Of a stretch of 64,000 nt of DNA, positions 1-64,000 are shown piece after piece (the first letter of the stretch is position 1; each line of letters starts with the position of its first letter). Position numbers and translations under genes: made by a program. A model generated the notes under the pieces. It did no database searches and was not told where the DNA came from. It saw only the letters and a program-made list of their open reading frames with translations. The stretch comes from Lama glama (lineage: Eukaryota), in NCBI GenBank assembly GCA_028534125.1, contig CM052840.1, forward strand, positions 1,426,001-1,490,000, written 5' to 3'.

Positions 1-245
1 GCGCCTGCCTGAGTGTTGCTCCAAGCCCTCCTGCTTCAGGAAACAACAGAGGCTGCTCCTAAGAGGGGGAGCAGCCCCGCAGCCAGGAAGTCTTCCCTTG
101 TTCTGTGCTGCTCGCAAGGATCTGCATCCGGGCTCAGCCAGGTGGGAGGAATGAGGGGGAGAACCAGGCACTTGTGTCAAAAAGCTTGCTAGTAGGAAAC
201 CCCCCGATCAGGTTGGCCATCATTAAAGGTACTTTCAAGTTTGTG
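1..245 (+). other. LEMD1: Probable 3'UTR end of LEMD1 with ATTAAA poly(A) signal at 222-227
   Basis: ATTAAA at 222-227 followed by GT/T-rich sequence (240-290). Mammalian gene order is LEMD1-KLHDC8A-NUAK2 on one strand, and the sequence resembles my recollection of the human LEMD1 3'UTR. No LEMD1 coding sequence is visible. Confidence 0.45.
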
Positions 246-519
246 CAGACCTCTTAAAAGGACACTGTGCCTGGTGTTTTTCTTTTTAAGCCATGGATCA
301 CATTTTATTCACTCTTCAAATTGTACTGGGAAAGGCCACAACAGGTAATTAATAAAAAAAAAAAAAAGGAGTGCGGTTGGGTGAACACAGAGAACTGGCC
401 AACATCATCAGTAATGAAAGGAAAACATTTGGAATGAGATGGCATTTTTGCCATTGAAACAGCAAGTTTTGAAAAACTGAAGGCCTGATGAGGGAGCGAT
501 GCCAATGGCCCCTGGGAGC

Positions 520-740
520 AGGCGGAGCTGGGTGGGAGCCTGAGCCCCTCCGTTTATTGGCTTTGTGACCTTGGGTGAGTTAGTTGTCTTCTCTGAGCTT
601 CAGTCCAACTTCTGAAAATAGGGGTAAAATAGACCTCTTAGGGTGATGAAGAATTCGAAGAGATGATGCATGTGAAGTACTTAGTGTGGTCCACACCTGA
701 CTAGTAGTAAGCCCTCGATAGATGCTCAATAAATGTATAA
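520..740 (+). mobile_element. MIR SINE remnant
   Basis: MIR core motifs tgtgaccttggg..ctctgagcttcagt..aaaatagggg..tcaataaatg. Confidence 0.75.
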
Positions 741-984
741 GCAGTGTTACACTTTGGCACAATATTTCTGCTTCTGGGAGGAGCTAATTCTAGACAGCGA
801 AGTCTTAAGTACAAAGCAGTTGACTGTAGCAATTTTCATGGCAGCCAAAATGTAGAACCAACTCAAATATCCAGTAATCGGGAAATAGTTTAATGACTCG
901 AAGTCTGGCCTCTTGATAAATGACTATGCAAGAATTTAAAATATTAAAGAGTTTATCATAACAGAAAATGCTTACTTAAAAAAA

Positions 985-1125
985 TTAGAGTAGCTTCATT
1001 GAGATATAATTTACATGCCGTACAATTCACCTAATGTGTACAACTCAGTGATTTTTGGAATATTCATAGAGTTGTACAACCATCACCACAATCAATTTTA
1101 GAATATTTTCATCACCCCTAAAAAT
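985..1125 (-). mobile_element. Old L1 (L1MB/MC-like) 3' end fragment within L1ME-like remnants
   Basis: ttcattgagatataatttacat..tacaattcacc..caaccatcaccacaatcaattttagaatattttcatcaccc is the typical antisense L1M 3'UTR. Confidence 0.7.
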
Positions 1126-2034
1126 GCTTTTTTTTAAGGGTAAGTAAAAAAAGGATACAAATTTACTAGTGTGTCATCACAACTATACAAAACACTGGAA
1201 GAAAATATGTCAAAATCTTAACAGTACTTCAGTAATGGGACTCTGACTTTCTTTTCTTTATTTCTACTTTTCCATGTCTCTAAAGATTTTTAGAAGCTAG
1301 GTGTGTTAATTTGCTAATGCAAGAAAATAAATTCTAATTTAAAAAAATTGTATACTGTATTACAGTTTGACTGCAAGGAACATAAAACTCTGGCAAAGCT
1401 GGCTTAAACAAATAGGGATTTATTTTTATCTCATAAAAAGGAATTTGGAGCTTAAGGCATATAATATTGTTAAAGAATAGTCAAATGTAATGTGATTCAG
1501 ATTCAAATAAATCAACTGTAGAAAAAAAATACGATCAAGAAAATGTGCAACTGACTAGATGTTTGGTGATATTAAGAGATACTTGATCTTACTGAGCATC
1601 AGCAGCTATTCTGTGACCATGAGGCAAAAAGCATAAGAAAAAGGCTAAGAGATCATGAAGACATTGGCCTGCTATTTTTAAACTGCTGAAATTGGTTCTG
1701 CAATTCAGGCCACTGCACTGGCATTTAAGAACTTTAGGGCTTAACCACATCCCATCAACAGCTCTGTAACACGTGTTTCATCCAGAACAGTAAAGGAGGC
1801 TGGGAGAGTGGGCATTCGAACTTTAGACAGACAAAGGAGGAAAGGATTGGGTATAAGAACAGGAGGAAGCAGCCTACAGTGATGGCCACATGTTCAGTTG
1901 TTAATGAGATCAAGCATTATAAAAAACAAATAAACTTTCCTAGAAAGGCTTCTTCAGTACTTTGAATTTTTGCCAATTAGTTCTTATAAATCAGAATCCT
2001 GGAATCAATTTGAAGAGACTGCACAAGACTTTCA

Positions 2035-2175
2035 GTTAGTGCCTTCCCACTCAAGGTGTGGTCCCCAACCAGCAAAATTAGCATCTCAGGCCCTATGCCA
2101 ACGTACCAGGTTGGAATCTGCATTTTAAGAGAATCCCAGGATTCCTATATGTGTTAAGGTTTGAGAAGCCCTGCT
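2035..2175. mobile_element. MER5A-like hAT MITE
   Basis: gtgtggtcccc..agcatc..gaatctgcattttaa..tttgagaagccctg. Confidence 0.65.
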
Positions 2176-2369
2176 GTGGTCCATGCTCACCAGATGCTTA
2201 TGTAGGAAGAATCCTAGCTCAAGCCAAAGCCAGGCTGACTCTAAGAGTCAGGCCAGAAGACCAGTGTGGTAGGTCCATCAGAAATCCATGCACACTGGGG
2301 ACTGGTTTCCCTCTTTGAGAAAAACTTGTCTTAAAGAGACTCAGGCGTAGAAGTTTGATCCCAGGGAAT

Positions 2370-2870
2370 GTTTCACTATTCATCCAGTCAATTTATTTAG
2401 TACCTCCTGTATATTCTTGATCAAGTGGCAAATAAAATCAATATAAGATATAGTCCTTGCTCTTAAGGAACTGGTAGGGGAGATGGAGATGACAACAGAC
2501 GTCACAGTGTTAAGTGATCTCCTTTTGATGGTAGGACGGGGGCCCTGGGAGCATAAAAGAGGGCAAATTTCTCAGACATTGGGACTGAACATGGGTAGCT
2601 TCTTAGGTCAAGTGGTATCACAGCTGAATCCAGCAGGATGAGTAGGATTCAGTCAACAGACAGAGTAGAAAATTGGGTGAGGGGACCATCTCCAGGCCGG
2701 GGGCATGGTGTTTGAACAGACTGGTATGTGAGAGAGAGCAAGTGAGTTTGGTGACAACAGGGAAAACAGAGTGGGTGGTGAGGGATGGGGCTGGAAAGAA
2801 AGGCAGGGTACATGGTGGATCTTGGTGGATCTTGGGGACCATATTAAGGAGTCTGAACTTTAATCCTGAG
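2370..2870 (-). mobile_element. L2 LINE remnant
   Basis: ttcatccagtcaatttatttagtacct..gtccttgctcttaagga..ggactttaatcctgag-like L2 motifs. Confidence 0.55.
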
Positions 2871-4399
2871 GCTAACACAGAAGAGGAACTCTTCTGAGAA
2901 CAAACAATCCCTGCCTCCCTGGCTGTCTTCCACATCTTCCCCTGAAAGCTGGGGAGAGAGGGCTTCTAAAGAGGCATCAAACCAAAGCAGCCCTTTGCCG
3001 AAACCCCTGAGGGACGCTGGGTGTGTAGGGCAGTTCTTCACTGGTTGGGCTCTGGCAGCAACAGGAGAGGTAGCCCAGCATCTGAGGGAGGGAGCACACT
3101 TTGACATTCATTTCAACAAGTGTGCCCTTGACAAGGGTGGCCAATGTAGCAATGCTATGGGAGCAGGGGCGGCAGAGAAGTCGGAAGGTGCTCCCCCGTG
3201 TTGGTGAGCAGACCTGAGGCACCTTCACGGGACTCTGAGGGAGACAAGGAGGGGGTTGCTGCAATCGCCCCGTGCACCAGCGTTGGGGTGAAGGAGCAGC
3301 TGAAACCCCTCTGTGCAGAGAACTCTGCAACTGCGCTTGCCCTGTTTTGTGAATATTCATGATGCGACCCAAGTGTTTCCTGACCCTCTCTTTGGGGCTC
3401 GCCTCTCCCTGATAATCTAGGGAAAGTGTCAATGGGGGTGGGGGCTGCTGTCCTCCCAGGAGTCCTGTCCTCCTCTCTGGAACTGCTGCCACCAAGCTGA
3501 CCTCAGCAGAGGGCTGGGACAGGGGAGCCACTTTTCCTGTTGCTGCTGCGTGTGTAACAGGCATTCCAGAAAATTTCGACATAATGAGGAAACTGAAGTG
3601 TGGGGAAACTAAAGATCTGGGCCTACTTTGGTGCCTTCCCCAACACAGAGCCATCTCCCCACCCCCACCCCACCTTCAGCTCCACACCGATCAGCAGAAG
3701 CCATGACACTGAGATTTTCTTGACCTTGGGCCAAATCAAATTCCCCGGCAGGGCGCCCTCCCCGACTAGTCTGAGTAATAGGAAGGGAATTGGTATAGAG
3801 ATTTATTCTCTTGTCAAGGGCGAACTCCCAGCCATCAGGATGTTTTATTTTTCTAGTCCTGACGACTTGTCTGCCTCCCCTACAAATCTTGGCCCTCCTT
3901 GGGTCGGGAACTGTATCTTAATCATCTCTGGACCTCTTCTCAAAGTGAAGTCTTCACGCCATCCAGAACAAGCCCACTTGCCTTTCAAGTCGTTTCCAAC
4001 CCAAAGAGACATTTGAAACCACAAAACCAGTACCCTGGGTTTCACCTCCTACTTATCCCTCTGAGGAGAAATTCCTAAAATGAGCAAACTGCTGCTGAAA
4101 GACGTCCCCATCAACCTCATCACGCGCGTTTTAGCCCTTAACAGACTGTCCCTCCCGGGCGGGCGCAGGTAATGCTTCTGCCGGGAAATGTCCCTGTCTA
4201 CAGCGGGGTAAGACCTGCCACCCAGAAAGGGTGCTCTCCCTCTGATTGCCAAGCAGTTAAGGGGAGCGCTGGCTGGCGCGGAACAGGAGTTAGCTAATTA
4301 CACGTCCCACAGGGGTGTTTGATTTCGCGGTGTGTGTTCTGCATATGGGGCAACGGGGGCCTGTTCTGTCACGTGGGCGGCGCTGAAATCTCTACCCAG

Positions 4400-4555
4400 N
4401 NNNNNNNNNNNNNNNNNNNNNNNNNNNNNNNNNNNNNNNNNNNNNNNNNNNNNNNNNNNNNNNNNNNNNNNNNNNNNNNNNNNNNNNNNNNNNNNNNNNN
4501 NNNNNNNNNNNNNNNNNNNNNNNNNNNNNNNNNNNNNNNNNNNNNNNNNNNNNNN
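4400..4555. other. N gap (156 nt)
   Basis: Run of N. Confidence 0.99.
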
Positions 4556-5774
4556 ACATTATTCACATCTAGAGTAGCTGATAATCATTCTTGCATGCAA
4601 GGAAAAGGATTATTGATGTTTGGAAGGTTGTCACACTCTCTCTCTCTTTTTTTTTCCCCTTTCCTTCTCTCCTCAAATCCCATCCCTACTCCCCAGCCAA
4701 GAAAAGTCTTGTTGGTCAGAGTAACGTGAAGAGGCTGATCTTTGGTAAAACTGAAAGTTTACTCTTTCCCGAATCAAGAAATGATCTCAAGACTAAAATA
4801 AGGACGTGCCTCACCAACTTAGCATTTGGCTCTGAGGAAGAATTCCCCTTACAAACTTGGATGGCAGAAAATGAAAGGGAAGCCAATTCGCTTGTGCGAA
4901 GCCACGCGCCCTTCTAGCAAGCTTGCTCAAGATGAACTGAACCTGTTCAGACGATTCTCGAAGGCCAGCGTGAGTGCCACGCGGGCTTCCTCCCGGCCCC
5001 GGTGCACAGGGACAGCTTTCTGCCCGTTCCTGCTGGCAAAGCAGGTGAGTGAAATGCAGGCGAATCCGTGTGGGTGTGTTGCAGCTACGTGCTAACCAGC
5101 ATTGCTTCCCCGGGCTCTCAGGCGTTACAGGACCACATTCGCTGCCAAAATGATGGCTCCTGCGAACGTTCTCGTGCGTGGGTGTAACCTAAACACAGCC
5201 CTGTGGATGAATCACTCACTGGAGAGCCAGAAGGGGGCTATTCTAGGTACACCGCCAACGTGAATGGGGACGCCGCTTCTGGTTTCCTGACAACCAGGGG
5301 TGCCGTGACAACTCCAGTTCCTAGACAGCCATTGTTAGAAATCCTCTTTGGAGCTGAGGGGTTAGTTAAAAATACGTGGAGGGGACAGTGAGTTTGCCTG
5401 TTGGTTACTGTTGCTGCCACTCGTGTGTGTGTGGAGAAAAATAGGTTATTAATGTCCACGACTGTTCTGATGAGAGGGCAGCTCTCTCGCTTTTTACAAG
5501 ACAAACAAGCAGGGCAAGTTCACCACCTGCCTGAGCAAGTAAGGATGGCTCTGCGGCCATGAAGAGCACGTCTTTCTTACTGACGCTGCTGGAGAGTTGA
5601 AACCCAGTCTAAGCAGGGCACTATGGGGCGACGTGCCTGAGCAGGAACTCAGGGGACCCCGGTTCCAATCCCACCTCTGCCCCCTGCTACCTGTGGGAAT
5701 GTAAGGCTTTCCCGGGACCTCAGTTTCCTCCTCTGTAAAATGAGCACCAGCATTCTGAGTTAGGAACTCAGAAT

Positions 5775-6115
5775 TGATGAACCTTAGAGACAGTGTGCTT
5801 GGTGAAATAATCCAATCACAAAAGGGCAAATACTGTATGATCTCCCTTAGATGCATTGCCTAGAATAATTGAATTCATGGAGATAGAAAGCAGAAGGGCG
5901 GTGGCCAGGGTCTGGAGGGAGGGGGTGCCGAGAGTTGTTCTTTAATGGCTACAGAGTTTCAGTTTGGGAGCAAGAAAGAATTTCCGGAGCTGGATGGTGG
6001 TGACGGCCGCACAGCAAATGTGGGTGCGCTCCAAGATCACTGAACCGCACAGGTAAAAATGACTAAACTGGTAACATTTATGTTATGTCCATTTTACCAC
6101 AATTTTAAAAAATGA
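5775..6115 (+). mobile_element. L1MB-like 3' end
   Basis: aaatactgtatgatc..gagtttcagtttggga..ggatggtggtgacgg..tttatgttatg..ttttaccacaattttaaaaaa. Confidence 0.8.
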
Positions 6116-6156
6116 AAAAGAAACGCAGCAATTATCCACAGCATTTGTTCAGACTA

Positions 6157-6465
6157 TCAGGGATCTCAAACTCAAATACCCACCAGTTGAGGCAAATTGT
6201 GCAAATGAGTGAGCCCCGCGACTTGCAGTACGCACATTACACCAGAGGGGGCAGTGCCTCCCCAGCCCAGCCAACACTTGCCATGCAGGAATGGGGGCAG
6301 AGTTTTTAAAAAAAAGTGCAAATTCTAGCTATTTAGGTGAAATCTCTGAATTCTTCAAGTTGGCAACTAATTCAAAAAAGTTAAAAAACCCACGAAACTG
6401 TGGGCCAAACAAAACTCATCTACAGTTTAGATTCTGCCTACAGGACCCCAGTTATCTTCCTCTGT
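6157..6465. mobile_element. hAT-Charlie-type MITE remnant
   Basis: Starts cagggatctcaaactcaaat and ends ggccaaacaaaac..ccagtt..cctctg, typical MER-type termini. Confidence 0.45.
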
Positions 6466-7619
6466 GTAGACAGTCCGTCTGTATCATGTGGTTTCCTTTC
6501 TTCGTCTTCGCCAGCATCTCACCCCACACTCCCCCTCAATAACAGGTTGTGGCCAAGACAAGCTGTACCTGGATAAGTGCCTCCACTTTCCACATTGTGT
6601 GCCCATGGGAACTCAACCAGAACATGCCAGAACAGGCAGGGCATATGCTACCTGTAACAGGCGGGTATGCTGGCATCAACGTCCTTGTGGTTCTGACAGC
6701 CCATCAGAGGTATGGGGGTACTTATGTGCATGGTCTAGCCCCAAACTCCACTAATTCTTGTGTTTTTTTTGTTTGTTTGTTTGTTCTTTTTAGTTTCCTT
6801 AGTGGAGACCTAGTGAAATAGTCCCTAACTCTCCCCTCATATTTGATGCCTTCCATCTCTTGATTTCTGTTTTGAAACAAACCAACTTCCTCGCTATACC
6901 TGGTGTCCATCCTCATTGCCATCTTCAGAAGTCAGACGATACTATGAGTCTTTCTTGATTTGGGGCAAGTGTGGAAAATACATCCCAGGACGTGAGGTCC
7001 CAGGGTAAAGGGATTTTACACTATCAGAATAGTAACAGCCACGTAGATGCTAGAGCTCACCTGTACTGGTATTGCAAGCCCAATACTGCAACTTGGCAAA
7101 AGAACGTAGGCAGCTGTCTGCATTTGCTAGCAGCTTTATTTAAAGGTGGGGTGTTGCTTGCAAAAGAAGGCCACTTGGAGAGGTGTAGGGATAACACATC
7201 GCTAATCACCTGCCAGGCTGCTGCTTGCTTATACCAAATCTGGTAGCAAAAAGGAGAAATGTAGGCATTTCCTTAGGCTAGGCTTTCTACAATTAATTCT
7301 CAGTGACAGCACAGATGTCTCCCACTTGTGAGAAGCCATCAAAAGGTTCCGTTTGATGTGATGTGCTCTCTCAACGTGGGGAGGTGGAAATATTGCTTAG
7401 ATGAACAGATCTGCATTCTCAGCAAACCCTGCTCGTGATGGGAAGTTTGTGGCTCTGTATTCAACGAGTCTTTCTGCCTGTCTACTCCTGTAGGCCGGTG
7501 TGGCCTTATCCTCAGTGATTCCTCATTCAATTGGCAATTTTTTCCAGATAACTTCACTTTGCCTCTTGGAGAGCAGTGGCAATTTCCCTTCTAATAGTGT
7601 ATCATTCGATTGACATTTA

Positions 7620-7739
7620 CTTTTGGGACGGTATTTAGGTTTACTTATTTATTTTCAGAGGAGGTATGGGGATTGAATCTGGGACCTTGTGTATGTTAAG
7701 CATGTGCTCGACCACTTCAGCTATACCCTCCCACCCCAC
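7620..7739 (-). mobile_element. Camelid tRNA-derived SINE (Vic-1 type)
   Basis: Reverse complement of GGGAGGGTATAGCT..GTGGT..GGTCCCAGATTCAATCCCC plus tail; TSD TGACATTTA at 7611-7619 and 7740-7748. Confidence 0.85.
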
Positions 7740-8399
7740 TGACATTTATGAAGGGACTGCTATGTACTAATTCCTGTGCTAGGAGCTGGGACATAATGAC
7801 TAGCTAGTGAAGGAAGCAGAGATGTAAACAGAGGACTGTCACTTGTCCTGGGTGTGTGAGTGGATGCTGTTTTGGTGCTCTGCCCAGATCCCCTTCCCTG
7901 GCCCTGTGTACCCACCCCTGCTGTGTGGGTTGGCTGCCAAAGGCTCATGGGTACCCCTCTCCTGCTGAAAGCTACCCTCAACTGATGGGGGCCACTTCTC
8001 CTGATCACTTACACCCATCCGGGCAGCCCACAGCCAAGGACTGACTGATCTGGGAAAACAAAAGTCCAGCCCGTTGCCATCAAGGTGGGAAGAGGACACT
8101 TCTGTGATGTTATTTTTGTTCCAGGGGGCTCTACCTCCCCTCCATCCACTTTGAATGAGGCCGGGGCTAGATCGTACGTGGGACCATAGTTCCATGTGGT
8201 TCTGTCCCCTTATACTGATATAGACCCTTACAGGTCTCTCTGAAGAACACTTCTGCAAAAAGCCACAGATCTCAGGCTCTGCTTCTAGGGAACCTGCCCT
8301 ATGACAGCCTTATGAAGGTGATATTTTGATAGAAATCTTCCTGAAATGTTATATCTTTCTTTACCTTTTTAAGGAAAGAAACTTAAATATAAGCTTTCA

Positions 8400-9310
8400 A
8401 GAATAATATTTGCAAATACATGTCTGATATGAAGTTAATATCCAAAATGTATAAAGAACTAATAGAAAATAGTGAAAAAGCAAAACCAATCTGATTAAAA
8501 TGTGGGCAGAGATCTGAATAGACATATTTTCAGAAAAGACATTCAGATAGCCAACAGACACATGATAAGATGCCCATCATTAGTCATCAGGGAAATGCAA
8601 ATCAAAACCACAATGAAATATCACCTCACACCTTTTAAAATGGCTGTTATCAAAAGGATAACAAATAAGTTCATTTGCATCTTATTTTTTATATTCCACA
8701 TATAAGTGATATTANNNNNNNNNNNNNNNNNNNNNNNNNNNNNNNNNNNNNNNNNNNNNNNNNNNNNNNNNNNNNNNNNNNNNNNNNNNNNNNNNNNNNN
8801 NNNNNNNNNNNNNNNNNNNNNNNNNNNNNNNNNNNNNNNNNNNNNNNNNNNNNNNNNNNNNNNNNNNNNNNNNNNNNNNNNNNNNNNNNNNNNNNNNNNN
8901 NNNNNNNNNNNNNNNNNNNNNNNNNNNNNNNNNNNNNNNNNNNNNNNNNNNTCTTTTCAAATAAGAGTTTTCTCTGGATATATGCCCAGGAGTGGGATTG
9001 CTGGATCCCATGGTAACTCTAAGTTGTTTTTTTTTTTAAGGAAGGTGCATACAGTTTTCCACACTGGCTACACCAATATACATTCCCACTAACAGTAGGA
9101 GGGTTCCTTTTAACACCCTCTCTAACATTTACTATTTGCAGTTCTTAAAACCACTCATCACAAGAAAAAAAATTTTTTGTAACTATAGATGGGGACAGAT
9201 GTTAACTAGACTTATTGTGGTGGTCATTTCAGAACATATACAATTATTGAATCATTATGTTGTACACCCGAAATTAATATGTTATATGTAAATTACACCT
9301 CAATAAAATA
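8400..9310 (+). mobile_element. L1 3' portion with an internally inverted segment (~8669-9140); contains N gap 8715-8951
   Basis: ORF2 C-terminal peptide ([26 protein letters not shown]) on +, then antisense L1, then a sense L1 3'UTR ending aataaa. Confidence 0.85.
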
Positions 9311-9439
9311 TATATAATTATAATTTTGCATATTTTGGAATAATTTCCCCTTTCGTTTCCTCCTCAGTAAAATGAGGACCTTGAATGAGATGCTCTCCCT
9401 GCCTAAACTTGTGTGTCTTTGACTTTGTAGCCATGAACA

Positions 9440-9660
9440 TCACTTTGAGGAAAGAGACAGACCTGGGTTCCAATTCTAACCCTGCATCTAACAGCTGAGC
9501 GTTCTTGCAAACCACTGAGCCTTGCTGAGCTGCAGTTCCTCCATCAGCTAAGTGGGGAGGTGATGTCTATCTCAGCATTGTTGTAAGGACTAATGAAATA
9601 ATCTATACAGAAACACACGGTGCAGCACCTAGCAATAAATCATAGCTGTTACTACTACTA
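9440..9660 (+). mobile_element. MIR remnant
   Basis: agacagacctgggttccaattct..cagttcctccatc..gttgtaaggactaatgaaataat. Confidence 0.7.
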
Positions 9661-10924
9661 ATACTTTACTAACCATATTAAAGTAGGGACACCTATTCAG
9701 GCCTAGAAGACAGCTTAATACCTGGTCCCAGACTGCTGTGTTCTCCGAGTTGTAGGATTTTTTTCCTCCCTCTGCCTTCTGGCTGTCAACTACCTTGAAA
9801 AATTCTTTTGTGCATTTGAATATTCTGACTCCAATTTTCTGTAGGTTGGAGAAACCCTCTAACCAGACTTATTAGAACCGACAGGGTTGATTATTTTTGT
9901 TATTAAGTTTCTTGGCCTGGATAACTCATCTCATGGTAAGTCGTAGATGGGCAGCTTTCAGCCAGATTGTGGACTCAGAGCTCAAGGATGGCGTCTTAAT
10001 CATCGATCAATCGATGCACTAACACCTAGTCTGGTGCTCGCAGATAGCAAGGATTTAATAAACGCTAGTTGGAATATAAGGCTTAAAAATAAAATGTAAG
10101 AAAAGAGGCTCAGAGTGAGGGCCTCAACCTCTGCTACAAAATCAAGCCCATAAGCCTTTGTTCTGGGTGGTGGAGGCTTCTGGGTAAAAGATTTTGAGAT
10201 TAACATAGGTTTTAATGCATATGCGGATAGTGAAGGGGGAAAGGAGAGGGTGAATCTTATCTTCCAATTAATGTTAATAAGAGGACTAAAATTCTAAACA
10301 GTAAAATTCTGCTCCCCCCCCAACAAATCCCCACAATGGGCAGAGTGTCTTAATATTATGGGCTTTGCAAACAATGGAGAAACCCAAGGGAAAAGCACAT
10401 GGTGTTTGTCTCTTACAGCTCCTCATCACCGTCCTGCCATTCTCCTTCGATGTCCTCCATGTCTGTTTCCCTAAATGACACAGATCCTCCTAGCCTGTTT
10501 TGAGGCAGAGTTGTCTCTTGCTCTTGGAGAGTCGGACAGGAGCCAGAGGGGAGAGAGCTAACGTGCTTAATCAGCTGTCTTCACTGCTCAGGCCACCAGG
10601 CAGGGGTGGGAGGGAGACGGCCCCTCTGAGATCAAATTCTACAAAGTGCTGCAGTGGTACATTTTGTTCACACAACAATTAAACTGGTTAAACACTGCCT
10701 GATCCTGGGATTGCTGGCTGGGAGCCCGGATTTGGTCTTCTTATCTGTCTAACAGGAGCCTATGGTGCAGGAGTCCTTATAGGCTGCCTCTAGGCCTAGC
10801 CAGGGAGTTCATTCCTTCCTTATTTTAAAGGCCCAGCAGCTTCTGGGCAAACCCCATCTAGCCGAAGTTCAGTGGAGATCGGGGTATCTCCTCTCAGAAT
10901 CATTACCACACAGATTCCCCTAAT

Positions 10925-11090
10925 CCAGTGGTCCTCAACCTGCCTGACCGTAAGAATCACCTGGGGACCTTTTAAGTGCTCTCTGAGGCCCAGGCTGTGC
11001 CCTGGACCAGTTACCTCAGAATCTCTGGGGGGAGACACAGGCGTCAGTGCAGCCAAGGTTGGAGATGAATTGCCTTGGGTGAAGACCACT
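10925..11090. mobile_element. MER5-like MITE
   Basis: cagtggtcctcaac..agaatcacctgggg..cagaatctctggg..gaagaccactg. Confidence 0.65.
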
Positions 11091-11493
11091 GTAGCAAAGG
11101 TTAAAAGATTTCAAATGATTGAGCTCAGAGAAGAGGAAAGAGGGGGACCTTAAGATTCCTCTTCACAGGAGAACCAGGCCAAGAATTAGGAAGGCCCTGG
11201 CGATTAGTGGAAGGAGAACCGTCTATATGGTGTCGGACTCTTGGTATCAGACTCTGGTGCTGCCACCTCCTGCCTCTGTGATCTTGGGAAACTAACTCTG
11301 GGCTTCCATTTTCTCATCTATAAAATGGGTTTTGTGCAGTAGATAAAACATGGAAAGCATCTTGTGCATAACAGGTGTTATTAACACAGACAGTGCCTCC
11401 TTACCCAGACTGAGACCTCTTTTTGTAGGTGTCTTATCTACACTCGTAAGCCTTTCCCCATTTAAGTTGGAAAGGAGCATGAGAAGAAATTTA

Positions 11494-11589
11494 TTTATTT
11501 ATTTTTATTTTTAAGAGGCACTGGGGATTGAACCCAGGACCTCATGCACGCTAAGCATGCACTCTACCACTGAGCTATGACCGTCCCCT
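11494..11589 (-). mobile_element. Camelid SINE (Vic-1 type)
   Basis: ggggattgaacccaggacctcatgcacgctaagcatgcactctaccactgagcta; TSD AGAAATTTA at 11485-11493 and 11593-11601. Confidence 0.9.
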
Positions 11590-12293
11590 GTGAGAAATTT
11601 AAACTCTTCAAGTTGCTACTCTAGATAATTTCTTTTTTGCTATATACTTCTTTGCAATATTTTCCATTTCAACTAGTTAACAAAGTCTTTTCACATGTTC
11701 GTAGGCAATTCTGCTTTCATGGCAGAACAAGTAATTCATTTTCACAGTTCATGTTTAAATGATGGAAAAATAAACATATCTGAAAGCTACAGAAATTGTG
11801 GCAGATCTTTTCCTTGCTGTTCTGGTCCTGGTTATACCCTCTTTTAGTCAATCACATACCCACCAAAGATATCTTCATAGAATTCCACTTAAAGGATGTG
11901 AAGTTAATATAAATACCCCTTGCTAAGTTTGCTGTGAAGCCTTTAACCAAAATTAGTTTAACTCTGGGTGTCTTCTGGGTCAAATTTTTAATTCGGACAA
12001 TTGTGTTTCAACAGTTGAGAGATACATTTCCTAATTTTGAGATGCCATATGGAATTGCACAGTTGTAACTTCCTCAGATGTATACACAGTCCTGTGAAAT
12101 TTTCCGAGGATACTTTTGTATAAATTAAAATGCCAGAATTAAGTATGGTTTGTGGTCACGCACAAAAGTTGGTACTCATCTAAACTCAGTGGCAAAAGTA
12201 ACATTAATTAACAGCTTATTATGTGTCTGGAACGGCACTATTTTACAGGCATTATTTCATTTAATTCACTCAGCAACCCTGTGAAATAAAGCT

Positions 12294-12294
<1 letters not shown>

Positions 12295-12325
<31 letters not shown>
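12295..12325 (+). repeat. (CAT)n microsatellite
   Basis: About 10 CAT units. Confidence 0.95.
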
Positions 12326-12439
12326 AATATATTATAATACATTGAGACCCAGAAAGTTGATTTTTTCAAGATCAGGTGGAGAACTGGGATACAAACCCAT
12401 GTTCATCTGATGCCAAAACCTTTGCTCTTAAAAAAAAAA

Positions 12440-13035
12440 ATTTTATTGAGATATCATTAACATACCATACAATCCAATCACTTATAGTGTACAATTCAAT
12501 GATTTTTGCCAGAGTTGTGTAATCCTCACCACAATCAATTTTAGAACATTCTCATCAACCCCAAAGGAAACCCTATCTATCAAGTAATAAATGGATAAAA
12601 AAATGTGTGTCATATTCGTACAAGAGAATGTTATTAGGCTAAAAAAAAAAGAAATGAAGCACTGATATAAAAGAGTTGTTTCTTTTGTTGCTTCTGCTTT
12701 TGGTGTCATATCTAAGAAACCATTGCCTGACTACAGTTAACATTGCAGCACATACTTCATAGATGCTAACAGAGTAGCTTTTGAATGCCATCACCACACA
12801 CAAACACACAAAGAAAAATAATTTGTGTGAGGTGATGGAGGTCTTAACTAACCTTACGGTAGTATTCACTTTGCAATTTATACATGTATCAAATCACTTG
12901 TACACCTTTAACTGACATGTTATATTATCACATATCCCATCAAAGCTGAATAAAAAAAGAAACCACAGCCACGAAGATTTATGCCTGTTTTCTTCTAAGA
13001 GTTTTATAGACTTAGTTCTTATATTGAAGTCTATG
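12440..13035. mobile_element. Cluster of nested L1 fragments of both orientations
   Basis: Antisense L1M 3' end, a sense piece, then an antisense ORF2 piece interrupted by a sense L1 3'UTR (~12731-12956) flanked by AAGAAACCA(TT/CA)GCC. Confidence 0.7.
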
Positions 13036-13647
13036 AAGCTTTTGCTCTTAGCCAGCGTGCTTTCTTGTTTTGTGTGTGAGTAGAATACCTCCCCACCCCA
13101 TAGAAGTGGGGGGGGGGGATCATGAGACACCTGGGTAACTGGAATTTAAAGTTACTGGATTTTAATGAACTGCGTTTGTCCCATGTCAACTAGCCTTACA
13201 ATTAAGAATTAAATCACTTGGTCATGTCCTGAGTATATTTTAAAATCTTGGTTTACAAAAGCCCTGTACAGTCCCATTTCCATGACCCTAAGTCCTCATC
13301 CCTCACTGGTAGTCTATGTTGATAATCTTCTAAGTCGCCCAAGTTCCTCACCCATGAAACTCATTGCCCTTTATTGAAATCAGTTGCATGTTAACGTATT
13401 AGGCTGTAAGACATCCACCGTGCCTTTCCTTTTCACCTCTGTGCTCTCAGTGCCTGGTGTAGTGCCTGGCGCCTGGTAGGCACCCCACACACCACTGTGG
13501 AAAGAAAGAGTGCGTAGGCTCCTCATCTCTAAACCCTTCACCAGGATCAAACTGGTTTTACAGTCTGCTGCCAGGTGAATATCTCAAACACTGCGATGAT
13601 CAGTTTACTTCCTCGCACAAAAACCTTCGAGGACTCTCCACTGCATT

Positions 13648-13738
13648 CTTTCTTTCTTTTTAATGGCAGTACTGGGGAATGAACCCAGGACCTTGTGCAC
13701 AGACCTTGTGCATGCTGAGCATGAGCTATCCCTACCTG
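13648..13738 (-). mobile_element. Camelid SINE, internally rearranged
   Basis: gtactggggaatgaacccaggaccttgtgca..; GACCTTGTGCA present twice. Confidence 0.8.
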
Positions 13739-14075
13739 GCTCCATTGCCTTCTGAGAAGCCTAGCTCCTTAGCCCAGTATTCAAAAGCAAGTTCTGTCTC
13801 TAGCTCTCCCATCCTTCCCCTCACCGGACCTTTCATTTCCATGACATCTTTGGAACTAGTGAGTCAGACCTACAGTGAAATCCTGTCACGGCCACTTGTT
13901 AACTGCTTGATTAGAGGCACAAGTTGCTTAAACCTTATAAGCCTTAGTTTTCTCACCTGTGAAATGGGCGTGCTGCTACTCTGCAGAAGTAGTGGCAGGG
14001 GCTTACAAAGAACACATTTAAGCACCTGGGTTATTGCAGGGCCTGATGTACGAGAGTGGTCATTTGCTCCTGTCG

Positions 14076-14238
14076 CAGGTTTACCAGGTTAAGTAAATAG
14101 AAATCTAGGTTACATCAGAATTTCACATAAATGACAACTGGTTTTTAACATAATATAATTTAATATAATTTTAATGTAATACTTTAAATATAAATATTCA
14201 AATTTAACTGGGCAGTCTGGATTTTATCTGGCAACCTC
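14076..14238. mobile_element. MER53-like palindromic MITE
   Basis: Terminal inverted repeats aggtttaccag / ctggcaacct around an AT-rich core, including aaatattcaaatttaactggg. Confidence 0.65.
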
Positions 14239-17200
14239 TGATGTGTGGTTTATCAACCACACCCCAGTCTGCAAGCATGGATCTCTTTTGTCTCTGCTTG
14301 AATGCCCTGAACTCCACCAAAACCTGCCACCCTTTTGCAGGACTGGTTCAAAGACCTTCTCTCTCACCAGGTTTTCTCTGGCACCCTTGGACAGTTCCGA
14401 TTTCTTCTTCCTTTCCACTCCCATGTGCAAAGGGCAGACTGATCATGTGTCATTTACATGCTTCCTTCTACTCTGGACGTGTATGCCCGGTGCCTTTCCC
14501 CCTCGGAGCCTGGAAGCTTCCTGAGCCCACAAGCCACGCCTGGTAGGCCACCTCGTGCTTTGCACTCAAGAGGTGCCCGATTGCTATTTGTTAAATGAAA
14601 AACACGAGACTCAATTGTCCTAAATCTGAGCTACTTTCTGTTTTCATTTTCAGGGTGGATTTCCCGTTCTAAATCCTGGAATCCGGGCACCACTGACATA
14701 TGGGGCTTTTAAGAGATTTAACTGAAATCTTCCAATTTAGGATAAAGGGGAGAAATATTCAATCTTTTCTTTCTTTGAACAAGGAAATGAATTGAAAAAG
14801 AAAATAAAAGACTCAGCATTGGCAAAACACTGGTTACACAATAAAATAATTACAGCATTCAATGAAAACATCTCCGTGTGAACGAAGTTCTCTTCTTGTG
14901 TGCACAGGCAGACAGATGTATTCCAGCATCTGTCTGACTAGGTTTGTACTGAAAAGAGAAAAATGAAATCTCCCGGGCACTGTTTGCCAAGGGATTTGCT
15001 CCCCTCCTTTGTCTGTTCTGACTAATCCCAGGGTGGCTGAGAGCTGCCCATTTTGTCTCTGGGTTCAGGCAGGAGGGAAAATTCTTTTCCAAAATAGCCC
15101 AGGAGATGGCGGGGCTCCGAGCCGGGATTTGGGGAAGGACAAAGGGATCGTGAGGGCATTTTGTGCAGGGGGTCTGTCTGGATCAGGGGCCTGTTGTTTG
15201 GGAGGCGTCTGCCGTTTTCACATCTTACGGTAATCCTGTATCGACCGCCGCCTGGCGCTCCTTCCTGCCCACTTAGACTGTCCCTCCCCGCAGTGCCCTC
15301 TGATGTCAGGCCCCCTGTTTTACTGCTCTAATTCAACGGCTTCTAATTGGATGCTCTGCCTGGCTAATGGCTTCTTCCCAACAGCCGAGCTGACATTTAC
15401 TTACTTGATTTCCACCCCTCCCTGTGCTCTCTGGCCTCTTTTGTGAGCAAGAGCTTAAATTAGGCAGGATTTCAGGCCCAGCACCTTTTTATATTCCAGC
15501 TTGGGCCTCTTTTGGAGGGGGACTGGGGTGGCTAAGTAGAGAAGAGCCTTGGAAATAGACCCTGGGCCGATCAATCCTGACACCTGCAGATAAACCCAGC
15601 TTTGTGACCTACCTGTATCCTGGAACCCCGGCGGACTCTGGGCTGCCTTCCTTTGTTTGCTCTTTAACCTGGACCCCAGCCTGCTAATTTCAGCTGGAAC
15701 ATGCTTTCTTTGTCTCATCACTTACCATCAGACCACTGCCAAAAGAGCCGCTGCTCGTTTTCATCATTGGAAAGGTTCCCGGCTGAACTTTAGACCCTCT
15801 CATCACTAGGATTTCACACTTAGAACTGTAATTTAGGGCTACTGCCTTCTGAATGGCTATCTTCGTTGTCACAACCCCAACTCACACCCTTCTCTTCCCT
15901 GTCCCTAGATGTGAGCATCTTTGGAGAGATGAGGGAAGGAATCCTGAAAGGATTCCACATCCGAAACATCCTCACCCTATCATCTTTGCATCTGTCTCTC
16001 ACTCAGTCTTATATCCCCAAACAAAACAGAACAGGAAGACCAGCCAGTGACCCCAAACACTTGCCTAGAATGCATACTCACAGATTGAGATTAAAAATAT
16101 TCTCAGATTATGGATTATGGGATTTATTTATTTGTAAGCATCACTCCATGGACAAACACAAACAAGGAAGCTCCCCTTTGATCTGGGGCCATTTGGCAGC
16201 CTGCTTCCATCTCCAGCATCACCCAGGCAGCTATCATTTAGGCAGACTGTTCGCTTGCGGTCTAAAATCTGTCTCTAGGGATCAGTTTCACTTGACTCTT
16301 AATTATTTTCCACTTTCCACCCCCTCCAGTCCCTTTGCACACGTGCATGTGCACATGCGCACACACACACAAAACTGCTCTTTAACTGGACCGTAGCACT
16401 CTCTGTAAGGCGTCTCTAATGTGGTACACAGTCCATTCCTGGGCTGCTCTGAGGGACGGCTGTCTCCCTGGGCCAATGCTTCATTAGGTGTGACAGCCGG
16501 CAGCCAATGGTCACCGTGCCACCCTGCTCAAGGGCCAAAGTGCAGCTGGGTGTGGTGGGGGGCGTCTGGGAGACAAAGGGCAGAGGCAGCGGTGGTGAGA
16601 CGGGCCCTGGAACTGATGTATAAAGTAAACTGGAGTGCTGTTCAGTTTCTTGTGCCAGGTTATGAAATGAGGAGCTGGGTTAATAAAGGAAACTCAGTTA
16701 CCCAGGTGTTGCCTCTGCAACTGAGAGATTGATGTTCTAGCCTCAGGAAACATCCAGAATGTCTGAGTCTCAGAGGTGGCCTGTTACCTACACAGTCATT
16801 GTGGCCTGTGTACCAGCACCTTCCCCTGTGCAATCCTCCTCCTCTACTGCCAGTGTTCACTCTCTTTCCTGTCTTCGTGGGGAGAGGGTCAGGGAGTAAG
16901 AAGGGAAGAAACATCTCTCATGTTTCAGACACACACGACTGATATACCTGGTTATAGAAACTCATATAAAAATCAGGGTGTCATTTACATACAGCAAAAT
17001 CCACAATTTGATGGGTTTTGACAAATGTATACACCCTTATAACCATGACGCCATCAAATATAATCTCATGATCCACCCCCCCCCATTTAATCCCCATGAG
17101 ACAGATTAGTGTTGTTGGCTCACTTTTACAGCTGGGGAAACACGGAGGACCAGGAAGACTGATGACCATAGCACTGATAATGGTAAGCACCACGGGCTGG

Positions 17201-17848
17201 GCCCCGTCCGAAGCCTTTTGCACATCCTGCATCATTTAATGTCCCCACGGTCTCATTAGCCCCATATTAGAGGAAGAAACTTGCCCAGCGTCTCTCAGCT
17301 GAATAGCTGGAGTGGGATTCTGGTGCTCAGTTTACGTTCTCACCCCAACAGCACCTTCTCCTCAGGAAGTTAAAAAATGTTCCCCTCGTTAGATTTTCAT
17401 CTACTCCAGAGAGACAGTCCCCGCAAAACAGAACTTAAAGTCACAGAACGGAGAAGCCACATGTCCCAAATCTCTGCCAGTCCCCCCCACTGGCTTTCTT
17501 TAAGCTCCAGACAGTCTGCTCTAACCCCATGGACGGAAGAGGCGGGGCTTAAAACGCAGCCTTGTTTGGTTACCCCTTGAAACGCTGTGCTTTTCATCTC
17601 AGAAACTTCTGGGGGCCCTCTCCCCAAGCAAAGTGATCCAGATCGCCCTGAAAGGTTCGGCACGACCTGGAGGGACGTGCCGAGCTCTGCCAGGAGCTGC
17701 TCTCCCTCTCTGAACACTGACGCGCCCTCCGTGCGTGGACGGGCAAAGTTGTGCGGTGGCTACCTGGGACTCTGAGCTGAAAAGGTCAACCCACCCCTCT
17801 GCCTTTTACCCACAGCCCCACCACCCCCGAGTGGGGAAACCAGCAATC

Positions 17849-17889
17849 ATTGGATTAGGGCTGATGTGGACGTTTGCTCTTTGTATAAA
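17849..17889 (+). promoter_or_regulatory. Candidate distal KLHDC8A core promoter (inverted CCAAT 17849-17853, TATAAA 17884-17889)
   Basis: Motifs seen directly upstream of a GC-rich stretch that ends in a perfect splice donor. Confidence 0.45.
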
Positions 17890-17914
17890 GCCCTGGCAGT
17901 GAGGCCAAGGACGG

Positions 17915-18391
17915 CCCCTTTCTCTCTCCCATCTGGCAGAGGAGTCCGGGCCTTAAACCTTTTTGTTGGTTGGTTTCCATGGCAGTCATTGTCTGAGTGT
18001 GTGAGCGCGTCCGCCCCCTCACCCTCTCTCCTTCCAGAGCGGGCCCTCGCGGCTGAGGCACGGAGCAGGGAGAGGCAGGCACAGCCTCCAGGGCTCCTTC
18101 ACGAGAGGGCTGAGGTCCTCCTGGGGGCGGGGGCGGGGGGCATGTTCCTGGAGCTCAGGGACCCCTGCACTTCTGTGCATTCAGGGAGGTGCCCACTGCA
18201 TAGGGCCTGGCTGCATCCCAGTTCATCGGCCAGAGGAAGCAGCAGGGGATTCGTCGGTCCAGGAGGAAGCCCTTGGGATCTTGGGGACCCTGCTGAATCT
18301 GCCCTCAACCTGCTTTGAGGAGGAGACTCCAGCCCCCTCTCCTCCTTTGTCTTTGGCAGGTGATCACTCGATGTCCCTTTCCCCTGGTCAG
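17915..18391 (+). other. KLHDC8A: Putative non-coding first exon of KLHDC8A (start approximate)
   Basis: Perfect donor CAG|GTAAGT at 18391/18392, ~13 kb upstream of the ATG exon. I recall human KLHDC8A having a distal non-coding exon 1 at a similar distance. Confidence 0.55.
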
Positions 18392-18814
18392 GTAAGTTTT
18401 ATTTCATTCCATCTCTGCAGAATGTCATCTTGGCTTTCCCAGTGCCTGCTGCTGGGGAGACAGGCAGTGGTGTTAGAGACAGGCTGGCGTAGGACTGAAG
18501 GGGTGGGGGTCTCTAAGTGCCTTTCCTCCTTAGCTAGGCATCGCTGGCTTTGCAGTTAAAGGTTCCTTCCCAGCTGGTTTTAACCTAGATAACTAACTTC
18601 AAAGATCACCATCTCTGGCACAGACCGACCAACATCCAGCCAACAACCAGAACTTCTAGCTTCTGGTCTGAATTCAGCTCAACTTACTGATTATCAGCTA
18701 TGTACAAGTTGCTGTGCTTGGCTTCAGAGGGGCGGCAGGAATGACACACAATACAGCGCCTGCCTTCAGAATGCTTTCCGCCTGGAAAGACAGAACCTCT
18801 ACACTGATGGCATG

Positions 18815-19025
18815 TGGACTCTGGGGCCAGGCAATCTGGATTTCACACCCTATTCTGGCCCTGTGAGCTTGGGCAGGTCACTTAACCTCCCTAAGCCTCA
18901 GTTTCCTCATCTGCAAAGTGGGGATAATTGTACCTACCTTATAGGCTAAATTATACACACATATATAAAACTTAGATCAGCTCATGACACATAATAATCA
19001 CCATATACTTGTTAACAATGATTAT
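18815..19025 (+). mobile_element. MIR
   Basis: ctgtgagcttgggcaggtcacttaacctccctaagcctcagtttcctcatctgcaaagtggggataat. Confidence 0.85.
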
Positions 19026-20659
19026 TAAGTTCATATGAAGTTCAGATTATGTACAATATGTAATGAATTTGGCCTAGTGCTCTGAATATCAGTGGTGGTT
19101 ATTATCATGTAAGGCACAGTTACAGATAAAGTTCTTCAGAAACATGGGAGGATTACTCTTGGTGGCACTGAGTCCGAGCACTGAAGAAGGAGTATTTCAA
19201 CAAGCAGGGGTGGTATATGTAGCAGAGAGCTCCAAGCCCCGGTGCGGCAGCAGGAAATGAGAGGCCTTCTGGGCACCAGCTCTAGAGCGGTTTGACTGGA
19301 GACCAGGCACTGAGCTTGACCGAGAGGATGAGCTGGACTTTGGGCCCCAGCATCTTGAGGACAAGGGCCAAGTCTAGGGTGTGACATTGTGAATCCTAGA
19401 GTAACCAGCCTGGCACCAGAAGGACAGGGATTGTAATACTTGGAAGGGATCCCCGCTGGGAGCCCTGAGACCGAGATCCAGGTCCTGGCTGAGCTTCCAG
19501 TTGAACTGGGTGCTCTGAGGCTAATCCCTTCACCTCCTCTGGGTTTGTTTCCTTACCTGTGACGTGGGGATAATAAAACTTGGTGCACCACACAATTTTA
19601 CTAGAATTATTAACCATGGCATATGAATGTGAAATTATAAATCAGTGTGTAAAGCGCAAAGTACTATTCTTCAAGATAAGGAGGAGTTAGTGTGTCATCT
19701 GCACAGCTCTGGGGGGAAATGCAGAGGAAGAAATCATTTAACAAGGAGACTTATGAAAATCGTCCAATACAAGGCCCGACTCAAAACAGCAGTTGAATGA
19801 ATGATCTCTCCCGTAATTGAGTGGTTAACTTATTCATTCATTAATTCAACAAATATTCCTGGAATTTCCATTGCATGCCGGGCATTAGGCTGGGTGATGG
19901 GAGAGAGTGTCAAGAGAAGAGAGGCAGAGACCCTGCCCCGCCCGAGATGCTTACAAGCAACTCAGGGAACTGGCGACCTGAGGACATCCCTGTGCTCCAA
20001 ACCAGCAGCTTCCATCCTGCTGGCCATCTTCCAGTTTCTTTCAAGGATTGTTGCTGTTGGACATTTATTTTTAGTTGACTTTAGGCTCCTAAGACACACA
20101 CCCCCTCCATGGGTCTTGAGAACACCTCCTCTCTGCCCTCTGCTGGTGGCAGTTGTGAGGGCTTTGCAGTAAACAGCTCGAAGTGCATTACTCATAAATG
20201 CCATGCATTCCTGCTGCCTTCCACCACCCCTGAGATGAACCGAAGTGCCTTAATATTTAAAGAGGACTGAATTTGTAATTAGCACCTTAACTGTTATATC
20301 AGAGCCATTCCAGAGGTTTTCTATTTAAATGCAAATTGAATCTTCCCGAAGGAAAGCTAATAAGTGATGAAAATAGATAGCAAAAGATGAGGAAGCAGGA
20401 GGGAGGTGGCGCTGACGCGGCGGCGTCCCTGTTGTGATGTTGACTTGCTGCCTGCAGCCCATGCTCCCCTCACCTAGAGACCAGGCTCTGAGGATAACGG
20501 AGCCTGAGATGGGGTCTGGCTCCCTGGAGCCTGAGTCTCAATTCCTGTTCGTGAAGATGCCCAAATCAGCAGCCATTTGGCTGGGTCCTCACTGAGCTGC
20601 TGGAGGTCAACTTAGAATCCTGGTGGCCTGGAGAAGATACTGGTTTTGGAAGGATAGTT

Positions 20660-20860
20660 TCAGACAAAACGGGGTTTGAATCCAGAATCCTCTTCTTATT
20701 AGCCATAGGAGCTTGGGCGAGTTTCCTAATCTCTCTGAGCCTCCGTGCCTTCGTGATGTAAACAACTGTTAATGCTTGTTCCTCTCAAGATTGCTGTAAA
20801 GATTATGTGATATACAGAGAAAATGTGCCTGCTACAGAGTAGGTGCCCAACAACTGTTGG
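20660..20860 (+). mobile_element. MIR
   Basis: ggtttgaatcc..gagcttgggcgagtttcctaatctctctgagcctc. Confidence 0.7.
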
Positions 20861-20968
20861 TTCCCTTCCATTGTCACCTACTACTGCTGCACCAATTTCA
20901 TGTCAAGGTGAGCAAGAAGCAGACTAGCGAGAAAAAAGTGGCATCCTTCTGTTTCCTGCCTAAGGTGG

Positions 20969-21316
20969 AGGGTGAGGCACAAACGTTTTCCATTAAGGGC
21001 GCCAGACAGTAAACACTTCACAGTTTGCGGGCCATACACGCTCTGTCACAGCNNNNNNNNNNNNNNNNNNNNNNNNNNNNNNNNNNNNNNNNNNNNNNNN
21101 NNNNNNNNNNNNNNNNNNNNNNNNNNNNNNNNNNNNNNNNNNNNNNNNNNNNNNNNNNNNNNNNNNNNNNNNNNNNNNNNNNNNNNNNNNNNNNNNNNNN
21201 NNNNNNNNNNNNTTCCCCCAACCATTTAAAACTGTAAAACCCGTTCTCAGATTACATGCAGTACAAACACAGGTGGAGGGCTGGATTTGGCCCATGAGTC
21301 ACGTTTGCTAACCCCC
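20969..21316 (+). mobile_element. MER58-like hAT MITE (contains N gap 21053-21212)
   Basis: ggcacaaacgttttcc..taaggg..ccagacagtaaa..gggccata..ggatttggccc..tttgctaacccc. Confidence 0.75.
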
Positions 21317-21817
21317 GCCCTGAAGTATCACAAGAGCCCTTCACCTGTGATCTGGGGGAGTCTGCACCGAGGAACCTCTCGGAACGTAACTCCTGAGGCT
21401 GGGACTGCAGAGGAGGGATGTCATCCAAAGAAGAAAATAGCCCTTTCAGGGCCGGGACTGCCAAGGACAAAAGGACACACAGGGTCCCTGGTGGTGACCT
21501 CTGCTGGGGTGCCAGCCTTTAAGTCAGGGCAGGAATAGAGGTATCATTCTACTTCTTGCCTAGTGACGTCCAGGAAGGACTGAGGTTCGTGGACAGGCAG
21601 CCATCTCCTGGTGACAGGCGAGGGATGGGTGCTCAGGGGCTTGGGCCATGGCTATCTCCTCCGCTGGGAAAGCGGTACAAGTTCCTTGGGATCCTCAGAC
21701 CTCCCAGGGGCACACCTGCCTACCCTGGGAGTGCCTGCTGATGAGAACGGGCAGGCCCTCTGATTCACCCGAGACTCGGCCTGTTTCTGCCTTTTCCTGG
21801 GTTCTCTTACATCCGTT

Positions 21818-21995
21818 CTTTTTCTTTAAATTGAAGTATAGTCAGTTGACAATGTTGTGCCAATGTCTCGTGTACAGCATCATGTTTCAGTCATGCATGT
21901 ACATATATACATTCGTTTCCATATTCTTTTGAATTATAGGTTACTATAAGATATTGAATATAGTTCCCTGTGCTACACAGTAGACACTTGTGGTT
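21818..21995 (-). mobile_element. Cetartiodactyl-type L1 3' end
   Basis: ttaaattgaagtatagtcagtt..tataggttactataagatattgaatatagttccctgtgcta. Confidence 0.85.
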
Positions 21996-22009
21996 TATCT
22001 TACATCTAT

Positions 22010-22155
22010 CCTTTTTTTCTTTTTTTAGTTTTTTTTGGGGGGCAGTGATTAGGTTTATTTATTTTCTTTATTTATTAATGGAGGCACTGGGGATTGAACC
22101 TGGGACCCTGTGGATGCCAAGCTTACACTCTGCCACTGAGCCATACCCTCCTCCC
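22010..22155 (-). mobile_element. Full-length camelid SINE
   Basis: Head plus bipartite tail; perfect 14-bp TSD TATCTTACATCTAT at 21996-22009 and 22156-22169. Confidence 0.92.
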
Positions 22156-22437
22156 TATCTTACATCTATTCTTAAACACACACTCACACACAAAGCCCTC
22201 TTGCAGCCAGCCCATCACATCGCCCCCCTTCTCTGTCTCTAGCACAGAAAGAACACAGGTCACCACACCAGATGGCAACCTTGCTGCTGCAGCAGATTGC
22301 CGGTCTCCCGTGGGAGGAAGGGTTAAAGCAGGGCACTGGATGATGCCAGCTCTGCAGTCCCTACCCCCTCCTCTTTAACGTGCCTCTGCCTGATCCCGTC
22401 TCCTGAATCTCTGAGGAGGAGGGCACGTGTGCACTCA

Positions 22438-22466
22438 TGTGTGTGTGTGTGTGAGAGAGAGAGAGA
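22438..22466 (+). repeat. (TG)n(AG)n compound microsatellite
   Basis: Seen directly. Confidence 0.9.
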
Positions 22467-25400
22467 TGTGAAGCACCAGAGGACAGGGGGAGACAGTGAG
22501 GAGAGACAGTGCCAGAGGGAAACCACCCCATATCTCTATAGAGGTCCCAACCAGGGTGGACAACCTCTTTCCAGCGAGAGAATGAGCCGGACCTGCTTTT
22601 CTGGTATCCATGGAGGATGGTGGGTAGAGCCATGAGGTGGAGCATGAGGCTGCTCTGTTAGAAGTTGCCCCAAGGCCTGGCAAGAAGGGAGGGGCAAAGA
22701 GGGCTGCAACCTCTGAGGGTAAATGCTCTCAGTTCTTGGCTCCGAAGAGGCTCTAGGCTGAGTGTCATCTCACACCAGTCCAACTTGTGGGCCCCCATCA
22801 CTCGTTTCCCAGTCCCATAAAAGGGCCTGGAGCCTTGGATCCCACTGCATATCAGGTTCAGACAAAATTTGGTGCTAACTGGAAGGCGGGGAAGGAGAGT
22901 CAGGCCATGAGAAGTCCTCCTCCTGATGGAAGCAGTGATGATCAATAGAAAACCAGTAAATGTGATTTATCAGGTGAACAGTACCCAGCTGGAAACGAGG
23001 ACTCTCCAGGGAGTGGGCCCGGATGGAGATGAGACAACAGCCTGAGGTTTTGTCCTTTGGATGAAATAGTTTTAATGGGAGGTGGGGGCCCCTGCAGGAG
23101 GTGAGCAGGTGAGACTTTTGTTAGAGGAAGAAGGCCTTATCCTTGGGCCTCAGAGCCTTGTGGGACTGGGCTGTGGGTCTATGGCCCTGCTCATTTAGAG
23201 CCTGCCAACGGGAGATCCAGGCCCCCCTTACTCGCCCCCCAGCAGCCGCACGCACGCCCCATCCATGACAGGCAGGCTGGCCCGTCTGCCAATCAATATT
23301 CCTTGCCGATTCCCCTGCTGGAGCAGCGGGGCTGGTGTGTAAATCATTCAGAGCCCTCTCTCAGCTCTGCCAGGACATGGAGCTCTTTTTAATTAAGAAG
23401 AATGGAGGATGCTGCTGGCTCTAGAAACGGCGGTATTAACTTACTAATGGACATTTAAAGAGCTGTGTGTGTGTTCTCTGCTGCTGCCTTCCCCAGCCTG
23501 CGGCCTCTGCTCCTCTACAGAGCTGCCCAAGCCCCCCTGCCGGCGCTGCTATCCCCTGCATTAGAAGGGGTGGAGGATAATCACCCCCCAGTGCCCCGCC
23601 AGGCCCTGGCCTCGTGGCCTGGGACAAATGGGCCCATTTTTGCCTTTAGAGGATGGGTCAGAATCAGGATGAGTTGAGCCCTGGGTCCTCTGCCCCCTGT
23701 CCTGGCAGCCTGTGGGTAGGCAACAGGCACCCCAGAAATGGCAGGGCCCACCAGGAAGCATGGTTAGGCGTCCGGGTGGCTGCCCAGGGTCTACAAGGAG
23801 CCCGCCCATTAGCAATAGCTGCAGCTCTCACAGGCCCCCGTGTCCCTGGCTGACTGGGGGACAGGGGAAGGCCCCCAGTAAAGTCCCTTCCGGTGACTGG
23901 AGCTTGGGTAGCAGGCAGCACCTACGAGAGCCGGTGAGGCAGACCTCTGTGCATCTGTACCACCCAGAAGAATGCGAAGATGTCCATTCTGGAACCTGCT
24001 TTGTCCTGGGGTTAAACGATTCTTTCTCTAGGGCTTCCCACCCTGCAGGCCCCGCGGAGGAAGAGCGCTCCAGCTTGGAGGGGGGACCTAAAGCTGCCGT
24101 CTTCTCTCTCTTCCTTCCTTCCTTCTGATTTTACAGACACCAGAGTGGATATGACTCGCCCAGAGGTGCACAGCCCTGTTATGACAAAACGTGGGCTGGC
24201 ACAGAGGTCCCCTGACTCTCAGGCCCTGTGTCTTTCCTATTTCCGGCATCTCCGGGGGAGGGGACACCACGGCCTGTCATCTCACCTCATGCTGGTGTTT
24301 TAATTTTCTGATGCTCCCCAGCAGGAGATTCTTCCTTTTTATAACACATCCCCAGGCTTTCTTTTAAGCCCCATTTCCTCTTACAATTTCCTCCATAAAC
24401 ACAGGGAAGTCGCCAAGGTCTTTCAGGGAAGGCTTCCCTTCCAGCTGTCATTATCATCCTATGCGTTAAACAGCAGAGGAGTTTGCAGCTTCCCGACTAT
24501 TTCTTCCCTAAATTGTGCAGCTCGTGAGTCTGAAAACCAAGATGACCACCCCTCCCCAGCATCCCTAATCTGTGATCCACTTTCCAATGTCCCAGTTTTA
24601 TCTAAATAGGCAGGAAGTTGCTCACAGGTGGACAGATGCGTTCAAAACCGGTATCCTTAAGTCCCCTGAGGCTCCAGGCTCCACGCCCTATGCCACGTGC
24701 CGTGTGCTATATGCTATGTACTATGCTATGTGCCACGTGCTAAGTGCTATGCTCTAGAGGAGGAGGGGGCAAGGGGGGTAATGGAAGGAATGTGACTAAC
24801 TCAGCTCTCTAATCTAGGCTGCGTGATCAGGAGGGGAAGCCCTACCACTGAGGCCATTCCGCGGGACCCCAAGGGTGGCAGTGCCGCATGAACAGATGTA
24901 GATTATGATTGTGATTATTGGCCCCTGTGTCACACCATCTCTAATCAAGTCCACTTGAGCCCAAAATCCATCCTCTGGGCTGGTGTTGGGCAGGAGGAGG
25001 CCCTAATGAGGCTTTTCCATGTCGGGTAGGAATTAACCCTTCCTTTGGTCTGCTGGCAGCCTCAGTCTTAACTGGCTGAGTCATCCTCTCTCCCCACCCC
25101 CTGAATACAGCCCGAGCTTCTGGCACGGAATAGGAAGGTGATTATCTAAAGGAAGGGCACCAGCTGTTCTCCAGATCAGAATGCTGTTTAGGCTGCAGTG
25201 GAAGGGGCTCTAGTTAGCTGGGGGGAAAGATATCCTGTCCAAGACAGAAGCCCAGAAATGGAGGGGGCGGGCCATGGTAAGGAGCCTGCCTTGTGAGACT
25301 GGCACCTGCTACTTGGGCACACTGGCCGGAGTACACAAAGTGTCAGAGGTACGGAAACCTGCTATCACAAGGGGGGAAAGCAAACTGCCCTTCACAGAGG

Positions 25401-26061
25401 ACCTACTGCGTGCCCAGGAACCATGCCTGGCACCCCGTTCCTCCCATAATGCTAGAAAGTAGATTTTCTTCTTCCCTTTTTCACAGATGAGGAACTGAGA
25501 TTCAGGGTATAAGTGACTTACTCATGGCCACACAGCCAGGGGTTGGCCAAGCAGGGTAGAGGCCCAGTCTGATTCCAGAGTCCACACACCTCCTCACTGC
25601 CCTATGACAGTGGGGCACTGCATGCAGAAAGAGAAGCACACCGGCAAGGTGATCCCAGCCTCTGGGGCTCCAGGTGGGCCCCTCCACCAGCGTGGTACCC
25701 ACAGAGGGAGGTGCCCACCGACAGGAAGGTAAACTGTATTTCTGAGGAGGGAGAAAGGAGCTACTACAGCCCTTAATAAACAACTCCTCTTTCCCTGCCC
25801 CCCAGATGTGCCCTGCACTTGGCACCCCGCCAGTCCCTTGAGGCCCCCCACACAGTTGCTCCATCCATGGTTGGCTACGCTGGGAATGCGACTGGTTTAC
25901 TAGGAATAAGAAACTGTCCCCTCACCCACACATTCAGCTTCCCCATTACCTACCACAGAGTTCAGTGAAAGCTGGCCCCTGAATAGCTAATAAACTCGGT
26001 CGATGCTGAGTCAGACTGCATTTTTATTGTATGGAAATTAGATCTTAATAAACCCAAGACA

Positions 26062-26156
26062 AGGGAGGAGGGTATAGCTCAGTGGCAGACCGCATGCTTA
26101 GCACGCAAGAGGTCCTGGGTTCAATCCCCAGTTCCTCCATTTAAAATAAATTTAAA
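26062..26156 (+). mobile_element. Camelid SINE
   Basis: gggtatagctcagtggcaga..gaggtcctgggttcaatccccag; TSD AAACCCAAGA at 26050-26059 and 26157-26166. Confidence 0.92.
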
Positions 26157-27241
26157 AAACCCAAGATGAGACCTTTAAGAAAATACTTACTGAGTGACTT
26201 CTTCTGGGGCTGCGCACCCTTTCAACAAATTTGACTGATACATCAATATCACAATAATAAAGACTGCGAAGTACCAAGGCTTCATCTTTAGAGGCTTCCA
26301 TGAGCTCTCCTCTCCCCACTTGCCGACCTTCCCAGTGCCACCATGTAACGAAGGCTGACACCTCAAACGCTTCCTAAGAGAGAAGAGAAACCCAGGCCCA
26401 GTGCAACACAAAGTCTTAAAGCAAGAAGGATTTAGGCTTGACGTGAAGAAGAACTTCCTGACAGGGAAAGTGGTTACACACTGGAATAAGCTGGTGAGGA
26501 ATCAAAGGGGTCACGGGACTCCCCACCTCTGCTTGGCACTTCGCACGTCCCCAGCTTGGTGCACTCAGCCCAGACGTGGAAGCCGTAGGTGACTCAGGGA
26601 ATCTTAAGTGGCGGTTGCTAGGTTACAAGCTTCCTCAATGTGCTTTCAGTGTAAGGACTAAAGGATGTCACCTGGTTGGGAGGAAGAGCTGTGGGGGAGG
26701 GAGTAGGGGAGATGGAGACAAGCCAGCACTTCCAGAAGGAGCAATTAGGCCATGGCCTGGAAGGCATCCTGTTCTTAGTACTTTTCCAAGGATCTGAGTC
26801 CCTAGATCCCATGGTCCTTGTAGAGGGTGATGTTTGCAGGACATAAACATTAGGTTAGAATGGAGCCGATTCTGGGGCCGGATTCCAGTCCTTTCCCAAC
26901 TATGCTGCCTGGAACAGACAGTATGACAGTGGGGAGAGGGCAGTCACTGAAACCCTCTGAGGGTCTGGGCTCCTTCCTTCACTGTAACTGGACAAAAAGC
27001 CAGATGACAGTAGAGATGCTAGATACCCTTAATAATGCACAATTCTTTCCCTTGTGATTTAATTGTGATAAAATGAAAGAATGTTGGACTTAGAATTCAC
27101 AGACTAGACCCACCCCGAACAACTAGCATGGCCCTAAGTCAGTAGTTTCATTTCACAAAGTCTCAGAGTCCTCATGTGTAAAAAGTGGGTGCTAATACCT
27201 ACCTGGCAACCTTTCCTAGGGCTGTTGTTAAGATTATGAGA

Positions 27242-27330
27242 GGGGTGGGGGAGTATAGCTCAGTGGTAGAGCTTGCGCTTAGCATGCATGAGGTTCTAGG
27301 TTCAATCCCCAGTCCCTCCATTTAAAAAAA
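27242..27330 (+). mobile_element. Camelid SINE inserted in a MIR
   Basis: gtatagctcagtggtagag..ggttcaatccccagtccctccatttaaaaaaa. Confidence 0.9.
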
Positions 27331-27345
27331 TTGAGTTATGCAGAC

Positions 27346-27415
27346 ATATATATGTACTAAGCATATATATATATATACACACACACATATATATATACAT
27401 ATATATATATATATC
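27346..27415 (+). repeat. (TA)n/(CA)n microsatellite
   Basis: Seen directly. Confidence 0.9.
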
Positions 27416-27766
27416 TCAATAAGCATATATCTGCTTATCGAGCTGTCCCACTAGTGGAATGGGTGGCGACACAGGAAGTCTTGACTCACGGCTTTGGTAG
27501 AAGGCTCAGTGGGCAAAAGAGGCTGAAGGTGGGCCCCCAAAAGCCCTCTTGAGGGAGATCTATGGCTTTCAGTCCTCCAGATCACTCTGTGCTGATTTTT
27601 TTTGTGAAGACAGTTTAAACTGAGGCTTCCCTGTTCCTCTAGGCAGAGCATGGTCTCTAGGAAAAAGTGAAATGTTTGGAGCTTCCTGTGAAGCTTCATT
27701 AATTCAGTTCACATTTTTTTGGAATTTATGGGTTCTTATAGAATAGAGAAAACAGAACATAACTTT

Positions 27767-28270
27767 TGGGGGAGGGTGAAATTTACCCCCTACCCCACCT
27801 TGAGTTCTTCTGGCTGATCTAATAATTAAATTGACACAAGACAGATGATTGGGAGGGGGAAAAATAATTTAATTCACATGTACTGAGGTCCCAAAGAAAT
27901 GGGAGCCCTGAAGTGACCAAAACAGACTGTTTATATATCATTTTCAGACAATTAATTGTGAAGATTTAACAAAGGGGCTTGTGCTTGGGGTCGCAGACTA
28001 ATGAAGACCAGAGAAGTTTGTTCACGTGGCCTTCTGTGTCTTGAACCCCCTATAACCCTGGTGAGAAGGATGCTTTCTATCTTCTGGGTGTAGGGAGGCT
28101 GCTTTCACATGGGAGATTTATTTCCCACTTTCAGGGGGAAAAAAGGGGCTCAGAGTGTGTTTTTAATCTCAAAATTTCTCCACTGGCTCTTTCTCAAGTA
28201 ACTAACTTAAAATAATCAATATGCCATGTGGTAGTATATCTTGGGGTGGCCTGCTCTGAGCCCCAATACA
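27767..28270 (-). mobile_element. Solo ERV1-class LTR (~500 bp)
   Basis: Right end aaaataatcaatatgcc..ttggggtggcctgctctgagcccca..ca is the reverse complement of the TG..cagaatatgccaccccaaa start typical of MER4/MER34/MER41-group LTRs; internal aattgacacaagacagat and ggagatttatttcc motifs. Confidence 0.65.
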
Positions 28271-28599
28271 ACCTTCTTCTGTGAAGCTTCCAGAGCTACT
28301 TACTTCGTAAGTCCAGGGAATTCACCCTGAAAAACAGTGGAATTTCTAAGCCAAGAACTCACGATGTTAAGATGGCCCTATTGTGAGCTGTGACTTCTGT
28401 TTCTTACAGGAAGTCATTTCTAAGTGAGGGGCGAAATGTTTGTGCTTGTTCTCAGTTTTCCCTTTTCTTGGTTTTGTTGACAGTAGTTACAGTAGTAATA
28501 GAGTTAATAGCGATTTACCAGGCTCCTGCTAGGTGTCAGAAGCTGAACTGAACACTTTACAAATATTATCTCATTTAGTCTTCACAAAAATCTACAAAG

Positions 28600-29695
28600 A
28601 TATATCTATAGCATGGAAGGCTACTCAGAACTAAAAAGGAATGAATTATTGATACATGCAAAACTTGGATGAGTCTCCAGGGAATTATGCTGGGAGCCAA
28701 AAAAGTCAGTCCCCAAAGGTGACATGCTGTAAGATTCTATTTATATGACATTCTTGAAATGACGAAATTATGGAAATAGGAAACAGATTAGTGGTTGCCA
28801 GGGGTTGGAGAGAGAGGGGCAAGAGAAGAAGGTATGGATATAAAGAGGCAACATGAACGGTTCTTGTGATGATGGAAATGTTCTGTATCTTGACCAATCA
28901 ATTTCCATATCCTGCACTGGAGAGGGTGTAGAGAAAAAGGAACTTGCCTACATTGTTGGTGGGAATGTGAATTGGTGCAGCCACTATGGAGGGCAGTGTG
29001 GAGATTCCTCAAAAAACTAAAAATAGACTTACCATGTGACCCAGCAATCCACTCCTGGGCATATATTGGGAGGAAAATACAATTCGAAAAGGCACATGTA
29101 CNNNNNNNNNNNNNNNNNNNNNNNNNNNNNNNNNNNNNNNNNNNNNNNNNNNNNNNNNNNNNNNNNNNNNNNNNNNNNNNNNNNNNNNNNNNNNNNNNNN
29201 NNNNNNNNNNNNNNNNNNNNNNNNNNNNNNNNNNNNNNNNNNNNNNNCTTGCAGCAACGCGGATGGACCTGGAGATTGTCATTATAAGTGAAGTCAGTCA
29301 GAAAAAGAAAGAAAAATACCATATGATATCGCTTATATGTGGAATCTTAAAAAAAAGATTACAAATGAACTTATCTACAAAACAGAACAGACTCACAGAC
29401 GTAGAGAACAAACCTATGGTTACCAGTGTGAAGCGATAAACTGAGAATTCGAAATTTGCACCTCTTGGGGAGTGATGGAAATGTTAGCTAGCTTGATCGT
29501 GGTGGTAGTTTCATTGATGCATACATAAAAAGAAAAAAATTACTCAAAAAATTTTCCATATCCTGGTTGTGATATTATTGTACTATAAGCTTTGCAAGAT
29601 GTTATCATTGAGGGAAATTGGGTAACAAGCGTTATTTTTTACAACTGCATGTGAATCCACAATTTATCTCAAAATACAGTTTAATTTAAATAATA
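28600..29695 (+). mobile_element. L1MC-like 3' end interrupted by a younger L1-derived insert (28915-29552; N gap 29102-29247)
   Basis: Old L1 3'UTR resumes after TSD TTTCCATATCCTG (28902-28914 / 29553-29565); the insert encodes ORF2 C-terminus ([25 protein letters not shown]). Confidence 0.85.
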
Positions 29696-30399
29696 TAAAG
29701 AACCTGAGGTTAAGAGTAGTTAAATAATTTCAGAGCCAGAATTTAAACCAAGATCTGTCAGATTCCCAAGCCTGAGAATTTCAAGACTTGACTCTATTCA
29801 AGGAAACCAGATAGGAGGACCCCATAAGCCTGGCAGTCAATCAGACCACGTGGCTTACTGATGTCATGGACATCTTTGTTACTGAGGACTATTTTCCTGA
29901 TAAGGCGACTAGAGAGTGGCTTGCAAGATTTGGCAAGCCCTGTGGGTTTGTGCTGAGGGCCAAGATTTGATAACCAGGTTTCCCCTTCCTGAGGTGTGTA
30001 AAGAAAGGCGATGTGAGAGGGACCACCCACGTGTTTGTCTTTCTGTGTTTGTCTCTGGCTGTGTGTCCGCAAAACTGTTCATTTGTCAGTTTCTCTGTGG
30101 ATATGAGTATTTCGGGGGGTGGGGGTAAGATGATGTGTACGTTATGGATATATGCGCAGGTCGGTGTGTAAACTGTTTGGATGCACCTGTGTCAGGTCTG
30201 GGTGTGCCACACCCACAGAACTTGTTTCTATTAGGTTAAACCATTTGATAAAACCTCCCCCAAAGCAAAGCCGACTATTGAGCCAGCCCGTCACAAAGTG
30301 GGTCTGTGTACTGCAGATAAACTGGGTAATTGGACTCTCCGCCTCCTCATCCAAAACAAACACTCACAAACCGCCCACCCCCACACTGGAGGGAGTCTG

Positions 30400-31750
30400 G
30401 TCCCGTCATCTGGGTACTTGGCGCTAGTGCCCGGCTTTCCCTGAGCGGGAGACAAGGTGAGCGTCTACGGCCGGGCCCTTTCCCTCCCCCGCGGGCCGGG
30501 CGCCGCCAGGGCTTATGTAAAAGGGTCGCGGCTCGCTCCGCCGCGGGGCGCACGCGGATTCCTGCACAGGTGTGGCGGCTGCCGGCGGGGATGTGCGAGG
30601 AGCAGGCGCGCCGGCCTCCCCCCAGCCCCCGGCGGCGGCTTCGCTTCTCCTTCCTGTTGCTCATTTATTCTCCTCATCTGCATGTGTGACGGCGGTGTGC
30701 GGACTAGGGAAGGACAGAGCGCCCTCTCCCCTGCTGGCCGCGCCGCTCTCGGGTAATGCGCTGCCTGCGCCTCGCCCCCGCGCTCCTCCGGCCTGGCTGT
30801 GTAAGTGGCGCGGGGCGGGGGCGGGGGCGGAAGATCGCGGGGATGGGGAGCTGGGAAGAGGCAGGCGTCGGCGCCGAAAGGTGTTAACTCCTTGCTTCAC
30901 CGGGAGGCGGCCGGGCACCTGGAAGCCCAGAACGCCCCCGGCCCCTCGCGCGCTCCGCTGGTTTCCGACCAATCGGCGGGGAGAGCCACGGTGGACAAAG
31001 CGGGGCGGACGTGATGTTGCCGCGGGGTGGCGCCCTCGCCGCCGCGTCTTCCCTTGAAAGTTGGCGGGGGGCTGGGAGCCCGTGCGCCCGCCCACGCCGG
31101 GAGCCCAGGGCTCTTGGCCCTGGCTGCCCTTGATTCGCCCCATTCCTCCTGCAGGGCCAGGCGCGGACGCCGCCGGACCGCTGAGGCTTGAGGGACGGTG
31201 AAGCGCTGGCCGGCGTCGGGGCCCTTCCTGGGGGTCGGGCGGGAGCCCGCGGACGGGAGCGAGATGGAGGCGGCGAGAGGGGGCGCGCAGTAGCCGGCGG
31301 ATCCCCAGGTTCGCACCTCCCCCGGCGCCCTGGCGCTCGGCGGGGGCGCGGCGGGCGGGGCCCCCGGGGCTGCCATGGAGGTGCCTAACGTCAGGGACTT
31401 CCAGTGGAAGCGCCTAGCGCCACTGCCCAGCCGGCGGGTCTACTGCTCCCTGCTGGAGACCGGGGGGCAGGTCTATGCCATTGGGGGATGTGATGACAAC
31501 GGCGTCCCCATGGACTGTTTCGAGGTCTACTCCCCTGAGGCCGACCAGTGGACCGCCCTGCCCCCCCTGCCCACAGCCCGGGCCGGGGTGGCCGTCATCG
31601 CCCTGGGCAAGCGGATCATGGTGATCGGGGGTGTGGGCACCAGTCAGCTGCCCCTGAAGGTTGTGGAGATGTACAACATTGATGAGGGCAAGTGGAAGAA
31701 GAGGAGTATGCTGCGCGAGGCCGCCATGGGCATTTCCGTCACGGCCAAAG
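30400..31750. promoter_or_regulatory. CpG island / proximal promoter of KLHDC8A
   Basis: Very high GC and CpG density, GC boxes (GGGGCGGGG array ~30812-30830), CCAAT at ~30969. Confidence 0.9.
31375..31750 (+). CDS. KLHDC8A: Kelch domain-containing protein 8A, coding exon 1 (376 nt; exon acceptor probably at 31154/31155)
   Basis: gccATGG Kozak; MEVPNVRDFQWKRLAPLPSRRVYCSLLETGGQVYAIGG kelch repeats; donor AAG|GTGAGT. Confidence 0.97.
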
Positions 31751-32821
31751 GTGAGTGGGGCCAGGGCTGAGGGAGGCAGAGAGAAGGGAGTGGGGGGGTC
31801 AAAGGGAAAGGGAGTGATGCCGACACTGGGTTGGAGGCCATGATCATATTCCTGATCCCATTTCATCCTTAGGGTGGACACTGAAACTAGAGGCCCGCTT
31901 GCCTTATTTTACAGATGGGAAAACTAGGACTCAGCAAATGAGGTGTCTAGTAAATCCATATGATGCCAGAGCTCCCCTCCACCGCACCGGGCTCCTCCTA
32001 GCAAGTGAGCAGGCCTGGCCAGAGGGGAGAGCCAGAGGGTTAGTGCAATGTCTCTGTAGGTCCCTTCATTCCGCAGAATGACCAGGCTTCCCACCCACAG
32101 CACCAAATCCCCTGAAATCTGCCTTACAGGTGCCACTACTTCCAGACATATATTTGGGGTCCTGAGGATGTTCACGCCATCCTCATACCATCTCCAGGCC
32201 CCACTGGGAGGGCTTTGGAACCTGATTCCAGGAACTTCTCCCTACCATCTGCCTCCTAATCTCAGAGATCCTGATGAGTGGAGACCAGAATATTCCTGAG
32301 GGTCCTGCCCCTGTGGTATCTGGCCCAGGTTCACTAAGTTCTCAGGGCGGGCAAGTGCTGACCACGTAGCTTTGTGATTCTCATTTCACTCTCTCCAAGC
32401 CCATCATTTCCTTCTTTTCAGGCCAGGTACATCCCAGAACGTAGAGGGGACCTGAAAGCTCTTTTGCTAAAACACACAGGGTTTTATGGGAAACAGTCCA
32501 ACAGGAGTTAGGAGACCCCAAGTACAGATCAGAGAGGCTTAGTGGGATGCAACTTTCCCTCCCTCTCCTACAAAAACCATCCCAGCTGCCTGTTGGGTCT
32601 CCTGTAGGTTAGAAACCAGTATTTCTTGAGCACCTGCTCTGTCCCTGGCACAGTTCTAGGTCCCAGGGAGGAAGGCAAGAGGCAGAAGATCTGATCCCTG
32701 CCGTTAGGAGCCCAGGTCTGAAACCAATGAAGGTGACCAGAGAGAAACTCTAACTCAGAATCCCTCAGGGCAGAGTGGCCAGTGAGGCCTCCTGAACTCC
32801 CAGTAAGGAAGTAAGGAAACT

Positions 32822-32870
32822 GGAAGGAAGGAAGGAAGGAAGGAAGGAAGGAAGGAAGGAAGGAAGGAAG
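32822..32870 (+). repeat. (GGAA)n microsatellite
   Basis: About 12 units in a KLHDC8A intron. Confidence 0.95.
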
Positions 32871-32959
32871 ATGGAAAACATGGAGGCCCATGGGGAAATA
32901 GAGAGGGAGCGGGCTTCAATAAATGGTGCTGAAAAAAAAATGATGCTGAAAAATTAAGA

Positions 32960-33160
32960 ACTAACATTTATTGAGTCCTTACCATAGGTGCTTTTAAGTA
33001 TATTAATCTCTTTGACCCTCACAACCTGTCTGATGAGGTAAGTGCTATAATCATCTTCATTACAGTGAGAAGTAATATGAGGCCCAGAGAGGTTAAGTAA
33101 CTTGCCCACCGTTACACAGCTAGCAGGTGATGGTTGAGTCTGTGCTCTTAACTATGGCAT
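32960..33160 (-). mobile_element. MIR
   Basis: taacatttattgag..gaggcccagagaggttaagtaacttgccc. Confidence 0.8.
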
Positions 33161-34557
33161 TGAGTGGGCTCAACAGTTTACTAAGAATTTACATGCCTTT
33201 GTGCCAGGCTTTATACCAGATGCTGGGGCCACAGGTTAACAAATTCTCAAGGACCTAACAATCTATTGAAAGAAACAAAGATTATTTCAGTAACGTGTGG
33301 CAAGTGGGGTGATGCAGATGCCATGGGAGGTAGTGAGCCACTGCTGTCAGCCCACCTTACAGTTCAGGGACACCCAGGTGACTCTGAAAGAATGACTAAG
33401 AATCAGGTGCAGGAGTGCTGGTGTGGAATGGATGGGCGGGTTCCCAGCTGGAGGTATGCAGGTGAAACAGGACTGAGAGAGGTTGAGTTTGTGTCAGTAA
33501 ATCACTCATTACAGAGGCCCCATCTCCCAGCCACAGGCTGTGGTTGGGATTTTTTTTCCTCTCTCTTTAGTAAAATTAGAAAGTAGAAAAAAGTAGTGCT
33601 CATCCCTGCAAGGCCCTTGAAGAGTAAAGGCCTGTTAGAGCCAGAAGTAGTGAAACCTGGCGACTAAGAGAGAGAACCCCACGCAGGGATGGGTCCTCGG
33701 GAAAAAGAGAGCCCTGGGGGGAGGGCTCTGTCCTTAACAGGCTACGAGGTACTGGGGTGAGGCTCAGGGAATCGCGGATGCCTTGCCCTTCTCTTGGGTG
33801 CAGTGTGTCAGGGAAGTGCCTTGAGAGGCCGCCGGCAGCCAAGAGCGCTGGAGAAAGGAGGGGACTCCCTTCTCTTCTCAGAGTGCCTTGCCCACTGCCT
33901 GGGCAGGGTTTCATAAAGGGGCCAGTTTGCTCTCCTCCCTCATTCACCCCTAGCCCTGTCCCATCCAGTGCAGGGTGCCTCCTGGAGCCCCCATGCTCTC
34001 CGGTGTGTGAAGGAGGATGGCCTTCCTCAGTCCAGACAAAGAAGGAAGCAGCAGCAGTCCAGTGTCCCCCAAGGCCAATGACAGCAGGGCTGACCTCATT
34101 TCCTAAGGCTCCCACTAGCCCTAGGGATTTCTAGATCTGGGAGTGCCTGGGAAACAGGCCACTCCTGGGGGCATCAAAGGAACTCCTTCCTCTTTGGCAT
34201 CCCCTCTGGCTGCCCAGGAAGGAGGAGAATGGAGGGGACAAGACCTGCAAAGGGTGGTCCAGGCCTAGACTCAACCAAGTCTGCCTTTCGGCAAGGCTTA
34301 GCATTTCAAGCTTAAGCAAGGGCCAGGCACCAAGGCAGGCTAAGGCATGTAGGCCTGACATGGCTTCGAAAAGACCCAGGCTCGACCATAGCAGGAACTT
34401 TTAATGGTGCCACCAACTCATTCTCTGGCAGAGCAGTGGTTGTGAATCTGGTCTGGCCTCAGTGCTGGCATTCAAGGGGTTAACAGAGGCTGGCCATGGT
34501 AGAGGATGAGTCTGATGGCCTGTCTCATGGCGTCTGTTGTGTGGTCTTTCTCCTTAG

Positions 34558-34722
34558 ATTACAGAGTGTACGCGGCAGGCGGGATGGGCCTGGACCTCCG
34601 TCCACACAGCCACCTCCAGCACTATGACATGCTCAAGGACATGTGGGTGTCTCTAGCACCCATGCCCACCCCGAGATATGCTGCCACCTCCTTCCTCCGG
34701 GGTTCCAAGATCTATGTGCTGG
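34558..34722 (+). CDS. KLHDC8A: KLHDC8A coding exon 2 (165 nt)
   Basis: ccttag|AT acceptor; DYRVYAAGGMGLDLRPH..KIYVL; G|gtaagg donor; phase matches the previous exon. Confidence 0.97.
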
Positions 34723-34951
34723 GTAAGGACAGGTTGTCTGTCCCATGTCTGTCCCGCCTTCCCTCCCCTGGGTAAGTTCCTATTGGAAGCAGTGCCTGTC
34801 TGTGTGCTGAGCATCTTCTGGGCACTGGGGTTTATCATGCCGCCCCACCTCTCAGGGAGCTTCCTGTGTGATCCAATCAGAAGGGGGAACCCAGCCCCAG
34901 TGCTCAGGGGCTTACTCTGCTTGCCCAATCCCCGCCCACTCTGGCCTCCAG

Positions 34952-35167
34952 GGGGACGACAGTCCAAGTACGCGGTCAACGCCTTCGAGGTCTTTGACAT
35001 CGAGACTCGCTCCTGGACAAAGTTCCCCAACATTCCCTGTAAGCGGGCCTTCTCCAGCTTTGTGACCCTGGACGACCGCTTGTACAGCCTGGGCGGCCTG
35101 CGGCAGGGTCGGCTCTACCGGCAGCCCAAGTTCCTCCGGACGATGGACGTGTTCGACATGGAGCAGG
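34952..35167 (+). CDS. KLHDC8A: KLHDC8A coding exon 3 (216 nt)
   Basis: ctccag| acceptor; GGRQSKYAVNAFEVFD..MDVFDMEQ; G|gtgagc donor. Confidence 0.97.
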
Positions 35168-35764
35168 GTGAGCCGGGCGCCGGCCCCTGGCTGCCCACCT
35201 CTGCTCTGGCTGAATCCCCCACCTTACCCCCATCCCATCCATCCGCCCAGGCCCACTTTTCCAGCTGGGAGTACTTTCCAGAAGTGTGAACACCCCTCTC
35301 CATTCAGGGATGCTCTTGGGAGCAAATTCTTTGATCTGTACAGGGCTCCCTTTGATTGGCTGGTTGTTTTTATCAAAGCCTTTTCCATCTATTGTCGCTT
35401 CTTACAACATCCAGGCAGGGCCAGGTGAGGGAGGGCTTTTTCCTGCTTTTTGTTCACAGAGAAACAGAAGGAGCCGGACTCCTACGCTCTGCCTCTAGTC
35501 AGCCTCCTCTCCAGCTTAGAGCCTGTGAGAGCAGAGACAGGACTAGGTGATTCGTTATAAGAGATTACGGTCCCCTGGACTGCAACACACATGGGGGAAG
35601 GTGGAGGCCATGGAGAGTCCTTCCAAACAGTGTTGTATCTGCACTGGGCATGAAGGGTAGATGGAGTGGACATGCTGCCTCGGCTGTGGGCTGTTTGTGT
35701 ATTTGGTGGGGGTGGTCAGCAGCTAATTCTCTGTATGTCTCCTGCCGCCCTCCGTGGCCTCCAG

Positions 35765-35866
35765 GGGGATGGCTGAAGATGGAGCGCTCCTTCTTCCTCA
35801 AGAAGCGGCGGGCAGACTTTGTGGCCGGCTCTCTGAGTGGACGGGTCGTAGTGGCTGGAGGACTTG
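35765..35866 (+). CDS. KLHDC8A: KLHDC8A coding exon 4 (102 nt)
   Basis: ctccag| acceptor; GGWLKMERSFFLKKRRADFVAGSLSGRVVVAGGL; G|gtaagg donor. Confidence 0.97.
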
Positions 35867-36741
35867 GTAAGGATGGAGCCTCCGGGCTGGCACTGTGGTT
35901 CAGGTGCTCGGTGGATCCTTGGCAGTCTGCATGAGCAGGAGAAGGGGCTGGCTCCTTGCCCACCACCTGCCTACCGCTTTATTCCAGAGAATTCAAAACG
36001 CTCCCTTCCTCCCACCCTGGATGTCGTATCTCCACGTATGGGCCCCAGAAGTGGTCTCTCTGGCCTCTCACACAGGGGAAACTGAGGCCCAGAGAGCATA
36101 AGGGACATACTGATAACCGTGTCACACAGGCTTGCTGTGCACAGGTCCTTGGGGCCTTTCCAGGAATGACTGGTGGTAAAAAGTGTGGCAGGGATTGGCC
36201 TTGGTCTTCTTTCTCTGACCCGTCTCTTCTCCCTGGATACCAGCTCCATCACGGAGTAGGAGGGCAGTCTGATCGAATACGTTATTCTAATGAATTCAGG
36301 ATTTGCTGCATGACCCCTCCCGGAGGTGAGCGGCGTTTTGAAGGAGGGACCCCGACATCACAGGGGAGAGATGGGCAGCGTCCAGGCACCCAGAGTTTAC
36401 TCAGCACGGACAGACCCCCACTTTACCCACACAGGAAAGGAGCTTGATGTGAGCCAGACCACGTGTGCAGCTTTCTTAGGAAAAGGCAGTTGTGTCTAGA
36501 AACTTCTAGTAAAAGCAGAAGGTAGGGAAAGAAAGCTTAATCTTGAGGAGATGAAAAGACAGAGGAGGCAGGAAGGGCAAAGTGGCAGTTTGAGAAAAGG
36601 GTGGGGAGGGAGCAGTTCCGCAGCCAGGGAAGTTTGAGGATGCTTGGCCTCTGTGGTGGGGAGTGGGGGTTTCGGGGTGACCACCGGCACGGATTGGTGG
36701 CTGGACTCCTTTGTGAGATTTGGTTCCCTCGGCACTTTTAG

Positions 36742-36935
36742 GCAACCAACCCACTGTCCTGGAGACGGCGGAGGCGTTCCACCCAGGGAAGAGCAAGTGG
36801 GAGATCCTCCCCGCCATGCCCACACCCCGTTGTGCCTGCTCCAGCATCGTGGTCAAGAACTGCCTCCTGGCCGTGGGAGGCGTCAACCAGGGTCTGAGCG
36901 ATGCCGTCGAAGCCCTGTGTGTCTCTGACTCCTAG
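36742..36935 (+). CDS. KLHDC8A: KLHDC8A last coding exon (194 nt including TAG)
   Basis: ttttag| acceptor; GNQPTVLETAEAFHP..ALCVSDS*; exons sum to 376+165+216+102+194=1053 nt = 350 aa plus stop. Confidence 0.97.
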
Positions 36936-37806
36936 CCGTCCCTGGGCCCACTGCCTGTGTCCTGGATCGGATCACCCACTCTTGACAAGAGGAATGGTCT
37001 CGTCAAAGCAGTTTGGGCCGCTTCCCAGGATGCCAGCTCCTGTCAGCGGCCAGTGGGGTCAGGCCCTGGGGCCCTGAGTGACCAATCCACCTCCAAACCC
37101 TACCCATCCCCGGAAACTGCAAGGAGTCTGGATGACTCTGCCGGCCCCGCCCCCTCGCCAGGGCTCAGGTGACCTCTGGGGAGAGTCCTCACTTGCTGCT
37201 CAGGCAGAGGGAGGTACAGGAGTGCGGGCCACCTGCCCCCTCTGGGCTTACCCCTCCCCATCTGCAGGATGGGAGGTAGGCAGGGCAGTTCTCACCCAGA
37301 GGATAGCTCCTTGTAGCTGGCCTTTCCCCGGCTCTGCACCAGTCTGACGGCCTCTTAGGATGGAAAATGGAGAAGGGTTGCATGGCTACCAAACCCCTCT
37401 TCCCTACCTTGGTCTACATCCCCTCCGCCTTTGGTGGCCAACTGTGGGCCTGCCCTGGACCTCATCTGCTCAGCAAAAACTGACCCTGGAGCTGGAGAGG
37501 CAGACTTGGAAGGGGAGTCGGGTTCACGTGGACTGGTACAGGCCAGCAGCCTTGGCCAGGGAGGACCCAGGCCTCTCGGGGTCCCGATGGGAATGTGATG
37601 ATGGGGAAGGAGCAGACTTCCAGCCCAAGGTCTGCTCCCCACTTTTCTCTCTTCATTTCTCCTTTGGTCACCCCTCCCCACCAGAGGCCCAGCCCTTTGT
37701 CACGGACAGCCCAGAGTGTTTCTGCGTGAAACCTCATTTACACTGTGGCATCAGAATCCACGAAGGATGGACTCATTGCACTCTGGTTAACAGCAGCAGC
37801 ACAATG

Positions 37807-37812
37807 ATTAAA
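37807..37812 (+). terminator. KLHDC8A poly(A) signal ATTAAA (3'UTR ~36936-37830)
   Basis: First canonical-type hexamer I found after the stop codon. Confidence 0.65.
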
Positions 37813-38600
37813 ATCTATATTCCTATCTTCTCTGGCACCCTGGTGCAGGGGTGGGGTGGACAGTGTCTGGATGTATGGAGGGGACCCCATGAAACAGTCC
37901 CTCTGACATTCTCAGGCTAAATGGGATTCCAAGCGACCACCTGTTCTTGGCTGTCCCCTCTGAGGACACCTCCACCTTCAAACCACCCCTCCCCCACCAG
38001 TCACTTCACTGCTGATAGAACAGCACACTTTCCATCTCTTCAGCGTGGACACCCCTGGGTGTGTTAGGAAAAGTTTGCGCTCATTAGCTGACTTCCTCAT
38101 CAGATTACTCCTCATGTCTGGCCTCAGTTCGTTCCGCTCAAGCTCATTTCTGTCCTGCCCACAGTAGAAAGGGAGTTGCTCACAGATGTGAAAGCATGAA
38201 GGACACGCCCCCTTCTAGCTTACATAGCGCCCCTTTCTGATTCCCAGTTATTTTTAAAAGCTGGGTTAGCACCAAGGGTACAAAGATGAAAAAACTACCT
38301 GTCCTGGAGGGGCAGTGGGGGAGTCAGCTGCCCCTCACTAGGCGGTGGTATGGTTCTTTCTCACGAGGCAGGGACAGTAGAGGAATGCCTGTCCGGATCT
38401 GAGGGGCCAGGGGAGCCTCCTGCAGGAAGTATCACTGCTCCTGAATCTTCATGGACAAAGGAACCAGGGTCTTTCCGGGAATGGGATTTCTCCCCCCCCT
38501 TTCTCTGGGTACCTGGTCTTTTTTCTTCCTTGGGCCCTACGAGGACACTGCCACCTGCTGGCTCAGGCCTTCCTTCCCACCCTGGCATCCTAAGGCCGCG

Positions 38601-38615
38601 GGCGCCCCCTGGTGA
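38601..38615 (-). promoter_or_regulatory. CTCF-like motif
   Basis: Minus strand TCACCAGGGGGCGCC versus consensus CCACCAGGGGGCGC. Confidence 0.55.
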
Positions 38616-41294
38616 GCAGACTGCAGAGAGACCTCTATTGCTTCCGGATCCCCCTGATTTCTGTTTAGCCCCCTGTTAGAAAAGGGGGCTGGGGGAGCAG
38701 ATACTATGAGGGATGGACGGCGCGTTAGGGGAAGCATTGCAAAGCCCAGCCCTGTCTGGGCTCCTAATTCCACCTCTGTTCTGCACTTCCTCCTCCCACC
38801 CTCCCCAACCCCTCCCCAAGCAGGGCCTCTGCAAACGGGGCTCCCTTCACCCTTCCTAAGAGGAAGCCTAGCCCTGTGTGTAGGGGGCTTTCCAAGCACA
38901 CGCAGTGGCACCAGATCTATGGATGTGACTGAGGTGGTTTTAAAAAGTCGGGGTACCTTAGGGGTACAGCCAGCCCTAAAAGATTCTTCCCCTTAGGAGA
39001 ATGGGGGACTGACCACTGGAACCTGTAAGAGCCACTCAGGGCTCAAGCTGGTATATTCTGAGGACTTGCCTCTCGGAGGTCCATGCTGAGACTTTGGGGA
39101 CGGCCCACTGAGGAGCATGGGACACAGGGGATGTCAGCAGCCAACCTCACGGCTGTGCCTCGTGGTGCCATGGAGGCCACTCAGGACCTGGGGTCCAGTG
39201 GCTTAGCTCCTGGCCCCACCCCCTTCTTTGCCATAGGCCTTCTCATCTTCGTCCCTCTCTGGGAACGTTCCTCCGCTGTCTTGCCTTCATTTCCCGATCT
39301 GTAGGACAAGAGCACTGGTGATGCCATCGTGATGCCATCTCACAAGGTGGCGAAGCACTGCTTCCATCCTCAGCTCCACTCCATGGGGCAGAGAGTGTCC
39401 TCACGTTTCCCACGTGGGAAAACTAAGGCCAGAAGAGGTTGTATAAGTTGTCCAAGGTCATAAGCTCATAAGTGACTGAACCAGGTCTGATTCCAAACCT
39501 TATGACCACAGCGCTGCATTGCCTCAAATGGAGCAGCACGTAGGAGAGGCAAGAAAACCAGTGCCCTGTGCTAGGTAAGGGGTTCAAAACATCAAACCTG
39601 GGAAGATGGAGACCTTGTTTCCCAAAGCGTGAGTATGAGGATTAGCATGGAAGGATTGGGAAGGGCTCCCTGATGTGAAATGAGTGTAGAATATTCCTAA
39701 ATTTACATCCCAGGAAAATTCTCTTCTAGCTCTTTCATTCCGTCAGCTATCACAGAGCATTGTTTGATACTCGACACCAATTATGTGTCTGGCATGGCGC
39801 TGGATTTGGGATTCCTGCCCTCCGGCAGTTGCAGCCTTGGGAAGGGGACAGGGGACTAAATCTGCAGGTACCATTTGATGAGACACGTGTCAGCCTTTGC
39901 TGGCGCAACCCGGAGGCACCCCACCCATGGTGGCTACAGAAGAAGTGAGGGCGTCAGGCAGAAAACAAATCTCCAGCTGCATCTGAAAGAAGAGAGAGAC
40001 CAGCCAAGCAGAGGCAGATGACCCCAGGCTTTGAAGAAAGAGAGATGGGTTCAAGTCATAACTGTCACGTGCCGTTTGATCTTGGGTACTTCGTTAACCT
40101 CTGAGTCTCCGTTTCCTTAGCTGTAAAATGGACACAATAGGCCCTCACTGGGAGTTTAAGAGCTACCTACTATACATGAAACGATTCACATATACAAGGT
40201 GAGTGGCTGCACTAGTATTTTTGTTGTCGTTGAGGGAGAGTTAGAGGTGTTCTCATGTCCACCGAGGGACAGCACGCACAGGGCAGAGAATTTACTGAGA
40301 AGGGCTGAAAGTGCAGGCAGGGCAGGTCAAGGGCTGCTAATGAGGGCTGGTGACGCCATCTCACCAGGCGAAGCACCCACTTCAATCCTCAGGTCGACAT
40401 TATCGGGTAGGTAGGACCCTATCTTGCACATGAGAAAACTAAGGCTCAAAGAGGTTCTATAACTATGCACATGGACTTTATCCATATGGGAGATTGGGAG
40501 CAAGTTGAGGATTTTAAGTGGAGAAACATCAAGACCAGATTTGTGGCATTGAAACATGGGATATTCAGAGTTCCTCTTCTGGAGGAAATGAAGGAAGTAA
40601 CATCGCCGAGGCACCATGTAACATCAGAAAGAACCCCAGCTGGGGTTGGAATCCTTGGAAAACCATACAGGTCTTCCAGGCCTGCTCTGGAGGAAGGACC
40701 ATCTACTGAGCAATCAAAGTGCCAGGAGGGTTGGGACCGCAGAAAGTGGACAAATCCCTCCCTCCCATCGCTTCCTTTCCTCCGGAATGTTTTTCTAATG
40801 ATTTCTTGCATTTGCATTGAGGTTTCTACCCCACAGAGACCCTGTGCAGGGGGTGGGGTACCACTGGCCTCTTCCAACCCCCATCTTGCAGAAGAAGCTG
40901 AGACTCAGGAGCCCTGTGACTAACCCAGGGGCACAGTTCACAGTGAGGGGAAGGAACTCCTGACCCTGCGGAGTGTGTGCGTGTATGGAGGGGGTGGGGT
41001 GGTGCAAAATGCACCCCTGCCAATCTGAGCTCCACATTCAGAGAATGGCATCCTGGGCCCTAGGGGGCTGCAGAGCAGGACCAAAGCCTGGGGCCGAAGG
41101 CCTCCAGCTCCAGAGAACTGGAGATACTCGCTTGGTGAGGTCAAGGACTTGCAGAGTTGCCTGGCAGGAGCGTTGTGCTGGACTTAGACAACTGCAGAAG
41201 TGCAGGCACGAGGCAGGGCCCAGGCAAGAGCTGAAGAGGTGGACACATGAAAGGACCCAGGCGGGTGGGCAGGTCAGTTTCCACTGCACGACTT

Positions 41295-41690
41295 TCCTGG
41301 GACGGCCGTAACCAAATACCGCAAACTGGCGGCTTCAAAAACAACAGAAATGTATTTCACAATTGCAGACTTCTGAAATCAAGGGTGGGGGGACCCTCCT
41401 TGCCTCCTCCCAGCTCCCAGTGGGGGTCAGCCGTCCTTGGTGTTCCTTGGTTTTCCTTGGCTTATAACAGGATTAATTCCAACCTCTGCTTCAAGCCTTC
41501 TCTCCTGTGTGTGTCCAACCAAATTTCTCCCATTTTGTAAGGACACCAGTCATTAGATTAGGGCCTCCTAATCCAGTATGACCTTATCTTAATTTGTTTG
41601 CACCTGCAAAGGTCCCATTTCCCCAAAACAGTCACACCAGGAATTAGGACTTCGACATCTCTCTCTAGGGAACACAACCCCACTCAACCA
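41295..41690 (-). mobile_element. MaLR (MLT1-type) solo LTR
   Basis: gccgtaaccaaatacc..aaacaacagaaat..taaggacaccagtcattagattagggcc..atccagtatgaccttatcttaat..ttaggacttcgacat. Confidence 0.85.
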
Positions 41691-42392
41691 CCATGTAACG
41701 GGCGGATGGGAGAGACAGGAAGCAGGAGTCCTCTGAGCACCGAGCTGATCCAGGAAGGCTTCCTGGAGGAGCCTGCCATTACAACTGAGCTTCGAGGAAA
41801 GGGCGACTTGGGCGCCAAAGTGCACGCAGGAGTGGGGAGTGGTGTGAAAAGAGGTTGGAAGGCAAGTTGGAGTTTGTATAGAGCTTGAATGTTGGGTAGA
41901 TGTCTTGAGAAGAAGCGTTTGGGGGAAGGGGGGGTCAGTAAGATGCACCTCTCAGACCACACCCCTCCTCACCCAGGGTGCATGGAGTGACAGCAGAGGG
42001 AGAGATGATCTCGGAGAAAGGGCGGCGAGCCTCTGACTGCGAGGGCAAACCGTCTGTAGAATGTCCTGTGTTAACATTCTTGTAGAGTTTGCATTCTCCC
42101 TCATGATGTGACCCTTTAATGATTTAAACTATGGGCTGTTTTCCCAAATACTCCAGTTCATTTGAGCTTCCCAGCCAGGTGTGGACCTGGTTCAAGGATC
42201 CCCCCAGAGCCCATATTCCTGATAACACAAAGCAGTGCCAAGAAACCACCGTCCGCAGCCCAGAGGCCAAAAAGTGCTCCTCTTTCCAAGAGTGAGGGAG
42301 CCCCTTACAGACGGTGTGAATTTCACACCAAACAGCTTCCTGCATCTCCACCCGCCCGCTCTGGGCCAGCTGAGCCCCGCCCCACTTGCACG

Positions 42393-42720
42393 CGCACACA
42401 CACACACACACACACACACTCACGTATACTACCTCACACACCCACACACCCCTCCCTCTTACACAGACATGCCTTACACGCACTCACATAACCACTCATA
42501 CACCTCACTCTTATGCTTCGCGCTTGCCTCGTACTCTGACAATGTAGCTCACGCTCACACGTGCCTTAAACTCTCACACTTACACACTTGAAATACACCT
42601 CGCACTTCCACACATCCGCACACACACCTGACACGAATATGCACACCTGTTCACGCACATGTTTATGTGCTCACGCACAGCCTGCACTCAGACATCTACC
42701 CCTCACACTCTCGTCCACAC
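42393..42720 (+). repeat. (CA)n microsatellite followed by CA-rich low-complexity DNA
   Basis: Seen directly. Confidence 0.85.
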
Positions 42721-45039
42721 GCTGGGAGCAGGTGCCCAGGCGCAGAACCCCTTTGGTGTGGAAGGTGAGTTGCCATAACATCCTCAGTCTTCGCCAGCGC
42801 AGGATCATCTGCTCTTAGGGTGTCCACACTGCCACGCCCTCCAGAGCCCTCTGCCAGGGTTTGCCCTTTGCCGGAGTAGCTAGAGGGCCCTCTGCACCCT
42901 CATATCCCTATGAGCTTGGGAAAGGTTGGGATCAATCTGTTTTACAGGCACGGAAACTGAGACACAGAGGAGTCTGGTGACTTCCACAAGCTCTGTAAAC
43001 GGGGTGGGGAGCCCGCTCTTCCCTGCCAGCCTTCACCTGCTCAGCACCTGGGGCGGGCCAGGCACGCAGCCAGCACTTGATAAACACGGGCTGAGTGAGT
43101 GAACGGATGGTTCCTTTACGCGAAGAACAGGGGACGATCCTGGTGCCCCGGTCCCAGTTTCCAACTTAGCCAGACTGGGTTCTCCTGGCTCCTGAGACAG
43201 TTTCTTTTTTTTTTCATGCAAAATCTCCCAGTGACCCAACCTCTTCCAAAGAGGAAATATCTGGCTGATGATTCAGAACGTTGGGGGTTGAGGGACTGGA
43301 TGTCGGGGAAGTGTTTGGGGACTTGCTGCCTGAGGTGACACTTTAGAAGTGATGGGTTTTCTAGGTGGTTGGAGAGATGTCTGTCTCCCGCACAATCGAG
43401 GCTCCCCTCCCCCTGCCGGCACCCTCCACGTGCTGCTCCACAGAGGGGCCAGTGAGGAACCCCAGGCCCGCAGCTGGTGGTCCCCTAGCCTGCTTGGGCT
43501 CTAGCTGGGCCGTCCAGGCTCCAGCCTTGGTCAGCTTTGGGGGGGAGGGGGTGGATGTACCAGCAGGACGAGGGGATCCCTCAGGCCCCATTCACTGTCT
43601 CCAAGGTGGCTCACCCTGCCCGTCTTATCTGCAGGACTAGAAGGAGGACTTCGGGGCACCCGGCCTCCTGTTCAACAGAAAATGGGCTTTGGTCCTAACC
43701 TCAGTTTAGCAAATTCACATTCTTGAAAACGAACACTTACAAGGGAATAGTAATTTACAAATCCCTTTCTCAGGCTCCCCACCCTAGATCCAGTGTCCCC
43801 ATCTCTAGCAGAAAGGGACTGGATTGGAGCTGCCGTCCCAACTTGGTCTTAGTCCACCTGAGACCTCAGACCCCTGCACCTTGGGGAAGCTGGCTCAACC
43901 CAGGGTGGAAAATGACCGCCTCATTGCTCTTCTCCGACCCCTCTCCACGTCACTGCTGGATTCTCCTGCCCTTTCAGAGACACTTCTCATCTACAAGTCT
44001 GCCGACATCGTCACAGAGCTTAAACACCCTCCCTCAGCTCCCCTTGGTCCTCCAGGCGATTCCCAAGCCTCCGTCTTGGCTTCTAAGACCATTCACAAAA
44101 CTCCTGCCCTTCCTGTCTCCCTTCCTCACCTCTGCCCGGTGTTGCCTGCGGGAGACCACTGGGAGCAAGCTGCTCCCGGAGGACTGTCCCTGCTGCTTGC
44201 CTCCCCATCCAGCCCAGCCTGTCCCTCCCCCCAGGATGCAGCATGCCCCCTCCCTTGTGTACCTGATGAGTGCAAGCCACTGTCTCCCCACCTCAGCCCC
44301 ATTCACACAGGTTCCCCTCAGGACCCTGCAGATACCGTTAACCTTTGTGGTCCCAGAGCATCTCAGTGTTGGGCGCACGGTGCCTAAACACATAACAAGT
44401 AACTGAATGGAATAAATGTGCAGCAAACGGCTAAACTGCAAGTCAGAAACTAAGGCGCCCAGAGGATGCCGGCTTTGAGAGTGCCTCTACAACGCCCACC
44501 TTCCTCGGAGCCCATCTGGCTGGCACGAGCACGAGGATGCAGATCCCGAAAACCAGCAAGACTTCAGATCCCCCTGCTTGGGGAGTGGGTTCCCTCTCCC
44601 CTGCGCGGAGGGCTCTGACAGGAGTGATGGGTCAGGATGGGGCTTTTCAGAAGCTGTGGGCGACAGCCAGCCTGTTAATCCAGGCTTGTGGTAACAGCCC
44701 CCAGCACCAGATTGTGCTAGTGTCACTCAGGGCCAAGAGAAATGCTGGCTCCCACCTCGGCTAGCTGAGGGCCAGGAGCTGGTGACCTGGCCAAAGAGTG
44801 CTTTGCTTGGGGTTTACATTCCAGGATCAGCTTCAGAGGCAAAGGACTAAGGTTGCCAGTGGGAGCCAGGCACCCACAGGGAGGCGGCACCGGAACCAGG
44901 CAGACCCTCCTTCCCCCTCCCTCCTGGGCACACCTCCCATGCCCTGCCCTGCCTGGTCCTCCCTGAGTACAAGTGGCAGCTGTGGAGGCAGGCAGGAGGA
45001 AGAAGACACTCGGCCCCTTCAAGGGAGCAGCAATTAATG

Positions 45040-45105
45040 TCTTTTTTTTTAATGGAGGCACTGGGGATTGAACCCAGGACCTTGTGTATGCTAAGCACAT
45101 GCTCT
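45040..45105 (-). mobile_element. 5'-truncated camelid SINE
   Basis: aatggaggcactggggattgaacccaggaccttgtgtatgctaagca; diverged TSD AAG(G/A)GAGCAGCA(A/T)TTAA at 45021-45037 and 45111-45127. Confidence 0.85.
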
Positions 45106-45555
45106 TTCCCAAGAGAGCAGCATTTAAATAGAGTATGAAGTACTGAGCTCTGAGCCACAGCATGCACAGCCATACACCCCTGGCTGATGGGGAGTCTCTA
45201 CCGGCTTACAAGGAGCCTTCACATTCAGGGTCTCCTTGGACCAATAGGAACTGAAAAGACTGAGTCACCTGCCCCAGGCCATGTGGCCACAAGGGGCAGA
45301 GCCTGGAATGGAAACCCATTCTCTGACCCCCGTTCCGAGGCTCAGGTACCCCTGCCTCAACTACACCAGTAGTTTCTGTAGCCCAGGATCTAACCCGAGG
45401 CCCTGCCTTCACAGGGTCAGTGAAGGCTCAGTCAAGTAGCAGATGTGAAAGTGTGAACCCCTGTGAAGATGGGGGTTATTTTTATTTACTTATTTCCCAT
45501 CTCAGTCCATCAAGGATCTTAGATGACTTAAAACAAAAGCACACCAGGGCTTAAA

Positions 45556-45604
45556 AAAACAAAACAAAGCAAAACAAAACAAAACAAAACAAAACAAAAC
45601 AAAC
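45556..45604 (+). repeat. (AAAAC)n
   Basis: About 10 units. Confidence 0.95.
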
Positions 45605-46325
45605 ACCAGAGTGAGTTAGTGAAAAGTGCTTGGTGACTGGATACCCAATGGATGGATCCCATGAAAGCTTTTACCCCAGTCTTAAGCATAGGTGTCCCCC
45701 TCTACTTCTCAATCCCCCAGAAATGGGAGTGATACAACCTTAGAGACTGAGAAAAGAGCACAGAAATGAAGGACAGAAAAAAAAAAAGATCTTTGGGGCA
45801 AGGGGACTCCTTTCAAAAATATAGACTAGCAGCCCTAGACTTTAAATCTACATAAATATCCAGCCACCCGTCTCCCAACTCTCAACAAGAACCCTTGTTT
45901 TGGCATTTTAAAAAAAAATCAGCACTGAGAGTAATTCAAAAGCCCTCCCTTTTCTCCCCTGAGTGAGGCTGCACCCTCTACCCCTCCCCGCGCCCCCCCC
46001 TCCAGCACAGAGCTCCAGCCTTAGGTGGTTTCAATGACCACTTCCTAGCCCTGAGCTTATCTTAACAGTCCTTTATCCCAGATCAGATCAGCTGTAGCTC
46101 AGGGATATGTTGTCATAGCTCCTACCACGACCACACAAACACACACTCTGTCTCTGTCAGAATTGAGGGGAGGGGACCTGGGAAGACCAGAGCCCAGCCA
46201 AACCCAAGCAGACAGGAAACCATCAGTCTGGCAGCTTCCCATCTTGTTTCATCCCACAGCAAGTCCACAAAGAGGTCGTGGGGCACATTTCAGGTCGAAG
46301 GAACTCTGACTTAGGGAGCTTAGTC

Positions 46326-46409
46326 TACTTGAGACTTGGGCCAATCAAGAATCCTCCCCAAGCCAAAGTATGCTGGCTGAGCCTTCTGTTTCTGGAGCCA
46401 GGTTGCCTG
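46326..46409 (+). repeat. Dispersed direct repeat, copy 1 (84 bp)
   Basis: 79/84 identical to 47900-47983. Confidence 0.93.
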
Positions 46410-46600
46410 CGCTCCAATCTGACTCCATCACTTGCCAGCTCTGTAATAAGCCTGCACGGGCAGTTATTTAATTTCTCTATGTTTCAGTTTCCTCATCTGT
46501 GCAATGGGGGACATCACATGTTAATACCTACTTTGTAGAGTTGTGGTGAGGATTGAGTTCATTCATACAGAGGCCAGCACACAGTGAGTATGTTTGCTGT
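46370..46600 (+). mobile_element. MIR
   Basis: ctggagccag..cagtttcctcatctgtgcaatgggg..gttgtggtgaggattga. Confidence 0.75.
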
Positions 46601-47899
46601 ATGAAAAAAGAGTAATTTTCACCCACAGAGTTGCCAAGAGATGAGGGATAGTCATAGTCAAAGAGTGGCAGAGCAGAGCAGGGCCTGGAGCCCAGGTTGC
46701 CAGATTCCTGAGCCAAAACATCATGCCAGTCTGGGGAGAGGGCACAGGGCTCCTGAGGGTCCTGTATTGAGAGAATTGGTTGCCAGGTGGGCAGAAGAAC
46801 AAGTGTGATTGACATTTCTAGTTTGTCCCTGCTGAAATACCGCAGAGAAGCTACAGCAGAGTTGAAATGGAACTCAGAGTTGATTTATCCAAACCCCTTT
46901 TTATCAATGGGGAAACTGACCCCTAAGAGAGAAGGTCCTTGGCCATGACCATGGTGTGGGTTAGTGGTACAAGAGGAGCTGGAACCCAGGACTCCTGACT
47001 CCTGTCCGTCTGTGCGTGTTTTCCCTGCTACTCCAGGCAGGAGACAGGCAAGCTCTCTGGCGTGGCCAGAAGAGCTAGTTTCTCCTTGGATCACATCCCT
47101 CCCAGGCCTGGCCTGTGAATAACCTTCAGTTTCCCGTTGTAATCGACAGCCTGGGGACTGTTTTCAGTGTCTGCAGCAGAGAATTCCCAAAATTCTTGGT
47201 AAGGCTTATGAGAATTTAGAATTTAAGTAGCTCACCAGTTCCATCTTGTTCTTCCAAGGTCCATTTGGGCACACAAGGCAGTGTGAGCCTTAGGGACTTG
47301 AGCGGTAACGTCAGACTGACAGGGTTTGCCTCCCAGCTCCGTTATTCCTAGCTAGAACTGCGTGGTCTTGGACATGACAGTATGCCTAAGACACTTAGAA
47401 CCAGGGCTGGCTCAATAAATGTTAGATAACATTATACCTATTACTGGAGTTGCTCAGTACATATTTGCTAAGTGAACAAATGAATGAATGAACAAACAAA
47501 TGTTTGGCTCACTGAAGAAACAAATTGCCTAAGCAGACCCCCTCTTACGGTCACAGCCTTGGGCAGCCCACAAAACTTGCTAGGCTTAGTTTGGTCAGCA
47601 GAGGGCAGCATTGAGTCAAGCATCCCAATTTGCCAGAGATTTGCAGCATTCACAACACTCTCTAGACTCCCACTTCCCAATCTTGCTCTTCCAAAGAGCA
47701 GGTTCCACCAGCCCCTGAGAAAGGGAGGCCAACACCTTCCAGGCCATGTTGTCCACCACCCAAGAGTGACTTGAGGGCTGTAATTCAGAGCTCTGGGGAA
47801 GAGAAATATAATGATTGAGGTCTTAGGCAAAATGGTGGTAAGCTGATCCCTGCAGCCAGCAGCAGCCCTTTTCCCAGAGGAAAAGAAAGAGGGGCCCTA

Positions 47900-47983
47900 T
47901 ACTTCAGACTTGGGCCAATCAAGAATCCTCCCCAAGCCAAAGCATGCTGGCTGAGCATGCTGTTTCTGGAGCCAGATTGCCTG
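47900..47983 (+). repeat. Dispersed direct repeat, copy 2 (84 bp)
   Basis: 79/84 identical to 46326-46409. Confidence 0.93.
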
Positions 47984-48272
47984 GGCGTCTATACTGAGAT
48001 AACTCCCAAGGCAGGAGTTGCTCTAGGACCTGGGAGACCCCCTGTAGCTCATCAGATCCAGAGAGTGCTCAGCTGGCCCTTATTTACTTCCCTGCCCCAC
48101 CCCTGCTACTCTGCTCTCTCGGCATCTCCCCTCACTCCCACCCCACCCACCCCACCCCTGAAAGTCTTTCATCACAGTTCACCAATTTCTACCCTCCCTT
48201 CAAGGTCTGACTGGCCTCTCTCCAGCCCCTGAGCCAGAATGACTCACCCTTTCAGCCCCACGTGCCATTTTG

Positions 48273-48472
48273 TGTGTGTGTGGATGTGCTCTATTTATTT
48301 GTTTATTTAAATTGAAGTATAGTTGATTTACAACATTGTGTTAGTTTCTGGTGTGCAGCATAGTGATTCAGTCATACATCTATATATACATATCTTTTTT
48401 CATGTTCTTTTCATTATAGGTTATTACAAAGTCTTGAATATAGTTCCCTGTACTGTACCGAAGGACCTTGTT
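48273..48472 (-). mobile_element. Cetartiodactyl-type L1 3' end
   Basis: attgaagtatagttgatttacaac..ttgaatatagttccctg; diverged TSD CCCAC(G/A)TG(C/G)CATTTTG at 48257-48272 and 48473-48488. Confidence 0.85.
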
Positions 48473-50616
48473 CCCACATGGCATTTTGGACCTGTCTTAA
48501 AAGCCTTCCCACTTTCTGCTTTGGATTATATGGTAAATTGTATATTTATCTTATTTTCCTTACTAAACTGTAAACTTGATAGCAGGGAGCTAATTCTTAG
48601 ACAGTCACCCCTCAAGATTCATCTTCTTTTTCAGATGTACTTCCTTTTCAGAAGAACTGCCTTACCCCCCCACTCCCCATCTCACCCCCAAAACACAGCC
48701 TTGGTATCCCTCTCCTGCCCACACAGTAGCACCCTGCATTTCACACATCACAGCAGTCCTTGCTCTGAGCCACATTAACATCCTGTTTTGTTGATCTGGA
48801 CCCACACAGACACACACACAGATTGTGAAGTATGTAAAGACTGGGTCAGATGCTTGTTCCTAATTGTCTTGCCAGTGAGGCACCTAGGAGGCTCAATAAT
48901 GGTTATCCCCAGAGTTCTTCACACAGCCATCACCCATAGGGCATGCCCCTCCCAATCTGGACTGGATGGTGGGGCAGGAAGGACTGAAAGGGCTCAGCTC
49001 AGCCCAGATTCCTGGGCACATCCGGGCACATGACCCAGGAATTCCCCAATATCTGGCAGCAGCCAAGTCCCTGATGTAATCAGGTTCCCTGTCTGCTATT
49101 CTCACTCTGCAAGAGATCAGGTCTCCCTTTAAGGAATTTGAGCATTGAGTTTCAGCAGTTAAGATCACTTCCGAGTCTTATGCTGTTCCTGCTCTGTGTC
49201 TGTTTGTCTGCCTCTCTTGCTTATCTGTGGTGGACAGACAGCAGCCAGGTCCATTCATCACTAAAGCCCTGTCTGGTAGTTTCTCGGAGGCCACCAGTCT
49301 GCATCTCTACTAGAACTGGAGAGATCTATTTTCTCTGAAGACTTTGGCTATCCGTGACTTGCCCTCCTAAATGGGGATTCACATTCTGGTCAAAGGAAGC
49401 TGAAATGGAATTGGGGAAGGTCCAAGAGTGCAGAAAATTTACCCTTATCCTCCCCAGCCTCCCCCAGCTCCCACCCTCCACCCCTGCCATGTCAGTTTAG
49501 CTGGGAATGGATGGAAATCACTTTCATCTTTAAATTTCACTGCACAGGCATGCCTTTGGTTCATAGGCATCTACTGAGCACCTCTTTTGTGCCTCGCAGT
49601 GGGCTCGGTGTTGGGGATACTGGGAAGAATCCATAGGAGTCTAGAGTAAGCTTGAAAGGAATTTTAGGCTCACCTGTATGATTCCTTCATCTTACTTACG
49701 AGAAAATGTTGATTCATCTGGCTAACAGTCTCAGCTTAAAAGGCCCTGTCTGCACGAAGTTGCCCCAGGCCAACCTCCTCCTCTTTGGGTTGGGGGCTCC
49801 CTCCTGTTATACACCCCAAGGCCATTCTGTTCCTTCCCCATTGTGGACACATCTTCTTCTGTCTAGGTTCTGCTTGTTTATTTCTCGCTAGACTGAGAAC
49901 TCTCTGAGGGCAGAGACCATGTCCATCCAGTCACCATCATATCCACAGGCCAGCATCCAGAGGGCACCAGTATTTGTAGAATGAATTAGTGATTGGTAAA
50001 AGGCACAGAAGTGGTTGGTGTCAGTCAGGACTAGAACTCAGGTCTCCTAACACTCAGCCCCGTGCTTGCTCTTATATTACCCATGCTTCCTATTGAGATC
50101 CTTAATCTATCTGGATGGCCTCAGCTCCCTGGGTGCCAGGAATGGATGCAGATCTCACTGGGGAAAGGCAATATCAGATCAGGGAAACTGTCATCTGGGC
50201 CTCATTCTATTTTCACAGATGACCCAGAGCCATAGGGGAGGCCATGGAGAGAAGAATGCCAAACTGGATACCACCTCCTGTGGCCTTCCAGACTTCAGGA
50301 AGAGGGGTTAGCTTCCTGCATAAGTGGGTTCTCTCCAGCCACAAAGGAGGCAAAGGGCCCCATTCTCCATCTGTCACTCACAATGGAATGGATCAAAGGA
50401 CCAGCAGAAGGAGGAAAGTGGGCAGACACTAAATACAAAATCCAGTCCTGGAGATGGTGTCTGTCTTGATCCTTAGCATGCCCTGAATACACCGCTGGAG
50501 GCACCATCCTCCCGGGGCTTCTGAATCTCAGCTCTGCCAGTTTCTCACCAGGTGTGTGGCCTTGGGCAGAATAATACCCCCTCACAGGAATGGGCTACCG
50601 TGAAGACTCAAGGGGA

Positions 50617-50699
50617 GATGGAGGGTATAGCTCACTGGCAGAGTGCATGCTTAGCATGCACGAGGTCCTGGGTTCAATCCCCAGTACCTCCATTAAAAA
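50617..50699 (+). mobile_element. Camelid SINE head (5' part of a split element)
   Basis: gagggtatagctcactggcagagtgcatgcttagcatgcacgaggtcctgggttcaatccccagtacctccattaaaa; left TSD AAGACTCAAGGGGA at 50603-50616. Confidence 0.92.
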
Positions 50700-50744
50700 A
50701 AAATAATAATAATACCTAAACATACAAATAGAAAGATAAACAAT

Positions 50745-51638
50745 ATGAGGCAGCAGAGGAATATCTCCCAGGCCAAGGCACAAGATAAAAATCCCAGAAG
50801 AAGAAATAAGTGATGAGGAGACAGGCAATTTATATGAGAAAGAGTTTAAAGTAATGATGGCGAGGATGTTCAGAGAACTCAAGAGGAGTATAAATGCACA
50901 GAATGAAGTTTTTAGCAAAGAGTTGGAAAACATAAAGAATACCCAAACAGAGTTAAAGAATAAAATCACTGAAATGAATAACACACTAGAAGGAACCAAG
51001 AACCAAGACTAAATGAGGCAGAAGAACGGATCAGTGAGCTAGAAGACAGATTAGTAGAAATCACTACTGCAGAACAGAAAAAAGTAAAAAGAATGAAAAG
51101 AAATGAGGATAGTTTAAGAGAACTCTGGGACAACATGAAGCACGCTAAGATTCGCATTATAAGGGTCCCAGAAAGAGAAGAGAGAGGGAAGGAACCTGAG
51201 AAAATGCTTTAAGAGATAATAACCAAAAACTTCCCCAGCTTGGGAAAGGAAACAGTCACCCAAATCCAGGAAGCGCTGAGTTTCACCCAGGATCAACCCA
51301 AAGAGGAACACACTGAAGCACATAGCCATCAAATTGACAAAAATTAAGGATAAGGAGAAAATATTAAAATTAGCAAGAGGAAAGTAACAAATAACATACA
51401 AGGGACTCTCATAAGGTTATCAGCTGATTTTTCAGCAGAAACTCTACAGGCCAGAAGGATGTGGCAAGATATATTTGAAGTGATGAAAGGGAAAAACCTA
51501 CAAACAAGAGTACGCTATCCAGCAAGGCTCTCATTCCAATTTGATGGAGAAATTCAAAAGCTTCACAGATAAACAAAAGCTAAAAGAATTCAGCACCACC
51601 AAACCAGCTTTACAACAAATGTTAAAGGAATTTCTCTA
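50745..51638 (+). pseudogene. Decayed full-length L1 ORF1
   Basis: ATG MRQQRN..EEISDEETGNLYEKEFKVMM..ELENIKNTQTELKNKITEMNNTLEG..RELWDNMK..LSADFSAETLQARR..YPARLS..TTKPALQQMLKEFL* with frameshifts. Confidence 0.88.
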
Positions 51639-51694
51639 GTCATCAAACCATAAGAAAAGAGAACAAAAAGAAATAAGAGAGAGAGAAAAAAAAA

Positions 51695-51990
51695 ATTGCT
51701 TTGGCAGTTCGGAGTCTTTATGATTCCATATAAATTTTGGAATTGTTTGTTCTAGTTCTGTGAAAAATGTTGTGAGTAATTTGATGGGGGTTGCATTGGA
51801 TCTGTGGATTTGGGTAATGCAGTCATTTTGATAATGTTGATTCTTCCAGTCCAGGAGCACGGGATATCTTTCCATTTCTTTGTGACATTTTCAGCTTCCT
51901 TCATCAGTGTTTTACAGTTTTTGGAGTATAGATAACTTCCTTGGTTAGGTTTATTTCTGGGTATTTTGTTCCTTTTGATGCAATGGAAAT
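51695..51990 (-). mobile_element. Inverted L1 ORF2 fragment
   Basis: Minus-strand peptide [28 protein letters not shown]. Confidence 0.88.
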
Positions 51991-52679
51991 GTGTATGCCA
52001 CTTCTAAAATTCTAGTTTTTTGAAGTGGAAAAGAAAAGTGAATGAAGGGCTGCAAATGGCAAAATTGTATTCCATTATATATATATATGCTATGCATTCA
52101 TCTATTGACGTGCACTTAGGATGCTTCCATATCTTGGCAATTATAAATAATGTTGCTATTAATAGCAAGGTATATATATATATCTTTCTGAATTAATTCT
52201 TATTTTGTGGTTGGCTTTTTTTTTCTTTTATAACTATGTTAAGTTTAAAAAGGTAAAGCTCTAAGGCTGAGAAATTAACAGAGCTTTCAATAGATGCGGA
52301 GGACCAGTGGACCAAAACCAGTGTTCAGAGCCGGGGGGTGGGCTGGAGCTGGTAAACGCTCAACCAGTGGTCAGGGAAGGGGAAAAAGCACTAATCTTTA
52401 TTTGACTTTCATATGTAACGGTTTCCTCTTGTAATCAATAGAGCAGCCACTAAAAGAATAGTGAAAGGTTATGAGACTACCAAACTGAATGAGGGAGAAA
52501 ATGCAATATTAAAAAAATAGCTAATTCAAAATATCAATAAAGGAGAGATAAACAAAGCAGGGTGGATTAAAAAAATAGCAATATGGTAGGTCTAAACCCA
52601 AATGTGTTAGTAATCCATGTAATAATAACCATATGTAGTAAAGATTAAATATAAATCAAATTCTCTAACTTAAAAACAG

Positions 52680-52835
52680 ATACAAAATACTGTATATAAA
52701 ATAGATAGACAGCAAGGTCCTCCTGTATAGCACAAGGAAGTATATTCAATATCCTGTAATAAACCATAATGGAAAACATTATAAATCAACTATACTTCAA
52801 TAAAATATATATATATAAATAAAAATTTAAAAAGC
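52680..52835 (+). mobile_element. Cetartiodactyl-type L1 3' end
   Basis: tatataaaatagat..caaggtcctcctgtatagcaca..tcaatatcctgtaataaaccataatggaaaa..aaatcaactatacttcaataaa. Confidence 0.85.
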
Positions 52836-53001
52836 TAAACTTCTAAATGTTCTTAGAAACAATGAACAGTACATGTATGTAAATTTTAAAAATATGTGCA
52901 GTATAATGTGTATATGTATTTACATGCAATACATTGTATATGTGTAGTCAAACTGTAACAATTCTACATAATAAAACTGAAAAATGAAAATAATAATAAT
53001 A

Positions 53002-53067
53002 AAAATAAGTAAACCTGATTACCTCCCCCAAAGAAATAACTTTAAGAATTTTTTTTAATTAAAAAAA
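53002..53067 (+). mobile_element. Camelid SINE tail (3' part of the split element)
   Basis: aaataagtaaacctgattacctcccccaaa matches the tail of intact copies (e.g. 60668-60692); right TSD AAGACTCAAGGGGA at 53068-53081. Confidence 0.88.
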
Positions 53068-53779
53068 AAGACTCAAGGGGAAACGTTCCTTTCTCCCTAT
53101 TACACTCCACCTAGAGGGAGGAGCAGCTATGCGTGTTCTCATTTCACTCTCAATGACGCTAAGAATGGGAATTCTGGACCTAGGGATTCTGCTCCAGGCC
53201 TTAAAAACTACGCCATACCTCATGACCTATGTGGCTCCAAAATTACAGAAAGGAAAACTTGGATGGGCAGTCATTTACAGGTTGAGGGACACAAGTTAAA
53301 TAGTAGAAATGTAATGTATTTTTTAATAAATCAATATTTCCCTTTGGCTCTCTCCATCTCCTTCCAACACTTCATAAAGTCCACCACATCTTAAGGGACC
53401 CAGTCAACCCTAGAAGCCGTCTTTGATGAAGATGTAAGAACTTCCTAGAACCGCATTTCTGGGATACAACTAAGGTTGATCTGATGGATGACTGGTGAAC
53501 TCAGAACCATGGAACAACTCTCCACCTCTCCTACTTGACTGGAGTCTGCCTCCATCCATTCCATCCCTCCTTCCTCCTTATGGTCTTCAAAAAGTGGTCA
53601 AGTGACTTTAAGGATTTTGGCATGAGAGAAGCAAATTACTCCAGAGAAATACTTTGGTGACCTCTTGTGCAGTCAGATTGTCCCCTGCTATCTGAACAGC
53701 ACAGTGCAAGGACAACAGGTAGCTCTAACCAGGACCGAGAGACTTTCAGAGACAAGAGCAGTCCCAGGGACCTTCAAAG

Positions 53780-54600
53780 GTTCCGGACCCCAGGTGTACC
53801 AACCCGCCGAGTAGCCCCCACCGGTGCCCCCTATTCCCCACGCCTCCCCTTCGAGCCCCCAGGTGGGCGGGGCTCCACTGACACCTTTCCCTGCAGCGCA
53901 GAGGGGGGAGGCGGGGCCGGGGACCGGCCAAGCCAATGCAGACGTCCCTGGTCACACGCAGCCGGCAAGCAGGCCAATGGGCGCCGGGGGGCGGGGACAG
54001 AGCCTCCGGCTCCGGGCGTTTATAACAACTCGGAATTCGGCGCCTAGTCGAGATCTCAGTCGCGGCTGTGGATTCCCGGGCTGGTTGTGGGTCAGGTGCC
54101 CCGGGCTCTAGCTCTCCCGGCGCAGCCGATTCCCCCTCCGCCCTCGCTCACCTCCTGCTTGCCATGGAGTCGTTGGCTTGCTCCCGGCGCCCCGGCCCGG
54201 CTCCCTCGGCCACCGCCTCCTTGACGGCGGAGGTCGTTCGGCCCCTGGCCGAGGGGCTCATCAAGTNNNNNNNNNNNNNNNNNNNNNNNNNNNNNNNNNN
54301 NNNNNNNNNNNNNNNNNNNNNNNNNNNNNNNNNNNNNNNNNNNNNNNNNNNNNNNNNNNNNNNNNNNNNNNNNNNNNNNNNNNNNNNNNNNNNNNNNNNN
54401 NNNNNNNNNNNNNNNNNNNNNNNNNNNNNNGGCGCTGGCCGGCCGGGCTCGGGGCTTGGCCGCTGGCGGTGAGTGGCGGAGGGTGGGCCGGGGGACAGTG
54501 CCTTGCTCGGCGGAGTTGCCCGCATTCAGTCTTTGCCGCGCTGAGGTTGCGGGTGTGTTGGCCGTCGGGGGTGCTGGTGGTGTCCACTTTAGGTTTGTCC
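53780..54600 (+). promoter_or_regulatory. NUAK2 CpG-island promoter: GC boxes, CCAAT at 53933 and 53974, TTTATAA at 54019-54025
   Basis: Motifs and CpG density seen directly upstream of the NUAK2 ATG. Confidence 0.85.
54164..54409 (+). CDS. NUAK2: NUAK family SNF1-like kinase 2, exon 1 (end inferred; lies in N gap 54267-54430)
   Basis: gccATGG; MESLACSRRPGPAPSA..RPLAEGLIK matches the NUAK2 N-terminus. The end assumes the ~48 further codons (SPKPLMKK..SGRL) I recall from orthologues. Confidence 0.88.
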
Positions 54601-55364
54601 ATGACTGTAGGGACAGTGGTCGTGGACCTGAGAACCCCGGCAACTCCAGAGTGTGATGATTACCAAATAAGCAAATTGGGGTGCATAGGGGACCAATAGT
54701 GTCCTGTCTTGGGATGAGAAGGCTCCCTAAAGAAGATGGGACTTGGGTTGAATTTTGCTTGTTATAGACTATTCAACAGAGTGCAATGGAAAGAGGAAGT
54801 AGAAGGCACCTGATCTTAATAGGGGGTTAGTAAATTTGTGTGTGGTTGAATGAATAAATGAATGAGATGCCCGATTCCTCAACTCAGTTCTAATAGTCTG
54901 GCAGCCCAGCCTACTATGGAGATATCCACTCCACCCCTCCACCCCCAAGCCTGTGACATTTAGGTCCCTTCCAGCTCTAAGACTGAGTCCAAATTTCATT
55001 ATGATAGGTTTTTAATTATGGGAAATGTGAACCAGGCTCTGGTGCAAGGTCCACTGTGCTCCCAAATACCTTTGGGTTTGACGGCTTTTCAGGTATATGT
55101 CCTGTTAATTTGCTGTGCACGTGTGTGTACTAGAAGTAATCTGTGGGACCTCGGGCAATTGACTTTTTCTCTGTACTCTCAGTTTCCACTTCTGCAAAAA
55201 TGAAGAAAACACGGCCTCCTTCACAGCTGCTATGAGGATTGAATGAGATACAAATATGAATTTAAATTGTTCCTAACAATAGATCCCACAATGAGAACTG
55301 ATATTTATATCTGGAAAATCCAGCCTCAAAAGGACAGTGAATTTCCTAAAAGTTAACAAACTTG

Positions 55365-55500
55365 AGTTTAATGTGCATAGGAATCACCTGGTGCTTGTTT
55401 AAAATGCTTCTCTGGTTCCACACTGATTTTATTCTGAAGGTCTAGGATGGGACCAAATAATGTGTATTTTAACAAGTCTTTGAGCATTAGGGATTGTTTT
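55365..55500. mobile_element. MER5-like MITE
   Basis: gaatcacctgg..cttgtttaaaatgc..ttctgaaggtctaggatggga..tattttaacaag. Confidence 0.6.
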
Positions 55501-56047
55501 GTGAAGTCTAGTTGGGTGCTGATTATGAGACGTGCATGTGTGTGCGTCTGCAGGTGTGTGTGGCCATGGTCTGCCTTATCAGTGATGGCAGCAGTCACCT
55601 CCGCAGTTTGTTTGCTTTTGCAGCCAGTAGCTGGTTTGAAATTCAAGAAGTCATTTCATTGGTGAAGGAGAGCGGATGATGGAGAAAGGGAGTGGATTAT
55701 GGCCCCATCAATAGAAGCGAGTATGTTTTTCCTGCTAACGCCTGGCACAGTCCCCAGTTGCCCGCTGCCAGGTTACAGCTATTGGGCAATCATGTACTTC
55801 CTGGTTTTCCTTTTCTTTCTCTTTCTATAAAGTGTGAGGGCCTGGGGAGGCTCCAGGCTTGAGACCCCTGGGCCCAGGCTTTGTCGGGGGCTCAACTGGA
55901 AAATCGCTGCTTGTGGCTTGTGGCTCGTGCCTCTTGTTGGGGGACACACTGGATTGGGGGGAAACTGAGGTGGCCTGGAAACTGAGATTGAAGTTCAGAG
56001 ATCCCATCAAGCTCTTGACCTTGGTCGCTACAAGCATGTACGTGTAC

Positions 56048-56077
56048 GTGTGTGTGTGTGTGTGTGTGTGTGTATTG

Positions 56078-56102
<25 letters not shown>
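56048..56102 (+). repeat. (TG)n..(AG)n compound microsatellite
   Basis: Seen directly. Confidence 0.95.
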
Positions 56103-56111
<9 letters not shown>

Positions 56112-56222
56112 TATATCATTGATTCTGGAATGAGATAAACCAGCTTTCAGTTTTCAAACCTCAGTGGCTGTAGGCAGGGATTCCAGCTCTTATTACATCA
56201 GAACACAGAGAATTCAGAAGGG

Positions 56223-56328
56223 AGGGCAAAGGGTATAGCTCAGTGGTAGAGTGTGTGCCTGACATGCACAAGGTCCTGGGTTCAGTCCCCAATAACTCTA
56301 TTAAAAAGAAAAGAAAGAAAGAAAAAAA
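56223..56328 (+). mobile_element. Camelid SINE
   Basis: TSD AGAGAATT(C/A)AGAAGGG at 56207-56222 and 56329-56344. Confidence 0.9.
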
Positions 56329-57514
56329 AGAGAATTAAGAAGGGGCTCCCTGGCCTCATAACTCTTGTCATATGCAGGGAGCCAAGATCAGTAGGCATGG
56401 GACCTGTCCTGTAGCTCCTGGTCCATAGACCACCCTATACTTCTGCTGGGAACTTACTCAGGGTCTCTCTCCTTGAAGAACAGCTCTGCTGTCCTAATGG
56501 TTTCTCACTTCTAGAGAGGAGTCTTCCTCCCTCCACCCCCATTCCTGCTTCTTCGCTGTCCTCCCTGAAGAGAGACCAACCTGGTGCCTCCGGGTCTTCA
56601 GCTGGGGAGAGGGGCATGGGAGCAGCCCACGACCTCCCTCAGAATGAACTGAGACTGTTGGTGGGGACTAGGTTCAGAGGAAGACCTGCTGAGCGACTTC
56701 CATCCCACTTTCTCTCCACCACACTTCCCATTCCCAGCCTGCCTGCCTAAATGAGATTATCAGGGGCCAGACGGGATTGTCCGGAGGGAGGGGCAGGTGG
56801 GCAGGACTAATGGCTGCTCCAGGAGGGCATCAAAGGAAAAACAAATATTTGCTCTGGATCTTCTAGCCCTGAGTACATTCCTGATGTCCAGATGACATTT
56901 CCTTCTGTGCCTTTTGCAGCTCTTATGACCACCCCACCCCCTAAAAAGAAAAACACCTGCTGGGGTCCCTGATATGGTGGTGCCCACCAAAGCTTTGGGG
57001 ATGATCTGCATGGAATTCTTACCTTCAAGGGGGCCACAAGGCACTTGAAGGGAGTCCAAGTGGATAGTGATCTGGGGCCAGGGTGCTTCTGTCTCATTTA
57101 TATATTGGATTGCTGCGTGGGATTTCAAAATGTTTGAAAATGACTGATTCCTTCATTGACAGATGGGGAAACTGAGGCCCAGGGAGAGCAGGTGACTTGT
57201 CCTGTGGCTGGTGAATGGCATGCCTGCAACACAGGCACCTGACTCGACTACTCCAGGCACTAGATGACCAGTGCTGAGTTGGGAGTTGGCTTTGAGCTGA
57301 GCCCAGGCTTGCCTCAGTGTGTTTTGTCATTCCAACTGCTTTCTCTGACCGCCTTTCCCAGAGCTCCAGGCGTGCTGAGGGTGGGAGGAGTCACTGGGAA
57401 CCACCCCCACCCCCACATACACACCGATTGTGTTGAGGGATCTTGGGTAGCTGAACTACGCTACATTCAAGGCTCTTACCTTGGCAGGAGGACTGCCCAG
57501 CTCAGCAGCAGACT

Positions 57515-57690
57515 GCAGGCGTTCAGACTCCTGGCTCTACTGCTTCCCAGCATGTGACTTCTCCGTATCTCAGTTTCCTCATCTGTAGAGTGGAGAGTAT
57601 AATAATTCATACCTCGTGGGGTTCTCATAGGATTAAATAAGAATATATGTAAAGTGCTCAGCACAGTAGCTGACACCCAGTGTTATTATC
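57515..57690 (+). mobile_element. MIR
   Basis: ctcagtttcctcatctgtaga..ggattaaataagaatatatgtaaagtgctcagcacag. Confidence 0.8.
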
Positions 57691-59155
57691 CCAGCAAGGC
57701 TGGCTTCACTAAGGTCCTACCCTCCCTCTCCTGGAGTCGGGGTGGGGGGTGCCCCCATCCAGGTCTATCCTGCCCCGAGCAAGAGAATTGGTTGTGCCTA
57801 GTTTCCCTAAGCCAAACCACTTTGATCTCTGCTTTGTTCAAAGTCCCAGTCCCTGCTTCAGCCCTTGATCCAAAGAAGGGCTCCTGCCTGGCCAGCAGCC
57901 AAAGGCCTCTTCTGCATGATGCTCCCCTCCCAGCTCCTCCTGCACCTGCCTGCTCAGCGGCAGGGAGGGAAACTCCGACTGCAGGCAACTCTTGTCCCTG
58001 GGCTCTGGCCAAACCACACAAGAGAGCTGGGCAGGGAAGTGCCTTGCCTGGTAGCGTGGCAGAGTGGGCAGGCAGGTGGCAAAGGGCGGTGGGCACAGCA
58101 TGAGATTTAGGGGAGGTGGCTTAGACCCCCCCCCCCTCGGAGTCCATTCCTTCCTCCCCTTGCCTGGTTCTCTGGCAGGCTTGGTGGGATAGTGGCCACC
58201 CTGCAAGCCTATCCCCACCCTGCCCAGCGCAGGCCAGCCCAGCTCAGCTTCTCCTCCGTTATCTAAATGGGTCATCCTCCAGCTCCTTGCTCCGCCTCCC
58301 GGAGGCAGCTGCTCCATGAAAGGCCAAAGAGGAGTCAAGGGTCTTGGCTCCAACTCTGGGCGATAGCTATGACTAGAGATGCCCAGCTTGTACCCTGTCT
58401 CTTGGCCCCTGAAACCAGTACCTCAAAATCTTCTTTTTCTAAGACCTTCTGCCTTCCTCTCCTGAATCCAGACTATTTTTCTGATTTCCTTGGGGGCCAA
58501 AGGAGGGGAGGAGAGTAACCCCAGCACCCATCTCTCCAGTGTGTCGTGTATCTGTAAGTGGGATGAGGGTGGCCAGGGGCACTGCACAGCCTGGCCCAAG
58601 GCAGAGGGTGGGGCATTCCCTTCTCCAGGAGTAGGAGGCAGGGAGGTAGAGGCAGGGAGGTGGAGGCAGGGCAGGGCATCTGCAAGGAACTTCTGTCTTC
58701 TGAGATGATAGCTTTCTCCAGGCAACACCCCTCCATCTTGGATCCTGACTGCCTTGGTGTGTTGGGGAACCTTGGAAGAGCCACCTTTCTGGATGTCAAT
58801 GTTTGCCACCTACAAAATGGGACAGGGAATTAGCCCTGCTGCCTTCCCAGTGTGCAGGGCTGCAGGGGCAAGAAAATCACTGGGCTGCTGTCAGTAGAAA
58901 TTTTGCTCGGGCAGGTTAACGTAGATATAGCAAGCCCACTGTAATAACTCCTGGGCTCTCCCCTTCCTGGCATAGTAGCAGGTGGCCCACTTCTGAAGAA
59001 GCTCAGCAGAGAAGACTAATGTTTAGAACGGAGCTCTTAGGTCCTGATGTGCAAATTTGTGAATGGTCTTTTCCTTCTGGCCTGTGCTCAAACCTCTCTC
59101 TGGTTGCTGCCTCCACCCCAAAGGTCTTCCCACCTTGCCTTGGTAAACCCCACCC

Positions 59156-59285
59156 TTTTCTGAAGGAGGGGTAATTAGGTTTATTTATTCATTTATTTTT
59201 TTTTTTAATTGAAGGTACTGAAGCTTGAACCCAGGCCCTTGTGCATGCTAAGCATGCATTCTACCACTGAGCTATGCCCTCCCCT
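59156..59285 (-). mobile_element. Camelid SINE
   Basis: ggggtaattaggtttatttatt..ttgaacccagg..catgctaagcatgcattctaccactgagctatgccctcccc. Confidence 0.9.
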
Positions 59286-60557
59286 CATCCGCAAACCCTA
59301 TTCCTCGTTCAAGTTCTAAGACAAAGTTTTCTCCCTGGGGTGGTTTTCCCTGATCCTCCAGGCAAAGGAAGCTCTCCAGAGCGCCGGGAGCCCCTGGCCA
59401 GGAAGGGATCTCAACTGTGGTGGTCATCACACTAGACTGGAGCTGACTTAATTGCCAGTCCTACCGCTGATCCGAGGCCCTTGGCACTGGGACTGTCCGA
59501 TTTTTGTCTGAATCCCCAGTACCTACCATAGTGCCAGGCACGTAGCAATAGGCTTTCAGCAGATGTTTGGAGAATAAATGCCCTTTTTATTTTTCAGATG
59601 AGGACATTAAAACTAGCCAGACCAGTTAACCAGATCATTGAAGTGGCTGTCTTGAGTTGCATAGTTCCAAAGGGGCAAATAAAGATCAGATGCCTGGGCT
59701 CTCGATCCGCATCCTCTGAGCTGGCGGTCACATTTCTGTGTCATTGTTGTGCCCGGGTTTCCTGCCCCCTCTGGGTGGGGGTGGCCAGTTACCATAACAT
59801 CTCACCTTGAATACTCCGGAGGATAAAAAGGATTTTTACTAATAATTACATGGGGTGAGCCAGGACTGTCTCCAGGCAGGCGTCCTCTGGCTGGTCCATT
59901 CAGTGACTGTTTTCTTCTTCCTTTCCTCTAGTCACTATATTTTTATACTAGAGAATGATTGCTCAACTATCTTGCAGATGAGAACAAAGGTCCCTCAAAA
60001 TGAGTTGTCATAAACAAGGCTGACTCTCCACCCATGCCGCGGAAGAAGGGCAGAAAATCTTATCTGGGCACTGATCCCATCAGTCAGGGATCAGCCCAGT
60101 GACTTAGCCAATAAATATTTTTTTGTGATTTGTGTTAACTGGTAAACAATTGTTGAAGGCTTTCTGTATGCTGAGCCCCTTCTAGGCCTGAGCTGTTGCT
60201 GTGTCTCACGTACTTTAACAGACTCACCAGCAGATAGTTAGAGGCCTGTCCATAGGGGCTGGCATAGGTGGGGGCACAGGTGCTAATCCCACAAGGGCAG
60301 TGACACATCACTCTTCTAGTCTGTAACCTGCTTGGGGACTGGTGGAGGCATGATGACCTAACTTGTTTCCTTCCTGGGACGTGTCAGCCAAGCTGTGGTC
60401 TCCTAAGACCTAACATAGCTGATGGAGGTTGGGGCGGTGGATAGGGGGCGGGATGGGGGTCCTTGACCTAGCCCCCTGAGGCCAGAGCATGAGCTTGCAG
60501 GAGGATGGAGCTGTCTCTTGAAGATTAACACTTCTGATTTAAAATCATAGGCTTCCA

Positions 60558-60715
60558 AAGGGGAGTGTATTTATTGCTCAGTGGTAGAGTGCATGCCTAG
60601 CATGCACGAGGTCCTAGGTTCAATCCCCAGTACCTCCACTGAAATCAATCAATCAATCAATCAATCAAACCTAATTACCACCCCCACCAAAAATCAAATC
60701 AAATCAAATCAAATG
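60558..60715 (+). mobile_element. Camelid SINE with (AATC)n and (AAATC)n tails
   Basis: Perfect 16-bp TSD AAATCATAGGCTTCCA at 60542-60557 and 60716-60731. Confidence 0.92.
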
Positions 60716-62459
60716 AAATCATAGGCTTCCAGAGTTGAAAGAGATGGATCTCAGGGTTCAACTTGTATACCTTCTACCCATACAGGCAGGGACTCCTCTT
60801 GGCACACCTCAGATCCTTTTCATTTTTTTTTTTTGAAACCTCTTTTCTTTTCCACCTTGTCTTCTTTAGAGCTCTGTCCCCTAGCCTATGTTTACCTCAT
60901 CGTATATGTTTGTGTGTACACAGTTGTACGTCCAGAATATGCCTAATGTTTGTATATGTGTGTATCTTAAACTCTCAAATATTTCTGTTTCATTATCTAG
61001 GTATGTGGGGGTTTTTTGAACGATCTATTAATTCAATTTTTATGGCCCTTTATCTGAAGAGCTTGTGGTATTTCATCTAGTGTCTGATTTTTAAAACAAA
61101 GAATTTAGAGAGAAAAGAACTAGTCCATAAAATCTCCCCTTCAGGGAGAGGAAAGGGCATGGAGCGGTGTTCAGGAACGAAGCTCCAGGTTGAATCCCCA
61201 TAGTTGGAGGATTTAAGCCCCTTTCCCCATCCCCGGCCCCTGTCCAATTCCAAGCCAGGGGTTTTTCTGCTTAGCTCATTGGAGTAGTTCGGAGCAGAAG
61301 GGATGGGGGGGGGGCGGGGTGAAGAGGGCGCTGAGGTGCAGCCCGGCCCCTGCAGCTGCAGCTGGGCCTCTCCAGGGGCTTGGGCAGGAGGCTCCATGGT
61401 GACCGCTGCTCCCGCTGCTATTGTCCTCCCTGCCCTGCTCGGGGAGGGCCAAAGAGCCGGGCCTCCCCTCTTTCAGGGATGCAGCTCCAGGGGAGGAGGA
61501 GGGGGCGGAGGGCACGCCATCCCTGGCCGGTTGCCGGGGTGACCGGGCCCAGGGCTTTGTGAGCTGCTCCTCTTACGGGATTACGGCTGTTCCGCATTCC
61601 TGTCCGAAAGGGACAGAGGCCCGCGTTCCGAGCCGGAAGCCTTTGTCTGCCTCCAGAGCCCTGTGAAAGGGGGGATTAGAGGCTCCGCCCCTCGGGTCCC
61701 GGTTTCCTTTTCTCTGTCTCCTTTTGAACCTAGAGGGGAGGCAAACCCTCCTGGGAAATGAATGAGGCGCTGTTTTCCTCGGCCTGCGCCTTCAGATTTC
61801 TCATAACTTGCCTGGCTCCCACGAAGGGGAAGTCTTGTATTTACCATTTATGTCCTTGAATAGGACTTGTCAGGAATTGACCAGCCCTGTGACACCCCAC
61901 CCCATCCCCGCCCAGCACCTGATGCCAGCACTGCAGCCTCCAAGGGCCCCGTGGCATTTATACGGTCATTTCACACAATTGGAGCGGGAAAGCACCTCTG
62001 ACATCTTAGCCCAGCCTGTTTATTTCACAGAAAAGAAAATTGAAACTGGGAGCGGGGGTGGACCTTGCCCACCAGGACAGCAGCAGAGCCTGGAGGGCCC
62101 AGGTCCGCTGACTCCCCACGCGATGCCTTCTCCATACACCACACGCGCAGTTGGTTTCTGTCACCCTCGCTGCTGAGTGCCGTGGAACAGGGTTGAGACA
62201 ACCCTGTCCCTAGGAGTTTTGCTTAAACTGCTTCTTGGCAGTTCTTTCTCCATTTCCTCTTGCCTCACTCCACCCTTCCTGAACCCACCACACATACCAG
62301 CCAGAGAGTTTAATCTTTATATGGTTTTTGCACCTTTACAAACAATAGCAAAGCCCAGAGGACTTTGTTTAATTGTCTAGTTGTTTGTTTGTTTGTTGCC
62401 GGAGGAGCGACATTACTTACCTAGACTGAAGAGACTGGCATTTTTACCATAACTTTTTT

Positions 62460-62711
62460 TTTTCAAGTATAATTGGTTACAATGTTGTGTCAATTTCTGG
62501 TTTACAGCATAATAGTTTGGTCATACATATACATACATATATTCATTTTCATATTCTTTTTCATTATAGGTTATTACAAGATATTGAATATAGTTCCCTG
62601 TACCATACAGTATAAACTTGTTTATCCATTTTATGTATATACGAATATATCTATATATCGAGGTATCTATAAATCTCGAACTCCCAGTTTATTCCTTCCC
62701 ACCCCGTTCCC
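62460..62711 (-). mobile_element. Camelid/cetartiodactyl L1 3' end
   Basis: TSD CCATAACTTTTTT at 62447-62459 and 62712-62724. Confidence 0.88.
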
Positions 62712-62727
62712 CCATAACTTTTTTGTG

Positions 62728-63170
62728 ATTTTTTTTATGTATGTATGGTAAAACATACATGACATAAAGTGTACCATTTTAATCGTTTTAAGTGTACAAT
62801 TCAACAGATCCACAATGTTGTACACCATCACCACTGTGCATTTCCAAAACCTTTTCATCATCTGAAGCAGAAGCTCTGTACCTATTAAACAATAACCCGC
62901 TGTCCCACCACCCCCACCTCCAATATCCCCACTCCTGGTAACCACTCTCCTCCTTTCTGTCCAGTGCATTTGCCTACTCTGGGTACCTCATGTAAGTAGA
63001 ATTGTACAATATTTGTCCTTGGGCGCCTGGCCTCTTGCACTGAGCATCGTGTTTTCAAGGGTCATCTATACTGTGCATGTATCAGTACTTCACTCCTTTT
63101 TATGGCTGAATAATAGTCCATAGGATGAATATACCATATTTTCTCTAGCCAGTCATCCATTAATGGACAT
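62728..63170 (-). mobile_element. L1MB-like 3' end
   Basis: ggtaaaacatacatgacataaag..agaagctctgtacctattaaacaataac..tttttatggctgaataatagtcca. Confidence 0.85.
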
Positions 63171-63788
63171 TATGAAGGAAAAAGTACCAGAGGCAGGATC
63201 AGATGGTCAATAGTGCCACCCCCTCTGCCCGTTAGTGACTGCGTGACTGAGCAGGTCATTTACCTTCCTTAGGAACCAGCTTCCTCACCTGGAAATGGGG
63301 TAATGATGCTTTCTGTGCCAACCTCCCAGGGTTGTTGTGAGGGCTGGTTCACTGGCTGCTGCAGTAATGGTTGTTCAGCCCCTACTGTGTGCCAGGCACT
63401 ATGCTCGCTATCCAGTGATGAGCAGAACACGCCCAGTCCTTTCCTTGTAGTGGAATGTGGTAAATCTGCAATCATAAAGCATTGGCCTTACAAATGCAGG
63501 TTGTTACCTACCTTCTGCATCTGTGGACTCTGAATAAGGTCATTGATCCATTCTCCTTCCTGCTACATAAACTGCACCTAACCTAGTGAGAGCCTTCTCT
63601 AGAGAAGGTGTTCTCCAGCCTCTCTGCCACCTGCCCCACTGAAGGATGGAGAGGCTTCTCTGGGTGCGCCCTGTGGCCTTTGTAGCAGCTGTAGGCACAT
63701 CACCAGGATCAGGGCTCTCAGAGTGTCCTTGGGGACGCCTTTACCTACCAGACCTTTCTCTTCACTCTCTTGCATTCTCTGTTCCCAG

Positions 63789-63909
63789 GTGGCCATCAAG
63801 TCAATCCGGAAAGACAAAATCAAAGATGAGCAAGATCTGATGCACATTCGGCGAGAGATTGAGATTATGTCGTCACTCAATCACCCCCACATCATTGCCA
63901 TCCATGAAG
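63789..63909 (+). CDS. NUAK2: NUAK2 exon 2 (121 nt, kinase subdomains II-IV)
   Basis: cccag|GTG; [40 protein letters not shown]; G|gtacag donor. The gene continues beyond the window. Confidence 0.97.
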
Positions 63910-63938
63910 GTACAGGGGCAGAGTATTTGAACCTGGGA

Positions 63939-63964
63939 GTGTGTGTGTGTGTGTGTGTGTGTGT
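63939..63964 (+). repeat. (TG)n microsatellite
   Basis: Seen directly. Confidence 0.95.
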
Positions 63965-64000
63965 TTGCGTAGGAGCAATCAGAACAGATGACACAAGGAA

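What the first reader, a model, noticed from the sequence alone, without database searches (positions are those of the whole stretch)
50603..53081. Young camelid SINE split by a 2.27-kb TSD-flanked mosaic insert, ~1 kb upstream of NUAK2
Seen: a SINE head (50617-50699) and its tail (53002-53067) share a perfect 14-bp TSD, AAGACTCAAGGGGA (50603-50616 / 53068-53081). Between them lies 50715-52986, flanked by its own 15-bp repeat AAAATAATAATAATA (50700-50714 / 52987-53001) and with AATAAA ~15 nt before its end. The insert is not an ordinary L1. In order it holds a sense ORF1, an antisense ORF2 piece, an antisense 3' piece, sequence resembling much older L1M/MER remnants (~52300-52660), a sense L1 3' end and ~150 nt of unique AT-rich tail. 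Inference: repeats older than the lineage-specific SINE cannot have jumped into it on their own. They were probably carried in as one L1-mobilised RNA (retrocopied non-coding transcript, 3' transduction or multi-template-switch chimera). The event pushed upstream DNA ~2.5 kb away from the NUAK2 promoter.
Basis: partly seen in the sequence, partly recalled or inferred. Interest (0 to 1): 0.7.

Follow-up and report, generated by a model that had tools for sequence, protein, structure and literature searches.

The report
Half-L1 copy in triple nested insertion
Upstream of a camelid kinase gene, a short jumping element is split by a dead copy of a multi-copy "half-LINE-1" family, which is itself split by a 560-base copy of DNA from another chromosome; these are likely three separate, ordinary retrotransposition events rather than one exotic chimera.

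Summary
The coordinates and both flanking repeats are real, but the insert is not a one-off mosaic. 50715-52264 plus 52823-52986 is a 5'-truncated, dead copy of a multi-copy ORF1-only family (HAL1-type, 2.7-3.1 kb). Both ends match a resident full-length L1 at 91-92% (majority sequences); ORF2 is replaced by two inverted L1 scraps. The "unique tail" is that L1's 3' end. Only 52265-52822 is specific to this copy: it has one partner, on contig C2 (7.2% diverged), ends just after AATAAA, and sits between two copies of an 18-24-nt stretch that is single in 64 of 65 other loci. It looks like a separate L1-mediated retrocopy of non-coding DNA (class 1 TSIP-like). Best reading: SINE, then half-L1, then retrocopy, likely in place and at similar ages. 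Both outer TSDs are perfect while the innermost is decayed, so a composite built elsewhere is not excluded (about 10%). No effect on the NUAK2-like gene was shown. Earlier notes of this scan report camelid half-L1 copies on other DNA, including this genome. I found no paper naming the family, but could not check Repbase or Dfam.

The parts
50603..50616 (+). Outer TSD, left copy (SINE insertion)
   Evidence: identical to 53068-53081
50617..50699 (+). Head of camelid tRNA-type SINE (vic-1-like; name from SINEBase passage, sequence identity to vic-1 not tested)
   Evidence: 23 copies in window and loci; 2 of 73 sites differ from majority, median copy 12.3%
50700..50714 (+). Middle TSD, left copy, in the SINE's A-rich middle, just after a TT/AAAA site
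   Evidence: identical to 52987-53001; not family sequence
50715..52264 (+). 5' part of a 5'-truncated HAL1-type copy; lacks the ~1.05-kb 5' UTR
   Evidence: colinear at 80-86% with full-length copies; family continues upstream in other copies
50745..51639 (+). Dead ORF1 (majority frame 297 aa; this copy has 2 stops and 5 frameshifts)
51692..51991 (-). Inverted piece of L1 ORF2, fixed in the family
   Evidence: 75% to L164:6224-5915; 81% majority vs majority
52055..52190 (-). Inverted piece of L1 ORF2 C-terminus, fixed in the family
   Evidence: 79% majority vs majority
52186..52264 (+). Start of the sense L1 3' end shared with the full-length L1
   Evidence: 82-87% to L164 and L173
52241..52264 (+). 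Inner duplication, left copy (18 nt from 52247 or 24 nt from 52241; both start at endonuclease-like sites)
   Evidence: D6; single in 64 of 65 other loci
52265..52822 (+). Copy of G000:C2:106716476-106717111: old-repeat-like DNA plus a short L1 3' end with AATAAA; 63-nt deletion relative to the donor
   Evidence: 40 of 559 sites differ; 3 of 3 candidates scored = window, C2, one 70% hit
52823..52846 (+). Inner duplication, right copy
   Evidence: 4 of 24 (3 of 18) mismatches to left copy
52847..52986 (+). 3' tail of the HAL1-type copy = L1 3' end with AATAAA at 52970
52987..53001 (+). Middle TSD, right copy
53002..53067 (+). SINE tail
   Evidence: matches tails of other copies
53068..53081 (+). 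Outer TSD, right copy

Best explanation
A SINE is split by a dead, 5'-truncated copy of a multi-copy ORF1-only (half-L1, HAL1-type) family, and that copy is split by a 558-nt duplicate of a single locus on another chromosome; each layer has its own flanking duplication and likely arose by a separate L1-driven insertion at this spot, outermost first. Shown: the three layers, their duplications, the family, its full-length L1 relative and the donor. Inferred: (1) the SINE inserted first; (2) a half-L1 RNA, copied in trans by the enzyme of the co-resident L1 whose ends it shares, was inserted in the SINE's A-rich middle and truncated 30 nt before ORF1; (3) an RNA reading through the C2 locus and ending at the poly(A) signal of a short L1 3' end there was reverse-transcribed into the half-L1's 3' UTR. 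The family founder likely arose when an L1 lost ORF2 and took in two inverted scraps from a more distant L1. All layers are now inert.
For: Family: colinear copies on many contigs; shared 5' start in 16 copies, with 18-19-nt TSDs in 2 of 16 and 11-12-nt candidates in 3 more; majority ORF1 open for 297 aa in both subfamilies, no other sense frame from M over 60 aa. Parent: L164 and L173 are 6.1-kb L1s; L164 has RVT_1 hits and a sub-cutoff Exo_endo_phos hit. Majority 5' UTR+ORF1 91.4% identical, 3' end 92%, ORF1 272 of 297 aa. Ages overlap: L1 copies 5.4-8.9%, half-L1 copies 4.5-8.5% from their majorities. ORF1 was under mild constraint in source elements: synonymous:non-synonymous 102:427 in singletons vs 17:34 in variants shared by 5 or more of 37 copies, p=0.028. 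Inner piece: one partner only; the donor is not in a half-L1, has no flanking direct repeat of 6 nt or more, and keeps the 63-nt block found in 8 of 11 other such L1 ends. No close sister of the window's half-L1: nearest of 29 is 8.6% away. Reverse nesting, SINE inside half-L1, in L057. Window-type and donor-type contigs both occur in 2 of 2 DNA runs laid.
Against: TSD decay runs the wrong way: outer 0 of 14, middle 0 of 15, inner 3 of 18 (4 of 24). Two perfect TSDs have probability 0.03-0.12 at 5.5-3.5% per lineage. The SINE (3 of 92, 95% CI 0.7-9.2%; the tail site counted by eye) looks no older than the half-L1 (5.5%). No separate poly(A) run follows the inner piece; it ends in an A-rich stretch the donor also has. 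Donor transcription was not shown: 0 of 2 RNA runs laid held a donor-type contig in the unique part, and no host gene was found in 145 of 785 candidate frames scanned. Evidence that the donor's flank continues an old L1 is weak (tblastn E=0.16). ORF1 constraint is modest: subfamily A vs B has only 10 synonymous and 14 non-synonymous changes, and pN/pS against the L1 is 0.40, or 0.55 with transition weighting.
Confidence: 0.8

Rival explanations
1. The C2 piece entered a half-L1 copy at another locus; that composite was later transcribed and inserted into the young SINE as one RNA, and the source allele was lost or is unassembled.
For: Inner TSD most decayed, outer two perfect; SINE close to its majority.
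Against: No second composite among 3 of 3 candidates; no close sister among 29 copies; only 32 of 920 differences are near-private (3.5%), so all three ages overlap and the TSD pattern is only mildly unlikely.
Confidence: 0.1
2. One reverse-transcription event switched from half-L1 RNA to the C2 RNA and back, recopying 18-24 nt.
For: Similar ages of the layers; A-rich sequence at the 3' junction, 1-2 nt microhomology at the 5' junction.
Against: Needs two switches that by chance rebuild a duplication starting at an endonuclease-like site; the two copies would then be as alike as the perfect middle TSD, and they are not.
Confidence: 0.05
3. The inner piece is a DNA-repair patch copied from C2 (class 2 templated insertion), with no RNA step.
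For: No spliced junction (the 63-nt deletion has no GT-AG ends); no donor transcript seen; no clearly untemplated poly(A).
Against: It has a duplication, an endonuclease-like site and ends about 20 nt after AATAAA, the class 1 features in PMC5110952.
Confidence: 0.04
4. The structure is a misassembly.
For: The assembly has 1,072,352 contigs and several with inverted duplicate copies; junction-spanning reads at the window locus were not examined.
Against: Copy and donor differ at 40 of 559 sites; window-type contigs in 2 of 2 DNA runs from different studies and organism labels; 14 runs hold 0.63-0.68 of the words of 50300-53400.
Confidence: 0.01

Closest known systems
HAL1 (half-L1) non-autonomous retrotransposons (Smit 1999; Bao and Jurka 2010, not held; seen through passages of PMC5753468, PMC5786205, PMC4161310, PMC13756887)
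   Same: ORF1 only, L1-derived, multi-copy, arose from a lineage's own L1; fits the 'bipartite, ORF1-present' class in PMC5786205.
   Different: Camelid; ORF2 is replaced by two inverted ORF2 scraps; its full-length relative is present at the same age. No paper naming it was found; a Repbase or Dfam entry may exist.
Class 1 templated sequence insertions (Onozawa and Aplan, PMC5110952, passages)
   Same: Non-coding DNA from a distant single locus, flanking duplication, TT/AAAA-like site, end 10-30 nt after AATAAA.
   Different: Old (7.2% from donor) and not shown to be polymorphic; untemplated poly(A) not resolvable; target is another retroelement.
vic-1 SINE of camels (named in PMC3531059, passage)
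   Same: Short, abundant, TSD-flanked tRNA-type SINE in a camelid-like genome.
   Different: Not aligned to the vic-1 reference, which was not available.
L1 3' transduction / orphan transduction (recalled)
   Same: Unique genomic DNA moved by L1 enzymes.
   Different: The moved DNA lies upstream of the only L1 end in the donor, and no L1 ORF1 was found in 100 kb around it.

Membership tests
HAL1 (half-L1) | Encodes L1 ORF1 | tested here: met
   Pfam hits; 297-aa majority frame
HAL1 (half-L1) | No ORF2 in the family | tested here: met
   no sense ORF2 in 2.7-3.1-kb copies; only inverted scraps
HAL1 (half-L1) | Multiplied as a unit with shared junctions and L1-type TSDs | tested here: met
   7 full-length among 40 motif-sampled loci
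HAL1 (half-L1) | ORF1 kept under selection in source elements | tested here: met
   modest: p=0.028; A-vs-B counts small; pN/pS 0.30-0.55 against the L1
HAL1 (half-L1) | Mobilised in trans by L1 ORF2p | not testable with these tools
   inferred from shared ends and overlapping ages
HAL1 (half-L1) | Identity with a named Repbase/Dfam family | not testable with these tools
   libraries not available; no camelid HAL1 name among 6 HAL1 rows of one Repbase-annotated 190-kb table
Class 1 TSIP-type retrocopy | Single distant donor | tested here: met
Class 1 TSIP-type retrocopy | TSD of 5 nt or more at an endonuclease-like site | tested here: met
   18-24 nt, decayed
Class 1 TSIP-type retrocopy | Untemplated poly(A) 10-30 nt after AATAAA | tested here: inconclusive
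   ends about 20 nt after AATAAA, inside an A-rich stretch shared with the donor
Class 1 TSIP-type retrocopy | Polymorphic in the population | tested here: inconclusive
   present in 2 of 2 DNA runs laid; contigs cannot show absence
L1 3' transduction | Source L1 directly upstream of the moved DNA | tested here: not met
   no ORF1 similarity in C2:106652001-106752000; nearest upstream N run 17 kb away
vic-1 SINE | Sequence identity to vic-1 consensus | not tested
   only the name was seen

The most novel reading that the evidence does not exclude
An uncatalogued camelid half-L1 family of a few thousand copies kept its parent's promoter, ORF1 and 3' end, co-amplified with that parent, and in this case captured a host RNA and carried it to a new site as cargo inside a young SINE, from a source allele since lost.
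Probability: 0.1. Interest if true: 0.45.

Novelty: new member of a known kind. Interest (0 to 1): 0.27.

Why it matters
The locus is most likely inert, but it is a clean three-layer time stamp for SINE, half-L1 and L1 activity in camelids and a usable lineage marker. The family matters more than the locus: parent L1 and ORF1-only derivative are both recoverable at the same age, so ORF1 evolution with and without ORF2 can be compared directly. Copies split by repeat annotators into sense and antisense L1 scraps would be re-read as one element.

Tried and rejected
Unique tail: rejected. One-off mosaic: rejected. Using the 906 exact hits of a 24-nt motif (control 0) as the family's copy number: rejected, because of 40 sampled loci (taken from the first listed on C1 and C2, not at random) 19 had half-L1 sequence upstream, 10 had L1 sequence and 11 neither; a few thousand half-L1 copies is a rough inference. 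The top 24 PF02994 loci as parent: rejected, longer alignments mostly 50-67% aa; the parent was found through the shared 3' end. Splicing as the cause of the 63-nt deletion: rejected, no GT-AG. A domesticated intact ORF1: 0 of 37 copies are undisrupted; L103's 301-aa frame has 3 frameshifts. Host gene at the donor: none among 145 of 785 frames. RNA evidence: one window-type contig at depth 5.4 in 1 of 2 RNA runs, which may be DNA; six RNA runs with word shares of 0.10-0.20 are not evidence. Earlier notes on this locus: none. Bao and Jurka 2010 not held.
Full report
Observation. The sequence holds the perfect 14-nt repeat at 50603-50616/53068-53081 and the perfect 15-nt repeat at 50700-50714/52987-53001. 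Head and tail of the SINE match other copies in the window and in fetched loci; the head differs from the majority of 22 other copies at 2 of 73 sites, the median copy at 12.3% (copies were found with this head as query). ORF1 fragments hit Pfam Tnp_22_trimer and Tnp_22_dsRBD. The gene downstream starts at ATG 54164 and has an AMPK-related kinase exon at 63789; the name NUAK2 is recalled. The genome has 37 large numbered contigs and this SINE, in line with a camelid (inference).

The insert is mostly a family member. Searches of the own genome with 51930-52290 and 52815-52990 each returned 40 of 40 scored hits. In other loci the alignment runs to 52264 and resumes at 52823. Of 72 loci examined, 65 span both sides and 64 of these carry one copy of the 24-mer that the window has twice (some loci are re-fetches of the same copy). 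Full-length copies share a 5' start about 1.05 kb before ORF1 (16 copies) and measure about 2.7-2.8 kb (short tail, as in the window) or 3.0-3.1 kb (long tail). TSDs of 18-19 nt are clear in 2 of 16 and 11-12-nt candidates in 3 more; 7 of 40 motif-sampled loci are full length. Majority sequences of both subfamilies have one 297-aa ORF1 and no sense ORF2. Individual copies are dead: 0 of 37 have an undisrupted ORF1, mean 4.3 disruptions, the window's copy 7. This meets the definition of HAL1 given in passages of PMC5753468, PMC13756887 and PMC5786205; PMC4161310 calls L1 the likely mobiliser (passage).

Parent and origin. A 24-nt 3' motif has 906 exact hits, control 0, but part of them belong to a second family with sense ORF2 running into the same 3' end. 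Two of 20 long copies of it are full-length 6.1-kb L1s (L164, L173), with RT hits and a sub-cutoff endonuclease hit in L164. Majority against majority, the half-L1 matches this L1 at 91.4% over 2,049 nt of 5' UTR and ORF1 and at 92% over 127 nt of the 3' end, ORF1 272 of 297 aa; the two inverted ORF2 scraps match at only 81% and 79%. I infer that the founder kept both ends of this L1 lineage and took the scraps from a more distant L1. Copies of both families lie about 5-9% from their majorities, so they were likely active together. ORF1 shows mild constraint in source elements (p=0.028; pN/pS 0.30-0.55; private changes 0.60 unweighted).

The inner piece. 52265-52822 has one strong partner, G000:C2:106716476-106717111; a search with its unique part scored 3 of 3 candidates: window, C2 and a 70% hit. 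Copy and donor differ at 40 of 559 sites, and the copy lacks 63 nt without splice ends. Direction is C2 to window: the donor is not inside a half-L1, has no flanking repeat of 6 nt or more, and keeps the block that 8 of 11 other L1 ends also have. The copy stops about 20 nt after AATAAA and is bracketed by the 18-24-nt duplication, which begins at TT/AAAA (18 nt) or TT/AAGT (24 nt). These are the class 1 TSIP features in passages of PMC5110952. The labels L1M/MER for the old part are recalled; tool support is the 70% hit and a weak EN-like match in the donor's flank (E=0.16). No source L1 or host gene was found around the donor, and donor RNA was not seen in 2 runs.

Reality and age. Two DNA runs from different studies and organism labels each hold a donor-type contig and a window-type contig with 18 substitutions and 3 gaps; 14 runs hold 0.63-0.68 of the locus words. 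The junctions at the window locus were not checked with reads. Per-lineage ages overlap: SINE 3.3% (CI 0.7-9.2), half-L1 3.5-5.5%, inner piece about 3.6%. In the Repbase table of PMC6726744 (supplementary Table 4 rows) an L1 at 97% identity is in three Camelus species but not alpaca, while L1s at 83-90% are in all four, so these layers may straddle the 16.3-Mya split cited there (passage). That is untested here.

Against the simple order. The outer and middle TSDs are perfect and the inner one is decayed; the probability of two perfect TSDs is 0.03-0.12. A composite built elsewhere would explain this, but no second composite and no close sister (nearest of 29 at 8.6%) were found. I give in-place nesting 0.8.

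Novelty. Each part is of a known kind. Five searches found no paper naming a camelid HAL1 (listings only); passages of the camelid TE survey PMC8605555 did not mention one. Bao and Jurka 2010 was not held, and Repbase, Dfam, subscription papers and bioRxiv supplements could not be seen and may name it. Earlier notes of this scan describe camelid half-L1 copies, one in this genome (unchecked AI notes, consulted after my reading was formed); none covers this locus. The core promoter-like motifs lie about 0.9 kb downstream of the insertion, and nothing here shows an effect on the gene. Verdict: new member of a known kind, interest 0.27.

Noticed in passing
L024:5990-8780 (G000:C2:~106688000-106690780, - strand): Intronless, disrupted RING-finger reading frame with poly(A) and a ~15-nt flanking repeat: a processed pseudogene (zf-C3HC4_3); resembles RNF26 (recalled). 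Its CpG-rich 5' end lies 26 kb from the donor.
   Followed up: partly
L057:3689-3829 (oriented; G000:C32): SINE inserted inside a half-L1 ORF1 with a ~13-nt duplication: the reverse nesting of the window.
   Followed up: partly
L103 (G000:C1:74287354-74291323): SINE sits at the 3' end of a half-L1 copy; its 301-aa open frame contains compensating frameshifts.
   Followed up: partly
L055, L064, L069 vs L054, L068: Subfamilies mix a longer or shorter 5' UTR with short, long or cut tails; long tails continue after an A-run, as if gained by read-through.
   Followed up: no
L160 (G000:C37:35052300-35060500): Two tandem 5' UTR+ORF1 units ahead of one L1 3' end.
   Followed up: no
L070 (G000:C22:18431731-18437931): Truncated copy only 3.5% from the subfamily majority, the least diverged seen (it is part of that majority).
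   Followed up: no
G000:C176834, C115729, C994580, C405702, C77814, C916804: Unplaced contigs hold each hit twice in inverted orientation with equal scores: probably assembly palindromes, which inflate copy counts.
   Followed up: no
L028:1946-2332 (-): Weak dUTPase-like match (E=0.008, below cutoff), possibly an old retroelement remnant.
   Followed up: no
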